A DNA stretch of 64,000 nucleotides from an uncultured Desulfuromonas sp. (GCA_963666745.1 OY762961.1:2227274-2291273), one strand, 5' to 3'. Positions 1-64,000 are shown, numbered from the stretch's first letter. Notes: generated by a model not told the origin, from the sequence alone. Translations and numbers: made by a program.

Positions 1-413
1 TCAGTCATCAGAGGAATTTCACCGAAGTAAACTTCCTGCTCTTTGATATCACGAATCGACTGTACACCGGTGTCCTTGTCGACATCCCAGGAAACAAGAC
101 GGACGCGAACCTTGACCGGAGCAGCAAACGTCATACCGCGCTGATGGCACTCCTCGACATCGTATTTAGGAACTTCCAACACGTAAGAAACATATTCCAA
201 GGAACAGGTTTCACTGAAATCACGAATCGGGAAAACGGAGCGAAAAACCGCTTCGAGACCGATATTTTGGCGCGCAGAAGCAGGCAGATCCGCCTGTAGA
301 AAACGTTTATACGAGTTTTTCTGAATATCGATCAGATTGGGAATTTCAATAATGCGCTGAATCTCAGAAAAATGCTTGCGCAATAACTGGTTATTCGCGA
401 TCGAATAAGCCAT
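1..413 (-). CDS. rpoB: RNA polymerase beta subunit, N-terminal part (runs off the window)
   Basis: Reverse strand from ATG at 413 reads [35 protein letters not shown], a typical RpoB N-terminus; lies directly downstream of rplL. Not in the ORF track. Confidence 0.97.
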
Positions 414-495
414 GGCCACTCCTTAAGAAAAGAACGTAGAACAGCCAAGGCCGCATAGACGACCTTGGCTTCGTGCAGAAATATCGAAAGGTTTA

Positions 496-879
496 CTACT
501 TGAGCTCGACAGAAGCGCCAGCTTCTTCGAGTTGTTTCTTGATATCTTCAGCTTCTTCCTTAGCAGCAGCTTCTTTAACAGTGCTGGGTGCGCCGTCAAC
601 CATATCTTTGGCTTCTTTGAGGCCCAGACCGGTAACAGCACGAACAACCTTGATAACATTGATTTTTTTGTCGCCTGCGCTGGTCAGAACAACATCAAAC
701 TCAGTTTTTTCTTCTTCAGCAGGACCAGCGGCAGCAGCAGGACCAGCAGCAGCAACTGCAACAGGTGCAGCAGCAGAAACACCAAACTTGTCTTCCAGCT
801 CTTTTACCAGCTCAGACAGTTCAAGAACAGACATGTTCTCGATAAACTCAATTACTTGCTCTTTAGTGATATCAGCCAT
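496..879 (-). CDS. rplL: 50S ribosomal protein L7/L12
   Basis: [26 protein letters not shown]...EKTEFDV...[20 protein letters not shown]; start moved to the internal ATG at 879. Confidence 0.98.
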
Positions 880-927
880 GATTTTTTCTCCGTCAATATG
901 ATGAATATGTAACACTCTGTTTAAACG

Positions 928-1446
928 TTATGCAGCCTTCTGGTCTCTGATGGCGCCAAGCACCTGAACCAGAGAACGAGGCACTGCAGCCAGAACACCA
1001 ACAAAGTTGGATACCGGCGCATTGATCGAACCAAGCATTTTTGCCAGCAGAACCTCGCGGCTCGGCAGCTCAGCCAACGCTTTAATTTCGGCTTCGTTAA
1101 GGATTTTACCTTCGAGAACTGCTGTTTTAAGCTCAAAGAACTTGCTGTCTTTGGCATAGTCGGACAATACTTTTGCCGGAGCAACAGGATCTTCCTGGGC
1201 GATTGCAATTGCAGTCGGTCCCTGGAGATACTCACTCAAGCACTCGAAATCAGTCCCTTTAGCAGCCAGACGAAGCAGGGTATTTTTAACAACGCGGTAT
1301 TCAACACCGGCGTCACGAAGCTTACCGCGCAGCTCATTGACCTGATCAACATTCAAACCGCGATAATCGGCAACGAATGCAGCTTTAGCCGTCGCCAGCT
1401 TAGCGGCAAATTCCTCAACAAGTTGTACCTTGTTATCTGTAGCCAT
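928..1446 (-). CDS. rplJ: 50S ribosomal protein L10
   Basis: DYRGLNV...YRVVKNTL...[12 protein letters not shown] motifs; lies between rplA and rplL. Confidence 0.98.
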
Positions 1447-1535
1447 CCACTCTCCTCCTTTCCTAGATTTCTAGAAGTAATACTCCCTGTTCAGTCGTTA
1501 AAAACCGAAGGAAGATCACGGAGTGGTCTTTTTCA

Positions 1536-1590
1536 GTCTCGGCAGGCATAAAGATCTCTTTTAAACCCTAGGGTACCTGCTGTCTTCGAC
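1536..1590 (-). promoter_or_regulatory. L10 leader (rplJL autoregulatory RNA element)
   Basis: Minus strand GTCGAAGACAGCAGG...TTTAA...CCTGCCGAGAC in the rplA-rplJ gap matches the known L10-leader pattern. Confidence 0.75.
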
Positions 1591-1660
1591 AGGGAACTTA
1601 CTAAACAACAGCACCGGAGAAACTCCGGCGCTGCTGGTTATAGCTTTTATGCTCGAAACC

Positions 1661-2362
1661 TTATTTGACCAGTGCCTGAACACCTGGGACATCAACTTGA
1701 ACACCAGGGCCCATCGTACTGGAAATACTGATTTTCTTCAGGTAGGTTCCTTTTGATGTCGATGGCTTCGCCTTAATCAAGGCATCAACAAGGGAAACAA
1801 CGTTATCCTGAAGTTTCTCAGCGTCAAAGGACACCTTGCCAACCGGGGCATGGATAATACCAGCTTTTTCAACGCGGTATTCGACCTTACCCGATTTAGA
1901 TTCACCAACGGCACGAGCCACATCAAAGGTAACGGTTCCGACCTTGGGATTCGGCATCAAACCACGGGGACCGAGCAGTCGACCAATTTTGCCGACAACA
2001 CCCATCATATCCGGAGTTGCGATGGCGGTATCAAAATCAAACCACCCTGCCTGAATTTTCTCGACGAGATCGTCACCACCGACATAATCGGCACCTGCGT
2101 CCAAAGCTTCCTGGGCTTTTTCACCTTTAGCGAACACCAGAACACGGACGGACTTGCCAAGACCATGAGGGAGAACAACCGCGCCACGAACCATCTGGTC
2201 CGCTTTACGCGGGTCAACACCCAGACGTACGGTCAGATCAACGGTTTCATCAAACTTGGCAAAAGCGGCTCCCTTAACCAGCTCGAGGGCGTCGCTTAAT
2301 GAATAAGCAGCAGCTCTGTCAACTTTCGCTTTTGCAGCAATACTGTTTTTACCTGTAGCCAT
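1661..2362 (-). CDS. rplA: 50S ribosomal protein L1
   Basis: KFDETVDL...[14 protein letters not shown]...[12 protein letters not shown]. Confidence 0.98.
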
Positions 2363-2379
2363 GTGCTGTCACTCCAACT

Positions 2380-2802
2380 TTATTCGACTTCAAGACCCAT
2401 GCTGCGTGCCGTTCCTGCAATGGTGCGCACAGCTGCGTCTTCATCAAATGCGTTCAGATCCGGCATCTTAAGACGTGCAATCTCAAGAATCTGATCCATT
2501 GTTACCTTCCCAACCTTTGTCTTGTTGGGGACTCCTGACCCTTTGGGAATCTTGGCAGCCTTCATCAAAAGAACCGCTGCCGGCGGGGTCTTGGTGATAA
2601 AGCTGAAAGACCGGTCTGCATAAACAGTGATTACTACAGGGATAATCATCCCCTCTTCCGACTGCGTCTTAGCATTAAACGCCTTGCAGAATTCCATAAT
2701 ATTAACACCGTGCTGACCCAGAGCCGGGCCGACAGGAGGTGAAGGGTTTGCCTTACCCGCCGGAATTTGCAGCTTAATTTGTCCAACTACTTTCTTGGCC
2801 AT
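2380..2802 (-). CDS. rplK: 50S ribosomal protein L11
   Basis: [43 protein letters not shown]. Confidence 0.99.
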
Positions 2803-2829
2803 TGCCTACTCCTTAACTATTTGCCCAGC

Positions 2830-3363
2830 CTAACTGGTTTTTTCAACCTGTATAAAATCCAGCTCAACAGGGGTAACGCGGCCAAAAATACTTACCATGA
2901 CCTTGAGCTTGCCCTTGTCAGGCTTAACATCCTCGACAATACCGGTAAAATTGAGAAACGGACCATCAACAACACGAACCGTCTCGCCAACTTCATACTG
3001 AACTTTCGGCTTAGGACGCTCGGCCCCTTCTTCCATTCGCGCGGTAATTTTTTCAACTTCCGCATCAGGAATCGGAGGAGGAGTCGTACCGCCGCCAACA
3101 AATCCGGTTACCTTGGCTGTATCCTTGACGATATGCCACGTCTCGTTATTCAGTTCCATTTGAACTAAAATATAGCCAGGGAAAAACTTCCGCGTGGAAG
3201 TCTTACGCTCACCATTCTTTAGCTCAACGACCACCTCGGACGGAACAAGAATTTCGCCAAAGAGTTCCTCGGCATCCAGCATCTTGATCCGCTCTTCCAG
3301 GTTCTGCTTAACCTTATTTTCAAAACCTGAATATGTATGTACACCATACCATCGCATTGCCAT
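2830..3363 (-). CDS. nusG: Transcription termination/antitermination factor NusG
   Basis: [14 protein letters not shown]...FFPGYILV, plus KOW motif [11 protein letters not shown]. Confidence 0.98.
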
Positions 3364-3377
3364 CGTCAAAATCTCTC

Positions 3378-3563
3378 TTAGCTGAGCAGTTTTTTCACAA
3401 GCAGGGACAGAACATTATCAATGCCCCACAGGAACACAGCAACCAGCAACACAAAAGCGATAACGACGACCGTTGATGCATAGGTGTCTTTCCTGGTCGG
3501 CCAGGTTACCTTAGCCAGTTCACTTTTTACGTTACCGAGAAAATCTGATACCTTTGCAATCAC
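3378..3563 (-). CDS. secE: Preprotein translocase subunit SecE
   Basis: ELAKVTWPTRK motif and a single TM helix; lies between tRNA-Trp and nusG. Confidence 0.96.
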   Translation of the reverse strand: MIAKVSDFLGNVKSELAKVTWPTRKDTYASTVVVIAFVLLVAVFLWGIDNVLSLLVKKLLS

Positions 3564-3593
3564 GTAGAAACCTCAAGACGGTGGAAGTAAAAT

Positions 3594-3670
3594 TGGCAGG
3601 CCAGGAGGGATTCGAACCCCCAACACCCGGTTTTGGAGACCGGTGCTCTAGCCATTAGAGCTACTGGCCT
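3594..3670 (-). tRNA. tRNA-Trp (CCA)
   Basis: AGGCCAGTAGCTCTAATGGCTAGAGCACCGGTCTCCAAAACCGG...GGTTCGAATCCCTCCTGGCCTGCCA; cloverleaf with anticodon CCA. Confidence 0.97.
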
Positions 3671-3696
3671 GCAACATCTAAAACATCACGTTTTAA

Positions 3697-3846
3697 CTAC
3701 TTCGTCTCACGATGCAGAGTGTGGCGACGATCAAAGCGGCAATACTTCTTAAACTCAAGGCGGTCAGGAAGGTTGCGCTTGTTTTTCTTCGTCGTATAGT
3801 TACGTTGCTTACACTCAGTACATGCCAGAGTTATAATATCACTCAT
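3697..3846 (-). CDS. rpmG: 50S ribosomal protein L33 (49 aa)
   Basis: Hand translation gives [49 protein letters not shown]; below the ORF-track length cutoff. Confidence 0.96.
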
Positions 3847-3902
3847 TTTTTTTCTCCGCTGGCACTCCCCTTACGGAGAGCGCCAGTCAAAGGGTAATCA
3901 AA

Positions 3903-5093
3903 TTACTCGATAATTTCGCTAACAACACCGGCGCCGACAGTACGACCACCTTCGCGAATCGCGAAGCGCAGTTCTTTGTCCATGGCGATCGGGGTGATCA
4001 TCTGAACGGTCATGGAGATGTTATCTCCAGGCATTACCATTTCAACACCTTCGGGCAGCTCTACAACACCGGTTACGTCAGTGGTACGGAAGTAGAACTG
4101 AGGACGATAGCCCTTGAAGAAAGGAGTATGACGGCCACCTTCTTCTTTGGTCAGGATATAGGCTTCTGCCTTGAACCGAGTGTGAGGGGTGATGCTGCCG
4201 GGCTTGGCCAATACCTGACCACGCTCAATGTCTTCACGTTTAACACCGCGCAGCAACAGACCGACGTTATCGCCTGCCTGACCTTGGTCGAGCAGCTTGC
4301 GGAACATCTCAACACCGGTGACGGTGGTTTTGCTGGTGGCTTTCATGCCGACGATTTCAACTTCTTCGCCAACTTTGATGATACCGCGCTCAACACGACC
4401 GGTAGCAACAGTACCACGACCGGAGATGGAGAAGACGTCTTCAACAGGCATCAGGAACGGCAGGTCAACAGCACGTTCCGGCTCGGGAACATAGCTGTCA
4501 ACAGCAGCCATCAGGTCGAGAATGCACTGCTCTTCAGGAGCACCGGTAGCGGCTTCGAGGGCCTTGAGGGCGGAACCGGCCACGATGGGCAGGTCATCAC
4601 CGGGGAAGTCATAAGCGGACAGCAGTTCGCGAACTTCCAGCTCAACCAGCTCCATCAGCTCTTCGTCGTCAACCATGTCGGCCTTGTTCAGGAACACAAC
4701 GATGGCGGGAACACCAACTTGGCGAGCAAGAAGGATGTGCTCACGAGTCTGAGGCATCGGGCCGTCAGCAGCAGAACAAACCAGAATTGCGCCGTCCATC
4801 TGCGCAGCACCGGTGATCATGTTCTTGACGTAGTCAGCGTGACCCGGGCAGTCAACGTGAGCATAGTGACGGGTAGCCGTCTCATACTCAACGTGAGCCG
4901 TTGCGATGGTGATACCACGCTCACGCTCTTCAGGAGCGTTGTCAATTTGATCAAATGCGCGCGCTTGAGCCAGACCCTGACCAGCCATAACTTTGGTGAT
5001 CGCTGCGGTCAGTGTGGTTTTACCATGGTCAACGTGGCCAATGGTGCCAATGTTGACATGGGGCTTTGTTCTTTCAAATTTTTCCTTTGCCAT
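3903..5093 (-). CDS. tuf: Elongation factor Tu
   Basis: [29 protein letters not shown]...[13 protein letters not shown]. Confidence 0.99.
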
Positions 5094-5191
5094 GACTTCT
5101 TCCTCTCGATGATTTCTCTTCGACAATAATAACTATACTGGCCAACAAGATTCTTTCCGACAGCCCATCCGAAAACGAAAAACAGAACACA

Positions 5192-5267
<76 letters not shown>

Positions 5268-5290
5268 ATTCACACCTGTTCTACTTTAAA

Positions 5291-5367
5291 TGGAGCGGGA
5301 AACGGGGCTCGAACCCGCGACCCTCAGCTTGGAAGGCTGATGCTCTAGCCAACTGAGCTACTCCCGC
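5291..5367 (-). tRNA. tRNA-Gly (TCC)
   Basis: GCGGGAGTAGCTCAGTTGGCTAGAGCATCAGCCTTCCAAGCTGA...TTCGAGCCCCGTTTCCCGCTCCA. Confidence 0.97.
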
Positions 5368-5470
5368 CCAAAATCGGACTTTACAACCTAAGGACTCCGC
5401 CGTCCCACCCGCGCAGTACATTCGCTAGGCTCCTGCAACACGTGACACGCTTTCGTCCGATATGAAATTG

Positions 5471-5555
<85 letters not shown>

Positions 5556-5593
5556 AAGGGACGTTCTGAAAGGCTTGCGCCCATTCTATTTAA

Positions 5594-5669
5594 TGGAGCT
5601 GGCGATAGGAATTGAACCCACAACATCCTCATTACAAGTGAGGTGCTCTACCTATTGAGCTACGCCAGC
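5594..5669 (-). tRNA. tRNA-Thr (TGT)
   Basis: GCTGGCGTAGCTCAATAGGTAGAGCACCTCACTTGTAATGAGG...CGCCAGCTCCA. Confidence 0.97.
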
Positions 5670-5681
5670 ACAGAGTCGCAA

Positions 5682-5710
5682 TCTATACACCAACGACTCT
5701 TTTTTTGCAA
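5682..5710 (-). promoter_or_regulatory. Putative sigma70 promoter of the tRNA-tuf operon
   Basis: Minus strand TTGCAA-17 nt-TATAGA, just upstream of tRNA-Thr(TGT). Confidence 0.65.
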
Positions 5711-5797
5711 ATACTTTTTCGCGGTTTTTCCTTCCGCGACAAGCGTTGTGATTTATAAATGATTCGCCCGACGCTGTCAACCGCCTTTTACGGTTTT

Positions 5798-6535
5798 TTA
5801 TTTTTTTGTTTTCAGCTGGTTACGAACAACCTCAAACAGGGCAATTCCTGTCGCCACTGAGACATTGAGGGACTCGACCGCGCCAGGCATCGGAATCGCA
5901 ACAAGACCGTCACAGAGCTTTCGGACCAGAGGACGAATCCCCTTGCCTTCACTTCCAGCAACCAGGGCAACCGGCGGGCTGAGGTTGGCATCAAACAAGG
6001 ACCCGCCATCGTCTCCGGCAAGGCCATACACCCAGACGCCCTCCTGCTTCATGGTCTCAATCGCCCGCGATAGATTGGTCACCTGACACAGCTGAATATG
6101 AGCCAAGGTTCCAGCAGCAGCTTTTTCGACCACCCCCGTCACCGGACAGGAACGATCTTTGGCAAAAATAATCCCCTGACATCCGGCCGCTGCTGCGGAG
6201 CGAATCAGGGCACCAAAATTGTGCGGATCGGTGACACTGTCAAGAATCAGAAAAAAACGCTCTTCCACCGGAACATGCTTGAGCAAATCAGTTAACGAGA
6301 CAAAAGATTCCGCTTTTATCTGCGCAACAACACCCTGATGGCGCACAGCGCCAACCATTTTTTCCAACTCCTCTCGCGCACAACGTCTGACGTCCACGTG
6401 GTTTTTCTCTGCCAAAGACACCATTTCTTCAAATCGGGACGACCCCTGCTGCTCTTCGGCATAGAGCCTGACGATGTCACGCCGCTGCTTGAGTGCCTCA
6501 AAAACCGCGTTGATGCCAAACAGATAACGGGTCAC
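5798..6535 (-). CDS. rlmB: 23S rRNA (Gm2251) 2'-O-methyltransferase, TrmH/SpoU family
   Basis: LDSVTDPHNFGALIRSA...GSEGKGIR...ESLNVSVATGIAL SPOUT motifs. Confidence 0.93.
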   Translation of the reverse strand: MTRYLFGINAVFEALKQRRDIVRLYAEEQQGSSRFEEMVSLAEKNHVDVRRCAREELEKMVGAVRHQGVVAQIKAESFVSLTDLLKHVPVEERFFLILDSVTDPHNFGALIRSAAAAGCQGIIFAKDRSCPVTGVVEKAAAGTLAHIQLCQVTNLSRAIETMKQEGVWVYGLAGDDGGSLFDANLSPPVALVAGSEGKGIRPLVRKLCDGLVAIPMPGAVESLNVSVATGIALFEVVRNQLKTKK

Positions 6536-7248
6536 GCGCCAGCCCCAGTCATTTCCGACACGATGGCTCGGGCGGCAAGAACGGGATCATCCGCCTTGGA
6601 AATTGGTCGGCCAACCACGAGATAATCGGAACCGGCAGCCACGGCCTGCCCCGGTGTCATGATGCGCTGCTGGTCATCACGAGCGGCCGTTGCCGGCCGG
6701 ACTCCGGGAGTCACAACAACAAAATCCCGGCCACACGCCTCGCGAATCAATGGCAGCTCCTGCGCTGAAGCAACCACGCCATTCAGGCCACTGGACTGAG
6801 CTAATGCTGCCAAACGCGGAACCATCTCAGTGACTGGGAACTCAATGCCCACCTGGCGCAAGTCCTCTTCAGAGGACGACGTCAGAATCGTAACGGCCAG
6901 CATAATAGGGACAGGAAAGCCCTCTTTCATTGCGGCGTCGCGGACCTCATCAACCATCGTTCGCATCATTGTGCCACCACCCAGGGCATGAACATTAAAC
7001 ATTTGCACGCCCATGCGAGCCGCTTCAACGCTGGCTTTGGCGACGGTATTGGGGATATCGTGATACTTGAGGTCAAGAAAAACACCCCCACCCGCCTGAC
7101 GGATCATATCGACAACCTGCGGCCCACAGCGGGTAAACAGCTGTTTGCCAACTTTGAACATCCCCACTTCATCAGCCAGGAGACGCACCCACTGCTGAGC
7201 CTCGTCATAACTGTCGACGTCCAACGCAAAAATCAACCGCTCTTTCAT
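6532..7248 (-). CDS. pyrF: Orotidine-5'-phosphate decarboxylase
   Basis: FLDLKYHDIPNT, VTPGVRP and VVGRPI motifs. Confidence 0.97.
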   Translation of the reverse strand: MKERLIFALDVDSYDEAQQWVRLLADEVGMFKVGKQLFTRCGPQVVDMIRQAGGGVFLDLKYHDIPNTVAKASVEAARMGVQMFNVHALGGGTMMRTMVDEVRDAAMKEGFPVPIMLAVTILTSSSEEDLRQVGIEFPVTEMVPRLAALAQSSGLNGVVASAQELPLIREACGRDFVVVTPGVRPATAARDDQQRIMTPGQAVAAGSDYLVVGRPISKADDPVLAARAIVSEMTGAGA

Positions 7249-8477
7249 GCATTCTCTCCCTGTTCGACCAATTTACGCGTTCTCGCAACAATCTCCTGGA
7301 CCCGTCGGATAATATCGGCACTGCCTTGCGTCCCCAACACTTGACGCACCAGCATGCACTCGGCATAAACCAGCTCATTAAGGCTATCAACCAGCAACTT
7401 TTTCTGGTCCCCCTCTTCCAGCCCGGTGAGGTTTTTGATGAGAAGACCACCATCCAGAGTCCCGTCGGAATTCAAGCGAATACCGCGAAAGACATAGTTC
7501 ATGGGATGCGGCGCTTCGCGCATGAATCGGTTGGCATCTTCAATCAGTCCACTCCCTTTGGATTCAACACATTCATATAAAAGACTCAGCACACCATTGA
7601 ACACACCAAAGAGAGAAGAGAAGGCTTCTCCCACCGGTTCGGATTTGGGCTCATTGACTTTGAGAAAGCGCTTTTCCACCAACTGATGCAGGACACGCAA
7701 CGCGTCATATTCCGGCAGACCGCTCTTTGCCATAAGCTGGCCGACCTGACCGGGCGAAGAATAGGTTAGCTCGACCACTTTTTTTTCTTCCGCAACCAAT
7801 TCGGCCGGATCACGCCCAGTATATTCGAGCATGGAATCCAGCGAACGCAGACGTCGCAGATAAAGAGCCTTTTCATCAATACGTCGCAAGCCTTCCATGA
7901 TGAGATTCTGGGTACTCATCGACAACTTGACAATATCGTCCCGTTTTAGCTCACCTGCGGCAAAGTAGCAGCTTCCCTCCTCACAAGCGAACAGGTTATA
8001 GACAATAGTCTCCACCTGCTGGCGGGTTGCCAACCATAGATCACGGGCCGCCACCAGGTTTTTTTTCACAAGAAGCTTGCTCAATGTCTCCCCGGAACCG
8101 AGCTCAGTACGCACCTGACTGAGTTGACGTCGTTCAAGCTTGCCGATTTCGCACAAGACCTCACCCAGATCTTCTTCCACACGCTGGCTGGTGGCAAAGA
8201 TAATCTCGCCATCCTGAAAAAAGACCTGACGGTTTCCGTCAGGAATATCCAGATACAAGATACCGGTTTGACGAAACATGTTAAAAAAGGACAACACATC
8301 AGCAATGCCTACCGCCCCCAGCACTGCCGACATACAGGGAATCCGTTCGCCCTCAACGGCCAGCAGAACATGCTGTGGCGAGGAGGACGCGATCAGCAGC
8401 TCACTGCCCTGAAGCGTCGCCAGAACCCGGCGTGGCAGATTTACACGGCCACTGTCATCCACGGTTGCACGATACAC
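7245..8477 (-). CDS. DUF4388/PATAN-like domain protein
   Basis: Central region (DILSFFNMFRQTGIL...FFQDGEIIFATS...LGEVL...GSCYF...STQNLIMEGLRRIDE) resembles DUF4388; stop overlaps the pyrF start. Confidence 0.7.
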   Translation of the reverse strand: MYRATVDDSGRVNLPRRVLATLQGSELLIASSSPQHVLLAVEGERIPCMSAVLGAVGIADVLSFFNMFRQTGILYLDIPDGNRQVFFQDGEIIFATSQRVEEDLGEVLCEIGKLERRQLSQVRTELGSGETLSKLLVKKNLVAARDLWLATRQQVETIVYNLFACEEGSCYFAAGELKRDDIVKLSMSTQNLIMEGLRRIDEKALYLRRLRSLDSMLEYTGRDPAELVAEEKKVVELTYSSPGQVGQLMAKSGLPEYDALRVLHQLVEKRFLKVNEPKSEPVGEAFSSLFGVFNGVLSLLYECVESKGSGLIEDANRFMREAPHPMNYVFRGIRLNSDGTLDGGLLIKNLTGLEEGDQKKLLVDSLNELVYAECMLVRQVLGTQGSADIIRRVQEIVARTRKLVEQGENA

Positions 8478-8480
8478 ACG

Positions 8481-10196
8481 CTACTCCATCATCTGGCGGC
8501 CGACTTCATCAACAAGCCAGGACACTGTTTGCTCCACCGGCATCATCATACGATCACCGCCTGCTCTAAGCTGGACTTCAAAGGCGCCTTCCTGGAGAGC
8601 CCGGTTGCCCACGGTCACACGAATGGGAATGCCGATCAACTCGGCATCTTTAAACTTGCTGCCAGGACGCTCGTCGCGATCATCCAGCAGCACCTCAACC
8701 CCTTTTTCCATCAGCTGTTCGTAAAGCTCCGTTCCAGACTGCATAACCTGGGTGTCTTTAGGATTCAGCAGAGTAATGATCACCTGAAACGGCGCAATCG
8801 GCATGGGGAAGACAACACCATTGTCATCATGATTTTGCTCAATGGCCGCCGCGACCGTCCGACCAATACCGATGCCGTAACAGCCCATCACGAGCGGCAC
8901 ATCCTTGCCTTCAGCATTGAGGACCGTCGCACCGAGAGCTTCTGAATACTTGGTCCCCAGCTTGAACACATGACCAACTTCAATACCACGCCACATCTGC
9001 AGGGTCCCTGCGCAGCGGGGACAACCATCACCCGCCTGAGCCTGACGCAAGTCAGCATAGGCTTCCACGCTAAAATCGCGGCCAGGATTTGCCCCCATAT
9101 AATGGGTATCTTTCTCATTGCCACCAATCACGGCATCGACCATGGATGCGACTTCAAGATCGGCAAGAATGCGGCAACGCAACCCAACCGGACCAGCAAA
9201 ACCCACCGGCGCGCCGCTGAGTTCTTCGACGGCGGCATCGCCAAGCATGACGACTTCCAGACAGTCGAGATAGCGACACAGCTTAATCTCGTTGAGTTCC
9301 CGGTCACCACGCAGCAGCACAGCCAGTTGCTCACCGCTATCGGTCTGCAACAGCAAGGTCTTGATCAGACGGCTCTCTGGCATATCGAGAAACTCTGCCA
9401 CTTCGGCAATGGTTTTGCGCTCCGGTGTATCAATTTTTTGCAGCTCGGCCTGGCCCTCACCACTTGAACTTTGCGCCTGGCGCATCTGGGCCTTTTCGAC
9501 ATTGGCCGCATAATCACACTGATCACAGGAAACGATGGCATCCTCACCCGACTCGGCCAACACCATAAACTCATGCGAAGAGGAGCCACCAATGTTACCG
9601 GTGTCCGCTTCCACGGCCCGGAACTTAAGACCGCAGCGTTTAAAAATGCGCTGATAGGCCTGATACATCTTTTCGTAGGCGGTGTCAGCCCCCTCGTTTT
9701 CGAGGTCGAAGGAGTAGGCGTCCTTCATGATAAATTCGCGACCACGCATCAGACCGAAACGGGGCCGGATCTCATCACGAAATTTGCCCTGAATCTGATA
9801 GAGGTTAAGAGGCAGCTGACGATAAGAGCGTACCGTGCCGCGTACCACGTCGGTAATCACCTCTTCATGGGTAGGTCCGAGACAGAATTCCGTTTCCTTA
9901 CGGTCCTTAATGCGCAACAACTCTTTACCGTATTGCTCCCAGCGTCCGGACTCTTCCCACAATCCAGCCGGGACGACCATCGGCATCAGCAACTCCATGG
10001 CGCCGGCACGATCCATCTCTTCCCGGACAATCTGCTCCACCTTGCGGATAGAGCGCAGCCCCAGCGGCAGATAGGTATAAATGCCAGCAGCAACTTTGCG
10101 GATCATTCCGGAACGCATCATCAGCTGATGGCTGACAATTTCGGCATCCGCCGGATTTTCTTTCAACGTGGGCAGCAAGTACTCGGTTAAGCGCAT
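8481..10196 (-). CDS. proS: Proline--tRNA ligase
   Basis: LGPTHEE, KFRDEIRPRFGLMRGREF, GIEVGHVFKLG, MGCYGIG. Confidence 0.99.
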   Translation of the reverse strand: MRLTEYLLPTLKENPADAEIVSHQLMMRSGMIRKVAAGIYTYLPLGLRSIRKVEQIVREEMDRAGAMELLMPMVVPAGLWEESGRWEQYGKELLRIKDRKETEFCLGPTHEEVITDVVRGTVRSYRQLPLNLYQIQGKFRDEIRPRFGLMRGREFIMKDAYSFDLENEGADTAYEKMYQAYQRIFKRCGLKFRAVEADTGNIGGSSSHEFMVLAESGEDAIVSCDQCDYAANVEKAQMRQAQSSSGEGQAELQKIDTPERKTIAEVAEFLDMPESRLIKTLLLQTDSGEQLAVLLRGDRELNEIKLCRYLDCLEVVMLGDAAVEELSGAPVGFAGPVGLRCRILADLEVASMVDAVIGGNEKDTHYMGANPGRDFSVEAYADLRQAQAGDGCPRCAGTLQMWRGIEVGHVFKLGTKYSEALGATVLNAEGKDVPLVMGCYGIGIGRTVAAAIEQNHDDNGVVFPMPIAPFQVIITLLNPKDTQVMQSGTELYEQLMEKGVEVLLDDRDERPGSKFKDAELIGIPIRVTVGNRALQEGAFEVQLRAGGDRMMMPVEQTVSWLVDEVGRQMME

Positions 10197-10448
10197 GATT
10201 CCGTTCCTTTATGGCAATAAAATGTGTTCATGTTATCATCGTGTAAATACGTTCGCACGCTAGCTTATTTCGGGGTAAAATGCAAGCAATGCCAAGGGGC
10301 TGAAAGGATTCTAACCAGGACACCCCGTCCCTGCTCAGACCAACCCTCGGCTCGCATTTACGCTACGAAGCAATCCAGATTATTCGGAGCGTTTTCAGAT
10401 GGCCCCCAATGGACGCAACCCCTTTCCTTCCCTGAAGCATGAGGTTTT

Positions 10449-11939
10449 ATGAAAGAGACATTAACCACAGCCACCTTTGCGCAGCATGTTGCTGCCGGCA
10501 CGCCCCTTGTTGCCATCAACACCGGCAATGAACAACGGACCATTCAATTGATCCAGACAGCCGCCAGTCGCAATCTCAAAGGGATGGAAGCCGCAAAAGT
10601 CTGGTCGTGCATCCATGGCTTTGAGGGCATTGACAACACCCTGGACCCGGTAGACGCCTTGAACTGGGCCCTCAACCAGCCGGGCAATGCCATTTTCATT
10701 TTTGTGGATATGCACTGGTTCTGGGAGAACAACCCAAAAATCCACCGCATTCTGATCAACTTTTCCCAGCAACGCAGCAATGCCCACAAAACCTTGGTTT
10801 TTCCGGCCTTCGACGCCAGAATCCCTGAACCGCTGCAAAGCCACTTTGTCCAGCTCGACCACCCCCTGCCCAACGCAGCGGAACTATCTGCCTACCTGAC
10901 GGGCAACCGAGAACAAGACCCATTCCTCAACCAGCTTCTTGAGCAGGAAGACACGCTGAGAAAAATGGTGCTCGCCGCGCAAGGCCTTGACCTGATCCGT
11001 CTTGAACGAGCTTTGCGCATGGCGCGTCTGACCAAGAGCTCTGATGTTCAGGAAGTGATCGGCGCACTGCATCTCGATAAGAAGCGGGCCCTGGAGCAAA
11101 GCGGCATTCTGGAATTCGTCGATAACGACTTGAAACCTGAACACGTCGGCGGCATGGAAAACCTCAAGCATTGGATGGCGCGCCGAGAAAAAGCCTTCGG
11201 CATTGAAGAACTCAGTGGTGGTGAAAATCTGCCCAGTGGCGTGTTGCTGATGGGTATCAGTGGTTGTGGTAAAAGCCTGTTTGTCAAAGCCATTGCCGCC
11301 CGTTGGAGCCTGCCCCTGTTGCGCCTCGACATGTCGACGGTTTATGAGGGAACCTATGGCACCCCGGAACGCAGCCTGCACCGCGCCTGCCAACTGGCCG
11401 AAGCCATCTCACCATGTGTTTTGTGGATTGACGAGATTGAATCCGGCATCTCCGAGCAGGGGTTCAAAAGCGGCGGTGGTTCATCATCGCGCGTGCTCGG
11501 TTACTTCCTGACTTGGATGCAGGAGAAAAAAAATCCGGTGTTTGTGGCGGCGACAGCCAACGCCATTGAGATGCTGCCTGCCGAGGTGCTACGCAAAGGG
11601 CGTTTTGACGAAATTTTTTACATTGCGTTGCCGGGACTCAACGAGCGCAAAGAGATCTTTGCCATCCACCTTGACCGCCAAGGTCAAGACAGCACCGCGT
11701 TTGACACGACAACACTGGCCCATTCCAGCAAAGGATTTTCCGGGGCAGAGATCGAACAAGCCGTGGCCAGCGCGCGTTTCGAAGCTCTGGCAGCCCAACG
11801 CCCAATGACGGAAAAAGACATTATGGAAGCGATCAGTCAGACCGTGCCGATTTCCGTGACTATGGCCGAACAAATCAAAAAAATCGAAGCCTGGGCCTTC
11901 AAACGCGCGGTTCCGGCCAGCGACCTCAGCGAACGTTAA
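10449..11939 (+). CDS. AAA+ ATPase, Ycf46-like
   Basis: Walker A GISGCGKS, Walker [33 protein letters not shown]; degenerate N-terminal domain. Confidence 0.85.
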
Positions 11940-11951
11940 AAGAAACCTTCA

Positions 11952-13028
11952 TCAGTCTTTATCGAGGCGCTCGGCCAAAGCCAGCGCCTCGTCAACCAGG
12001 GCATCAGCCAATTCTGACTGCGGTAAACGACGGACAATCTCGCCTTTACGAAACAGCAAGCCCATTTCCTTGCCACCGGCGATCCCGAGATCTGCCTCAC
12101 GCGCCTCCCCTGGCCCGTTGACCACGCAGCCCATGACAGCAATCGTCAAGGGTGCGGTCAGGTGCTGCAACCGCGACTCCACCTCTTCGGCAACAGAGAT
12201 CAAATCAATCTGACAACGACCACAGGTGGGACAGCTGACAAAGACAGGCCCGCGTTGGCGCAACTGTAACGATTTGAGAATCTCCCAACCAACACGCACC
12301 TCTTCGACCGGATCACCGGTCAACGACACACGCAACGTGTCGCCAATGCCGTCATAAAGCAACACGCCCAAACCAACCGCACTTTTGATGGTTCCAGCCC
12401 ATGTGGTTCCGGCCTCGGTAATGCCGATATGCAGTGGATAATCCACCTTGTCCGCCAGCAATCGATACGCCTCGACAGTGCGTTGCACGTCCGACGCCTT
12501 GAGGCTGACCTTGATCTGATCATAACCAAGGTCCTCAACGATACGAATATGTCCAAGAGCGCTTTCGACCATGGCCTCAGCCGTGGCATGGCCATAACGC
12601 TCGAGCAATTCTTTTTCCAGTGAGCCACCGTTGACGCCGATACGGATCGGCAAATTACGCTCGGCACAGGCTTTGACCACCTCAGCCACTTTCCAGGCTT
12701 CACCAATATTACCGGGATTAATCCTCAAGCCAGCAACACCGCTGTCGATGGCCTGCAACGCCAATCGGTAATCAAAATGGATATCGGCAATCAGCGGAAT
12801 CGAGCAGCCATCAACAATCTCCCGCAGCGCCTGGGCCGCCTCCATGTCCGGCACAGCACAACGTACGATCTCACAACCGACACTCTCCAAAGCACGAATC
12901 TGGGTCAATGTCGCCTGAGCGTTGCGTGTATCGGTATTACACATGGATTGAACGGAAACCGGAGCGCCACCACCCACCGGCACGGATCCAACCGTTAAAG
13001 AACGCGTTGCGCGTTGTCTTATGGTCAC
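11952..13028 (-). CDS. ispG: (E)-4-hydroxy-3-methylbut-2-enyl-diphosphate synthase
   Basis: ADIHFDY, RINPGNIG, SCPTCGR, AVMGCVVNGPGEA; GTG start at 13028 after a GGAGG-like SD. Confidence 0.98.
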   Translation of the reverse strand: MTIRQRATRSLTVGSVPVGGGAPVSVQSMCNTDTRNAQATLTQIRALESVGCEIVRCAVPDMEAAQALREIVDGCSIPLIADIHFDYRLALQAIDSGVAGLRINPGNIGEAWKVAEVVKACAERNLPIRIGVNGGSLEKELLERYGHATAEAMVESALGHIRIVEDLGYDQIKVSLKASDVQRTVEAYRLLADKVDYPLHIGITEAGTTWAGTIKSAVGLGVLLYDGIGDTLRVSLTGDPVEEVRVGWEILKSLQLRQRGPVFVSCPTCGRCQIDLISVAEEVESRLQHLTAPLTIAVMGCVVNGPGEAREADLGIAGGKEMGLLFRKGEIVRRLPQSELADALVDEALALAERLDKD

Positions 13029-13193
13029 TGCTTCCTCCCTATGGATTGAAACCTCATGCATCTAGCCACAGCCATCCCCCGGCGTCAAGGGACAAAGATA
13101 GCATTGACACACTCTGCACAAGCGGCTACTGTCGCCACAATTAGCCTTGTCATAAAGCCCTCAATTATGGGCCATTTTCATCATGGACACGTT

Positions 13194-14582
13194 ATGAAAA
13201 AAAACTCCCGCAGTGCGGCAAAACGTCCGGCACCACGTCAGGAACCCGTTACCGTCACGATTGACCACTTGAATGTCGACGGCATCGGCGTTGGCCGCCA
13301 TGAGAACAAAGAAGTTCTCGTCGCCGGAACATTGCCCGAAGAAGAGGTCCTTGTGGCCATCGAACATGAAGGGCAACGTCGTGCCATTGGTCGACTGATT
13401 AAAGTTCTACGCAAAAGTCGTAAACGGATCACACCAAGCTGTAAGCTGGCGAAACAGTGCTCCGGCTGCCCGCTGATTCATCTCGGCTATTCGGATCAGC
13501 TTGACTTTAAAAGAGGCATGATTGAGGACGCCCTGAGTCATTATCAAACGCTTGAAGGCGTTACGGTTCATCCGGTCTGGAACTCAGAAAAGACCTTCGG
13601 TTATCGCACCATTGCCAAGCTGGCCATCGCCAAAGTGCACGGCAAAGCGCTGGTTGGTCTATATAAACGCGGTTCCCATCAGGTTTTGGACATCGCCAAC
13701 TGTCCCCAGCAGCACCCGTTGATCAACCAGATTGCCCAGGCCCTGCGCGAAGAGATCGAGAAACAGGATATTTACGTCTACAATCCGGTTTCACGTCGCG
13801 GCCTGCTGCGCTATGTGGCGATCCGCGTCAGCCCCCAAGCTGAAAAAGCTCTGGTGACGTTGGTCACCACTGAACGCAACTATCGCGAGATCACACACCT
13901 GGCCAAGTGGCTAAAGAAAAAAATTCCACAGATCATTGGCGTTCATCAAAACATCAACGCCTCCAGCGGCAATGTTATTTTCGGTCAAACCACGGTAAAA
14001 GTGATCGGCGCGGATGACCTGATTGACCAGGTCGGCGATATTCGCCTCCGGCTGTCCCCAACCTCTTTTTTCCAGGTCAATCACCACCAGGCTGCACGCA
14101 TCTATGGCCTGGTGCAACGCTGGGCCAACCTCAGTGCAGGAGAGCTCGCCGTTGACCTTTATTGCGGCGTTGGCGGGATCGCCATGCATCTGGCAACCAG
14201 TGGTGCCCAGATCACCGGCATTGAAATCAACGAAGAAGCCATCTTCAATGCCAAAGCCGCAGCCGTACTCAATGGTCTGTCCAATTGCCGGTTTATGGCG
14301 GGTGACGCCGGTGAAATCCTTCACGACCTGCAACAGGACCTCAGATCGCTCAAGGTCGCGGTAGTCAATCCGCCACGTGGCGGCTGCAGCGAAGAGATCA
14401 TTGCCACATTAGGCCAGCTGCGCCCCCGGACATTGATCTACGTCTCGTGCAATCCATACAGTCTTGGCCGGGACCTACATCTGTTGACACAGCAGGGCTT
14501 TAAGGTGAAAGAGCTACAACCAGTCGATATGTTTCCGCAGACAGCGCATATTGAATCGGTTGTCCGCCTTAGTGCTGAATAG
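13194..14582 (+). CDS. rlmD: 23S rRNA (uracil-C5)-methyltransferase RlmD/TrmA family
   Basis: TRAM domain, [4Fe-4S] motif CKLAKQCSGC, SFFQVN, DLYCGVG, NPPRGG, YVSCNP, DMFPQTAHIE. Start uncertain. Confidence 0.9.
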   Translation: MKKNSRSAAKRPAPRQEPVTVTIDHLNVDGIGVGRHENKEVLVAGTLPEEEVLVAIEHEGQRRAIGRLIKVLRKSRKRITPSCKLAKQCSGCPLIHLGYSDQLDFKRGMIEDALSHYQTLEGVTVHPVWNSEKTFGYRTIAKLAIAKVHGKALVGLYKRGSHQVLDIANCPQQHPLINQIAQALREEIEKQDIYVYNPVSRRGLLRYVAIRVSPQAEKALVTLVTTERNYREITHLAKWLKKKIPQIIGVHQNINASSGNVIFGQTTVKVIGADDLIDQVGDIRLRLSPTSFFQVNHHQAARIYGLVQRWANLSAGELAVDLYCGVGGIAMHLATSGAQITGIEINEEAIFNAKAAAVLNGLSNCRFMAGDAGEILHDLQQDLRSLKVAVVNPPRGGCSEEIIATLGQLRPRTLIYVSCNPYSLGRDLHLLTQQGFKVKELQPVDMFPQTAHIESVVRLSAE

Positions 14583-14673
14583 TCATAAAAAGACGTTCGA
14601 CGGCTCTTGCCAGAGACGGGCATTTGCATTAGGATAAGGTCTTCATAATCGTCCCACATAACAGGTATAGACA

Positions 14674-15276
14674 ATGAAAATTCTTGACTGCCGAGAGCTA
14701 CAATGCCCCAGACCCGTTCTGGAAACGCGCAAACAGATCCTGGCACATCCTGACGAACCCGTGCAGGTGCGTGTCGGCAATGATATTGCGCAAGCCAATG
14801 TGACTCGCCTGGCCACCAAGGAAGGCTTTTCAGTGACCGCAACCCACAAAGGCGATGAAATTGTCCTCGACCTGACCCCGACAGGTAAAGAGCGAGACAC
14901 CGCTCAAACCACCGTCACGGCCAAGGCGGAAAAGGTTGCCGGTGACACCGTTATTTATATTTCCAGCTCAAGTATGGGACGGGGAAGCGATGACCTCGGC
15001 GAGGTTCTGATGCGCAATTTCATCTGCACGTTGCTTGAGGCCAGTGAACTCCCTGCGACGATGCTATTCGTCAACAGCGGGGTAAAACTGACCTGTGAGG
15101 GTTCTGCGGTTCTTGAACCCCTGCAGCACCTTGTTGAAGCCGGTGTAACCATCAATGTCTGTGGTTTGTGCCTGGAGTTTTACGAGCTGAAAGATCAGAT
15201 CAAGGTTGGACAGGTTTCCAACATGCTCGACACAGTCGAAGCCATGCAACAGGCGGCCCACATCATTCAGCCATAG
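14674..15276 (+). CDS. yedF: Selenium-metabolism sulfurtransferase-like protein (SirA/TusA + DsrE-like domains)
   Basis: N-terminal DCRELQCPRPVL (TusA CPxP motif); C-terminal SSMGRGSDDLG..LM..F..TL...FVNSGVKL...CGLCLEFY; adjacent to tRNA-Sec. Confidence 0.88.
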   Translation: MKILDCRELQCPRPVLETRKQILAHPDEPVQVRVGNDIAQANVTRLATKEGFSVTATHKGDEIVLDLTPTGKERDTAQTTVTAKAEKVAGDTVIYISSSSMGRGSDDLGEVLMRNFICTLLEASELPATMLFVNSGVKLTCEGSAVLEPLQHLVEAGVTINVCGLCLEFYELKDQIKVGQVSNMLDTVEAMQQAAHIIQP

Positions 15277-15294
15277 GCCCTGCAGATAAAAAAC

Positions 15295-15323
15295 TTGAAT
15301 CAAATTCGCCTAGCTGATATACA
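15295..15323 (+). promoter_or_regulatory. Putative sigma70 promoter of selC
   Basis: TTGAAT-17 nt-TATACA with TGn extension, 15 bp before the tRNA. Confidence 0.55.
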
Positions 15324-15338
15324 TCATCCCTCATATGG

Positions 15339-15434
15339 GGGAGTAGCTAGTAGCCTGGTGGCGCTCACGGCCTTCAAAGCCGATGGAGGGCGTATCCCGT
15401 CCTCGGTGGGTTCGATTCCCATCTGCTCCCGCCA
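15339..15434 (+). tRNA. selC: tRNA-Sec (anticodon TCA)
   Basis: 8-bp acceptor stem GGGAGTAG/CTGCTCCC, anticodon loop CTTCAAA, long variable arm, GGTTCGATTCC T-arm, G-CCA end; 96 nt. Confidence 0.96.
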
Positions 15435-15436
15435 AA
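15417..15436 (+). repeat. attL core (TCCCATCTGCTCCCGCCAAA)
   Basis: 3' end of selC; exact copy at 21518-21537. Confidence 0.93.
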
Positions 15437-15496
15437 ATCAAGTAACGGCCTAAAATCATAAGCAATCCATATTGCCTTCGGAAGTTCACAGTGCGT

Positions 15497-15520
15497 CTGT
15501 AGACCAAACTGTGGTACATT
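15497..15520 (+). repeat. Left putative integrase arm-type site
   Basis: CTGTAGACCAAACTGTGGTACATT; 22/24 identical to 21423-21446. Confidence 0.65.
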
Positions 15521-15534
15521 CTGGAGGCTTTTTT

Positions 15535-17280
15535 GTGCGTAATCCTCTCTATCTTACTCAACGCGGACGTACATTCTATTACAACCGACGGCTTCCTCGT
15601 CGTTATCACGGTAGCGGCCCAAAACGTTTGTGCGTATCGTTAAGGACAAGAAGCCGTCGCGAGGCAAAGCATCGGTTAAAACTGATCGACACGCAGGTCG
15701 AGCGACTTATTACACTCGGGAATCTCCACATGCTTACTGAAAAAGAACTATCACTCCTTCTCGACGTCATCAAACACAACACCCTGAAAGCAACGTGGGA
15801 CTGTAAAGAGTCTACAGGTAAAAGCTTGCTGGGTATCGACGAAGAACTGACGTCTTACGACTTTGGAAGCCTGTCGCGCAATCCAGAGCTACAAGCGCTT
15901 TGCAGTGTAGGACAGGCCCTCAAGACTCATCACGACAAACCGTCCAGCAATACGATAAAGGAGCTGACCGGTGAAATTGAGGCTCTTATTCAGGTCAAGA
16001 GAGAGCAGCTCACTCTGAACAGATATCCATTGTATTCGGAGTTTGGCCTACCGGATGAGGTTATAGATAGAGCATCAGAACTTGGGCTGTCGGATCAGCT
16101 GGAAGATACAGAGGCAAAGCAACAAGTCAGGAGAGCGCTAACGAGGCAGGATATCGATATTCTTGAGATAGAACTCGAACGAATCAGAACCGGTGATTCA
16201 TCTTATGATCGTGAAAGACGCTCACGCCCACAGAGTAACGCTCCACTGTTCTCGGCGGCTTCAAAAATCTACCTTCAAAGCAAGGAACAAAGCAAGTCAG
16301 CTAAAACCGTCGATAAAATTCGCCTGAACCAGAAACGGTTTCAGGAACTACTACCGGACCTTCCAGTCGATCAATACACGTACGAACAACTTCTGTCATT
16401 CCCAGACCAGCTCAAGCAACAGTTACCGCAGTGTGGCGACAAAACTCGCTTTGACATCCTGATTGCGTTGAGCTCATTTTTCAACTTCTGCGTTGAGCGG
16501 ACATGGCTAGCTCAAAGCCCGTGTCCTAAATGGGCGGAGCCAAACGAATACAGCGCAACGGCCAGAGTTCGTAAAGGTGCTAAGCCCGTACCATGGTCAA
16601 ACGCCGAGCTTGAGCGGCTATTCAAAACCAGTTACTGGACGAAGCCACAAGTACGATACAAAAAACCGCAAAACTTCTGGCTCGCTATTCTTGCTCTATA
16701 CACAGGGGCTCGAGGCAATGAGCTGGCACAGCTTTATATTGAAGATGTCTGCTATGACCAAAAAGGAGACTGCTGGTATCTCGACATTAATGGCCGCGCA
16801 CCGGATAAAAGCACAAAGAACAAGCCATCCATCCGACGAGTCCCACTTCACCCCATACTGATTAAGCTTGGTTTCTTGGCATACGTTGAATGGTTGAAAG
16901 CATCAAACTACACTCACGTCTTTCCAACACTGAAATGGGACCCGAAAACAGGAAGGTATGGTGGATTCTCAAGTTCGTGGCAACACCACACAAGCCGCAA
17001 CGTTGAATGGGACGATTCCAGCAAGCCAAAGGTCTTCCATGGACTGCGTAAAACCTTCGCGGCCAACCTTTTAGAGCATGAGGTACACCGCGAATGGATC
17101 GCCGAGATATTAGGCCACGCCGCTGAATTTAAGCAGACTATGGACTATACAGGAATCCACCCGAATCTAATCAAATACGTGGGCAAGGTGGAATACCCTT
17201 TTGATGTGGTTACGATGGTTGGGAAGTGGCAGACACCAGTAACCTCGGCAAACTTGATGCTATGTTCCCCCCATGAGTAA
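15535..17280 (+). CDS. Tyrosine recombinase/integrase with a DUF6538-like N-terminus
   Basis: GTG start after GGAGG; N-terminal YLTQRGRTFYYNRRLP; catalytic motifs LYTGARGNEL (R), KNKPSIRRVPLHP (K), FHGLRKTF (HxxR), ILGH, MDY (Y). Confidence 0.93.
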   Translation: MRNPLYLTQRGRTFYYNRRLPRRYHGSGPKRLCVSLRTRSRREAKHRLKLIDTQVERLITLGNLHMLTEKELSLLLDVIKHNTLKATWDCKESTGKSLLGIDEELTSYDFGSLSRNPELQALCSVGQALKTHHDKPSSNTIKELTGEIEALIQVKREQLTLNRYPLYSEFGLPDEVIDRASELGLSDQLEDTEAKQQVRRALTRQDIDILEIELERIRTGDSSYDRERRSRPQSNAPLFSAASKIYLQSKEQSKSAKTVDKIRLNQKRFQELLPDLPVDQYTYEQLLSFPDQLKQQLPQCGDKTRFDILIALSSFFNFCVERTWLAQSPCPKWAEPNEYSATARVRKGAKPVPWSNAELERLFKTSYWTKPQVRYKKPQNFWLAILALYTGARGNELAQLYIEDVCYDQKGDCWYLDINGRAPDKSTKNKPSIRRVPLHPILIKLGFLAYVEWLKASNYTHVFPTLKWDPKTGRYGGFSSSWQHHTSRNVEWDDSSKPKVFHGLRKTFAANLLEHEVHREWIAEILGHAAEFKQTMDYTGIHPNLIKYVGKVEYPFDVVTMVGKWQTPVTSANLMLCSPHE

Positions 17281-17378
17281 GTCCAAAATACATATGCTAC
17301 ATAGTCGATTAACTTTATTTTTCGCGTGGATGAAACAGGATGAAAGTGAAAAGCTTCAGGATTCTGAGAATCCCGCCC

Positions 17379-17414
17379 CCACCTCGACCCTTAATGGGTT
17401 AAGGGTCGAGGTGG
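17379..17414. repeat. Perfect 16-bp inverted repeat (hairpin 1)
   Basis: CCACCTCGACCCTTAA-tggg-TTAAGGGTCGAGGTGG, between the convergent integrase and lipoprotein genes. Confidence 0.9.
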
Positions 17415-17433
17415 AACACGATCTATGCAATGG

Positions 17434-17928
17434 TCAGTCTCTTATTTTTGCAGCCACACTATCAAGAATCTTCGCTTCCAGTGTCCCTTTCGAATAAGTC
17501 TGAACCCAGCTTCTCTGGAACGGAAAAGCCATAGAGCCATTTCCTGTGCGAAGCAACATCCGAAAATTACTATTAACCTGCACTTGAGTTTTTTCTTCAC
17601 TTACTGAAGTTGCCAATATATTAAAATTTGCAATTCGCTGCTCTACAAGGTCGGGTGTTCCGAGAACACTTCCCCTTGTCCCTTCGTAAGCCCAAATTGG
17701 GTCGTACCCGATATTTGACATCGCAATTAAGCCACTATCTTTTGCAAGAGTAGTTATCCCAATATTTGTTTCGGCAATGCTAGCAATGATAGCAGCCCAG
17801 ACCTCATCATAGGGAGCAGAAAATTCCCTCACCTTATCAACTGAAACTTGCTGAGGTAAAACCCCCTGTGTCGCACAGCCAGATAACATTAAAGCAACGC
17901 ACAGGAACACTAACCGAAAAGAGCGCAT
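17434..17928 (-). CDS. Hypothetical lipoprotein (island cargo 1)
   Basis: GGAGG SD; signal peptide MRSFRLVFLCVALMLSG-C (lipobox LSGC); APYDEVWAAII...KDSGLI loosely resembles BamC-type domains. Confidence 0.8.
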   Translation of the reverse strand: MRSFRLVFLCVALMLSGCATQGVLPQQVSVDKVREFSAPYDEVWAAIIASIAETNIGITTLAKDSGLIAMSNIGYDPIWAYEGTRGSVLGTPDLVEQRIANFNILATSVSEEKTQVQVNSNFRMLLRTGNGSMAFPFQRSWVQTYSKGTLEAKILDSVAAKIRD

Positions 17929-18170
17929 TAAAAACCTCCGTCTTAACAAACCTTTTAAAATTACATGAATACGAGAGAGTTATGCTAACCATATCCCCAT
18001 CAAGCTTCAAGTTAGTTTAATAAGCTCCTACATTAAAATAAATACAAATCTGAGGCACAAGATACATAGATCATTCGTTTTCTTTCATCGTAGAGACAGG
18101 TAAGGAAAATCGGGAGAAGGAGCAAGAATCACAATTCCCCGCCCCCCCACCAAAGCGCCTCTCTCCAGCG

Positions 18171-18728
18171 TTAGTCCGCTAGGACATTGTAGATCGTCGC
18201 ACGGCTCACGCTGTAGTCCCGTGCAAGCTGTGACGGTGTAGCACCTGCAAGTTTCGCTGTTTTAATCTCTTTCCTTTGTGTAGCGGTCAGTTTCGGAGCT
18301 CGTCCGAGGTGCTTACCTCTTGCCTTTGCAGCTGCAATACCTGCAAGTTGCCGTTCCTTTCTGAGGTTCGTCTCAAACTCAGCGAAGACACCCAACATTT
18401 GCAGGAAGGCCTTACCTGTTGCTGTGCTTGTGTCTATTCGCTGATCCAAGATTTCCAACGATGCGCCCCTGCTCTCCAGATTGGCCACAACAGTTGAAAG
18501 GTCGTGCATATTCCTTGCAAGCCGATCCAGCTTCCACACAACGAGCTTGTCACCTTGCCCCACCATATCAAGCAACAGTGCTAAAACATCTCGGCCTTTT
18601 GTGGTTGTCCCCGATCCGGTTTCAGATCGATGCACAGCGTCAGGATATGCGGCTTTAAGAGCATCCTCCTGCATAGAAGTGTCTTGATCTAAAGTTGATA
18701 CCCTGCTGTAACAGAAAATCGTAGCCAT
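18171..18728 (-). CDS. Serine recombinase (resolvase/invertase family)
   Basis: CYSRVST catalytic Ser motif, LVVWKLDRLARN, FAEFE..LRKERQLAGIAAAK..G...GR, C-terminal HTH VSRATIY. Confidence 0.95.
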   Translation of the reverse strand: MATIFCYSRVSTLDQDTSMQEDALKAAYPDAVHRSETGSGTTTKGRDVLALLLDMVGQGDKLVVWKLDRLARNMHDLSTVVANLESRGASLEILDQRIDTSTATGKAFLQMLGVFAEFETNLRKERQLAGIAAAKARGKHLGRAPKLTATQRKEIKTAKLAGATPSQLARDYSVSRATIYNVLAD

Positions 18729-18752
18729 GATGCCTCCCGTGCAAAGCGATAT

Positions 18753-18859
18753 TGTACAGAAACATCTTAGAGCTTTATAGATAAAGTGTCAACAATTAAA
18801 AAAATAGACCTTTATGACATGTGAAACTGACAGTGTTAAAAAGGTATACCTTTGCGACA
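18753..18859. promoter_or_regulatory. Putative res site upstream of the resolvase
   Basis: Site-I-like TGTTAAAAAGG-TATA-CCTTTGCGACA (18834-18859) and site-II-like TGTCA...TGACA (18787-18819), with a third AT-rich subsite nearer the gene. Confidence 0.65.
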
Positions 18860-18973
18860 TGATAAAATTCCTCCCCCTCCCTGCACAGTTGTGAATATCG
18901 TCATTGACCAAAAACCAAACCTAGACTAATATCTTGCAATTATTTAATGCATTCCAATTACGGAGGAGGAACA

Positions 18974-19717
18974 GTGGAATACAAAAACCCTAAGAACGAC
19001 GTATGCTCATTCAGAGGAACGCTACTTGCGGCAATATGTTTAGTAGTATTTTTTTGTTTAACAGGCTGTGGTGTTCAACCTGGGAAATACGCGTATCCCG
19101 TCAACAACAATGACTTGTACAGTTGCAGCATGGAACAGCGCAGTTGCAAAACGGTAGCCGTAGCTCCTTTCGAAGATGTACGCGGAACTACAAATCATTT
19201 TGGGACCTATTTCCTCTATTGGATTCCTCTATCTCCCGGAGGATATATAGAATATGAACGCCCAGACACTGCGAGAACATTCGGCCTCCACTTTACACCT
19301 ACTGATGACTTAGCGAAATCTGCCGTATACAGCCTTCAAAAATCCAACCTCTTCGAGGAAGCATTCTTATCCTTTAGAGGAGATAAAAGCCAAGCAGACT
19401 ACCTACTTGAAGGCGAAATCATTTCTACAAGATTCCAATCTAACCAATGGTCGTATGGACTGTCTGTATACGGTCCAACCTTATGGCTGATAGGACTTCC
19501 TGCAGGGAGTACCGAGAACGACCTTGCACTTTCTTTAACGCTTACGGATTTAAAGACGGGGGAACTCCTCTGGCAAAATCAATATGAGATGAACAATAAA
19601 GTGATACAAGGTTTGTACTACAATCTGACCGACGGAGGACTGGAGACCTACGCCCGACTTATGCAAGACATCATGAATCAGGCAGTCTTTGATATGAGTA
19701 CCAAACTATCACTCTAA
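18974..19717 (+). CDS. Hypothetical lipoprotein (island cargo 2), YajG/CsgG/GNA1162-like alpha-beta fold
   Basis: GGAGGAGG SD before GTG; lipobox LTGC; VAVAPFEDVR, ADYLLEGEI and TGELLW motifs. Confidence 0.75.
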   Translation: MEYKNPKNDVCSFRGTLLAAICLVVFFCLTGCGVQPGKYAYPVNNNDLYSCSMEQRSCKTVAVAPFEDVRGTTNHFGTYFLYWIPLSPGGYIEYERPDTARTFGLHFTPTDDLAKSAVYSLQKSNLFEEAFLSFRGDKSQADYLLEGEIISTRFQSNQWSYGLSVYGPTLWLIGLPAGSTENDLALSLTLTDLKTGELLWQNQYEMNNKVIQGLYYNLTDGGLETYARLMQDIMNQAVFDMSTKLSL

Positions 19718-19753
19718 TGCTATTGCGCTGAATATTTTCGCACCATACAATTA

Positions 19754-19818
19754 GTCACTACTTAAACAAAACGACCCTTCGGTGGCATATCAAAGGGTCG
19801 TTTTGTTTAAGTAGTGAC
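19754..19818. repeat. Perfect 26-bp inverted repeat (hairpin 2)
   Basis: GTCACTACTTAAACAAAACGACCCTT-13 nt loop-AAGGGTCGTTTTGTTTAAGTAGTGAC, between convergent lipoprotein 2 and rep. Confidence 0.92.
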
Positions 19819-19871
19819 ATCGCAGATGTGTCATTTTAATGATACATTACTACTACTACCAGCTACACTCG

Positions 19872-20801
19872 TTATCCCTTGCTGGGCAACAGATACGAAA
19901 CATCGTTGACGATCCAGTCAAAAACCCACTGCATTCGCTCTACGTAGACGGTAAGTAAATTTCGCAGGAAAGCATTTTTAAAGTCATCTTCATAGCCTTC
20001 ACGAAGCCCCCTGTGTGTAATCCCACGATGGGACCCTGCCCCGCTAAGGGCATGGGTCTGAGCACGGCGGCTCATCTCAGGATCAGCACAGCAAGTCATC
20101 TCAAATGCAAGTTTAGAGGCAGCATCGTTTAAAAAGAACTTTGCAATTGGTGGAAGAAGCGGCAAGGCCTTCACATTGAAGCGACCCCATGCCGCACCGG
20201 GCGGCCAGTCCTGATGTTCTTCGTAACCACGTTTGCCAAGATAGCTGCACAGCTTGACTGCAGGGTTCCCATAGAGTGACTGAATACAGACAGCACGGTT
20301 CCTCGACTCCTTGCTGTTCAGTTCCGCAATTCGATGCCACGTGGTCAAAAACCACTTAGTGAGATCCTCACGGCTCTGCGGTTCGGGAAACAGCAAAACA
20401 ACATGGAGGTGCGGCGTCCCATCCGTTGAGGCCAACTCAAGCTTCCAGAGCCCTGAGCACACTGGAAAGGCACGCCTCATGGCGAGCTTAAGGTTTCGTA
20501 TTTGTTTCCGAACTGTCTCATGATCAGGACGACATAATCGGTTGCAATTCAGGGTTGCCATGAAACCACGAGAGTATCGAGCATCACCTTTACCAGGGGC
20601 CGTATATTCTGGCCAGTTAATCCGCAAGAACAGTTCCTGCATGTTCGCACGAGCAGTCTTACCAAGGCCTTTAATTGGATGGCATCCTTCGGCAAAACCT
20701 TCCCCTGTGATATTGCGATTTTCGCGTTCTCCGCCTCGGACTGATTTAGTCAGCCCATTCTTTTGCAAGGTCACGAGGATACTCTCAGAGGGTTCATTCA
20801 T
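19872..20801 (-). CDS. HUH-superfamily rolling-circle replication initiator-like protein
   Basis: Motif 1 FMATLN, motif 2 WKLELASTDGTPHLHVVLL, motif 3 SYLGK followed by WGRFN; AAGGAGG SD overlapping the upstream ORF. Confidence 0.78.
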   Translation of the reverse strand: MNEPSESILVTLQKNGLTKSVRGGERENRNITGEGFAEGCHPIKGLGKTARANMQELFLRINWPEYTAPGKGDARYSRGFMATLNCNRLCRPDHETVRKQIRNLKLAMRRAFPVCSGLWKLELASTDGTPHLHVVLLFPEPQSREDLTKWFLTTWHRIAELNSKESRNRAVCIQSLYGNPAVKLCSYLGKRGYEEHQDWPPGAAWGRFNVKALPLLPPIAKFFLNDAASKLAFEMTCCADPEMSRRAQTHALSGAGSHRGITHRGLREGYEDDFKNAFLRNLLTVYVERMQWVFDWIVNDVSYLLPSKG

Positions 20802-20804
20802 GAA

Positions 20805-21080
20805 TTACGCCTCCTTGCGCCGCTGCCGAATTAAAGCTAAAGCTTGAGTAAACTTCACAGCATCAAGTTCGTCATCCGTAAGCAAATGATGATAACGTCC
20901 GAGAAGCAAAAGCTTTTGTGCAACATTCACACTAATACCAGCCATACCAAGCAGGCTCTCCCAGCTGGGCTGAGCTGGCTCTTCAGAAAGCTTTTTCAGT
21001 TTGCTGACAAGCTCTGCAGCTTCGAGGTAGTCACGCGCTGTTACTGTAGGCAAAGGGATGTAAATGGAAGATTCTGACAT
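20805..21080 (-). CDS. Small hypothetical protein, possibly a DUF3102-like DNA-binding protein
   Basis: 91 aa, 3 bp upstream of rep; AELVSKLKK...SWESLL..AGISVNVAQKLLLLG pattern. Confidence 0.55.
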   Translation of the reverse strand: MSESSIYIPLPTVTARDYLEAAELVSKLKKLSEEPAQPSWESLLGMAGISVNVAQKLLLLGRYHHLLTDDELDAVKFTQALALIRQRRKEA

Positions 21081-21384
21081 TGGGTAAATCCTTTCGTCTG
21101 TTAAAAGTCAAAATGGGCGCAATTGCCCTACCCCGTTATGTGATTCGGCAGGGCATTTACTATTAACGACCCGAAAGAATTTTTCAGAGAGACGATAAAA
21201 GGAAGGATGGATGTATTGCTGTTAAAAAAAAATGGAGAGGATGTGGCCATAACGCCCGTTTTAACCGCTAATGGCAACCACGTATTACACTTACGTAAGT
21301 TACCATTTTAGTCATAATTAAACCCCAGTGGTCTCCTATCAACTACGAAAACCAGCTTTACAATTAGCGCAACAAAGGCAAAAA

Positions 21385-21424
21385 AGCCCAATTGGATTCC
21401 TGCTTTCAGGAATCTAATTGGGCT
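21385..21424 (-). terminator. Rho-independent terminator-like hairpin inside the island right end
   Basis: 18-bp stem with one wobble pair, AGCCCAATTGGATTCCTG-cttt-CAGGAATCTAATTGGGCT; T-tract follows on the minus strand. Confidence 0.6.
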
Positions 21425-21446
21425 GCAGACCAAAGTGTGGTACATT
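21423..21446 (+). repeat. Right putative integrase arm-type site
   Basis: CTGCAGACCAAAGTGTGGTACATT; 22/24 identical to 15497-15520. Confidence 0.65.
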
Positions 21447-21517
21447 TTTATCGGAAATTTCGTTAGATGCAGAAAAGAACTTCTTTGATTTCAGATAGTT
21501 ATATTTTGGCTTGCTCG

Positions 21518-21537
21518 TCCCATCTGCTCCCGCCAAA
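21518..21537 (+). repeat. attR core (displaced 3' fragment of selC)
   Basis: TCCCATCTGCTCCCGCCAAA, identical to 15417-15436. Confidence 0.93.
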
Positions 21538-21545
21538 TTCATCTA

Positions 21546-21580
21546 AAAAGCCCTGAAAGGCATTGCCTTTCAGGGCTTTT
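21546..21580. terminator. Bidirectional terminator (probably the original selC terminator)
   Basis: AAAAGCCCTGAAAGGC-att-GCCTTTCAGGGCTTTT, 8 bp after attR and downstream of the convergent YkgJ gene. Confidence 0.85.
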
Positions 21581-21618
21581 ATATTTATCGTCCCGCGTTT
21601 TTTGAGCTTGGCGAAAAT

Positions 21619-22302
21619 TTAAAGCGTCGCAATATCCAGCGGCTGGGACCACAGCTGCGGATCAGAGAAATCAATCAGCAACGCCAATGGAATAAACGTA
21701 TCCAACTCGCAAACATCGCGGCCCACCAACGCCTGGTTTACCTGGCGAATCAATTGTGCCTCTTGGGTAAAAAAGTCTCGGAACGGTCCACGTTGAACAC
21801 CCCCTACCGACTGACAAACAGCTTCTTCGTTGTAGGGGCAGCAGCCGTCGGAGAACACATCACCATCGACATCAACATGGGGCAGCCCATGCAACCGACA
21901 TGTCAACGGTCGCCAAGCATAGACGAGGCATTCTCCCTGATCATTCAGGAGAGGACAAGGTGTCGCATCATGCTCCGGCATCGTTTGCCAGGGGCGCTGC
22001 TGGAGATGGTTCAGTAAATACGGTGCAGCCAGTTCAGGCCATTGTTGTTGCAACTGCTTAAGGCGAGCGCGACAACGCTCTAAAACCTGTTCTCTGCGGG
22101 ACGTCTCCAGCGTCGAGAACCCCATCTGCAACAGTAGGGCATCTGGCAGAGTAATATCAAACAGCCCTCGGCAGCAATCGCTACAGCCGATATGGCAGCC
22201 TAAAGAGGGGCCAAGGGACGAAGCAGCGTCGTCAAACCACTGATCAACCTGGGCGAGCAGAGATTGATAGGAATCAAGCAGTTGAAAAAGGGCCGCCATC
22301 AC
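21619..22302 (-). CDS. YkgJ-family cysteine-cluster (Fe-S/Zn) protein
   Basis: CHIGCSDCC ... CPLL...GECLVYAWRPLTCR. Confidence 0.85.
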   Translation of the reverse strand: MMAALFQLLDSYQSLLAQVDQWFDDAASSLGPSLGCHIGCSDCCRGLFDITLPDALLLQMGFSTLETSRREQVLERCRARLKQLQQQWPELAAPYLLNHLQQRPWQTMPEHDATPCPLLNDQGECLVYAWRPLTCRLHGLPHVDVDGDVFSDGCCPYNEEAVCQSVGGVQRGPFRDFFTQEAQLIRQVNQALVGRDVCELDTFIPLALLIDFSDPQLWSQPLDIATL

Positions 22303-22309
22303 AGAGTCA

Positions 22310-24973
22310 TCACGAATTTTGCTGAATCATCAGCTGCTCAAAATTTTCGGCAGGAACTGGACGACTGAACAGATAGCCCTGACCATAGCCGCAACCACGA
22401 TCCAGAAGAAACTGGTGCTGATCCTGTTCTTCAATTCCTTCAGCAATAACTTTAAGATTCATATTGCGCGCCAGATCAATAACCGCCGTAGCAATAGCGG
22501 CATCGTTGGGGTCAATGATGACATCACGGACAAAGGATCGATCAATTTTCAGATATTGGATAGGGAATTTTTTCAGATAGGCCAATGACGAATAGCCGGT
22601 ACCAAAATCATCGATAGACAGCTGAATACCCAGATCATGAAGTTCAACGAGACGTTCAACCGCCCCGTCAACATCATTCATGATGATACTTTCGGTAATT
22701 TCCAGGTCGAGATATTCGGGGTTCAGCCCCGTTTCTTTCAAAATCCGGCGCACCATGGGCACCAGATCTTTTTGACGGAATTGACGGGCCGACATATTGA
22801 CGGAAATACGGATTGGCGGATAGCCTTGCTGCTGCCATTGTCGCGCCTGAAGGCAGGCTTGTTTCAGGACCCATTCGCCAATCGACACAATCAGCCCGGT
22901 CTCTTCCGCCATTGGGATAAAATCCCCCGGTGCAATCATGCCATGTTCAGGATGTTGCCAGCGCACCAAAGCTTCAGCACCAATAATCTTCTGTGTGGCC
23001 AGCTCCACTTGGGGCTGAAAATACACCACCAGATGGTTTTTTTCCACGGCCTGACGCAAGGCCCCTTCGAGAACCAGCAGCTCACTGACCCGTTCGTTAA
23101 GTCCGGCCGTGTAGAAACGGTAATTGTCCCGACCAAGTTCTTTGGCTTTAAACATGGCCGCATCAGCACTCTTGAGTAATGAAATAACATCTTTGCCATC
23201 ACCCGGATAAAGGCTGATACCGATACTGACGGTCAGAAAAAGCCGGTATCCCTCCACCACCATCACTTCCGCAAGGCGACGATTCACCTCCTGGGCGATG
23301 AGGATCACATTTTCGATATTATTGAGCTGATCGATAATAATAGCGAATTCATCACCACTGAGACGAGCAACCGTATCAAGCCCGCCAATACACAGACGTA
23401 AGCGTCGTGCCACTTCGCACAAAAGTCGGTCACCGATCTCATGACCAAGCGAGTCATTAATTTTTTTGAAATGATCCAGATCAATAAACAACACCCCAAC
23501 CTGATAATGGCCAAGTGCCGCCATGCTGATCGCGTGCTGCAAACGGTCGCGAAACAACTGCCGGTTGGGCAGGTCCGTGAGCACGTCGTGATAGACCAGA
23601 TACTCCAGATGGTCCTCATTGTCACGCAATCGCTGCTCAGACAGCTCCCGCTCAATTTCAGCACTTACCCGCGCGGCCATGATCGCCAAAACATCTTTGG
23701 CCCGCTCAAGGCTCTTGATCTTGCCACGTGACAACACACTGAGAATGCCGATCACCTCGCCGTGGTGATCACGTATGGGCGTGCCAACATAGCCTTCCGC
23801 CTGCATCTGAGAGACCAGAGTACAGTTGGGGTAATGCTCCATCACCCCTTCACTCATCAGACACATGCCCTCACCAACGACGCGTTCACAAGGGGTATCA
23901 GACAGGTTGAAACTGTACGCCGGGATGGCAACACCGTCCTGAATGGTTGCCAGAGACTGAACCTTGCCACCCTCCTGAAGGCGACCGACGATGGCACAAT
24001 CGGCGTCAAACCACTGGCAGAGCTGCTGGGCGACCCGCCGATAGCAATTGCTGCCGGTAAAACCGACAGCACTTTCGACCAGAGACTGCATGGCGGACTG
24101 CATTTCACGAAGACTGGTAATATCCTGAATGGTTCCGACCAGTCCGGCAAGCTCGCCATCACGGTCAAAGAACGGCGCTTTATTGAAAAGCACCTGGCGG
24201 GTGCTCCCACGACCCTCTTCAATAGAGGATTCATAGGTACGGGACAACGCGCTTTCGTAAACCTTGTTATCTTCGCGAATAGCAACAACTGCTCGCATAG
24301 GTGGCATGATCTCAGCGGCGCGATGGCCGATAATATCGCGTCGTGATTTATTGAGTAAATCTTCGTAACTGCGATTACAGCCCAGATAGCGACTGTTGAC
24401 ATCCTTGTAAAACACCGGATTGGGAATCGCATCGAGCAAACTTTGCAGGAAATGCAGTTCTTCGTCGCGCTGTCGCTCAATTTTAATCCGCTCTAACTCT
24501 GCTGCTGCACGCATGGCGAACAGGTGCAAAGCGGTTTCCGCCATTTCTATATCGCCCAGTGATCGGCGACTGAACACGGCCAGCGGACCGATAACCTCTC
24601 CGGCAGAATTGATTAACGGCAGCCCGATATAGCTTTCAACTTCCAATTCAATGGCTAAATGATCGAGGGGGAAAAGCTTGAGGACATCTTCCGGATAGCG
24701 TTGCAACCCTTCACGAACCACAACAGCACAAGGGGTGTTTTCCAGCTCAAATTCCAGGTTATCAATATTTTCGCCGTCAGCATAAACGGCAACCGTCCTG
24801 ACAAAGGTATGACTGTCATCGGTAAATTCACCGATAAAGGCATAATCCGCACCGGCAACACGGGCAAGCTTGGTTGTCAAAGCCCGAAAAAACGGCTCGC
24901 CAACCAGCCCCATCAGATCATGATAGAGTTCCTGTAGAACCATATCCTGATTACTCGAATGTCCTACTGCCAT
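22310..24973 (-). CDS. GAF-PAS-GAF-GGDEF-EAL c-di-GMP signalling protein
   Basis: Two homologous GAF-like repeats, PAS (NPVFYKD), DVLTDLPNR/SGDEF, EAL motif as EALVRW, and DDFGTGYSSL. Confidence 0.92.
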   Translation of the reverse strand: MAVGHSSNQDMVLQELYHDLMGLVGEPFFRALTTKLARVAGADYAFIGEFTDDSHTFVRTVAVYADGENIDNLEFELENTPCAVVVREGLQRYPEDVLKLFPLDHLAIELEVESYIGLPLINSAGEVIGPLAVFSRRSLGDIEMAETALHLFAMRAAAELERIKIERQRDEELHFLQSLLDAIPNPVFYKDVNSRYLGCNRSYEDLLNKSRRDIIGHRAAEIMPPMRAVVAIREDNKVYESALSRTYESSIEEGRGSTRQVLFNKAPFFDRDGELAGLVGTIQDITSLREMQSAMQSLVESAVGFTGSNCYRRVAQQLCQWFDADCAIVGRLQEGGKVQSLATIQDGVAIPAYSFNLSDTPCERVVGEGMCLMSEGVMEHYPNCTLVSQMQAEGYVGTPIRDHHGEVIGILSVLSRGKIKSLERAKDVLAIMAARVSAEIERELSEQRLRDNEDHLEYLVYHDVLTDLPNRQLFRDRLQHAISMAALGHYQVGVLFIDLDHFKKINDSLGHEIGDRLLCEVARRLRLCIGGLDTVARLSGDEFAIIIDQLNNIENVILIAQEVNRRLAEVMVVEGYRLFLTVSIGISLYPGDGKDVISLLKSADAAMFKAKELGRDNYRFYTAGLNERVSELLVLEGALRQAVEKNHLVVYFQPQVELATQKIIGAEALVRWQHPEHGMIAPGDFIPMAEETGLIVSIGEWVLKQACLQARQWQQQGYPPIRISVNMSARQFRQKDLVPMVRRILKETGLNPEYLDLEITESIIMNDVDGAVERLVELHDLGIQLSIDDFGTGYSSLAYLKKFPIQYLKIDRSFVRDVIIDPNDAAIATAVIDLARNMNLKVIAEGIEEQDQHQFLLDRGCGYGQGYLFSRPVPAENFEQLMIQQNS

Positions 24974-25066
24974 TCAGTCCCCTGTCCAGTCCAGCACGTA
25001 TTTGATTAGACCATAATAAAAAAACGAATTTTCATATTAAATTAAACAACAACATTAATCAAGTTA

Positions 25067-25522
25067 TCATCGCGCATCACGGACACAAACAACCGAATTA
25101 TAATTGTGCTCTTCCATGGGCGAAGCTTGCTCACTTAAAAAAGATACCGCCCAAAAACGTCGTCCCTCTTCGCCATAAGGCGTAGAGGTCCAGTAAATTG
25201 CCCGTTCGACACCGGCCATGCTGCGACGATGCCGCGTCGAAAGATGTAATAAACCTTTCAGCTCTTCAACCGTCGGCAAACGCCAGTCGTAATGCCCTCC
25301 CTGAGTCAGCTGTTGGCAATATTTCTTACCATCCTTATGCCAAAAACGCTGATCATGGGTATGAAAAGCCCAAAAACTTTCCGCCTGATGTTCCCACTCC
25401 AGCCCCTGATCCGCCGAGGGGGTCACGACTAGGGAGAACAAGCTGATGACTAATAGGACAAAGCCTGAAGAAAACAGCCAGATAAGCGAGTGTCTTTTCC
25501 TTACAAAGTGAGCAGGAAGCAT
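25067..25522 (-). CDS. DUF1566 (Lcl C-terminal-like) domain protein with an N-terminal TM/signal
   Basis: YC..L..GGHYDWRLPTVEEL...YWTST...WAVSF...VVCVR. Confidence 0.8.
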   Translation of the reverse strand: MLPAHFVRKRHSLIWLFSSGFVLLVISLFSLVVTPSADQGLEWEHQAESFWAFHTHDQRFWHKDGKKYCQQLTQGGHYDWRLPTVEELKGLLHLSTRHRRSMAGVERAIYWTSTPYGEEGRRFWAVSFLSEQASPMEEHNYNSVVCVRDAR

Positions 25523-25652
25523 GTTGTTGCCCTCGACATGGATATGATACCCTACGGAAATTCGTACTCATGCTGTCTAGTATACATGCAACAACATTGC
25601 CAGACGCTGGCAGCTTTTTGATAAGAAACATCATCTGGAGCACAACGGCCCC

Positions 25653-27053
25653 ATGAAGAATCACATTGCCCTTCTTAAGCAGCTACCGGCCATCGACCGG
25701 CTTCTCCAGCATCCGTCTCTCAGCCAGAGCTCGGCTCCGCATTGCCTGGTTGTCGAAGCCGCTCAAGAGACCGTGGAGCAATGCCGCCAAACCATTCTCA
25801 GCGCTGTAGAGGGGCAGGAGATCATGATCGATCCAGAATCACTGGCCCTCCAGGCGGCAACCCTTCTGACAACGAAGCTGCGCGCATCGTTATGCCGGGT
25901 GATCAACGCAACCGGCACCCTCTTACACACAAATCTTGGCCGGGCTCCCCTCAGCGATGAAGCTCTGGAGAATATTGATCAGGTCGCCCGAGGCTATTCC
26001 AATCTGGAGCTCAACCTGACCACAGGTAAACGGGGGCATCGCTATAGCCACATTGACGAGCTGCTGTGTCGGTTGACCGGGGCTGAGGCCGCCGCAGTGG
26101 TCAACAATAATGCTGGCGCCGTCCTGCTGTCGCTGACGGCACTCGCCAAAGGGCGCGAAGCGATCGTTTCTCGTGGTGAGCTGGTGGAGATCGGTGGCGC
26201 TTTTCGTGTTCCCGATGTTATGGAAGCCGGTGGCGTTCAACTTCGCGAGATTGGCACCACTAACAAAACGCACCTCAAAGATTACCGCCAGGCGATCAAT
26301 GAAAATACCGGTCTGTTGCTCAAAGTACATACCAGCAATTACCGGATCGTCGGCTTCACCCAATCGGTCAGTGCCGCTGAGATGGTTGACTTGGGCAAGG
26401 AACACAAGATCCCGGTCATGGAAGACCTCGGCAGTGGCATGCTGTTTGATCTCAGTGAATTCGGCCTACCACGTGAACCGACCGTGCGGGAAGCGATTGA
26501 TGCTGGCATTGACCTGTTGACATTTAGCGGTGACAAATTACTCGGCGGGCCTCAAGCCGGTTTGATTGTCGGTAAAAAATGGGCGATTGATAAAATCCGC
26601 AACCATCCTCTGGCTCGAGCCTTGCGTATCGACAAATTGACCCTGGCAGCGCTTGAAACCACCCTGAGTCACTATCTTGATCGCCAGCAGGCGATTGAAA
26701 AAGTTCCGGTATTGCGCATGTTAAACATGAGTGCTGAGCACCTTAAGGAACGCAGTGAGGCTTTTATCGTCCAGCTCAAAGCACGCTTTGATGGGGATGC
26801 CAACATCGAACTGATAGAAGAACCCTCCTGTGTCGGCGGAGGTGCCCTGCCCATGACGGAACTGGATGGATGGGGAATCGCCATCTCCTTTGCCAAGCGC
26901 AGCGTTGACCAGTATGCGACGCTGCTGCGTCAGGCCCAGATTCCCGTTGTGGCCCGGATACAGGAAAACCGCTTGATTGTTAATCTGCGCACTGTTCTCC
27001 CGGCTCAGGAACCTCTGCTGCTTGATGCTTTGACCGCCACATACGGCGCATAA
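25653..27053 (+). CDS. selA: L-seryl-tRNA(Sec) selenium transferase
   Basis: RVINATGTLLHTNLGRA, VNNNAGAV, SRGELVEIGG, FSGDKLLGGPQAG. Confidence 0.98.
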   Translation: MKNHIALLKQLPAIDRLLQHPSLSQSSAPHCLVVEAAQETVEQCRQTILSAVEGQEIMIDPESLALQAATLLTTKLRASLCRVINATGTLLHTNLGRAPLSDEALENIDQVARGYSNLELNLTTGKRGHRYSHIDELLCRLTGAEAAAVVNNNAGAVLLSLTALAKGREAIVSRGELVEIGGAFRVPDVMEAGGVQLREIGTTNKTHLKDYRQAINENTGLLLKVHTSNYRIVGFTQSVSAAEMVDLGKEHKIPVMEDLGSGMLFDLSEFGLPREPTVREAIDAGIDLLTFSGDKLLGGPQAGLIVGKKWAIDKIRNHPLARALRIDKLTLAALETTLSHYLDRQQAIEKVPVLRMLNMSAEHLKERSEAFIVQLKARFDGDANIELIEEPSCVGGGALPMTELDGWGIAISFAKRSVDQYATLLRQAQIPVVARIQENRLIVNLRTVLPAQEPLLLDALTATYGA

Positions 27054-27068
27054 ACTGACGAGATAACT

Positions 27069-28994
27069 ATGGCTGCACGACGCAATATCATCATCGGCAC
27101 CGCTGGTCATGTTGACCACGGTAAGACCGAATTGATCAAAGCCCTAACCGGGGTGCAAACCGACCGCCTCAAAGAGGAACAACAACGCGGAATCTCCATT
27201 GACCTGGGTTTTGCCTCATTCCAATTGCCCAATGGTGATCATGCCGGAGTCATCGACGTTCCCGGCCATGAAAAATTCATCAACAACATGCTCGCCGGCA
27301 TCGGTGGCATTGATCTGGTCCTGCTCGTCGTCGACTGCAACGAAGGGGTTATGCCCCAAACTCACGAGCACTTGCAGATTCTCAACCTGTTACAAATCCC
27401 TCGTGGCATCATTGTCATGACCAAAGTTGATCTGGCTGACGAAGATTGGGTGGACATCGTGGAAGAGGAGGTTCGCGAAGAGGTCTCCGAGACTTTTTTG
27501 GCCAACGCTCCGGTCTGCCGCGTGTCATCGATCACCAAACAGGGTATCCCGGAACTGATTAACACCATCGTTGACGCCGTATCCGCTCTGCCGCAGCGTG
27601 ATTCTGACGGACCGATGCGCCTGCCCATTGACCGCCACTTCTCCGTCGCCGGATTTGGCACCGTTGTCACCGGCACGTTACTCACCGGACAGGCGTCTGT
27701 CGGCGATACGGTTGAAGTGTTGCCACCCGGCGAAAAAGTTCGCATCCGTGATATCCAGGTCCACGGCAAAAAAACACCAACGGCCCTGTGCGGCCAGCGT
27801 GTGGCTCTTAATCTCGCCGGGCTTGAACGTGATGTCTTGCAACGTGGCTGCGTCATCGGCACACCGGGAATTTTCGAACAAACCAGTCGCCTTGATGCGC
27901 GTTTGACCTTGCTTGAAGACGCACCTCGTCCGATCAAATTTCGTGATCCGGTTCACTTTCACCTGGGCACGGCTCGCGTTGTCGGCCTGGTGGCGCTGCT
28001 TGATCGCGATGAATTGAAACCGGGTGAATCCGCGCTGGTCCAGATTCATCTGGACAAACCACTCGTCGCCCATCGCCAGGATCGCTTTATCGTCCGCTCC
28101 TATTCACCGGTGACGACGATCGGCGGCGGACTGGTGATTGATCCGGCCCCGGAAAAGCACAAACGCTTTCGCAAAGAGGTGATGAAAGCCATTGAAGAGC
28201 TCGAATCCGGCGAAAGTTCATTTCTGCTGCAAAAGCTCACAGAACAGCAGTGCGCGCGCGTCAAAGAGCTTGAGCAGGTTTCCGGCATGGGCAAAGAGCG
28301 AATTACCAGCCATCTTGAACAACTTGCTCAGGAAGGAAAAGTTCACCAGATTGCCGACCAGTGGGTACCCACATCCCTATTACGAGCTTTTGAAGCGCAA
28401 CTGGTCGACCAGGTCAGCCGAGGTCATCAGGACAATCCTCTCCTTCCCGGCACTCCACACGCGACACTCAAGGCGCGCTTACCCAAGCAGCTTTCGCCCA
28501 AAGCCTTTGACGCGTTACTTGGCCGCACCCCGTTGCAACGCGTCGGCGAATGGGTACAAACGGAAGGCTTCCACCCCACACCAACAGACAAACAGAATCA
28601 GGACCTTGACCGCATTGAGTCGGCCTACAAATCCGCCGGAGTGCAAGCCAAAGGTCGCCGCGACATGCTGGATGATTTTGATTTCAGCGATGAACAGCTC
28701 GAAGAGTATCTCGGCTACCTGTTTTTCAACGGTCGCCTGATCAAATTAAATGACGATACCTTTTTCCACCACAGTAGTTACCGACTTGCCGTGGAAAAAC
28801 TGGTGGCCCATTTCGCCCAAAATGCAAGCCTGACGCTTGGCGAATACCGGGACATTCTGGGTAGCGCGCGCAAACCGGTTCAGGCGCTGTTGGAGCATTT
28901 TGACGCTCTGAAGTACACAATGCGTAAAGGAGACGCAAGAGAAGCATGGAATCTCCCAGACCCACGTGAGCTGCCGCAGCTTAAAGGGCAGTAA
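27069..28994 (+). CDS. selB: Selenocysteine-specific elongation factor
   Basis: [36 protein letters not shown]; C-terminal winged helices ending in [13 protein letters not shown]. Confidence 0.98.
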
Positions 28995-29033
28995 AACGCG
29001 CAGCATGCATTCCCCCTGCGAAAAGGACAGACT

Positions 29034-30074
29034 ATGGACAAGACGAAAACCGGCTTGACCCAGTTGGCCCGCAGCGCTGGCTGAGCGGCTAAATTGGGTC
29101 CTGAGACCCTGGCTCAGGTGCTGAGTCAGTTACCACATAATAATGATCCACGGTTGCTGTCACATGACATCCCCTGTGCTGATGCCGGAATATATCAGCT
29201 CACTGATGATGTTCTGTTGCTGCAGTCCATCGACTTTTTCACGCCGGTCGTGGATGACCCCTATTTGTTTGGTTGCATTGCTGCGGCCAATGCCCTGTCG
29301 GATATTTTTGCCATGGGTGGTCAACCGATCACAGCCATGAATATGGTCGGCTTTCCTAACTGCTTGCCCATCGACGTGCTGACAGAAATCCTTAAAGGAG
29401 GGACATCCAAGGTTCACGAAGCCGGTGCAACGATGGTTGGCGGTCACTCGGTTGAAGATGAAGAGCCTAAGTACGGCCTGGCCGTCACCGGAACAGTGCA
29501 TCCGGACCAACTCATTACGTCTCAAGGCTGCAAGCCCGGTGACATTCTGGTCCTGACCAAGCCGCTGGGTACCGGGCTCTTGACGACGGCTTTGAAGGCT
29601 GAGGTGATCGCGGAAGCGCAGATCTCGGAAGCTCTGCAAGGGATGGCACGGCTCAACCGTTATGCCTCGCAGGCGATGCGGCAGGTGGGGATCTCTGCCT
29701 GCACGGATGTTACAGGCTTTGGTCTGATCGGACATGCGTTGGAGATGGCAGAGGCCAGTAGCGTCCGGCTGTTGATTTCGGCCGCCAGTTTGCCGGAATA
29801 TCCCCTTGCGCGCGAAATGGCTGAAACCGGTCTTGTCCCGGAAGGAAGCTTCCGCAACAACCGCCACTACATGCCGCGCGTCACGGGTGCAGACGTGCAG
29901 GTCCAGGAAGACATTGACCTGCTGTGCGATCCACAGACATCCGGCGGTCTGCTCATTGCCGTTCATCCGGATCGCCTTGATCTATTATGCCAGGCTTTAA
30001 AAGAAGCTGGAGATCACGCCTTCGTCATTGGTGAAGTCGCGAACGGTGAGGCAGGCACAATGGAATTGGTATAG
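29034..30074 (+). CDS. selD: Selenide, water dikinase; selenoprotein (in-frame UGA = Sec17)
   Basis: ATG at 29034 after AAGGA; MDKTKTGLTQLARSAG-U(TGA 29082-84)-AAKLGP, in frame with the downstream SelD body (DFFTPVVDDP, GGHS, TDVTGFGL, DPQTSGGLL). Confidence 0.95.
29081..29117 (+). promoter_or_regulatory. Putative bacterial SECIS element
   Basis: Upper stem GGGTC-CTGA-GACCC begins 11 nt after the UGA; lower stem CTGAGC/GCTCAG includes the UGA. Confidence 0.7.
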
Positions 30075-30093
30075 ATTTAACAATACTGCTGAC

Positions 30094-30128
30094 AACAAAG
30101 GCCGACAGAAGCTCTGTCGGCCTTTGTT
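30094..30128. terminator. Bidirectional terminator between selD and the diguanylate cyclase
   Basis: AACAAAGGCCGACAGA-agc-TCTGTCGGCCTTTGTT. Confidence 0.8.
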
Positions 30129-30149
30129 CGAATTTCTCATCCATCCAGA

Positions 30150-32063
30150 TCAGAACTGCTCCGCCGTCCACATTGAATCCTCAAAACGTACGGCTTTGTT
30201 CCGCCCTGTCTCTTTCGCCTGATACAATGCAACATCCGCATATTTGATCGATTGCCAGAACCCTTCTGAATCGCCCGGATATTCACTCACCCCAAGGCTG
30301 ATGGTTTTACGGATTTTTTCCGGGCCAACCATAAACACCTTGTCTTCAATATTACTACGGATCTTTTCAGCGACGCTCATGGCATCCCCGGTTTCGATAT
30401 CCGTGAGAATGACCAGAAATTCCTCTCCACCGAAGCGCACGACCACATCCGACTCACGAATCGACTTCTGGATAATCGCCGAGGTCTCTTTCAACACCTG
30501 GTCACCGGCATCATGGCCATACTGATCGTTGACCTGCTTAAAAAAGTCGATATCGCACATCAGCAAGCCGATGTTCTTTTTACGCCGTAAGGTGCCGGCA
30601 ATCAGGTGGCTGGCCTGATCCTGCAAAAAGCGTCGGTTAAACAGTCCGGTCATTGGGTCACGCAGCGACGATTCACGCAAGGTGTTCATCAGACGTTTCG
30701 CCTCCAAAACCGACAACGACTGCTTGATATACGCTTCGGCCTTGGCCACTTTCTGCTCAATTTCGTTACGGGTCAACGCCTGCTCACCTTCTTTATCAAA
30801 GACGAACTGGACAACACCGCCAGCATGACCACCGATGATCATCGGCACACACACATGTACCTTGGTCTGGTCTTCCATAAACTGTTTACAAACCCGATCA
30901 TAGGCCAGTGATGAAATGGGATGGCCGGTTTTCACCGCTCGGCACAGATCACAGGAAGTCAGAATGTCCGGATGACAATCCAGTTCTTTTTCCGACATGG
31001 CGACCGGAAAGACGGCCTGCATCCCTTTGTAATCAGAGTTCACCTCGTAGATGCGATAATTTTCAATGCCGACATTACCGCTGAAGGCCTCGCCCATGCG
31101 TGAGTAGACGTCTTCAAGGGTGGCATCTTCCTCAATGACATTCTTAAACACAGTCATCCCATGTACCGTGTCCATCAGGTCATTGAACTCTTTACTCATC
31201 TCACCAATCTCGTCATCAGAGCGGATCTGAATCTTTTCCGTCAGATCAACATGCCCCGTCGCCAGCGTGTGAATCTTGGCAATCATCGAGGAGACCGGAA
31301 TAACAATTGAATCGGAAATCCAGAACGTAAAAATCGCCAGAAGACCACTGGCCAGTGTCAATACGGTAATGATCATCCAAAACGCGTAGCTCGTTGTTGT
31401 GGTAATGGTTTCAGAATAGCGATTGGTCTGGTGGGAAATCGATTCGAGAAAACTCACCGTAGCGTTGGTCATCTCAGCCTCGACTGCGACAAAGCGACCT
31501 GTGAGCTGCTCCAACTTGGCCTGATCCCCAGAGCCGTCCTGCAACTGCTCCATCTTCAGGAATGTCAGCTCATTGAGCAATTGCATCAGGGTTTGCGTGG
31601 TCAGGTCAACGGTTTTCAGGTAGGCCTGATTGCCGTCCTCGTCGATCCAACTGGTTCGACTGATTTTTTCCCAGATCAGATGAAGAGGCGAAGCCATTTT
31701 AGGCGACTGCAACGGCTCCAGACCTTGAGTGATGGCCATGAGACTGGCTTTCACCCGTTCTGATTTCAGAGTGACGGTCTGCTCACGTCCGGCCTCTGAA
31801 AGGTCCACCAGCAAGTGGCCCATTTCGTTGGAGCTGCGCAAAGCATCTTGGGCAAACCGCTCATAAGGTAACAGGCGATCAACAACCTGTGACGTTTTGA
31901 TATTGACATCAACCAGCACATAAAAGGATACGCAGGACAACAGGATAAACCAAAACAACACGCCGACGGAAAACAGTGAAAACTTGCGGCGTATTGGCAA
32001 ATCAACAAAGGTGATCAAACGGATAAAACGTTTGACTAGCCCCCTCTTTTTGGGTTCAACCAT
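30150..32063 (-). CDS. Membrane-anchored sensor diguanylate cyclase (2 TM-HAMP-GAF-GGDEF)
   Basis: DPMTGLFNRR, DIDFFKQVND, RESD I-site, GGEEF; start at the ATG after GGGAGGAG. Confidence 0.92.
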   Translation of the reverse strand: MVEPKKRGLVKRFIRLITFVDLPIRRKFSLFSVGVLFWFILLSCVSFYVLVDVNIKTSQVVDRLLPYERFAQDALRSSNEMGHLLVDLSEAGREQTVTLKSERVKASLMAITQGLEPLQSPKMASPLHLIWEKISRTSWIDEDGNQAYLKTVDLTTQTLMQLLNELTFLKMEQLQDGSGDQAKLEQLTGRFVAVEAEMTNATVSFLESISHQTNRYSETITTTTSYAFWMIITVLTLASGLLAIFTFWISDSIVIPVSSMIAKIHTLATGHVDLTEKIQIRSDDEIGEMSKEFNDLMDTVHGMTVFKNVIEEDATLEDVYSRMGEAFSGNVGIENYRIYEVNSDYKGMQAVFPVAMSEKELDCHPDILTSCDLCRAVKTGHPISSLAYDRVCKQFMEDQTKVHVCVPMIIGGHAGGVVQFVFDKEGEQALTRNEIEQKVAKAEAYIKQSLSVLEAKRLMNTLRESSLRDPMTGLFNRRFLQDQASHLIAGTLRRKKNIGLLMCDIDFFKQVNDQYGHDAGDQVLKETSAIIQKSIRESDVVVRFGGEEFLVILTDIETGDAMSVAEKIRSNIEDKVFMVGPEKIRKTISLGVSEYPGDSEGFWQSIKYADVALYQAKETGRNKAVRFEDSMWTAEQF

Positions 32064-32219
32064 GCTCTCCTCCCAGTGGCGCGCCGTGGCCACACTCACG
32101 TTAAACACCCTCGTTTAATGTGCTTAAAAATGAAAAGCTCCCGTCTAAAGCAAAAATAATGCTGTGATATAACCAAGTTAGCGGGCATTTTTATGCCATT
32201 TTACGAAGCGGTACTGTTT

Positions 32220-32801
32220 TTATGATGGTTTTGACATTAATGATTTACCAATTGCAAAAGCCTTACCAACCTCTTCACCAACCTTGAAGTAGGCTCGATT
32301 ACCCGGAGCAAACAGGATCGGATTCACTTTTGTAATATCGGGATTCCCATTGCCATCAAGACAACTTTCCTCCACCTTGACATCCATAATTTCTCCGATC
32401 ATCTGGGTGTGTGCCCCGAGTTCAAAATGATTCAACAGTCGACATTCAATGACCAACGGGCACTCACATAGCAACGGTGCATTGACATGAGTTGCCCGCT
32501 CAGTCGTTAGACCAGCGATAGCCACTTTGTCTTCGTTTCGTCCCGTTGCCAGACCAAAATAATCGGCCTCCACAGCCAGTTGCGTATTGGGAATATTGAT
32601 CGTAAAAGCCTTGTGATACAGAATGCCGTCATAACTGTAACGCTCCTTGCGCACTGAAACAGCAAGGCTAGGCGGCATGGAGTTGCAAATACCACCCCAG
32701 GCGGCGTTCATCATATTGGCGCGACCTTCTCTATCATAACTTCCCACCAGATAAACAGGGGTTGGGTAGGCGAGAGTTTGTGGGCCAAGTGATTTTTTCA
32801 T
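32220..32801 (-). CDS. Flavin reductase-like (flavoredoxin) family protein
   Basis: PTPVYLVGSYD...NMMNAAWGG...FTINIP...APLLCECPLVIEC...IGEI. Confidence 0.88.
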   Translation of the reverse strand: MKKSLGPQTLAYPTPVYLVGSYDREGRANMMNAAWGGICNSMPPSLAVSVRKERYSYDGILYHKAFTINIPNTQLAVEADYFGLATGRNEDKVAIAGLTTERATHVNAPLLCECPLVIECRLLNHFELGAHTQMIGEIMDVKVEESCLDGNGNPDITKVNPILFAPGNRAYFKVGEEVGKAFAIGKSLMSKPS

Positions 32802-34543
32802 CGTGTTTTCTCCTCCGTCGAGCGGCAGACCCCGCAACGGGTACAGGTTGTATGGCAGGGTGCCGTTAACTGTCCCAGCACGGCACGCTGGTAATCGTTC
32901 CATAAATAGTCATACGCCACGCCGTTGTCAATCACACTCCACGGCAGCAGCTCATTTCGTTCACGCGGACAATGCACCAGTCGTTCCAGATCGACGGATC
33001 GAGTTCGGCAGGCGCTTTTAAGATTCATTCCGTCTGCCAGCAAGGGCAACAGCTGGCCGATCTGTCGATCACCCACCGCCAGCAGAGCCTGAAGTTCAGC
33101 ACTGCGCAGGGATTCCACCTGTAACTGGACATTCGCCAGACGATTAATCGCCTTACGCAGCAATGCGACTTTTTTCTTCAATGACGCCATAGAATCCATA
33201 GCGCACCATTGAAAGGGCGTCGCCGGTTTGGGAATAAACGGATTGACTGAAATGGTGATCGTCCCCAAACGGCCAAAAGGTTTCTGTCTCTCAACCCAGA
33301 GCTTGCGGATGGTTTTGATCAGATCGACAAAGGCATCCAGGTCTGCAGGCTGTTCATCCGGCAGGCCGATTAAAAAATAGAGTTTAAGGTTAAGGATACC
33401 CTCTTCAGCCAGCAATGACACGGCATCAAGAATCTGTTGTTGCGTCAAATGCTTGTTAATCACATCACGCATTCTCTGGCTGCCAGCTTCCGGAGCAAGG
33501 GACAGTGTTTTCTGACCTCCATCACGCAATGCTGCCACTTCGGCACGGGTCAGACTGTCAATACGCAAACTCGCGACAGACACATGCCCCTGATGATTGC
33601 GAATGGCTTCACTTACCTCTTCCAGATGTCGATAATCAGAAACGGCAGCACCAACCAGACCAGCGGTTTCATCCGCAGCCAGTCGCGGCAACATCTGATC
33701 ACACAGCACTTCTGCCGTCTTTTCTCGCGGTGGCAAATAAGTAAAACCGGTGGCGCAGAAACGACACCCTCGTGAACAGCCTCGCGACACCTCGTGAAGG
33801 TGCATGGTCCCAAATGCGGTGTGCGGTGTCAGAATGTAGGACTGGCAGTCGCTGTCATCAAGAGCATTGAGCCATTGGCGACGAACCCTCTGCGGCGCGG
33901 GCGAAGAAACGTCAACTCCCACACGTTGTCCTTGGTCATTATAGTGTGGCTGATAGTAGGCCGGACAATAAAAGCCCTCAAGCTGCACCAGAGCTTCAAG
34001 AGTCTGCTCTTTAGTCGAATGGCGCCGACAGGCCTCCAGGAGCGGTGTCAACAACACTTCGGACTCACCGATGGCGAACACGTCGATAATGTCCGCAACC
34101 GGTTCAGGATTGAGCATGGCACAGATGCCCCCAGCGACCACTAACGGAAGATGTGTATCTCGTTCTTCGCGCCACAGGGGAATCTGTGTCATTCGGGCCA
34201 GAAGCGGCAGGTTGAGATAATCATTCTCAAAGGACAACGAGAACATCACCAGATCAAAATCGCTGAGGAAACGCTGCGACTCGAAGGACAATAACGGAGT
34301 GCTCTGGTAGTGGATCAGCTCGTCGGAATCAGGCAGAAAAAAACGTTCACAGCAGCAATCGTCTCGCGACTGAATGCTGTGATAAACCGCCTGGAACCCC
34401 AGGTTGCTCATGGCGTGGTAATACTGATTAGGATAGATCAGGGCAACTTTAAGCTGGTCATTCCAAGGCTTGGTCACCGCGCCGACTTCATCAGCCAGGC
34501 GTTGACGGCGTCTTTCGCGTATGTCTTCAACGGATAGCGCCAT
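32798..34543 (-). CDS. Radical SAM protein with a B12-binding-like N-terminal domain
   Basis: EVSRGCSRGCRFC (CxxxCxxC), APEAGSQRMR, LYFLIGLP. Confidence 0.88.
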   Translation of the reverse strand: MALSVEDIRERRRQRLADEVGAVTKPWNDQLKVALIYPNQYYHAMSNLGFQAVYHSIQSRDDCCCERFFLPDSDELIHYQSTPLLSFESQRFLSDFDLVMFSLSFENDYLNLPLLARMTQIPLWREERDTHLPLVVAGGICAMLNPEPVADIIDVFAIGESEVLLTPLLEACRRHSTKEQTLEALVQLEGFYCPAYYQPHYNDQGQRVGVDVSSPAPQRVRRQWLNALDDSDCQSYILTPHTAFGTMHLHEVSRGCSRGCRFCATGFTYLPPREKTAEVLCDQMLPRLAADETAGLVGAAVSDYRHLEEVSEAIRNHQGHVSVASLRIDSLTRAEVAALRDGGQKTLSLAPEAGSQRMRDVINKHLTQQQILDAVSLLAEEGILNLKLYFLIGLPDEQPADLDAFVDLIKTIRKLWVERQKPFGRLGTITISVNPFIPKPATPFQWCAMDSMASLKKKVALLRKAINRLANVQLQVESLRSAELQALLAVGDRQIGQLLPLLADGMNLKSACRTRSVDLERLVHCPRERNELLPWSVIDNGVAYDYLWNDYQRAVLGQLTAPCHTTCTRCGVCRSTEEKTR

Positions 34544-34563
34544 AGGGACAAACCTGTTTCGAC

Positions 34564-34594
34564 AAAAAAGGAACGGGGACCGCGAAGGTCCCCG
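34564..34594 (-). terminator. Terminator downstream of ftsZ
   Basis: CGGGGACC/GGTCCCCG stem; TTCCTTTTTT follows on the minus strand. Confidence 0.65.
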
Positions 34595-34705
34595 ATCTGA
34601 GGGAGTTATACATGACCAGAGTCAGTACAACTTATCCAGCGTCGCGGGCGGAGATCCGCTGACTGGATAACGGGTGGCACTGCTCCACGACAAGTGGGCA
34701 GTGGC

Positions 34706-35854
34706 TTAATCGACACGCTTGCGCAGGAATGTCGGGATATCGTACTCATCCTCTTCGTTGCCTTTGAGGCGCATATTCCGCGCAGCGTCGCGTTGCTGGT
34801 TACGGATGATCGTCGGTACATCCAGATCAACCTTGGAACCGATCATTTTAGCGACATCTTCTTTGATTGTTCTCAAATGACGCTTGTCTTTTTCAAAAGA
34901 ATCACCAAAGCCGGTGGCAATGGCGGTAATCTTCAGACGGTCACCAAGCTCTTCGTTGATGACCAGACCGACAATAATATTGGCATCTTCGTGAACTTTT
35001 TCGTGAACGATGCGTGACGCTTCGTCAAATTCTTCCATGGTCATGCTGCTCGAACCGGAGATATTGACCAGCACGCCTTTCGCTCCGGAGATATCGATAT
35101 CTTCGAGCAATGGACTGCTGATCGCCTGCTGTGCAGCTTCACTGGCACGTTTCTCGCCTTCTGCCACACCAATCCCCATCATGGCCATGCCACGCTCGCT
35201 CATCACCGACTTGACATCGGCAAAGTCGACGTTGATCAAACCACTGGTGGTGATCAGGTCTGAAATCCCCTGCACCGCCTGACGCAAGACGTCATCTGAG
35301 GGCTTGAAGGCGTCAAGAATACTCATGTTTTTACCCGCCAAACCAATCAGACGATCATTGGGGATGACAATCAGAGAATCGACGACTTTTTTTAGATCCT
35401 CAACACCGCCTTCGGCCTTGACCATACGCTGTCGTCCCTCGCGGGAGAACGGCTTGGTCACGACACCAACGGTCAAAGCACCCACCTCTTTGGCCGCTTC
35501 GGCGATGACTGGCGCCGCACCGGTTCCGGTGCCACCGCCAAGACCACAGGCGACGAACACCATGTCGGCACCACTGAGCAGCTCGACAATGCGGCTGCGA
35601 TCCTCCATGGCCGCATCACGACCAACATCAGGACTGGCACCAGCACCAAGGCCTTTTGTCAGTTTCGTGCCAAGCTGAACCTTCATCGGTGCAACACTGC
35701 GTTTGAGTGCCTGGGCATCGGTATTGGCGACAATAAACTCAACCCCCGCAATCTGGGCCTTAATCATGGCATCGACGACATTGCTTCCGCCACCGCCGAC
35801 ACCGATCACCTTAATCTTTGCTGTCTGGTCTAACGTTTCATCAAATTCAAACAT
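34706..35854 (-). CDS. ftsZ: Cell division protein FtsZ
   Basis: [25 protein letters not shown]-terminal DIPTFLRK. Confidence 0.99.
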
Positions 35855-35944
35855 GACTCCCCCTGCATGTGAATGATACGGGAGGCAACAAGGTTCTCCG
35901 CAAACAGTTGCACACCCGCTGGACACCAATCTTCGGTGACCTCT

Positions 35945-37174
35945 TTAGAAAAATTCGCCGAACCATTCCTTCATCCGGCGCATTACTTTGTCGAACACCT
36001 TTTCCTGACCAATGGAGAAATTGTTGATCTCTTGATTTTTGCTGCCATAGATCACCAGACCAACACCGGTGGCATAGATGGGTGAATTGACGACGTCAAT
36101 CAGGCCACCTATTCCCTGAGGCACGCCGCGGCGTACCGGCAGGTTGAAAATCTGCTCGGCCAGTTCGGGCATCCCCGGCAGAATACTGGTGCCACCGGTA
36201 ATCACCACACCTGAAGCAATCAGGTCTTCGTAACCGCTACGCACAATTTCACGGTTGACCAATGTAAAAATCTCTTCAACGCGCGGCTCAAGGATTTCGG
36301 CCAGCAATTGGCGCGACAGAACTCGCGGCTCACGTCCGCCCACTGAAGGCACTTCAATGGTTTCATCCTTGCCGATATCGCTGGTCATACAGCTACCGTA
36401 GGCATGTTTGATCCGCTCGGCTTCGGCCATCGGCGTACGCAGGCCGACGGCAATATCGTTGGTCAGGTGATTACCGCCAAGTGACAGCACCGCGGTATGT
36501 TTAATCGCTCCGTCAACGAAGATGGCCAGATCTGTGGTGCCACCGCCGATATCAACAATGGCAACGCCAAGTTCTTTTTCATCGGCCGACAGCACCGCTT
36601 CCGAAGAAGCCAACGGCTCCAGCACGATATCCGCCACATTGACATTGGCTTTGTTGCAGCTTTTGATAATGTTCTGAGCACTGGCCACCGCACCGGTCAC
36701 GATATGGACTTTCGATTCCAGGCGCACACCACTCATACCGAGAGGCTCTTTGATGCCGTCCTGATCATCGATGATAAATTCCTGCGGGATGACATGAATC
36801 ACTTCGCGATCCATGGGAATGGCAATCGCCTTGGCCGCGTCGATCACCCGTTGAACATCTTCGCTGGTGACTTCGCGGTTTTTAATGGCAATGACGCCCT
36901 GAGAGTTGAAGCCGGTGATATGCGCTCCGGCAATTCCGGCGAACACCGAGTTAATTTCACACCCGGCCATCAATTCGGCTTCCTGCAGGGCTTTTTTAAT
37001 CGCTTCTACGGTGCTTTCGATATTGATCACGACGCCTTTGCGCAACCCACGGGACACACTGGTTCCAATCCCGACAATATCCAGTCCCGAATCCGTCATA
37101 CTGGCGATGATGGCACAGATTTTCGTTGTGCCGATATCCAGTCCAACAATCAGATTTTCCTTACGATTGCTCAT
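35945..37174 (-). CDS. ftsA: Cell division protein FtsA
   Basis: GLDIGTTKIC, DIGGGTTD, VITGG. Confidence 0.98.
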   Translation of the reverse strand: MSNRKENLIVGLDIGTTKICAIIASMTDSGLDIVGIGTSVSRGLRKGVVINIESTVEAIKKALQEAELMAGCEINSVFAGIAGAHITGFNSQGVIAIKNREVTSEDVQRVIDAAKAIAIPMDREVIHVIPQEFIIDDQDGIKEPLGMSGVRLESKVHIVTGAVASAQNIIKSCNKANVNVADIVLEPLASSEAVLSADEKELGVAIVDIGGGTTDLAIFVDGAIKHTAVLSLGGNHLTNDIAVGLRTPMAEAERIKHAYGSCMTSDIGKDETIEVPSVGGREPRVLSRQLLAEILEPRVEEIFTLVNREIVRSGYEDLIASGVVITGGTSILPGMPELAEQIFNLPVRRGVPQGIGGLIDVVNSPIYATGVGLVIYGSKNQEINNFSIGQEKVFDKVMRRMKEWFGEFF

Positions 37175-37241
37175 TCCATCCTTCCCTGCTGCCCTGTTTC
37201 GGGGCTCTCGGTTTGCATTCCATACATTCACGGATATCGCG

Positions 37242-38072
37242 TCATAATGTGGCTTGGCTGGTCATCTTTTTGACGATGACCTTATCCGGAACGTTGAGAT
37301 TGATGTAACTCAATCGTGCCAACCGTGGTTTAAGCTCCGGATAAATCTTTTCCAACCGATCGAGCTTGGCCGGATAGTCCTGCCAACCGACCTTGATCGG
37401 CACCCCAAACAGTCGACTATAGAGAATCAGTCCTTCTTTAGGGTCAATTTTGACCTGAGAGACATCCTGCAGACTGAACACCTCACGCTGCCGCAGCTCT
37501 TCAATCAGTCCTGCCACCTGTTGCAACTGCTCACGGCTCTTGTCCGGTTCATCAAGCAATTGCTGGCGGTCCACTCCGGAGACCAGCGGATAATTGAGCG
37601 GGTCGCCTGCGCGCAGGACTTTAAAAATCTCGCCACTGTGATCGACGTAAAACAGATAGTCGAGATTGATGATAAAAACCGCTTCGCGTTCATGCAGTCG
37701 AATGACAATGCCCCGCGGCAATTTGCGTTCGACCACCGCGTCACGTATCCAATCATTCTCAGCGAGCTTTTGACCGATAATCTCCAGATCCAAGTCAAAA
37801 GTTCTCACACCCTGTCGAATATCCGACAGATCAATGACATCCTGATCCGTCAGCTTGTGATTGCCAATCACCTCAATGGTCTCAACCCGAAAATGATCCG
37901 AGTTGCTGACCAGGTTCATCAGCAGGGTGGCACCACTGATAATCAACACCGTACAACACAGGATCAAAATCCCATGCAACAGACGGGTAAACAGCTTTTT
38001 CCATTCTCGCGCCGGACGAACACGAACATTCTCTTTGCTTCGCCTGGCTTTGGCCGGTTTCATATCCCGCAT
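37242..38072 (-). CDS. ftsQ: Cell division protein FtsQ/DivIB
   Basis: Single TM, POTRA domain (FRVETIEVIGN...WIRDAVVERKLP); lies between ddl and ftsA. Confidence 0.92.
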   Translation of the reverse strand: MRDMKPAKARRSKENVRVRPAREWKKLFTRLLHGILILCCTVLIISGATLLMNLVSNSDHFRVETIEVIGNHKLTDQDVIDLSDIRQGVRTFDLDLEIIGQKLAENDWIRDAVVERKLPRGIVIRLHEREAVFIINLDYLFYVDHSGEIFKVLRAGDPLNYPLVSGVDRQQLLDEPDKSREQLQQVAGLIEELRQREVFSLQDVSQVKIDPKEGLILYSRLFGVPIKVGWQDYPAKLDRLEKIYPELKPRLARLSYINLNVPDKVIVKKMTSQATL

Positions 38073-38110
38073 CAGGAAATAACCTTTGTATCCCCAGTCA
38101 GCAACGCCCG

Positions 38111-39028
38111 TTAGCGGTCGAGAGACGCGTCGTCGAGAATTTCCTCTACCAGCATTGCAAAATCCATACCGCAATCAGCCGCCGCCTTGGGCAACAGGCT
38201 GGTTTCCGTCATTCCGGGAATGGTATTGACCTCAAGAAAGTAAAACTCATCTTCCGTAACCATAAAGTCGACCCGTGCAGCCCCGCGGCAGCCCAGACTG
38301 GCGTAACTGGTTTCCGCCGCCTGTTGAATCGCGCGATACTGTGTTTCGGGCAGTGGTGCCGGAACCAGATACCGGGTCTTACCCGCCGTATATTTGGCGG
38401 TATAGTCATAAAAACCGGAGTCGGGAACCACTTCAATAATCGACAGGGCGCGACCGTTCATCACGGAGACCGTCACTTCGCGACCCGCAATATACGTTTC
38501 TACCAACACCCGATGATCATAACGACGCGCCTGCTCAATCGCCTGTTTGAGCTCATCGCCATCTTTTGCGATGGCAATTCCCAGGGTAGACCCCTCGCGC
38601 ACCGGTTTCACCACCTGGGGAAAATGCCCACACTCGGCAACAAATGCGTCGATGTCACAGGACTCATCCACCAATGCCGCTTCAGGAGTGACGACACCAT
38701 CCTGACGAACCATTCGCTTGGCCACGGCCTTGTCAATGGCCAATGCCGAGGCGAGAACACCGCTGCCGGTATAGGGAATTTGCATCATCTCCAACAACCC
38801 CTGAATCGTACCGTCTTCCCCGTAACGGCCATGGACAGCAAGAAAAGCCACGTCCACCTTCGCCTCAACCAGTCGTGCGGGGAGTGTTTTATCGGCATCA
38901 ATGGCGACGACTTGATAGTCTCGCTCCTCAAGAGCGTTAACAATGGCGGCTCCAGTGCGCAACGATACTTCCCGTTCCGCGGAGATTCCGCCCATAATGA
39001 CCCCGACCCGTTGCTGCTTATCTTTCAT
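38111..39028 (-). CDS. ddl: D-alanine--D-alanine ligase
   Basis: GGISAEREVSL, HGRYGEDG, EVNTIPGMT. Confidence 0.98.
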   Translation of the reverse strand: MKDKQQRVGVIMGGISAEREVSLRTGAAIVNALEERDYQVVAIDADKTLPARLVEAKVDVAFLAVHGRYGEDGTIQGLLEMMQIPYTGSGVLASALAIDKAVAKRMVRQDGVVTPEAALVDESCDIDAFVAECGHFPQVVKPVREGSTLGIAIAKDGDELKQAIEQARRYDHRVLVETYIAGREVTVSVMNGRALSIIEVVPDSGFYDYTAKYTAGKTRYLVPAPLPETQYRAIQQAAETSYASLGCRGAARVDFMVTEDEFYFLEVNTIPGMTETSLLPKAAADCGMDFAMLVEEILDDASLDR

Positions 39029-39947
39029 CAACATCTCCAAACGTTCCCAGCAGGCGCACTTCCGGTCGCAACAGCACGCCTTTTTCTTGAGCGACTGTTG
39101 ACTGCACCTTGTTGATTAATTGATAGATCTCATCGGCGGTTGCACCACCGGTATTTACTATAAAATTCGTATGTTGCGTCGAAACTTGCGCCGGGCCAAC
39201 CTGAGCACCGCGCAAACCGCAGTCATCAATCAGTCGCCAGGCCTGCCCCCCCTGCGGATTACGGAATACCGAGCCAGCGTTAGGGCCACCGACCTTGTGC
39301 GCTTGACGGCGATGGGCGATCATCTCGGCCTTACGCTGTTGCAACGCGTCAACAGATCGTGCTTCCAGTTGCAGCGTCACATTGATCAGCACATGATCCG
39401 GGATCAACGCACTGTGGCGATAGTCGAACTCACACTCTTCAGCGGACCAGCGCGAAACCACCCCACACCGCTCTGGCGTCCACACCAGAGCATTGACCAC
39501 CTGCTGACCAATCTGTTGGCCCGCGGCACCGGCATTGCCTGCAACGGCACCACCGACACTGCCGGGGATACCCGCCAATTCCTCGACACCGCCAAGACCG
39601 TGCTCGACCGTAAAACCCACCAACCGCGACAGGGGGCACCCGCCGCCAACCATCAAACGGTCATGACCCTGATCAATGATCTCAGACCAATGGGTCAACT
39701 GAATGACGAGACCCGGCAGACCACGATCCGAAATCAGCACATTGCTGCCGCCGCCAAGAATCCACCAGGGGAGTCCATGCGCCTGGATCACGGTTGAAAG
39801 AAAGTGCAGGTCCTCCTCGTGCCGGGGTCGAACCAGACACTGTGCCGGCCCTCCCACCTTCCAGGTCGTCAAGCGAGCCAGAGGCTCATCGAACAGGCAG
39901 TCATCGGAAAAACGATGCTTGAGGAGAATCCGCCAGTCGTCACTCAT
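39018..39947 (-). CDS. murB: UDP-N-acetylmuramate dehydrogenase
   Basis: [39 protein letters not shown]. Confidence 0.96.
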
Positions 39948-41314
39948 ACACGTGTCAGATGCTCAATCAGGGTTTCCCCCACGCGCCAAACCGACCCGGC
40001 CCCCAAGGTGATGACGATATCGTCGGGCTTGAGGAGTTCCAGCACCTGTTCAACGACTTTTTCGTCACTGTCACAATAGGTCACCTGCCGATGGCCATGT
40101 CCGCCGATCGCTTTAGCGAGATCCTCACCACACACACCCTCAATCGGCTGTTCACCCGCAGCATAGACATCCATGACCAACAGCACATCGGCCTGATAAA
40201 AGGCGGTTACAAACTCGTCGAACAACGCCTTGGTACGGCTGTAGCGATGGGGCTGAAAAACCACCACCACGCGGCGATCCCAGCCATTGCGGGCCGCAGC
40301 CAGGGTCGCCTTAATCTCAGCTGGATGATGACCGTAATCGTCAACCACCATCACCTCATCATCAAGTTTGATCTGAAAACGGCGCTGCACACCGGCAAAC
40401 GATTCAAACCCTTCGCTGATGGTTTTTAACGGGATGTCGAGTTCCCGCGCAACGGCCAAGGAGGCCAGTGCATTGAGCACGTTATGCCGACCCGGCATTT
40501 CAAGGCGAATACGGCCCAATTTTTCCTGACGGTAGTGAACCGTAAATTCCGTGCCGCCACCGCGGTGTTCGATCTCCGTGGCACTGAAATCGGCCTGAGG
40601 GGTCAGTCCGTAAGTGACGTAGCGCTTTTGCACCTGCGGCAGCAACGTCTGGATATTCGGATCGTCAAGACACAGCACCGCCAGTCCGTAAAATGGGATC
40701 TTGTTGATAAAATCGAGGAACACCGCCCGAATTTCGTCCATGCCGGAATAATAGTCGAGATGGTCCTCATCAATGTTGGTGACTACGGCAATTGTTGGTG
40801 ACAACTTGAGAAAAGAACCGTCCGACTCATCCGCTTCAACCACCATGAATTCGCCCTGGCCCAGCTTGGCATTGGAGCCGAGAGCATTGAGACGACCGCC
40901 GACCACCGCTGTCGGATCAATACCGCCGTGGGAAAGCAATGTCGCCACCATGCTGGTGGTGGTTGTCTTACCGTGGGTTCCGGCGACGGCAATGCCGTAT
41001 TTGAGACGCATCAGTTCAGCCAACATCTCGGCGCGGGGGATCACCGGCACCAACAAACGATGGGCTTCAACCACTTCAGGGTTGTCCGCGGACACCGCAG
41101 TACTGGTGACCACCACCTGAGCATCGCGGACATGCTCTGCCGCATGGCCGTAGCACACGCGACCGCCTAACGTTTCGAGGCGGCGCGTCAGCTCACTTTC
41201 ACGCAGATCCGAACCGGACACGTCATAACCCAGGTTGAGCAACACTTCAGCAATGCCGCTCATGCCGATACCGCCAATGCCGACAAAATGAATTCGCTTG
41301 ATTTTTCCGTACAT
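39944..41314 (-). CDS. murC: UDP-N-acetylmuramate--L-alanine ligase
   Basis: [33 protein letters not shown]. Confidence 0.98.
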
Positions 41315-42396
41315 TATTTCGTCCGTTTCCGTGCCACGCGACGACACTCGTTAAGAATCAGATCAGCGGCCCCTTTTGCCGCAAGCATTCTGGCCTGACG
41401 GCCCATCTCTGTCAGACGTTGCGGATCCTGAAACAAGGAGATCAGTTCTTCAGCCAGCCGTTGCCCCGTCAACTCAGACTGCGGCAACAGCACAGCGGCC
41501 TCACGATCAGCCAACACCTTGGCGTTACAGGTCTGATGATCCGCGGCCGCCTGGGGAAAAGGCACCAGCACGGCAGGCCGCCCGCAAGCGGCCAACTCGG
41601 CAACAGTCGTTGCACCGGAACGACATAACACCAGTTGGCTGTCACGATAGGCGGCTGGCATATCATCAATAAACGGCAACAACGTCACCCGATCAAAGCC
41701 ACGGTCATTATAACCGGCTACCATATCGGCTAATGCCGCCTCACCGGTTTGATGAACAATACGCAATTCGGGCAGCGCCTGTTTGAGTCGCGGCAAAGCA
41801 TCAAGAACCGCTTCATTGATCGCCCGTGCACCCTGACTGCCGCCAAAAATAAGCAGACAGGGATGCTCACCGCGCCAGGCACGGCAGGAAAACAACTCCT
41901 GCCGGACAGGATTTCCGGTCAGTACCACAGCACGACCATGAAAATGTTGGGCGACATCCGCCATAGAGATACACACCCGCTTGGCCCAGCGTGCGGCTAA
42001 CCGGTTGGCGAGTCCCGGCCAGGCATTCTGCTCATGGAGAACGACCGGAATCCGTTTCAACCCGGCAGCGACCAACATCGGCAAAGAGGCATAACCACCG
42101 ACACCAATGACGACATCGGCAGAAAACTCTGCCAGAATATCCAAGGCCTCACGAGTGCTCGACATCAGCTTCACCAGAACACGCGCTTTCTGCCAGATAC
42201 GCTTGCCGGCAAAGCCACTAAAATCGACATAGTCAATATCGAAACCGGCAGGTTCCACCACACGGGCCTCGATGCCGTGACGCGTGCCGACAAAGAGGAT
42301 TTCATTGGTTGCATCCAGTTCCATCGCCCGCCGGGCAATAGCCAAAGCCGGGAACACGTGACCACCGGTACCGCCCCCTGCAATCAAAATCCTCAT
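41314..42396 (-). CDS. murG: MurG N-acetylglucosaminyltransferase
   Basis: GGGTGGH, HEQN, GNPVR, GGSQGA. Confidence 0.98.
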
Positions 42397-43496
42397 GACT
42401 GACTCCTTACCGTCTGGCTGGAAATATTCAACAACACCCCGACGGAAAACAAGGTACATAACAAACTGGTTCCGCCATAGGAGATCAGCGGCAAAGCCAG
42501 CCCCTTATTCGGCAACATCGACATGGCGACTCCCATATTGGCAAACGCCTGCATGCCAAATAAGATACTGATGCCAAAGGCCGTCAGACGACCAAAGCCG
42601 TCCGGTGCCGTGTAAGCCACCCGCAACCCCAGTAAAACAACCACAAGATACATGGTGATGATCAACGCAATGGTGACATAGCCCATCTCTTCACCAATAA
42701 TGGAAAAGATAAAATCCGTATGCGCTTCCGGCAGATAAAACAGCTTCTGTTTACCTTCACCTAAGCCCTGCCCCATCAGGCCACCGAGGCCAAAACCCAT
42801 CTGACTCTGAATCACCTGGAAGCCGGTATCAAACGGGTCCTGCCACGGATCCCAGAAGGCCATAATCCGCTTACGTCGATACTCCTCCTGCATGATAAAG
42901 TAGACCAGAGTCGGCATGGCGACAATGACACTGGAAACCAGATAACGCCAACGCGTTCCGGCCACCAGCAGCATACTGCCGGTAACAGCGGCCATCGTTG
43001 CCGAGCCCCCCAGATCGCGCTGGGCCAGCATCAGGCTGATCAGCATCAACAACACCACCATATACGGCACGAATCCGTAGCGAAAGTCTTTGAGACGATC
43101 CTCTTTTTTCGTCGCCGAGTGGGCGAGATAAAAAATCAACGCCAGTTTCGCGGCTTCCGACGGTTGAAAACTGAATCCGGGCATGCGAATCCAGCGGTAG
43201 GCGCCCCCCGCTTTGGCACCAATGCCGGGAATAAATACCGCCGCCATCAACAGGGTGCAGACCAGCAGCATCGGAATAGCCAATTTGCGCCACCAGTGGT
43301 AATCGATCCGCATGGTCACGGCCAGAGCCGCAAACCCCAACAGGGCAAACACACCCTGTCGCTTGAGAAAATAGAAGCCGTCGTCATGAACCTTCAACGC
43401 CATCATCGACGAAGCGGAGTAGACCATCATCACACCAAAGCACGCCAGTGCTACGGTGAGAATCAGAATCGTATTGTCATACTCGCGTTTCATCAT
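42393..43496 (-). CDS. ftsW: Peptidoglycan polymerase FtsW
   Basis: QPSE, LPEAHTDFIF, LPLISYGG; multiple TM helices. Confidence 0.97.
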   Translation of the reverse strand: MMKREYDNTILILTVALACFGVMMVYSASSMMALKVHDDGFYFLKRQGVFALLGFAALAVTMRIDYHWWRKLAIPMLLVCTLLMAAVFIPGIGAKAGGAYRWIRMPGFSFQPSEAAKLALIFYLAHSATKKEDRLKDFRYGFVPYMVVLLMLISLMLAQRDLGGSATMAAVTGSMLLVAGTRWRYLVSSVIVAMPTLVYFIMQEEYRRKRIMAFWDPWQDPFDTGFQVIQSQMGFGLGGLMGQGLGEGKQKLFYLPEAHTDFIFSIIGEEMGYVTIALIITMYLVVVLLGLRVAYTAPDGFGRLTAFGISILFGMQAFANMGVAMSMLPNKGLALPLISYGGTSLLCTLFSVGVLLNISSQTVRSQS

Positions 43497-44845
43497 ACTG
43501 ACGCTTTCTCTGACAGAGCCATGACGGCCTCAACAAAGCGATCTCCCCGATCCTCGAAGCTTTTAAACATATCAAAACTGGAGCAGCCCGGCGACAGCAC
43601 GACCTGTCCCGGTGACGGTGTCACGCTATGGGCGATGTCAACCGCCTGGTGCATGGAATCCGCCCGATAGACCGGACACAGGTCACCCCAGGCCTGTTCC
43701 ATCAGATCTGCGGCCTGGCCAATCAAGACCAGAGCGGTCACCCGCCCTTGCAACGCCGGACGAATATCGCGATAATCACCGCCTTTGTCTTTACCACCGG
43801 CGATCAGTGTTACCGGTGCCTGTAAACCACCGACACTTTTCTCAACACTGCCGAGATTGGTCCCTTTTGAATCGTTATACCAGCGCACGCCGTCCAGGGT
43901 GCGAACCAGCACCATACGATGCGGCAGTCCACTGAACCGACAGGCCGCTTGCCAAGCCAGTTTCGCATCACAGCCTTCAAGAAGGACCGGCACCAGTGCG
44001 GCCATGACATTCTCGATATTGTGCAAACCCTGCAGCTGAAGTTCATTGCTGTCAAAGTGGAGCTCTTCGTTGCCGTTTCGCCAGTGAATCGTCCCCTGCT
44101 GGAAACTGACCCCCTGCGTCAACACGTGTTGTGAGGAGAAGAGGACGCTTTGACTGGCAATGGCCGAAGCCATCGCCGCCACTTCGATATCTTCGCCATT
44201 AAGCACCGCGACATCATCTGCCGTCTGATTGCTAAAAATGGCCTGCTTTGCCGTCACATAGGCCGCCATGTCCGGATAGCGATCAAGATGATCGACCGAA
44301 ACATTGAGCAACAAGGCGTAATGCGCATGAAAGCGCTCTACGGCTTCCAACTGAAACGAGGACAATTCAACGACAATATAATCCAATGGCAGCCCGGCAG
44401 CCTCAATCAGCGGAATGCCGATATTGCCACCGACAAACACCCTTTTGCCGCAGCCGCGCAGCATCGCACCAATCAGCTCAGTCGTCGTTGATTTGCCGTT
44501 GGTCCCGGTGATGGCAATAATGGGTGCCGACAGCTGCCGATACGCGTATTCAACCTCGCCCCAGACCGGTGTCCCACGCTCTATCGCCGCGGCCAGAACC
44601 GGCACCGTCAACGGCACACCGGGGCTGACCACAATCAGGTCGGCGTCAAGAAACAGCTTGTCGGTATGGCCGCCGAAATCCCGTTGTACCCGAGGATCCA
44701 GATTTTCCAGACCACGAATCAGCTCGGAGGCACGATGATCACTCAGGACCACATGTGCACCTTCGTCAATCGCATGACGACAAACAGCGAGTCCACTGAG
44801 TCCGGCTCCGACAACGACAATGTTTTTTCCGGCGAGAGTTGTCAT
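43493..44845 (-). CDS. murD: UDP-MurNAc-L-Ala--D-glutamate ligase
   Basis: ITGTNGKSTT, ELSSFQL, DHLDRY, DSKGTN, SPGCSSFDMF. Confidence 0.98.
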   Translation of the reverse strand: MTTLAGKNIVVVGAGLSGLAVCRHAIDEGAHVVLSDHRASELIRGLENLDPRVQRDFGGHTDKLFLDADLIVVSPGVPLTVPVLAAAIERGTPVWGEVEYAYRQLSAPIIAITGTNGKSTTTELIGAMLRGCGKRVFVGGNIGIPLIEAAGLPLDYIVVELSSFQLEAVERFHAHYALLLNVSVDHLDRYPDMAAYVTAKQAIFSNQTADDVAVLNGEDIEVAAMASAIASQSVLFSSQHVLTQGVSFQQGTIHWRNGNEELHFDSNELQLQGLHNIENVMAALVPVLLEGCDAKLAWQAACRFSGLPHRMVLVRTLDGVRWYNDSKGTNLGSVEKSVGGLQAPVTLIAGGKDKGGDYRDIRPALQGRVTALVLIGQAADLMEQAWGDLCPVYRADSMHQAVDIAHSVTPSPGQVVLSPGCSSFDMFKSFEDRGDRFVEAVMALSEKASV

Positions 44846-44846
44846 A

Positions 44847-45923
44847 CTATCTCAGCTTCAGCGTCGATAAGGCCACAAGAGCCAGCAGAATACTGATAAT
44901 CCAGAAGCGCACGATAATTTTGGGTTCCGGCCAGCCCTTCAACTCAAAATGATGATGGATCGGCGCCATACGGAACACCCGTCGCCCCAGCAGTCGGAAC
45001 GACATTACCTGCACAATCACCGACAACGCTTCAACGACAAAAATGCCGCCAACGATAACCAGCACCAGCTCCTGCTTGACGATAATGGCAATGATTCCCA
45101 ATGCGCCACCGAGCGATAAACTGCCGACATCGCCCATAAACACCTGGGCCGGGTAGGTATTGAACCACAAAAAGCCCAATCCGGCACCGACCATGGCACC
45201 GCACATAATCGACAGTTCACCGGCCCCGGGAACGCCCCCGATCTGCAGGTAGGCGGACAATTTGGCATTACCGGCCAGATAGGCAAACAGCAGATAAGCG
45301 CTTGAGGCACTGATCATCGGCCCGATGGCCAGACCATCCAATCCGTCGGTGAGGTTGACGGCATTACCACTGCCGACGACAACGAGCAGGATCAACGGAA
45401 TGTAGAACAGCCCGATATCGGGCTGAAACCCTTTGAAGAACGGCACGGTCAGAACCGGTTGAAACGGCGTCACCGTAAACAACAGATAACCAGCCAATCC
45501 GGCCACAAGAATCTGGCCGAGCATCTTATGTCGGGCCGAAAGACCATCGCTGCTCTTGAGCTTGACCTTCTTGTAATCGTCAATAAAGCCGATGGCACCA
45601 TAACCGACCGTCACCAACAGCGCCACCCACACATAGCCGTTACGCAGGTCCGCCCACAGCAGGGTCGGCAGCACAATGGCAATCAGAATCAGGGTGCCAC
45701 CCATGGTCGGTGTACCCTCTTTTTTGAAGTGGGATTCGGGGCCGACTTTACGGATCGTCTGACCAATCTGCAGCGAGCTCAAGCGCTCGATCACCCAGGG
45801 TCCCAACATGAACGACAGCACCAGCGCTGTAATCGTTGCATAGATGGTTCGAAAGGTAATGAATCGGAACACATAAAGTGCTGAAAAATCACTGTGCAAC
45901 GGATAAAGCAGATGGTACAGCAT
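44847..45923 (-). CDS. mraY: Phospho-MurNAc-pentapeptide transferase
   Basis: [40 protein letters not shown]. Confidence 0.98.
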
Positions 45924-45955
45924 GGTGCCTCCTGACAGGGCCTCCCGCCCGACAG

Positions 45956-47332
45956 TTAATGTGCTTTGTGTGTCTCGTCCTGGGCCAGAAGCGCGTGGAC
46001 CACTTTTTCCATACGCATCCCTCGCGAACCTTTGACCAGAACACAATCGTCTTCACAAATCAGTTGCTTCAAACGGACAACAATATCGTCATGGCTTGAG
46101 CAGATCTCGCCCTGCCCACCTTCTTCTCTCAGGCCTTTGATCACCGCCGCAGCCCAGGTTCCGTAACACAGGACCAAGTCGGCACGTTGCGCTGCCAAAC
46201 GCCCTAACGCTTCATGGCAACTCTGCGCGACCTCACCCAACTCCAGCATATCGCCAAGAACGGCAATTTTTTTCCCTTGGGCAGGCCAGTCGCCGAGCAC
46301 GTTCAATGCCGCACGCATCGATTGAGGATTCGCATTATAGCTGTCATCAAGAACGGTGTTCCTTTGGGGAAGACCCCGCACTTCCAGACGACCGGCAGCC
46401 ATTTTGACGCAGCTCAGACCGACGGCGATTTCTTCGGGGCTACAGCCAACGGCGGAAGCCGCCGCTGCGGCAGCCAGGGCATTATAGACTTGATGGCGTC
46501 CGGGTAAAGGGATTTCCACCGAAACTGTTTTTTCACCAATATGCAGATCAAAGCAGGCATTCTGGCCACTGTTGATTGAAGAGGCACGGACAAACGCTTC
46601 ACCCTCAAGTGAAAAATCGATTACGCGTACCCCTTCAGCAATCGGCAATGCGCAGATCAGATCATCATCACGGTTGACAATGGCCGTGGCCCCCTTTTTC
46701 AATCCGGCAAACAACTCCCCTTTGGCTTGAGCAACGCCCTGAATATCGCCAACTCCAGCCAGATGTCCGGCACCGACATTGGTGATCAGGGCGACATCCG
46801 GTTCAGCAATTTGCGCCAAACGGGCGATTTCGCCATGCTGGCTCATGCCCAACTCAAGAACCATCCAACGATGGTCCTCTTCCAAACGTGCCAGTGTCAG
46901 AGGAAGACCGATCAGATTATTGAAGTTCCCTTCAGTCTTCAAGCCCTGGCTGCGCTGTGCCAGAATGGATGCCAGCATTTCTTTGGTGGACGTTTTACCG
47001 GTTGTCCCGGTAATCGCGAGCACCGGACCATCAAAACCCCGGCGGAGATGATGGGCCAACTCACCAAGAGCCCGCAACGTATCATCGACCTGGATCACCG
47101 GAACCGGGAGCCCTCCGACCACTTCCTCACTCAAGCAGGCGGCGGCACCGTGCTCAACGGCCTGGCGCAAATAGTCGTGACCATCGTAATTTGGCCCTTT
47201 GAGCGGCACAAACAGATCACCGGACTGCAAAGTACGACTGTCTGTCGATAGACCATGAATCTCGGGATCGGTTGGCGCGGCAAGACGACGTCCACCGACA
47301 ATGTCGGCAACCTGTTCACTGGTCAGATTCAT
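45956..47332 (-). CDS. murF: UDP-MurNAc-tripeptide--D-Ala-D-Ala ligase
   Basis: [34 protein letters not shown]. Confidence 0.97.
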
Positions 47333-48842
47333 GGCCGCTCTCCCGTTGGGCACGTTGCGCAAGAGCAAAGCGTACCTGCTCTCGATCGTCAAAATGAACT
47401 TTTTCTGTGCCGATGATCTGATAATCTTCATGCCCTTTACCGGCAATCAGCAACAGATCTCCCGGCTGCAATTGATCGACGGCATAACGGATGGCTTCTC
47501 GGCGATCCTCGATGACGATATAGCCCTTGTCCTCCGCATGCGGATTCTCATCAGGACCAAGCTGCTGGCAGATTCGCTCAATCCCGACGCGGATATCTTC
47601 AATGATTTTTTGTGGATTTTCGGTCCGGGGATTGTCTGAGGTGACAATAGTCAGGCAAGAATAACGCCCCGCCACCTCTCCCATGGCCGGTCGTTTCAGG
47701 CTGTCGCGGTCACCCCCACAACCGAATACGGTGATGATCCGTTGCGGACTCAGTGCGGTCATGGCTTCGAGCGCTTTGGCCAACGCATCACCGGTGTGGG
47801 CGTAGTCAACAACAATTAAAGCCCCCAGGTCGTTTTCAACCGGTTCCAGACGACCGGGAACCGGTCGGGCAACCGTCAACCCCTGCTCGATCACATCCAG
47901 CGGCAGTTTGAGCGCCAATCCGGCACCGACGGCGCACAACAGGTTCTCAAGATTAAATGGGCCGACGAGTGGCGAGCGGACCGTCATGCTCCCTTGAGGG
48001 GTCTCCAGCGTTGCAATGGTACCCTGCATGGTCTGCTCGACATCACAGACCCGCACATCAGCACCGCGATGCATGCCGACACTTAGTGGTTCATTGAGCT
48101 CACGCACCAATTTGGCACCATAGGGGTCATCGCTATTGACCACAGCGGTAAACTCCCCATAGATCTCCGGCTCTTTAAACAGGCGGGTCTTGGCGGCAAA
48201 ATAGCTTTCCATGTTTTTGTGATAATCAAGATGTTCCGGCGTCAGGTTGGTAAAGATCCCGACATTAAACGTTAACCCGACGACTCGGCTCTGCATCAGA
48301 GCATGAGAGGACACTTCGATCACCAGGGCATCGGCTCCTCGGGCTTTGAAATCGGCCAGAATTCTCTGCAGATCCAGCGACTCAGGAGTGGTGTGTTCGG
48401 CCTCGACCGCATCATCCCCCATGCGATTACTGATCGTTCCGACTACGGCCGGAGTATAGCCGGCCTGTTTAAGAATCGATTCCAACAGATAGGTCATGGT
48501 GGTCTTCCCATTGGTTCCGGTGACACCAACGACCAGCATATCCTGGGCAGGATAATTGTAATAACTTGCCGCGCAGCGCGCCATGGCATAACGGCTATCC
48601 TCAACCACGACCTGCACGATGTCTTCAGGGAGATCCTGAAGCTCCTCGACGACAACGGCGACGGCACCGCGGGTGATCGCCTCTTTGACATAGTCGTGCC
48701 CGTCAACCAGGACACCCCGCAATGCAAAAAACAACGTGTCGGCCTGGACACGTCGTGAATCATAAGCCAGATGGGTAATATCTATGTCCGCAGACAGGTT
48801 CCCCGGTGACGCAACATCAGCAATGACTTGCGACAACTTCAT
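47316..48842 (-). CDS. murE: UDP-MurNAc-dipeptide--meso-DAP ligase
   Basis: VTGTNGKTT, HTTPE, EVSSH, DYAHT, DNPR, GKGHEDY. Confidence 0.98.
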   Translation of the reverse strand: MKLSQVIADVASPGNLSADIDITHLAYDSRRVQADTLFFALRGVLVDGHDYVKEAITRGAVAVVVEELQDLPEDIVQVVVEDSRYAMARCAASYYNYPAQDMLVVGVTGTNGKTTMTYLLESILKQAGYTPAVVGTISNRMGDDAVEAEHTTPESLDLQRILADFKARGADALVIEVSSHALMQSRVVGLTFNVGIFTNLTPEHLDYHKNMESYFAAKTRLFKEPEIYGEFTAVVNSDDPYGAKLVRELNEPLSVGMHRGADVRVCDVEQTMQGTIATLETPQGSMTVRSPLVGPFNLENLLCAVGAGLALKLPLDVIEQGLTVARPVPGRLEPVENDLGALIVVDYAHTGDALAKALEAMTALSPQRIITVFGCGGDRDSLKRPAMGEVAGRYSCLTIVTSDNPRTENPQKIIEDIRVGIERICQQLGPDENPHAEDKGYIVIEDRREAIRYAVDQLQPGDLLLIAGKGHEDYQIIGTEKVHFDDREQVRFALAQRAQRESGHESDQ

Positions 48843-50941
48843 TGACCGCCCTCCTGCTCTGGAGATTGCAAATGCACCCAGGTGGCCCCTTTTGCTGTGA
48901 TGGCCGCTCCGGGAGGAGGCGACTGGCTGACGACACGCCCTTCGCCGATAATTTTGATATTTAATCCGCTGTTTTCCATTAATTCAAGAATCTGTCTTGC
49001 GGTCAGCCCTCGGCAATCAGGCATCGCCTTGACACCGACTTCACGGTCGACTTGCTCAGAGAGAAAAACCGGCACATGAGGGACCTCTATGGGCACCTCG
49101 GCCTGCACCGTGGCCTCATTGCCGACAACAGGCTGTGTGGTCGGAACATGGAGATAGCGCAATGCCTGCTCAACAATCCTCGAAAAAACCGGAGCGGCCA
49201 GCAATCCACCATAGGCTTTTCCTTGTGGCTCATCCAAGGTCACCAGGACCACAATCTGTGGGTCTTTAGCCGGAGCAAAGCCAATGAATGAAGACACCCG
49301 CTTGTCCACCGAGTACGTCCCCGTCACTGGATCGACCTTTTGCGCGGTTCCGGTCTTGCCACCGACTTCAAATCCTGGCACCTGTGCGCGAGAACCTGTG
49401 CCATCAGGTTCAGTGACCGACATCATCATCTTGCGCAACGCCAACGACACATCACGGCTGACCACCCGGCGTACAACCGTTGGATGCCGTTCTTCCGTGA
49501 CTTCATTGCGCTCATCCTGAATGCGCCGAACCAGATAAGGCCGCATCAGTTCACCGCCGTTGACCAATGCACTTGTGGCAGTAACCAACTGCAATGCCGT
49601 GGCCGTAAGACCCTGGCCAAACGAAATGGCCGCAAGGTCAATTTCAAACCACCGTTGAGGCGGGCGCAGAATGCCACTGCCTTCGCCGTCAAAGTCTATC
49701 CCGGTTTTATCACCAAAACCGAATGCTCGCAGATAGGTATAGAACGTGTCTTTCCCCAAATGCTGAGCAATTTTGGCACAACCGATATTGGAGCTGTATT
49801 TGAGAACATCATTAACCGTCAGCCGCCCCATAGGCCGATGATCGTGAATGATCTTGCCGCCAACCTTATAGCTGCCGTGGCCGCAATCAATGGTCTCCTT
49901 CGTTGAAATCAGACCCGTATCCAGCGCGGCGGCCAACAAAAACAATTTAAACGTCGAGCCGGGTTCATAGGTATCACAGACAACCCGATTTCGCCGCTGA
50001 AAGGCCTTTGAATGCCGAAATCGGTTCGGATCGTAGTCCGGCACGCTTGCCATGGCGAGAATTTCTCCGCTGAACGGATCCATCATGACCGCGCTTCCCG
50101 CCCGCGCCTCCGCCTCTTTAACCGCTGCCAAGAGTTCTTTTTCGACAATGAACTGCAACTGGGTATCAATGGTCAGATAAAGATCCTTACCCTGGCGTCC
50201 TTTAAAAATTTGCTCGCTACTGCCGATTCCACGGCGACCACCATCGGCCTGGATGGTCAGATAGCTGCCATCTCCGGCAACCAGGCCATTATAGCGGCGC
50301 TCAATGCCTTCAAGCCCTTCGTTATCGGCACCGGAAAACCCGAGAACCTGCCCGGCAACTCGCCCTTGGGGATAGGAGCGAACATGTTCTTTTATGGTGT
50401 GGACACCCGGCAAATCAACCGTCTCCAGCAATCGGCTTTCTTTTGCCGAAATCCGCCGTTTGATCCAGATAAACTTTTTATCCCGTTCCAGTTTCTGTCG
50501 AATCGTCACCGGAGTGATCGACAGGATCGCGCCGAGTTTTTCGGCAATCGTGTCATAGGACTCAACGGTTTCGTCGGGATCAGGATTTTTTTCCAACCGT
50601 TCGCGCTGCTCTTTGAGCAGCGTTTTGGCTTCGGTCGGATTCACATAGACGGAATCAGCTTCCAGACTGATTGCCAGAGGTCCGCCATTGCGGTCATAGA
50701 TTGCACCACGTTGAGGCGTGAGAGAGATGGTTTTTGTATGTTGACTGGAGGCGCGCTTCTGCCACTCCTCTGCCGTCCATACCTGCAGATAGAAGGCACG
50801 CCCCAGCAGCATCAAATAGACTGCGACAAAACAGCCGCCCACCAGCAGAATACGGCGGCGAACCGCTTTGGCCTCCTGGTGTGGATGTGCTGATTTACGT
50901 CGGGGAGCTTTATCAGATAGAGAGCGTTTCCGTGAACTCAA
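48839..50941 (-). CDS. ftsI: Penicillin-binding protein 3
   Basis: Single TM, RGAIYDRN, EPGSTFK (SxxK), SSN, GKTGT; TTG start at 50941 inferred. Confidence 0.95.
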   Translation of the reverse strand: MSSRKRSLSDKAPRRKSAHPHQEAKAVRRRILLVGGCFVAVYLMLLGRAFYLQVWTAEEWQKRASSQHTKTISLTPQRGAIYDRNGGPLAISLEADSVYVNPTEAKTLLKEQRERLEKNPDPDETVESYDTIAEKLGAILSITPVTIRQKLERDKKFIWIKRRISAKESRLLETVDLPGVHTIKEHVRSYPQGRVAGQVLGFSGADNEGLEGIERRYNGLVAGDGSYLTIQADGGRRGIGSSEQIFKGRQGKDLYLTIDTQLQFIVEKELLAAVKEAEARAGSAVMMDPFSGEILAMASVPDYDPNRFRHSKAFQRRNRVVCDTYEPGSTFKLFLLAAALDTGLISTKETIDCGHGSYKVGGKIIHDHRPMGRLTVNDVLKYSSNIGCAKIAQHLGKDTFYTYLRAFGFGDKTGIDFDGEGSGILRPPQRWFEIDLAAISFGQGLTATALQLVTATSALVNGGELMRPYLVRRIQDERNEVTEERHPTVVRRVVSRDVSLALRKMMMSVTEPDGTGSRAQVPGFEVGGKTGTAQKVDPVTGTYSVDKRVSSFIGFAPAKDPQIVVLVTLDEPQGKAYGGLLAAPVFSRIVEQALRYLHVPTTQPVVGNEATVQAEVPIEVPHVPVFLSEQVDREVGVKAMPDCRGLTARQILELMENSGLNIKIIGEGRVVSQSPPPGAAITAKGATWVHLQSPEQEGGQ

Positions 50942-51203
50942 CGCGCTTTTCCCGCTGGTCGACGTCCGGTGAGGACGATGCGTTGACGGACTTCTCCATT
51001 CCGATCTGATTCCCCTGCACCTGAAGATACATGGGCTCCTGAGCTGTCGTCGAAACGTTGTAAACAAAAGCGGCGGCCATAATCAGCACGGAAACAGCGG
51101 CAGTTACGCCAAGGCGCGCTTTACGACGGCGGCTTTGACGCACCGTCCACAACTCACTCATTTCAGCCCACAAATCCTGCTTTTCTGCGTAGTCTCTGTT
51201 CAT
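50913..51203 (-). CDS. Small bitopic membrane protein of unknown function between ftsL and ftsI
   Basis: GAGGAG SD; basic patch RQSRRRKAR, then TM LGVTAAVSVLIMAAAFV, then a polar tail; fills the whole ftsL-ftsI gap. Confidence 0.7.
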   Translation of the reverse strand: MNRDYAEKQDLWAEMSELWTVRQSRRRKARLGVTAAVSVLIMAAAFVYNVSTTAQEPMYLQVQGNQIGMEKSVNASSSPDVDQREKRVEFTETLSI

Positions 51204-51221
51204 CTCCCTGCTCCTCACTCC

Positions 51222-51527
51222 CTACTTGACAGTAATCACCTGGTCCGCCTGCGGCTCGCGCAATCCCAGACGAGAGGTGGCAACTCTCTGTAACTGCCGG
51301 GGATTGGTCAACTTACCCAAAGCGACTTCCAGTGTCTTGAATTCGTACTCCTGAGCACGAATATCCTTTTCCAACGTCGACACATCGTATTCACACCGTG
51401 TCACTTCCATCCGTAACCAGACATGGAATACTCCGATAACCATGAGAATGGCAATGGCTGCCAGAATCGTCGATACCCTGGGGCGGCTGATGGCAACAGC
51501 ACTTCTTGGCCAGGTAATATCAATCAT
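51222..51527 (-). CDS. ftsL: Cell division protein FtsL
   Basis: TM, then coiled coil, then LTNPRQLQRVATSRLGLREP; directly after rsmH. Confidence 0.88.
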   Translation of the reverse strand: MIDITWPRSAVAISRPRVSTILAAIAILMVIGVFHVWLRMEVTRCEYDVSTLEKDIRAQEYEFKTLEVALGKLTNPRQLQRVATSRLGLREPQADQVITVK

Positions 51528-52494
51528 GGTTTACTCCTTGTCCGCTTACGTCCAGACGACGAATCGCTCTTAAAACTGCACTACGTGAACGGGGATTCTC
51601 CGCAATCTCCGTTTCGCCAGCGCGAACGCCTCGCCGTGTCAACACTTCGACGTCGGCTTTCCTGCCACATGCACACATCGGCAGCCGTGGTGGACACACA
51701 CACGGTGAAGCACGATGTTTAAAAATATTTTTAACAATCCGGTCTTCGAGCGAATGAAAACTGATCACCGCCAGAACGCCACCGGGCTTTAGCAGATTGA
51801 TCCCCTGCTCAACCCCTCTGGCAACACTGTCCAACTCATCATTGACCCGAATACGTAACGCCTGAAACACCCGGGTCGCCGGATGAATACGCGCCGGGAC
51901 ATGTCCACCGGGCACACTGTCCTTCACCAGCTCGGCCAATTGCAATGTTGTGGCAATCGGCGCCTTGCGGCGAACCTGATCTATCCGCCTGGCAATTCTT
52001 CCAGCCCAACGTTCTTCGCCATATTTTTTAAAAATCAGTGTCAGCTCCTCAACGGATGCACTATTGATAATATCCGCTGCCGTTTCTCCTGCCTGCTGAT
52101 CCATGCGCATATCCAGGGGCGCATCAGCACGAAATGAAAAACCCCGTTCGGCCTGATCCAGCTGATAGGATGAGACGCCGAGATCCAGCAACATACCATC
52201 CAAACCGTCAATGCCCAACTCGTCAACCACACGATCAGCGTCAGCAAAATTGGCGTGACGTAAAATGACGCGATCGCCATAGACGGCCAGTTTTTCAGCT
52301 CCGTTGGCCAGAGCATCATGATCGCGATCAAGACCGATCAGCAGTCCATCCGGAGCCGTCGCCTCGAGAATCAGTCGCGAGTGCCCTGCTCCACCTAACG
52401 TCCCGTCAAGCACCGTATCTCCAGAATGAAGATCCAGTAAGGCCAGGGTTTCACCCGGCATGACCGACAAATGGACAAATCCGCCGTCTGCCAT
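51520..52494 (-). CDS. rsmH: 16S rRNA m4C1402 methyltransferase
   Basis: DGTLGGAGHS, DLGVSS, RGFSF, ISFHSLEDR, NPRSRSA. Confidence 0.98.
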   Translation of the reverse strand: MADGGFVHLSVMPGETLALLDLHSGDTVLDGTLGGAGHSRLILEATAPDGLLIGLDRDHDALANGAEKLAVYGDRVILRHANFADADRVVDELGIDGLDGMLLDLGVSSYQLDQAERGFSFRADAPLDMRMDQQAGETAADIINSASVEELTLIFKKYGEERWAGRIARRIDQVRRKAPIATTLQLAELVKDSVPGGHVPARIHPATRVFQALRIRVNDELDSVARGVEQGINLLKPGGVLAVISFHSLEDRIVKNIFKHRASPCVCPPRLPMCACGRKADVEVLTRRGVRAGETEIAENPRSRSAVLRAIRRLDVSGQGVNHD

Positions 52495-52937
52495 TAGAAG
52501 CCCAGGTCGCCGAGTTCGGCTTTCAGGGTTTCAAGCTGAGCTTCAGATTCCTGCATCTGCTCGTTGAAGCGTGCCTGACTCCACATCTCAATCTTGTTGG
52601 CCATGCCAACAACGACAATCTCCTTATCAAACATGGCCAAGCTGCGTAAAGACGGTGGAATCGCAATGCGGCCCTGACGATCAAAAGCGCAGTCAATCGC
52701 CGGGCTGATCCGGTTACGGTAAATCAGGTCTTTGGTATCGCCATTGGGCATGGCATCCACCCGAGCCTTGATCTTGGTCCACTCAGAGGTGGGATAGGCG
52801 ACCAGAGCATCTTTACGCCGGGTCACCACCAACTCTTCATCACCATAGACGTCCGTCAGCAATCCACGCATTTTCGCTGGAATGCTCAAACGTCCTTTCG
52901 GATCAATGTTGTTGAAGAATGTCCCGGAGAAACTCAT
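52494..52937 (-). CDS. mraZ: Division/cell-wall cluster transcriptional repressor MraZ
   Basis: IDPKGRLSIP and FDRQGRIAIP tandem SpoVT-AbrB motifs. Confidence 0.97.
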   Translation of the reverse strand: MSFSGTFFNNIDPKGRLSIPAKMRGLLTDVYGDEELVVTRRKDALVAYPTSEWTKIKARVDAMPNGDTKDLIYRNRISPAIDCAFDRQGRIAIPPSLRSLAMFDKEIVVVGMANKIEMWSQARFNEQMQESEAQLETLKAELGDLGF

Positions 52938-52987
52938 ACCGCCCCTTCCATGTCCCTTTTCCACACCTTTTTACACATACAGGGCAA

Positions 52988-53016
52988 AATATACCCCCTC
53001 TCTATAACACTGTCAA
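52988..53016 (-). promoter_or_regulatory. sigma70 promoter of the dcw cluster
   Basis: Minus strand TTGACA-17 nt-TATATT, upstream of mraZ. Confidence 0.8.
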
Positions 53017-53141
53017 GAAATTCAAAGTTTTTTATAAAAAGTTTGACACTCGGTCCTAATGGTTGATTTTTCGAGGAAAACAGTTTGCGTTCGGATGTTG
53101 TTTCGGCATGAAATGACGGGATTTCGACAGAAAAAAAGCAT

Positions 53142-53171
53142 AAAAAAACACCACCTGTTTTGGTGGTGTTT
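53142..53171 (-). terminator. Terminator downstream of the CNNM/HlyC gene
   Basis: AAACACCACC-tgtttt-GGTGGTGTTT stem with a minus-strand T-tract. Confidence 0.6.
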
Positions 53172-53337
53172 CAGCCCATTTATGGCAACCGGTCAAAAGC
53201 GACAAGTCACTTTTCTTTCCCGTTGAATTTAGCGGTGTCCAAACATCGAAGAGTAACGGTGTAAAAAATGGCCACAGACAAAACCGCAACATCTTGTTTA
53301 GGTGGCCATCTTTTATTTTTTTAAGTGGAGGGGGAGG

Positions 53338-54591
53338 TTATTTTTCAGGAACGGGCAAACTCAGCTCAATCTGATCAATCCGTTGCTGATCCACCTTGCG
53401 AGCAATCAGCGTAACGCCTTCAATTTCACACTGATCACCTTCCCGTGGAATTTGCCCCAGACAGCGCAACATCAATCCCGCAAGAGTCGTGGCATCTTCC
53501 TCCGACAAATGGAGACCAAGATGGCGATTAACCTGACGCAGGCCAACACCACCCTCGATCACAAACCGATTCGGTGTTACCGGCGTAATGCCTGAATCTT
53601 CCTGATCATACTCATCGCGAATCTCACCGACAATCTCTTCCAGGACATCTTCCAGTGTCACAATCCCCTCAACTCCGCCGTATTCATCGAGGACCACCGC
53701 CAGGTGGATGCGACGACGGCGAAAAGCCAGTAACAGCGCCTCAACCTGCTTGGCTTCAGGAACGAAGTAGGGACGACGCATCACCTCACGCATGTTGAAA
53801 TTGTGCGGGCAGTCAACAAAACGCAGCACGTCCTTGGAATGGATCACCCCCATGATATTATCAAGGGTATCCTTGTAGACCGGAAAACGGGAATGGGTCG
53901 ACTTTTTCACCTGATTGAGCAATTCCCGAAAAGGTGCATCAACCTCAACCCCTTTGACCTCGGTACGCGGAATCATCAGATCACGCACCCGCAATTGCGA
54001 CAGCTCAAAGACACCATCGAGCATCCGTCGTTGCTCACGGGCCAACGTTCCTGACTTGGCACCAATGGCGATCATGGTTTTGATTTCATCCGCCGACAGA
54101 ATCGACGCCGAAGAATCCACTTTGAACAAGCGGGTGATCAGACTGGACAAGCCTGTTACCAGCCAAATGACCGGAGAGAGTATCCACAAAATGGACCGAA
54201 TGGGACGCAGGACTCGAAATGACACCTGCTCGGCACGACGGGCGGCATAGGTTTTGGGACAAACTTCTGAAACAATCAGCAACACCGGTGTCAGGACAAG
54301 AATGGTTAACAGATCTCCATAATCGCCATACAGTTCGACAAAGAAGGTGGTGGCAAACACCGACAAGGCGATATTGACCAGATTGTTACCGACGAGGATT
54401 CCGCCAAGCAACCACTCAGGGTTATCAAGAAGCTGCTCCAACTCCTTGGCACCACGACGCTTTTTTTCCACCAAATACTTGACCCGCAGACGGTCAATGG
54501 CCAGCAACGCCGTCTCTGAGCCGGAAAAAAAGGCCGACATAATAAACAACACGCCCATCATCAACAGGCGATACCACTGGTCTTCCGTCAT
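53338..54591 (-). CDS. HlyC/CorC/CNNM-family transporter (DUF21-CBS-CorC)
   Basis: SAFFSGSETAL, EVCPKT, HSRFPVY, VVLDEYGG..GIVTLEDVLEEIVGEI. Confidence 0.93.
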   Translation of the reverse strand: MTEDQWYRLLMMGVLFIMSAFFSGSETALLAIDRLRVKYLVEKKRRGAKELEQLLDNPEWLLGGILVGNNLVNIALSVFATTFFVELYGDYGDLLTILVLTPVLLIVSEVCPKTYAARRAEQVSFRVLRPIRSILWILSPVIWLVTGLSSLITRLFKVDSSASILSADEIKTMIAIGAKSGTLAREQRRMLDGVFELSQLRVRDLMIPRTEVKGVEVDAPFRELLNQVKKSTHSRFPVYKDTLDNIMGVIHSKDVLRFVDCPHNFNMREVMRRPYFVPEAKQVEALLLAFRRRRIHLAVVLDEYGGVEGIVTLEDVLEEIVGEIRDEYDQEDSGITPVTPNRFVIEGGVGLRQVNRHLGLHLSEEDATTLAGLMLRCLGQIPREGDQCEIEGVTLIARKVDQQRIDQIELSLPVPEK

Positions 54592-54785
54592 GTTTCCCCA
54601 CACTGGCCCTCGCTTACGAGCCCATCATTTCATCAAAAAACGCGAAACAGCTTTCCTGCGGCCATCTTAGCCCAGGCCTGCGGGAAAAACAATTGACATA
54701 CGCCGGTCGAACCTCAACAATATCGACTTATTCTCGCACTCGCACACGATGAGCAAATCCAACCCCTTACCGCGATCATGACTCC

Positions 54786-56765
54786 ATGCTGACACAAGCC
54801 CAGAAAGACGCACTCAACCAGATGACGTTTGAGCACCTGACGTTACAGCGGCTGTTCAACCTACAGCAACAGCCGCAGAAGGTCACCGAACTGGACAATG
54901 ATCAGCTTGTCGAGTTTCTGACCATCGCCAACGCCCTGTATCGCGATGGCCAACCGTTGATATCAGACCATGACTATGACCACACCTTCCTCGCCGAACT
55001 GCAGAAACGACTGCCCAATCACCCGTTTCTGCACACGGTTGAACCGGAACCCGAGTTTAGTGGCAAAACAGTTGAGTTACCGGCCCGGATGCTGTCAACA
55101 GAGAAAGCCTATACGGACAAGGAGCTTGATGATTGGCTGAAACGGATCCATAAGGCGGCTGAAGAGATCGGTCTGGATATAAGCACCCTGCGCTTTCGGG
55201 TCACTCCCAAGCTCGATGGCTTCGCCGCCTATGATGATGGGGAACGCCTTTATACGCGCGGCGACGGTCGTCGCGGCACAGATATCACTCGCGCATTTGA
55301 ACGTGGTCTGGTGGTCGCAAACGGCCAACAACGTGGGCTCGGAGCCGGCGAAATTGTCGTTCAACGCAGCTACTTTGATAACAACCTGGCTCAGGACTAC
55401 GAAAATCCGCGAAACTTTCAGGCCAGCGTCGTCAAGGAAAAAGCCTTGGACCCGGCCGTTGAACAGGCCCTCAACAATCAGGCCGTTGTATTTTACCCAT
55501 TCGCCACGCTGCCGGAACAGGTGCTCTCAGCGGACCAGCTGTTGTCATCACTCAGCGAAATCAGTCAACGACTGCATGACAGCCTGGATTACGACATGGA
55601 CGGCATCGTCATTGAAATAACCAACGACGAACTGAAAACCTACATGGGGGCCACCCGCCATCACCATCGCTGGCAGATTGCGTTCAAACAAAATCTGGAA
55701 AAAGCCGAGGTCAAAGTGCTGCACGTCATTCCACAAACCTCTCGTTCCGGTCGCGTCAATCCGGTAGCCGAGGTGCAACCGACACGACTCAGCGGAGCCC
55801 TGATTCAACGCGCCACAGCTCATCATTACGGTATGGTGCGCGACAAGGGGATTGGTCCGCATGCCATCATCGAACTGACCCGTAGCGGCGAGGTGATTCC
55901 AAAGATCGTCGATGTCCTTACGCCGGTAGAACCACAAATCCCCGCGACCTGTCCAAGTTGTGGCAGTGATCTGTTTTGGGATAGTGATTATCTCTATTGC
56001 CCGAACAACACGGGTTGTCCGGCTCAGATCACCCATACCATCGAACACTTTTTTCGCACCTTGGGCAACATCGATGGCTTTGGCCCGGCAACCATTGACA
56101 GGCTCTTTGAAAACAACATCCGCAGCATTGATGAAATCTACGCCTTGCGAAGTGAACAACTCGAAGCGATGGGTTTTGGTCCTAAACAATCGGAAAACCT
56201 GGTCAACGAGCTGTTGCGCAGCCGTCATGAAACCATAGAAGACTGGCGTTTTCTGGCTGCCTTTGGTGTCTTTCGCATGGGCGGTGGCAACTGTGAACGG
56301 TTGTTAGCTCATCACCGACTAGAGGAGATCTTTGCCCTTAGCGAGGAACAAATTGTTTCGATAGAAGGTTTTGCCGAAAAAACAGCTGAAGTGGTCGTAA
56401 AAGGATTTGCCCGAATCCGGCCCCTGTTTGAGCAATTGCAAACCCTGGAGTTCAACCTGCAACGCACTCCCCTGCTCAGGGAGCTGCAAGCCAGCGGAGA
56501 ACGAAGTCCTGTTGCCGGTAAGCTGCTGGTCTTTACCGGAAGCATGATCCACGGCAGCCGTGATGACATGCAGGCGGAGGCCAAAAAACTTGGCGCCAAG
56601 GTTGGCTCATCCGTGACAGGAAAGACCGACTATCTGATTACCGGAGAAAAAGTTGGCGCCAGTAAACTCAATGCCGCGACAAGTAAAGGGGTGGAAATTC
56701 TTACAGAACAACAGTACCTTGAACTGATTGGAGCGAGCAGTACATCTAAAAGGGAGGACGTATGA
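54786..56765 (+). CDS. NAD+-dependent DNA ligase-like protein (divergent LigA family)
   Basis: YRDGQPLISDHDYD, PKLDG, TRGDG, NPRN, DGIVI, RSGEVIP, CPSC..C..C zinc finger, HhH repeats, BRCT (TGKTDYLITGEKVG). Confidence 0.85.
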   Translation: MLTQAQKDALNQMTFEHLTLQRLFNLQQQPQKVTELDNDQLVEFLTIANALYRDGQPLISDHDYDHTFLAELQKRLPNHPFLHTVEPEPEFSGKTVELPARMLSTEKAYTDKELDDWLKRIHKAAEEIGLDISTLRFRVTPKLDGFAAYDDGERLYTRGDGRRGTDITRAFERGLVVANGQQRGLGAGEIVVQRSYFDNNLAQDYENPRNFQASVVKEKALDPAVEQALNNQAVVFYPFATLPEQVLSADQLLSSLSEISQRLHDSLDYDMDGIVIEITNDELKTYMGATRHHHRWQIAFKQNLEKAEVKVLHVIPQTSRSGRVNPVAEVQPTRLSGALIQRATAHHYGMVRDKGIGPHAIIELTRSGEVIPKIVDVLTPVEPQIPATCPSCGSDLFWDSDYLYCPNNTGCPAQITHTIEHFFRTLGNIDGFGPATIDRLFENNIRSIDEIYALRSEQLEAMGFGPKQSENLVNELLRSRHETIEDWRFLAAFGVFRMGGGNCERLLAHHRLEEIFALSEEQIVSIEGFAEKTAEVVVKGFARIRPLFEQLQTLEFNLQRTPLLRELQASGERSPVAGKLLVFTGSMIHGSRDDMQAEAKKLGAKVGSSVTGKTDYLITGEKVGASKLNAATSKGVEILTEQQYLELIGASSTSKREDV

Positions 56766-57040
56766 ATCTCATCCGTGCAACATTACGCATTTCCGGACGG
56801 GTTCAAGGTGTCGGCTACCGTAACTTTGTCCAGCAAAGCGCTAAGGCCTTTGCCTTAACCGGCTGGGCGCGAAACTGTTCTGACGGCGATGTTGAAGTGG
56901 TCGTTGAAGGCGAGGAAGGGGACATTCGTCACCTGATCAATTGCTGCCAACAAGGTCCCTCTCATGCCAAGGTCGACAAAGTCAACATGAGCCTGTCTGC
57001 ACATACCGGAGAATTCAGCAGCTTTAGCGTCCGCTACTGA
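56762..57040 (+). CDS. acyP: Acylphosphatase
   Basis: GRVQGVGYR, GWARNCSDGDVE, GPSHAKV. Confidence 0.95.
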   Translation: MNLIRATLRISGRVQGVGYRNFVQQSAKAFALTGWARNCSDGDVEVVVEGEEGDIRHLINCCQQGPSHAKVDKVNMSLSAHTGEFSSFSVRY

Positions 57041-57897
57041 TCGTTCAGCAGCCCCTGGTCCTTGAGTTGCACAGCAAGTGCGTAGACGTCACTGCCACTG
57101 ACGCCATGCAACTTAGCAACCTGCTTGGCCACAGCTTTCATCGGCTTGTCCGCATCACGCAAGGCACGCAGCAAAGACTCTTCAACACTCTCCTCAATGG
57201 GCTGAGCTTCAGCCGGGGCCAACAACACCACGATTTCACCACGCACTTTGCCCTGCGAAAAATGCTCCAACACCTCGGATGCGGTGCCAGCTATGCGCTC
57301 TTCGTGGAGCTTGGTCAACTCCCGCACCACAACAACCTGACGCTCTTCGCCCAACACCTCGACAAGATCTTGCAGGCAGCTGATCAAACGATGAGGCGCC
57401 TCATAAAATACCGTCGTGCGTCCTTCGTCTGTAAAATGTTGCAACGCCTGTCTCCTCGCCTGCTGTCGGGGCGGGAGAAAACCCTCAAAACAGAAACGGT
57501 CTGTCGGCAGACCGGCCATGGATAAGGCGGCAACACAGGCACTGGCACCCGGCACGGGGTGGACAACAATACCAGCTTCACAGCAGCGCTGCACCAGCAG
57601 GCTGCCCGGATCGGAGATGGCCGGGGTTCCGGCATCACTGATCAGGGCGATATTGTCTCCACGCTGCAGGCGTTCTATCAGATAATCTCCCTTGCGTGCC
57701 TCATTGTGCTCAAAACAGGAGGTTAAAGGGGTATCAATTCCGAAATGGGTGCACAACCGTCGACTGTGCCGCGTGTCTTCGGCGGCAATCAGCGCCACCT
57801 CTTTGAGCACCCGAATAGCTCGAAAGGTGATATCTTCCAAGTTGCCGATGGGTGTTGCCACCACATAGAGAACACCACAGCCTGAAGTCTCAGACAT
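57034..57897 (-). CDS. rsmI: 16S rRNA Cm1402 2'-O-methyltransferase
   Basis: [41 protein letters not shown]. Confidence 0.97.
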
Positions 57898-59848
57898 GCA
57901 ATCCCTCCAGCTCATCCAACCACAATTGAACGCAGGCATCACTGGGCATTCGCCAATCACCTCGCGGCGACAGGGCGACACTCCCGACTTTGGGACCGTC
58001 AGGCAGGCAAGAGCGTTTGAATTGCTGAGAGAAGAAGCGCCGATAAAACACCTCTAACCAGCGAAGCAATGTCGCATCATCGTAACGCTCACCAAAAGCC
58101 TGCCGAGCGAGGAAAAGGACTTTACGTGGGGCAAACTGATGGCGAACGACCTGAAACAGGTAAAAGTCATGCAGCTCATAAGGGCCAACATGATCTTCAG
58201 TGACCTGACTGATTTCACCCGACGCATCCGGAGGCAACAGCTCCGGCGAAACCGGCGTGGCACAGATATCTTCAAGGACACGACCTGTCTCGCCACAGAA
58301 ACTGGTTTGCGCACACCAGGAAACCAGATAACGCACCAGGGTTTTTGGCACGCCGCAGTTCACACCATACATGGACATGTGATCGGCGTTGTACGTGCAC
58401 CAGCCAAGGGCCAGTTCCGACAAATCGCCGGTGCCAATGACAATACCGCCCACCTGATTGGCGAGGTCCATAAGCAGCTGGGTACGTTCACGCGCCTGGC
58501 TGTTTTCGTACGTGATATCATGCACAGATTCATCGTGACCGATATCGGAAAAATGCTGCCGGACTGCCGCATCAATTGAGATCACCCGGCACTGGGCGCC
58601 GAGCAGATCAATCAACGTCTCAGCATTACTGCGGGTTCGAGTTGTCGTTCCGAAACCGGGCATGGTAACAGCAAGAATCCCTTTAACATCCAGACCGAGC
58701 TTGGCAAAGGCCTTGACGGTCACCAGTAGCGCCAAGGTCGAATCAAGACCGCCGGAAATTCCGATGACCACCTGGCGGGCACCGATATGATTGAGCCGCT
58801 TGGCTAACGCCGTGGTCTGCAACGAGAAAATTTCTTCACAGCGCTGATCGCGTTCAGCCGGATTGTCGGGAACAAAAGGATGGCACGACACCGGGCGCTT
58901 CAATGGCGTATGGGCATGTTCCGCACAATTGAATTCAATTACACGATAACTCTGCTGGGCGGCACTGGCAGCAAAACTGTTGTTTTTGTGGCGCTCATTA
59001 TAAAGACGATCAATATCCACATCGCAGATCGCCAGCTGTGTCGCAAAACTGAAGCGCTCCGTCTCAGCCAACAGCTGACCGTTTTCAGCGATCAGGGAAT
59101 GGCCGGAAAAAACCAGATCGGTGCTGGATTCTCCAGGACCGGCCGAGGCATAGGCATAAGCAGCCAGACAACGTGCCGATTGCGACTGCACCAGTTGACG
59201 ACGATAATCCTGTTTGCCGAGGATTTCCGGACTGGCCGACAGATTGACCAGGACTGTCGCTCCAGCCACGGCCATCTGACCACTGGGCGGATTGGCCACC
59301 CAGCCGTCTTCACAAATCTCGACACCAAGAACACAGCCCGGCAGGTCAAGCTGACGGAACAGCAGATCGTCTCCGAATGGCACAACTTCACCACACAGGG
59401 AAATCTCGTCCGCGGTACGATCCTGAGCAGCGGAAAACCAACGCTCCTCGTAGAACTCCTGCGTATTGGGAAGAAATGTTTTAGGCACAACCCCCAGAAT
59501 CTCTCCACCACTGATGACCACAGCGCAATTAAACAAGCGGCCGCCCTGGGCAATCGGAGCACCGACGATCAGGATCATCTGCTCGTGGCTGGTCAGCTTC
59601 TTTAGATCACCAAGCACCTGGCGAGTCCGTTCCAGCAAAATCGACTGAAAAAACAAGTCGCCACAACCGTAACCGGTCAAACACAATTCAGGGAAAACGA
59701 CACAATGGCAGCCCTGTTTTCTAGCTCGTAACGCAGCGGAAGCAATCTGCTCGGCGTTGAATTCCAGGTCGGCAATACGGTGTTCAACGGAAGCCACAGC
59801 CAGACGGAAATAGCCATAGCTGGCAATTTGTGTTTTTTTCATACTCAT
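57890..59848 (-). CDS. nadE: Glutamine-dependent NAD+ synthetase
   Basis: Nitrilase-type domain ([14 protein letters not shown]) fused to SGGLDS, NSQARER, GTGDLSE. Confidence 0.97.
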
Positions 59849-59862
59849 TTCCTGCGTGATGG

Positions 59863-60228
59863 TTAACTCGCTTCAAACGCATCGACAATATGGTCAATCT
59901 GCGTTCTCTCGCCATCCACGTCGACGGCAATGACATCGAATCGCAACGTCTGCATTGACGGCTGCTGGGTCATCAGATAATGGTTGGCCGTTGCAATGAT
60001 CTGTTGCTGCTTACGCGGCGTCACAGCCTCTTGTGGAGCTCCAAAGCAACGTCCCCTCCGGGTTTTCACCTCAACAAAGGCCAATATTTTTCCTCGCTGA
60101 GCAATCAGATCAATCTCACCATGGCGACAACGATAATTGGTCGCAACGATTCGATAAAGACGTCGGCGCAAATAGCGTGCGGCCTGCTGTTCTCCCCAGC
60201 GACCAAGGCTGAGCCGATCCTCGGTCAC
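59863..60228 (-). CDS. yraN: YraN-family endonuclease-like protein
   Basis: GRWGEQQA...GEIDLIA...FVEVKTR...RFDV; GTG start overlaps the rnhB stop. Confidence 0.92.
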
Positions 60229-60857
60229 AGATACTCCCGCACACCAGAAAATGTTTTGCGATGAATGGGACAAGGTCCATGATCAGCGATCAGCGCCCGG
60301 TGCTTGGCGCTGCCATAACCTTTATGCCCTTCAAAGCCGTATTGGGGATAACGCAACGCGTAAACCTTCATCATTCGATCACGAACCACCTTGGCGATCA
60401 CTGAGGCGGCGGCCACGGAAAGGGAACGGGAATCGCCCTTTTTGATGGTCTGCTGCTCAATCGCCAAAGGCAGTGGAGTAATGCCATCAATCAACAGATG
60501 CTCTGGAGTGATTTTGAGCCTTGCCACAGCCCGGCACATGGACTGCACAGTGGCCTGCAGGATATTGATATCATCAATCTCTTCGGCATGAGCAAAACCG
60601 ACACCGACGGCCAAAGCCTGTTGCCGAATCGGCTTGAATAACTGTTCCCGTTTTCTTTCCGTGAGTTTTTTTGAATCGGTCAAGCCGGGAAGATCAAAGT
60701 GCTCCGGAAGAATCACGGCAGCAGCGACAACCGGTCCGGCTAACGGACCACGACCGGCTTCATCAATACCGGCCACCAGAGTCGTTCCCTGTTGACGTAA
60801 TTTTCGTTCAAAGTAGGTTGGATCGATAACATCGTCATCAAATAACGATAAGGTCAC
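60225..60857 (-). CDS. rnhB: Ribonuclease HII
   Basis: GIDEAGRGPLAGPV, DSKKL, AAASVIAKV. Confidence 0.98.
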   Translation of the reverse strand: MTLSLFDDDVIDPTYFERKLRQQGTTLVAGIDEAGRGPLAGPVVAAAVILPEHFDLPGLTDSKKLTERKREQLFKPIRQQALAVGVGFAHAEEIDDINILQATVQSMCRAVARLKITPEHLLIDGITPLPLAIEQQTIKKGDSRSLSVAAASVIAKVVRDRMMKVYALRYPQYGFEGHKGYGSAKHRALIADHGPCPIHRKTFSGVREYL

Positions 60858-61081
60858 GTTTCAACTCCCTGGCAAAGATACGCATTTCATTGAAAAAACA
60901 GTATAGGCCAGACGAATCAAAACCGCTAAGGAATAAATATTGAGGCAGGAAGGGCGAGTGAAAAGTCTCTCACTACCACAGGAAATGGCAGCGAGAAAAA
61001 AGGAAGTCCAGACACGTCGGTCGCGTTGCAAGGTTCTGAATTCGTCTACATTCAAACCCTGGCGAGCAGAATCGCAGCGGT

Positions 61082-61120
61082 AAAAAAAGCTCCTGCAAGG
61101 ACACACCTTGCAGGAGCTTT
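61082..61120 (-). terminator. Terminator after rplS
   Basis: AAAGCTCCTGCAAGG-acaca-CCTTGCAGGAGCTTT; T-tract on the minus strand. Confidence 0.85.
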
Positions 61121-61125
61121 CAGAA

Positions 61126-61476
61126 CTAGTTCTGGCGGACTTCGCGGATACGAGCCGCTTTGCCCTGAAGTTGACGCAGGTAGTACAGCTTGGCGCGGCG
61201 AACACGACCAACGGTAACTACCTCAATCTTGTCGACCATCGGTGAATGAAGCGGGAAAATACGCTCTACACCCATACCGCTGGAAATTTTACGCACGGTG
61301 AACGTGGAACCAATGCCACGGTTGACGCGCTTGATGCAGACACCTTGATAGACCTGGATGCGCTGTTTGTCACCCTCAACAATTTTTACGTGAACGCGCA
61401 GCGTATCGCCCGCTTTAAATTGGGGGATATCCTGTTTCATCTGCTCGTTGCCAATTTGTTCAACAATGTTCATCAT
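61126..61476 (-). CDS. rplS: 50S ribosomal protein L19
   Basis: [27 protein letters not shown]. Confidence 0.98.
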
Positions 61477-61500
61477 TGCCTCCTTGTTTATCTGTAAGAC

Positions 61501-62259
61501 TTAGCTGTTTAATTTATCATCTTTTTTGTGACCCAACTGTTGCTGAAGGCGTTCAAGCTCTTCGCGATCCTGCTGCGTCAACGTGACGTGTTCCAACAAA
61601 TCCGGTCGGCGTTGTAACGTCCGAAGCAACTGCTGACTTCGGCGCCAGGCAGCGATTCGAGCGTGGTCACCGGACAACAATACTTCAGGAACTCTACGTC
61701 CATCAAACTCCACCGGACGCGTGTAATGAGGATATTCGAGCAAGCCATCGGAAAACGAATCCGCCTCAGCGCTGCCCTCGTTCCCTAAAACGCCAGGGAC
61801 AAGACGCGCCACCGCATCAATAAGAACCATGGCCGGAAGCTCACCACCAGTCAACACAAAGTCGCCAATGGAGTATTCCTCATCGACATAGCTGCGCACG
61901 CGCTCGTCAAACCCCTCATACCGACCACAGAGGAAAATAAGGCTTTCCTCCTGAGCCAGCTCTTCAGCACGCCGTTGGGTAAAGCGTTGTCCCTGAGGGG
62001 ACATCATCAACACGCGAGCCCGAGGGTGCTGTTGCTTGAGACTGTCAATGGCACGGCACAAAGGTTCCGGTTTCATCACCATCCCCTCGCCGCCCCCATA
62101 TGGGGAGTCATCAGTGACCTGATGACGACCTTCGGCCCAATCACGCAAAGAGTGCGCCGTGATACGGACCAGTCCTTTTGCAACAGCTTTACCGATAATA
62201 CTACCGGCAAACGGAGATTCAAACATCTCCGGAAATAATGTCACAACTTCGAAGTTCAT
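61501..62259 (-). CDS. trmD: tRNA (guanine-N1)-methyltransferase
   Basis: [33 protein letters not shown]. Confidence 0.98.
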
Positions 62260-62786
62260 CCGTTGACCTCGACCAACCCTTCCGGCAGATCAACATGCAT
62301 GATACCCTGCTCGAGATCAATGCTGTCTATCAGGGCGTCTACTGCCGGAAACATCACTTCACCATGAGGTCCCTGTACCACATAAACATCATGGCCTCCG
62401 GTTTCGAGAAGCGACGTCAGAACTCCAAGCAATCCAACCTGCTTGTCCACCACCTGTAACCCTTCAAGTTGGTGCCAGTACAGGCTGTCTTCCTCCAGGT
62501 CAGGCAGCTCATCGTAGGCCATATAAACTTCAGCGCCAACAAACGACTCAACCTTATTAATATGCTCAAAGCCTTTAAGCACCAACAAAACAAACTGTTT
62601 ATGCCAGGAGCTTTTTTGCACATCAGCAACAACGCGATGTTGGTCCCGACAGACCAACTCAATCCGTGATGCGCCGACTAAAGCCCGTGACCCGGAAGTC
62701 AGCGGACGTATTTTCAAATCTCCACGCAGACCATGAGTTCCAATAATCGTTCCAACGTGGAACAAGTCGCGAGAAGGAGAGCTCAC
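62256..62786 (-). CDS. rimM: Ribosome maturation factor RimM
   Basis: [28 protein letters not shown]. Confidence 0.95.
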
Positions 62787-62803
62787 AATAAAAACCTGTG
62801 TGC

Positions 62804-63073
62804 TTATTCAGCAGTCTTTTGAGCGAATTTTGCCCAGATACCTTCTTTGCGCATCAGCTGCAGAACAGTTTCGGACGGCTTGGCGCCCTTGTTCAACCAT
62901 GCCAGAGCACGTTCCTCATTGATTGTAACGGCTTTCGGCTCAACACAGGGATTGTACTGACCAAGATTCTCAATGTAACGGCCATCACGAGGGCAACGCT
63001 CATCGGCAACAACAATCTGGTAAAACGGTTTCTTCTTAGCACCACCACGGGCCAATCTGATTTTTACGGACAT
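62804..63073 (-). CDS. rpsP: 30S ribosomal protein S16
   Basis: [22 protein letters not shown]...PRDGRYIE. Confidence 0.98.
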
Positions 63074-63230
63074 GTTTCTGTTTCCTCTCTATGAAATGGA
63101 TGCCTGCTTATCAGACATCTTAAAACGCTTAAAGCAAGCGACTGTCAGCAGCCGCCAAAGCCCACCATTGGGCGATAAAATGGGTCGCGTTCGTAATCCT
63201 CGACCAGTTCGGAGGATTCACCGACAGCGG

Positions 63231-64000
63231 TCAAAAAGGCAAACCGCTTCCGCCACCACCCATAAGGCCCTTCAGTCCCTTGGGGCCCATTTTCTGCATT
63301 TTCTTCATCATCTTCTGCGCTTCGGTAAAACGCTTGAGCAGTTGGTTGACATCCTGAATCCGGGTGCCACTGCCCTGGGCAATGCGCAGTCGTCGCGAAC
63401 CATTGATTATTTTGTGATTCTGCCGTTCTGCTGGTGTCATCGAGCCGATAATCGCCTCAATGCGCTTAAGCTCTTTATCCGGCAGCTGCATGCCGCCCGC
63501 TTTTTTCATCGCCTTACCGGCACCGGGAATCATTTTAAGCAACGATTCCATGGAACCCATCTTCTTGACCATCTGTAACTGGTCGCGAAAGGTTTCCAAT
63601 GTGAAACCGTCTTTGCGCATCTTCTTTTCCATGCGCGCGGCTTCGTCTTTATCAATAGCGGCTTCGGCCTTCTCGATCAACGACAGGACATCGCCCATGC
63701 CGAGGATACGTTGAGCCATACGGTCGGGGTGGAAAACCTCAAGGGCATCCATTTTTTCACCCATACCGACAAACTTGATCGGTTTACCCGTCACGGCGCG
63801 CACCGAAAGCGCGGCACCACCACGCGCATCACCATCAAGCTTGGTCAAGACCACACCGGTAATGTCGAGCTTTTCGTCAAAGCTCTTAACGACATTGACC
63901 GCATCCTGACCCGTCATGGCGTCGGCAACGAACAGGATCTCGCGCGGTTTCAACGATTCGTTGATGCGAGCCAGCTCATCCATCAACTCGGTATCAATAT
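63231..64000 (-). CDS. ffh: Signal recognition particle protein, C-terminal part (start outside the window)
   Basis: [22 protein letters not shown]-domain SMTPAER...[11 protein letters not shown]. Confidence 0.98.

Follow-up and report, generated by a model that had tools for sequence, protein, structure and literature searches.

RS1 of Vibrio cholerae is an integrated inovirus satellite which carries its own Rep. TLC-phi, found in the same species, is another (PMC9226527). The association of an integrase, a rolling-circle replication (RCR) Rep and cargo genes at a tRNA gene characterises both pSAM2-type AICEs and IMEs with RCR-type Reps (PMC5704250). In Streptococcus, putative relaxases of the RCR-initiator type (Rep_trans, Rep_2, PHA00330 and Viral_Rep) are present in 118 of 144 IMEs, many of which have tyrosine integrases at tRNA genes; proteins of this type can serve transfer and maintenance alike (PMC5704250). 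PICMIs are elements of about 6 kb with three core proteins, rolling-circle concatemers and defence genes (PMC10803314). Tycheposons have a small serine recombinase as an optional hallmark gene (bioRxiv 10.1101/2020.12.28.424599).

The window analyzed here is a stretch of 64,000 nucleotides from the complete 3.83-Mb genome (G000) of an uncultured Desulfuromonas sp. It contains an insertion at the tRNA-Sec gene. In our opinion, this is probably an intact element which integrates site-specifically and has the backbone of a small rolling-circle plasmid; it can be called an integrative rolling-circle episome with a cargo slot.

Boundaries and gene content of the insert

A low-GC insert of 6,101 bp lies directly 3' of the tRNA-Sec gene, between two exact 20-bp direct repeats. 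Its features are as follows (window positions; strand; evidence):

15339–15434, +, tRNA-Sec gene (selC), integration target (ARAGORN; Rfam RF01852)
15417–15436, attL core, exact 20-bp repeat TCCCATCTGCTCCCGCCAAA (repeat search)
15472–17280, +, tyrosine integrase with N-terminal DUF6538 domain (Pfam, PHROG)
15497–15520, left subterminal 24-nt direct repeat CTGTAGACCAAACTGTGGTACATT, candidate arm-type integrase site (repeat search)
17379–17414, perfect hairpin with 16-bp stem between the convergent integrase and lipoprotein genes (inverted-repeat search)
17434–17949, −, cargo, 171-aa lipoprotein with lipobox LSGC (ORF, sequence)
18171–18728, −, small serine recombinase of resolvase/invertase type with C-terminal HTH (Pfam, PHROG)
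18729–18946, divergent promoter region between the resolvase and 256-aa lipoprotein genes (sequence, promoter-like matches)
18947–19717, +, cargo, 256-aa lipoprotein with lipobox LTGC (Pfam, fold model)
19754–19818, inverted repeat with perfect 26-bp arms and a 13-nt loop, where the lipoprotein and rep genes converge (inverted-repeat search)
19826–19847, 22-bp imperfect palindrome ATGTGTCATTTTAATGATACAT, just 3' of rep (sequence)
19872–20801, −, HUH rolling-circle Rep, 309 aa (motifs, homologues, fold model)
20805–21080, −, orf91, conserved small ORF of the rep operon (ORF call, conservation)
21081–21517, 437-bp non-coding arm with conserved blocks (G002 alignment)
21385–21424, hairpin with 18-bp stem adjoining the right subterminal repeat (inverted-repeat search)
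21423–21446, right subterminal 24-nt direct repeat, candidate arm-type integrase site (repeat search)
21518–21537, attR core, exact 20-bp repeat TCCCATCTGCTCCCGCCAAA (repeat search)
21546–21580, +, host tRNA-Sec terminator, pushed 6.1 kb away by the insertion (hairpin/terminator search)

The tRNA-Sec gene, called by ARAGORN, scores 69.9 bits against Rfam RF01852 (gathering score 47), and the left repeat restores its 3' end. The att copies are 6,101 bp apart and reach 29 nt if 90% identity is allowed; we estimate that about 3e-5 repeated 20-mers would be expected by chance within 8 kb. The GC content is 0.41–0.49 in the insert and 0.52–0.56 in the flanks. The displaced terminator is a 16-pair hairpin followed by a T-run, and two sister genomes without the island (G009 and G010) have a hairpin immediately 3' of the tRNA. 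The empty site is precise: In G010, selC has a single copy of the att core and corresponds to the tRNA side of attL joined to the flank of attR in G002, another genome of the genus, whose island has the same core as ours.

Besides the tyrosine integrase and the HUH Rep, the insert has genes for a small serine recombinase and two lipoproteins, and an ORF of 91 aa. Profile searches have detected no capsid, Zot or T4SS genes in its 6.1 kb, and no recognisable excisionase was found. These results agree with an earlier note made from the sequence, which had described a discrete selC element with exact 20-bp ends, five genes, an intact-looking integrase, a displaced host terminator and no capsid or transfer genes.

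The integrase matches PF00589 (E 9.8e-10), DUF6538 (PF20172, E 1.8e-7) and phrog_1 (E 5.6e-32), and has 82% amino acid identity with its G002 copy. Its real start is probably the GTG at 15535, 7 nt behind a GGAGG (15523–15527); the first 50 nt or so of the annotated ORF are almost invariant between both genomes. The subterminal 24-nt repeats, whose left and right copies are 92% identical, are present at corresponding positions at both ends of the G002 island and may be arm-type sites. The hairpin next to the right copy keeps its stems in the G002 alignment, with a changed loop. From its position, the hairpin at 17379–17414 is probably a bidirectional terminator.

The Rep has no helicase domain. 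It presents motif I (FMATLN, residues 80–85), the HUH motif (H131-L-H133) and a catalytic tyrosine, Y187, in YLGK. Taken alone, its match with PF23343 (E 1.6e-4, 22.4 bits) is below the Pfam cut-off of 27.8 bits. We have found 151 distant homologues, 24 of which were aligned with the query and its G002 copy (87% identity). PF23343 is matched by 25 of these 26 proteins, phrog_3419 (RCR initiation) by 11 and the Pfam RepSA model by seven; E122, H131, H133 and Y187 are invariant. The structure model (pLDDT 85) matches HUH/Rep-type folds with weak E-values (best 1.4e-3). Motifs, distant homologues and a confident fold model support a genuine HUH-type protein, as the earlier note had claimed.

The orf91 gene, a sixth conserved gene which did not appear in the five-gene list of that note, is located upstream of rep with a 3-nt gap. 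It is 92% identical to its G002 copy and has no family match in profile searches; possibly, it codes for a regulator or a Rep accessory protein. The 437-bp arm has an overall identity of 72% with G002, including long blocks without any change, and is a candidate for the double-strand origin, the promoter region and one arm of attP. The inverted repeat at 19754–19818 is most simply explained as a bidirectional terminator, it might also act as a single-strand origin or packaging hairpin. It is not conserved in G002, where an IS adjoins the 3' end of rep. The palindrome ATGTGTCATTTTAATGATACAT has one copy within the window; in G002, a 32-nt version is directly duplicated and flanks the block formed by the IS, CRISPR-Cas, orf483 and the resolvase. 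The palindrome is a candidate recombination or origin site.

The serine recombinase matches PF00239 (E 8e-38), HTH_7 and phrog_125 (E 2.1e-58). The region upstream contains several TGTC/GACA half-site-like motifs and promoter-like matches on both strands: It is a candidate res/operator region.

Neither lipoprotein matches any PADLOC defence model. The 171-aa protein has only three homologues among 5.8 billion proteins and no Pfam, PHROG or PADLOC family. The 256-aa protein has 15 homologues (35–58% identity) and weak Pfam matches with LpoB and FlgT_M. Its structure model (pLDDT 74.9) gives Foldseek matches with the FlgT ring (1.6e-7), DUF330 (2.6e-7), CsgG (2.6e-6) and PelC (1e-5), which suggest an outer-membrane lipoprotein fold of the FlgT/CsgG/PelC/LptE type. 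Homologues of the lipoproteins are also found outside such islands.

Backbone and cargo in related elements

The synteny check proposed in the earlier note finds the same backbone at selC in G002, as part of a 15,653-bp island. This island keeps the integrase, Rep, resolvase and orf91, as well as the two ends and the pair of subterminal repeats. Its cargo consists of an IS, Cas9, Cas1 and Cas2 with a 30-repeat array, orf483 and a YbjQ-like gene.

Two other Desulfuromonadales genomes contain integrated relatives. G131 has a 6,876-bp island at a tRNA-Met gene, with a 29-nt exact repeat; it contains a DUF6538 integrase split by an IS, a resolvase, a RelA_SpoT protein, a Rep and a small ORF. The RelA_SpoT protein matches the PADLOC candidate defence model PDC-S33 (E 5.6e-113). 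In G133, a 9,255-bp island at a tRNA-Thr gene, with a 57-nt repeat, contains an integrase, a resolvase, a split Cas12b with a 9-repeat array, a Rep and a small ORF. Contig C74 of G144 has a 67-nt exact terminal overlap, which gives a circle of 5,965 bp. It has a resolvase, a Rep and a small ORF, without integrase or att repeats. The resolvase of this circle and that of the G131 island, an integrated one, share 65% identity; the Rep of the circle matches ours over the HUH core only (30% identity, E 9e-7). The small ORF of G131, G133 and G144 is in a position equivalent to that of orf91.

All the relatives we have found are small (6–16 kb) and devoid of structural or transfer genes, the integrated ones are bounded by tRNA repeats, and none is embedded in a larger element. 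The element belongs to a small, apparently undescribed family of integrating rolling-circle plasmid-like elements. In its relatives, CRISPR-Cas and other anti-phage genes occupy the slot which holds two lipoprotein genes here, although a defence cargo slot is based on three relatives only. The resolvase may be a recurrent passenger instead of a strict part of the backbone, since the resolvases of the relatives form two unrelated-looking subfamilies; ours is 41% identical to that of the G133 island.

Possible mode of action and alternative explanations

The island is present in two of the 13 genomes of the genus. It is single-copy in the window genome, where Rep, orf91 and the lipoproteins all lack paralogues. 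Purifying selection acts on the four backbone genes: The dN/dS ratio between the window genome and G002 is 0.098 for the integrase, 0.073 for the resolvase, 0.120 for rep and 0.113 for orf91.

The integrase would recombine the 20-bp core at the 3' end of tRNA-Sec, for integration as well as excision. The subterminal repeats, about 60–70 bp inside the ends, would be on either side of the core once attP is formed by excision, likely as arm-type sites. In the circular form, the orf91-rep operon would start rolling-circle replication, with Tyr187 of Rep as the nicking residue and the origin located either in the conserved non-coding arm or at the palindrome downstream of rep. The serine recombinase would resolve the multimers produced by replication, and may also mediate exchange of the cargo. 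The cargo slot would comprise the genes flanking the resolvase, which in relatives are CRISPR-Cas9, CRISPR-Cas12b or a candidate defence gene. The two envelope lipoproteins might give the host some surface-related benefit, for example exclusion of phages or other elements.

The element lacks transfer genes, therefore outside help is needed for its spread: A phage particle, a conjugative pore or DNA uptake might be the vehicle. The filamentous phage or conjugative helper proposed in the earlier note finds no counterpart in the window genome, in which true Zot, VirB4 and T4SS coupling proteins are all absent. Its sole Zot match is a false positive inside a PAS-GGDEF gene. A satellite of tailed phages similar to PICMIs would be excised upon infection, and its Rep concatemers would be headful-packaged in the capsids of a helper, possibly a virulent one, with no need for a capsid or terminase gene in the island. 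PICMIs show that an integrase and a replication function suffice (PMC10803314), and this model is consistent with the size, with the defence cargo seen in the relatives and with the lack of packaging genes. Nevertheless, we consider it unlikely: An AlpA-type activator is missing, the element has another integration site and another replication protein, and present evidence does not link the island to any phage. Terminase_6N-type terminase, the only prophage marker searched, is absent from the window genome, but a virulent helper would leave no trace. It is quite improbable that the element is an IME whose Rep doubles as a non-canonical relaxase, nicks an oriT and pilots the circle through the T4SS pore of a co-resident element. 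The streptococcal IMEs mentioned above are a precedent, but VirB4 and VirD4/TraG-type coupling proteins are absent from all four complete host genomes, the island lacks genes for a coupling protein and for relaxosome accessories, and no plasmid in PLSDB matches the Rep. PF23343 Reps are not known to act as relaxases.

We find it very unlikely that the element is an inovirus satellite, with Rep-made ssDNA circles exported by a helper inovirus through a packaging hairpin such as 19754–19818. PF23343, to which the Rep belongs, is the ORF2/gpII family of ssDNA phages, RS1 and TLC-phi are precedents, and both G002 and G131 carry a Zot-encoding inovirus elsewhere in the genome. Distant Rep homologues in G067 and G140 are also next to tRNA-Pro; they belong to short groups of small ORFs in which neither an integrase nor a resolvase was found. 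On the other hand, Zot is absent from the window genome and G133, the one resident inovirus examined (in G131) uses a Rep_trans initiator instead of PF23343, the long 26-bp hairpin is not conserved in G002, whose 15.7-kb CRISPR-bearing island is large for inovirus packaging, and no phage record in INPHARED or IMG/VR matches the Rep. The least probable explanation is an immobile relic, a decayed prophage or ICE fragment or an old fixed insertion whose genes no longer act together. The absence of excisionase and transfer genes, the IS in the G131 integrase and the split Cas12b of G133 agree with it. An old insertion is conceivable because the island genes (82–87% amino acid identity with G002) and the flanking host gene have diverged to a similar degree. 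However, dS is lower in the island (0.42–1.05) than in this gene (1.84), the dN/dS values are low in all four backbone genes, att cores and subterminal repeats are intact in both genomes, the downstream flanks differ between them, and selC is empty in G009 and G010. Homologues embedded in larger prophages or ICEs, which the earlier note would have taken, together with the lack of a circular form, as a sign of decay, were not found. Because of the comparative evidence, the purifying selection and the precise empty site, we favour an integrative episome with exchangeable cargo over a remnant.

Comparison with known systems

The earlier note did not recognise this architecture as a named class, which is half right. 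The element resembles pSAM2-type AICEs, IMEs with RCR-type Reps, tycheposons and PICMIs and is a member of none, but its general plan was already known. Like our element, pSAM2-type AICEs are small (about 11 kb), have a tyrosine integrase directed to a tRNA 3' end, and code for their own HUH-type initiator, with rolling-circle replication after excision (which we infer here); seven of the 26 aligned Rep proteins match the RepSA model. Only AICEs have an FtsK-like Tra for transfer of double-stranded DNA, xis and spread genes, and they belong to Actinobacteria; our element has instead a resolvase and a cargo slot, in a Desulfuromonadales host. Streptococcus IMEs are also compact and frequently combine a tyrosine integrase with a tRNA site, and an RCR-initiator relative is their sole DNA-processing protein beyond the integrase (PMC5704250, PMC5357655). 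They differ in their Rep_trans, Rep_2, PHA00330 or Viral_Rep families, in a TcpA coupling protein in most cases and in T4SS-bearing helpers nearby, whereas our element has a PF23343-type Rep and no coupling protein, and T4SS markers are absent from the four host genomes.

The tycheposons of Prochlorococcus are arranged in the same way: The target is a tRNA gene, part of which is repeated, one end carries a tyrosine integrase that faces inwards, the opposite end has a small replication module, and cargo for adaptation or phage interference lies in between (bioRxiv 10.1101/2020.12.28.424599). However, their replication modules are of the primase/helicase/polymerase type, not HUH Reps, and their integrases are described as a separate lineage. 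The PICMIs of Vibrionaceae are similar in size (about 6 kb), in the absence of capsid and packaging genes, in their minimal excision and replication core, and have rolling-circle concatemers and defence cargo (PMC10803314); integration next to fis, activation by AlpA and a demonstrated helper phage are features of PICMIs only, none of which is seen here. RS1 and TLC-phi are also integrated, keep an HUH Rep and lack morphogenesis genes, but they integrate at dif through the host XerCD, without their own integrase, and have known inovirus helpers; a resolvase and a cargo slot are absent from them. Small RCR plasmids and the G144 circle share a Rep of the same superfamily after a small ORF and a serine resolvase, unlike our element in having no integrase or att repeats. 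The expression "integrated RCR plasmid", already used in the earlier note, is the most suitable one, since one of the relatives, of 5.97 kb, exists as a free circle which has resolvase and Rep but lacks an integrase.

Boundaries and gene content of the island

The island is inserted at the 3' end of the tRNA-Sec gene (selC) of G000, the host genome of the window, which is complete (3.83 Mb, a single contig) and contains a single copy of it. Its main features are listed below.

Features of the tRNA-Sec island (window coordinates)
15339-15434: tRNA-Sec gene, called by ARAGORN
15417-15436 and 21518-21537: exact 20-bp repeat (att core)
Tyrosine integrase: 602 aa, N-terminal DUF6538 domain
Lipoprotein: 171 aa
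Serine recombinase, resolvase/invertase type: 185 aa
Lipoprotein: 256 aa
Rep: 309 aa
orf91: 91 aa, its end is 3 nt upstream of the start codon of rep
17379-17414: 16-bp perfect inverted repeat
19754-19818: 26-bp perfect inverted repeat
19826-19847: 22-bp imperfect palindrome, directly downstream of rep
21546-21580: terminator, strong hairpin followed by T

The identity of the tRNA-Sec gene is confirmed by Rfam (69.9 bits, gathering score 47). It is the sole real match in an Rfam scan of the island, the rest is hairpin noise. The repeat TCCCATCTGCTCCCGCCAAA consists of the 18 nt at the 3' end of the tRNA and two more bases, and may be extended to 29 nt with 90% identity. This confirms the exact attL and attR described in the earlier note. 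The GC content is 0.41-0.49 within the island versus 0.52-0.56 in the flanks. The terminator is found 3' of the right repeat. In two sister genomes without the insert, a hairpin directly follows tRNA-Sec, so that its interpretation as a displaced host terminator is a fair reading.

The gene immediately upstream of tRNA-Sec (14674-15276) codes for a YedF-like fusion of TusA and DsrE. Proteins of this kind have a link to the trafficking of selenium and sulfur, which means that selC is located in a selenium-related neighbourhood. On the other side, a CxxCxxCC gene abuts the island in G000. In G009, an island-free relative, tRNA-Sec and this gene are separated by about 1.9 kb which contain small, unrelated genes (locus L016, 5832-7719): The region downstream of selC is variable even without the island.

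The integrase, the two lipoproteins, the serine recombinase and Rep agree with the gene list first proposed from the sequence, which overlooked a sixth conserved gene, orf91. The integrase matches PF00589 (E 9.8e-10, over the cut-off), the catalytic domain of tyrosine integrases (R..HxxR..Y), and the motifs ARGNE, HGLRKT and LGH and a C-terminal Tyr can be read in its sequence. Its target is marked by the direct repeats of the att core at both ends and by an empty site in relatives. Integrase and att repeats thus form an integration/excision module of the island's own, as in integrative and mobilizable elements (IMEs); no excisionase was recognised in the island. The resolvase matches PF00239 (E 8e-38) and HTH_7 (E 8.6e-4), with its catalytic Ser in a YSRVST motif. 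It has the architecture of a small serine recombinase, about 185 aa with a C-terminal HTH. A TGTC-rich region (18729-18946) and the 22-bp palindrome are candidate res or inversion sites of the resolvase. The two perfect inverted repeats, each located between convergent genes, would most simply be bidirectional terminators; the 26-bp repeat is not conserved in G002, a genome of the same genus.

No family match was found for orf91, and no family could be assigned to the 171 aa lipoprotein, which has three homologues. Searches of PADLOC, PHROGs and NCBIfam gave no matches for either lipoprotein or for orf91. The 256 aa lipoprotein has 15 homologues with 35-58% identity, one of them, in Desulfuromonas thiophila, found among IS elements. 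Its structural model (pLDDT 74.9) resembles outer-membrane lipoproteins of the FlgT, CsgG, PelC, LptE and DUF330 types (Foldseek E 1.6e-7 to 1e-4). The position of both lipoproteins in the island suggests a possible envelope-level protective or exclusion role.

The Rep protein

Rep is accepted here as a predicted helicase-less HUH initiator with one catalytic tyrosine. A failure of Rep to match HUH profiles was among the refuting conditions of the earlier note. Rep alone reaches 22.4 bits with the PF23343 model (REP_ORF2-G2P), less than its cut-off of 27.8 bits, while its motifs, its aligned homologues and its fold model all favour the assignment. No PHROG or NCBIfam model matched, and a word-indexed search of 5.8 billion proteins retrieved only Rep itself. 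When 1.84 billion representatives were searched exhaustively with HMMER, 151 homologues were obtained with E <= 1e-3, 12 of them with E <= 1e-10. We have aligned 26 sequences: Rep, its G002 copy and 24 homologues. E122, H131, H133, W155, Y187 and G202 are invariant in this alignment, and K190 is nearly so. The motifs appear in the canonical order: motif I is FMATLN (residues 80-85), motif II, the metal-binding HUH, is HLH within PHLHVVLL, and motif III (YxxK) is YLGK within SYLGK, with Y187 as the candidate catalytic residue. PF23343 is matched by 25 of the 26 proteins (E <= 0.01, best E 9.5e-17), which makes Rep a member of this family by transitive homology. Eleven also match phrog_3419, "rolling circle DNA replication initiation", and seven the model for RepSA of pSAM2.

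An AlphaFold model based on this alignment has a pLDDT of 85.3 and a pTM of 0.81. Its closest PDB structures are almost all of the Rep/HUH type: the papillomavirus E1 DNA-binding domain, circovirus and geminivirus Rep, the parvovirus NS1 nuclease, RepB of pMV158 and IS200-type TnpA. The probabilities of these matches are high (0.9-1.0), with modest E-values (1.4e-3 to 5e-2).

The clade of Rep is sparsely sampled. By tblastn, there is no match among the plasmids of PLSDB or the phages of INPHARED. The contigs of IMG/VR, scanned with a pattern as seed, gave no relative, and a single-protein search of genome contigs gave no related locus. With a five-sequence alignment, the only record found was that of G131, a Geopsychrobacteraceae MAG. 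A six-frame profile search of 301 genomes of the class detects the Rep family in 20, five of which have a resolvase within the same element. Four of the 20 are informative: G002, G131, G133 and G144.

Related islands, cargo and conservation

G002, of the same genus, carries integrase, HUH Rep and resolvase together at selC, the synteny that the first reading of the sequence proposed to look for. Amino acid identity is 87% for Rep, 92% for orf91 and 82% for the integrase, and the non-coding right arm and the att core at tRNA-Sec are the same. This island is larger, 15,653 bp (locus L015, 1633-17314, in G002:C1:1526000-1545500). Between rep and the resolvase, it contains an IS4-like transposase, Cas9 (1,037 aa), Cas1, Cas2, a 30-repeat array (36-nt repeat, 66-nt period) and an unknown ORF of 483 aa: The type II locus is complete. 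A YbjQ-domain gene is found between resolvase and integrase.

Two other islands are integrated at different tRNA genes. That of G131 (6,876 bp, at tRNA-Met) is bounded by an exact 29-nt repeat. It contains a resolvase and a RelA_SpoT protein which matches the PADLOC candidate system PDC-S33 (E 5.6e-113), and its Rep has 30% identity to that of the window (E 5e-21). The integrase, of the DUF6538 type, is interrupted by an IS3-family element (locus L043, 12906-15875), so this copy is probably immobilised. The island of G133 (9,255 bp, at tRNA-Thr, bounded by a 57-nt repeat) has Rep, a different integrase of 366 aa and a resolvase 41% identical to ours. Its Cas12b (C2c1) gene appears as two ORFs of 301 and 788 aa (locus L044, 5423-8734, in G133:C1:4428501-4448500), either frameshifted or misassembled, with a 9-repeat CRISPR array downstream (9064-9682). 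Cas1 and Cas2 are absent from the listed ORFs of at least 100 aa, and a Cas2-sized ORF could be smaller.

The fourth relative does not appear to be integrated. Contig C74 of G144 (locus L048) has 6,032 bp, and its first and last 67 nt are identical, which corresponds to a circle of 5,965 bp. It contains a resolvase (65% identical to that of the G131 island), an HTH protein, two unknown ORFs and a Rep of the PF23343 family, and lacks an integrase: It is probably a small rolling-circle plasmid. A small ORF precedes rep in G131, G133 and G144, but it is conserved in position alone; its homology to orf91 was discarded, since an alignment with 14-25% identity does not convince and no family was matched. 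In G067 and G140, Reps that are more distant are located by tRNA-Pro among short ORFs, and no resolvase was found near them.

Variable genes flank the resolvase on both sides. In each of the integrated relatives, only three in number, the cargo is defence or candidate defence: CRISPR-Cas9, CRISPR-Cas12b and PDC-S33. A possible mechanism of exchange is suggested by the 22-bp palindrome ATGTGTCATTTTAATGATACAT. A 32-nt version of it is found twice in G002 in direct orientation, once downstream of rep (L015 3324-3355) and once downstream of the resolvase (14393-14424), enclosing the block formed by the IS, CRISPR-Cas, the 483 aa ORF and the resolvase. In our reading, the half-sites resemble resolvase binding sites, and together with these bracketing copies this suggests cargo capture by co-integration at the palindrome, which could serve as an origin or as a site for the serine recombinase. 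However, we have found no second copy downstream of the resolvase in G000, where the palindrome is present only once.

The dN/dS values between G000 and G002 (integrase 0.098, resolvase 0.073, rep 0.120, orf91 0.113) show that all four genes are kept by selection. Both genomes retain both att cores, as well as a further direct repeat of 24-26 nt, with one copy located 60-70 bp inside each island end. Repeats flanking the core on both sides are the usual layout of arm-type sites, and these subterminal repeats would be expected to flank the core in this way in an excised circle. The left one is part of a stretch nearly invariant between both genomes, upstream of GGAGG-N7-GTG.

As listed, the integrase ORF begins at a TTG (15472). 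An in-frame GTG at 15535, preceded by GGAGG (15523-15527), looks like the true start; the left 24-nt repeat would then belong to the promoter/att arm, outside the coding sequence.

The island is present in two of the 13 genomes of the genus. In G010, a sister genome, selC aligns to the tRNA side of the G002 attL up to the core and, from the core onward, to the attR flank for more than 150 bp: It is a precise empty site. G009 is also island-free, although it shares the downstream genes of G000. We should note that G010 has two tRNA-Sec genes, on contigs C36 (locus L017) and C42 (locus L018), 98% and 93% identical to that of the window; the one examined, C36, corresponds to the site of insertion in G002 and is empty. 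The dS values of the island genes are 0.42-1.05, lower than the 1.84 of TusA-DsrE, the host gene next to the island. As this is one host gene near saturation, the difference is no more than a hint that the island was acquired later or independently.

Routes of transfer and comparison with known systems

The earlier note suggested a helper, an inovirus or a type IV secretion system (T4SS), and the search for one in G000 found none. VirB4, VirD4/TraG-type coupling proteins and Terminase_6N are absent from its complete genome. Its single Zot match (G000:C1:3466068-3467132, outside the window) is a false positive, a marginal Pfam score of 20.6 bits in a PAS-GGDEF protein. VirB4 and the coupling protein are absent from all four complete host genomes (G000, G002, G131 and G133), which makes a resident conjugative element less likely as the agent of mobilisation. 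Rep could itself act as the relaxase of an IME, by analogy with the streptococcal elements (PMC5704250).

A satellite of a filamentous phage would agree with the presence of Zot-encoding inoviruses elsewhere in G002 and G131. In G131, the inovirus-like prophage (locus L049, 2639-9847, in G131:C1:3296001-3312000) contains Zot, a 422 aa ORF, small ORFs and two Rep_trans genes. We have considered a Rep family common to island and resident phage, and this was discarded because the phage initiator is Rep_trans; the PF23343 match a few kb away (12789-13247) is a truncated Rep fragment of 152 aa beside an IS. Since the phage of G131 has another initiator, and G000 and G133 have no inovirus, the idea of a filamentous-phage satellite has little support. 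An incoming inovirus is a possible helper for a satellite of the RS1/TLC-phi type. By analogy, headful packaging of rolling-circle concatemers into a virulent phage is also possible. In such a PICMI-like cycle (PMC10803314), the helper would not be visible in the genome. We consider hitch-hiking on tailed phages, conjugative mobilisation and inovirus packaging about equally probable, and each of them, taken alone, of low probability.

Much of the mobile DNA of bacteria that is still unexplained consists of small islands without transfer genes ("hitchers", PMC11389934). This island is a clean, minimal and comparable case, in which a conserved backbone of four genes is combined with defined ends and a slot for cargo. 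Close relatives have, in this slot, a complete type II CRISPR-Cas locus, a type V-B locus with a split Cas12b gene or a gene that is a candidate for defence. An active element would show that CRISPR-Cas systems of compact size can travel on self-replicating integrative elements of 6-16 kb in environmental Desulfuromonadales. It is also a simple system to study the minimum needs of excision, episomal replication and hitch-hiking, and its two uncharacterised lipoproteins are candidates for envelope-level protection. A broader proposal, which we regard as unlikely when all its parts are taken together, is that the island belongs to a lineage, as yet undescribed, of rolling-circle episomes which integrate into genomes of the Desulfuromonadales, perhaps wider, act as shuttles for defence systems of compact size, complete CRISPR loci with Cas9 or Cas12b among them, swap cassettes at the short palindrome by means of their own serine recombinase, and in this case carry a new envelope-level anti-phage or exclusion module, the two lipoproteins.

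The island resembles several known systems. Like the pSAM2-type AICEs, it combines an integrase and a rolling-circle initiator at a tRNA gene, but AICEs have an FtsK/SpoIIIE-like Tra protein for conjugation of double-stranded DNA, and no such ORF is found in its 6.1 kb. The same plan is found at tRNA genes in streptococcal IMEs, many of which have an RCR-type initiator as their only DNA-processing protein besides the integrase (PMC5704250); in the island and its four complete host genomes, no coupling protein or T4SS context was found. Its gene map fits the layout defined for tycheposons, in which the integrase and a small replication module are located at opposite ends and enclose the cargo, with an optional small serine recombinase (bioRxiv 10.1101/2020.12.28.424599). 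Tycheposons, which have a tyrosine recombinase lineage and shared hallmark gene profiles of their own, have a primase/helicase instead of an HUH Rep, a distinction based on gene type. PICMIs are similarly minimal, but they integrate next to fis, have a core of Int, AlpA and a replication protein, and are induced by a helper phage (PMC10803314), while the island is located at tRNA-Sec and its ORFs have no AlpA or HTH_17 match. Inovirus prophages have the pI/Zot morphogenesis ATPase and small coat proteins; Zot is absent from the island, whose ORFs are all accounted for, and from the genome. Satellites of the RS1/TLC-phi type depend on a helper inovirus with which they share a packaging signal, and no inovirus is resident in G000. 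In summary, the island appears to lack a defining feature of each group (AICE, IME, PICMI, tycheposon and inovirus) and fits none of them fully, so we have filed it as a proposed integrative rolling-circle episome which has a resolvase and a slot for exchangeable cargo.
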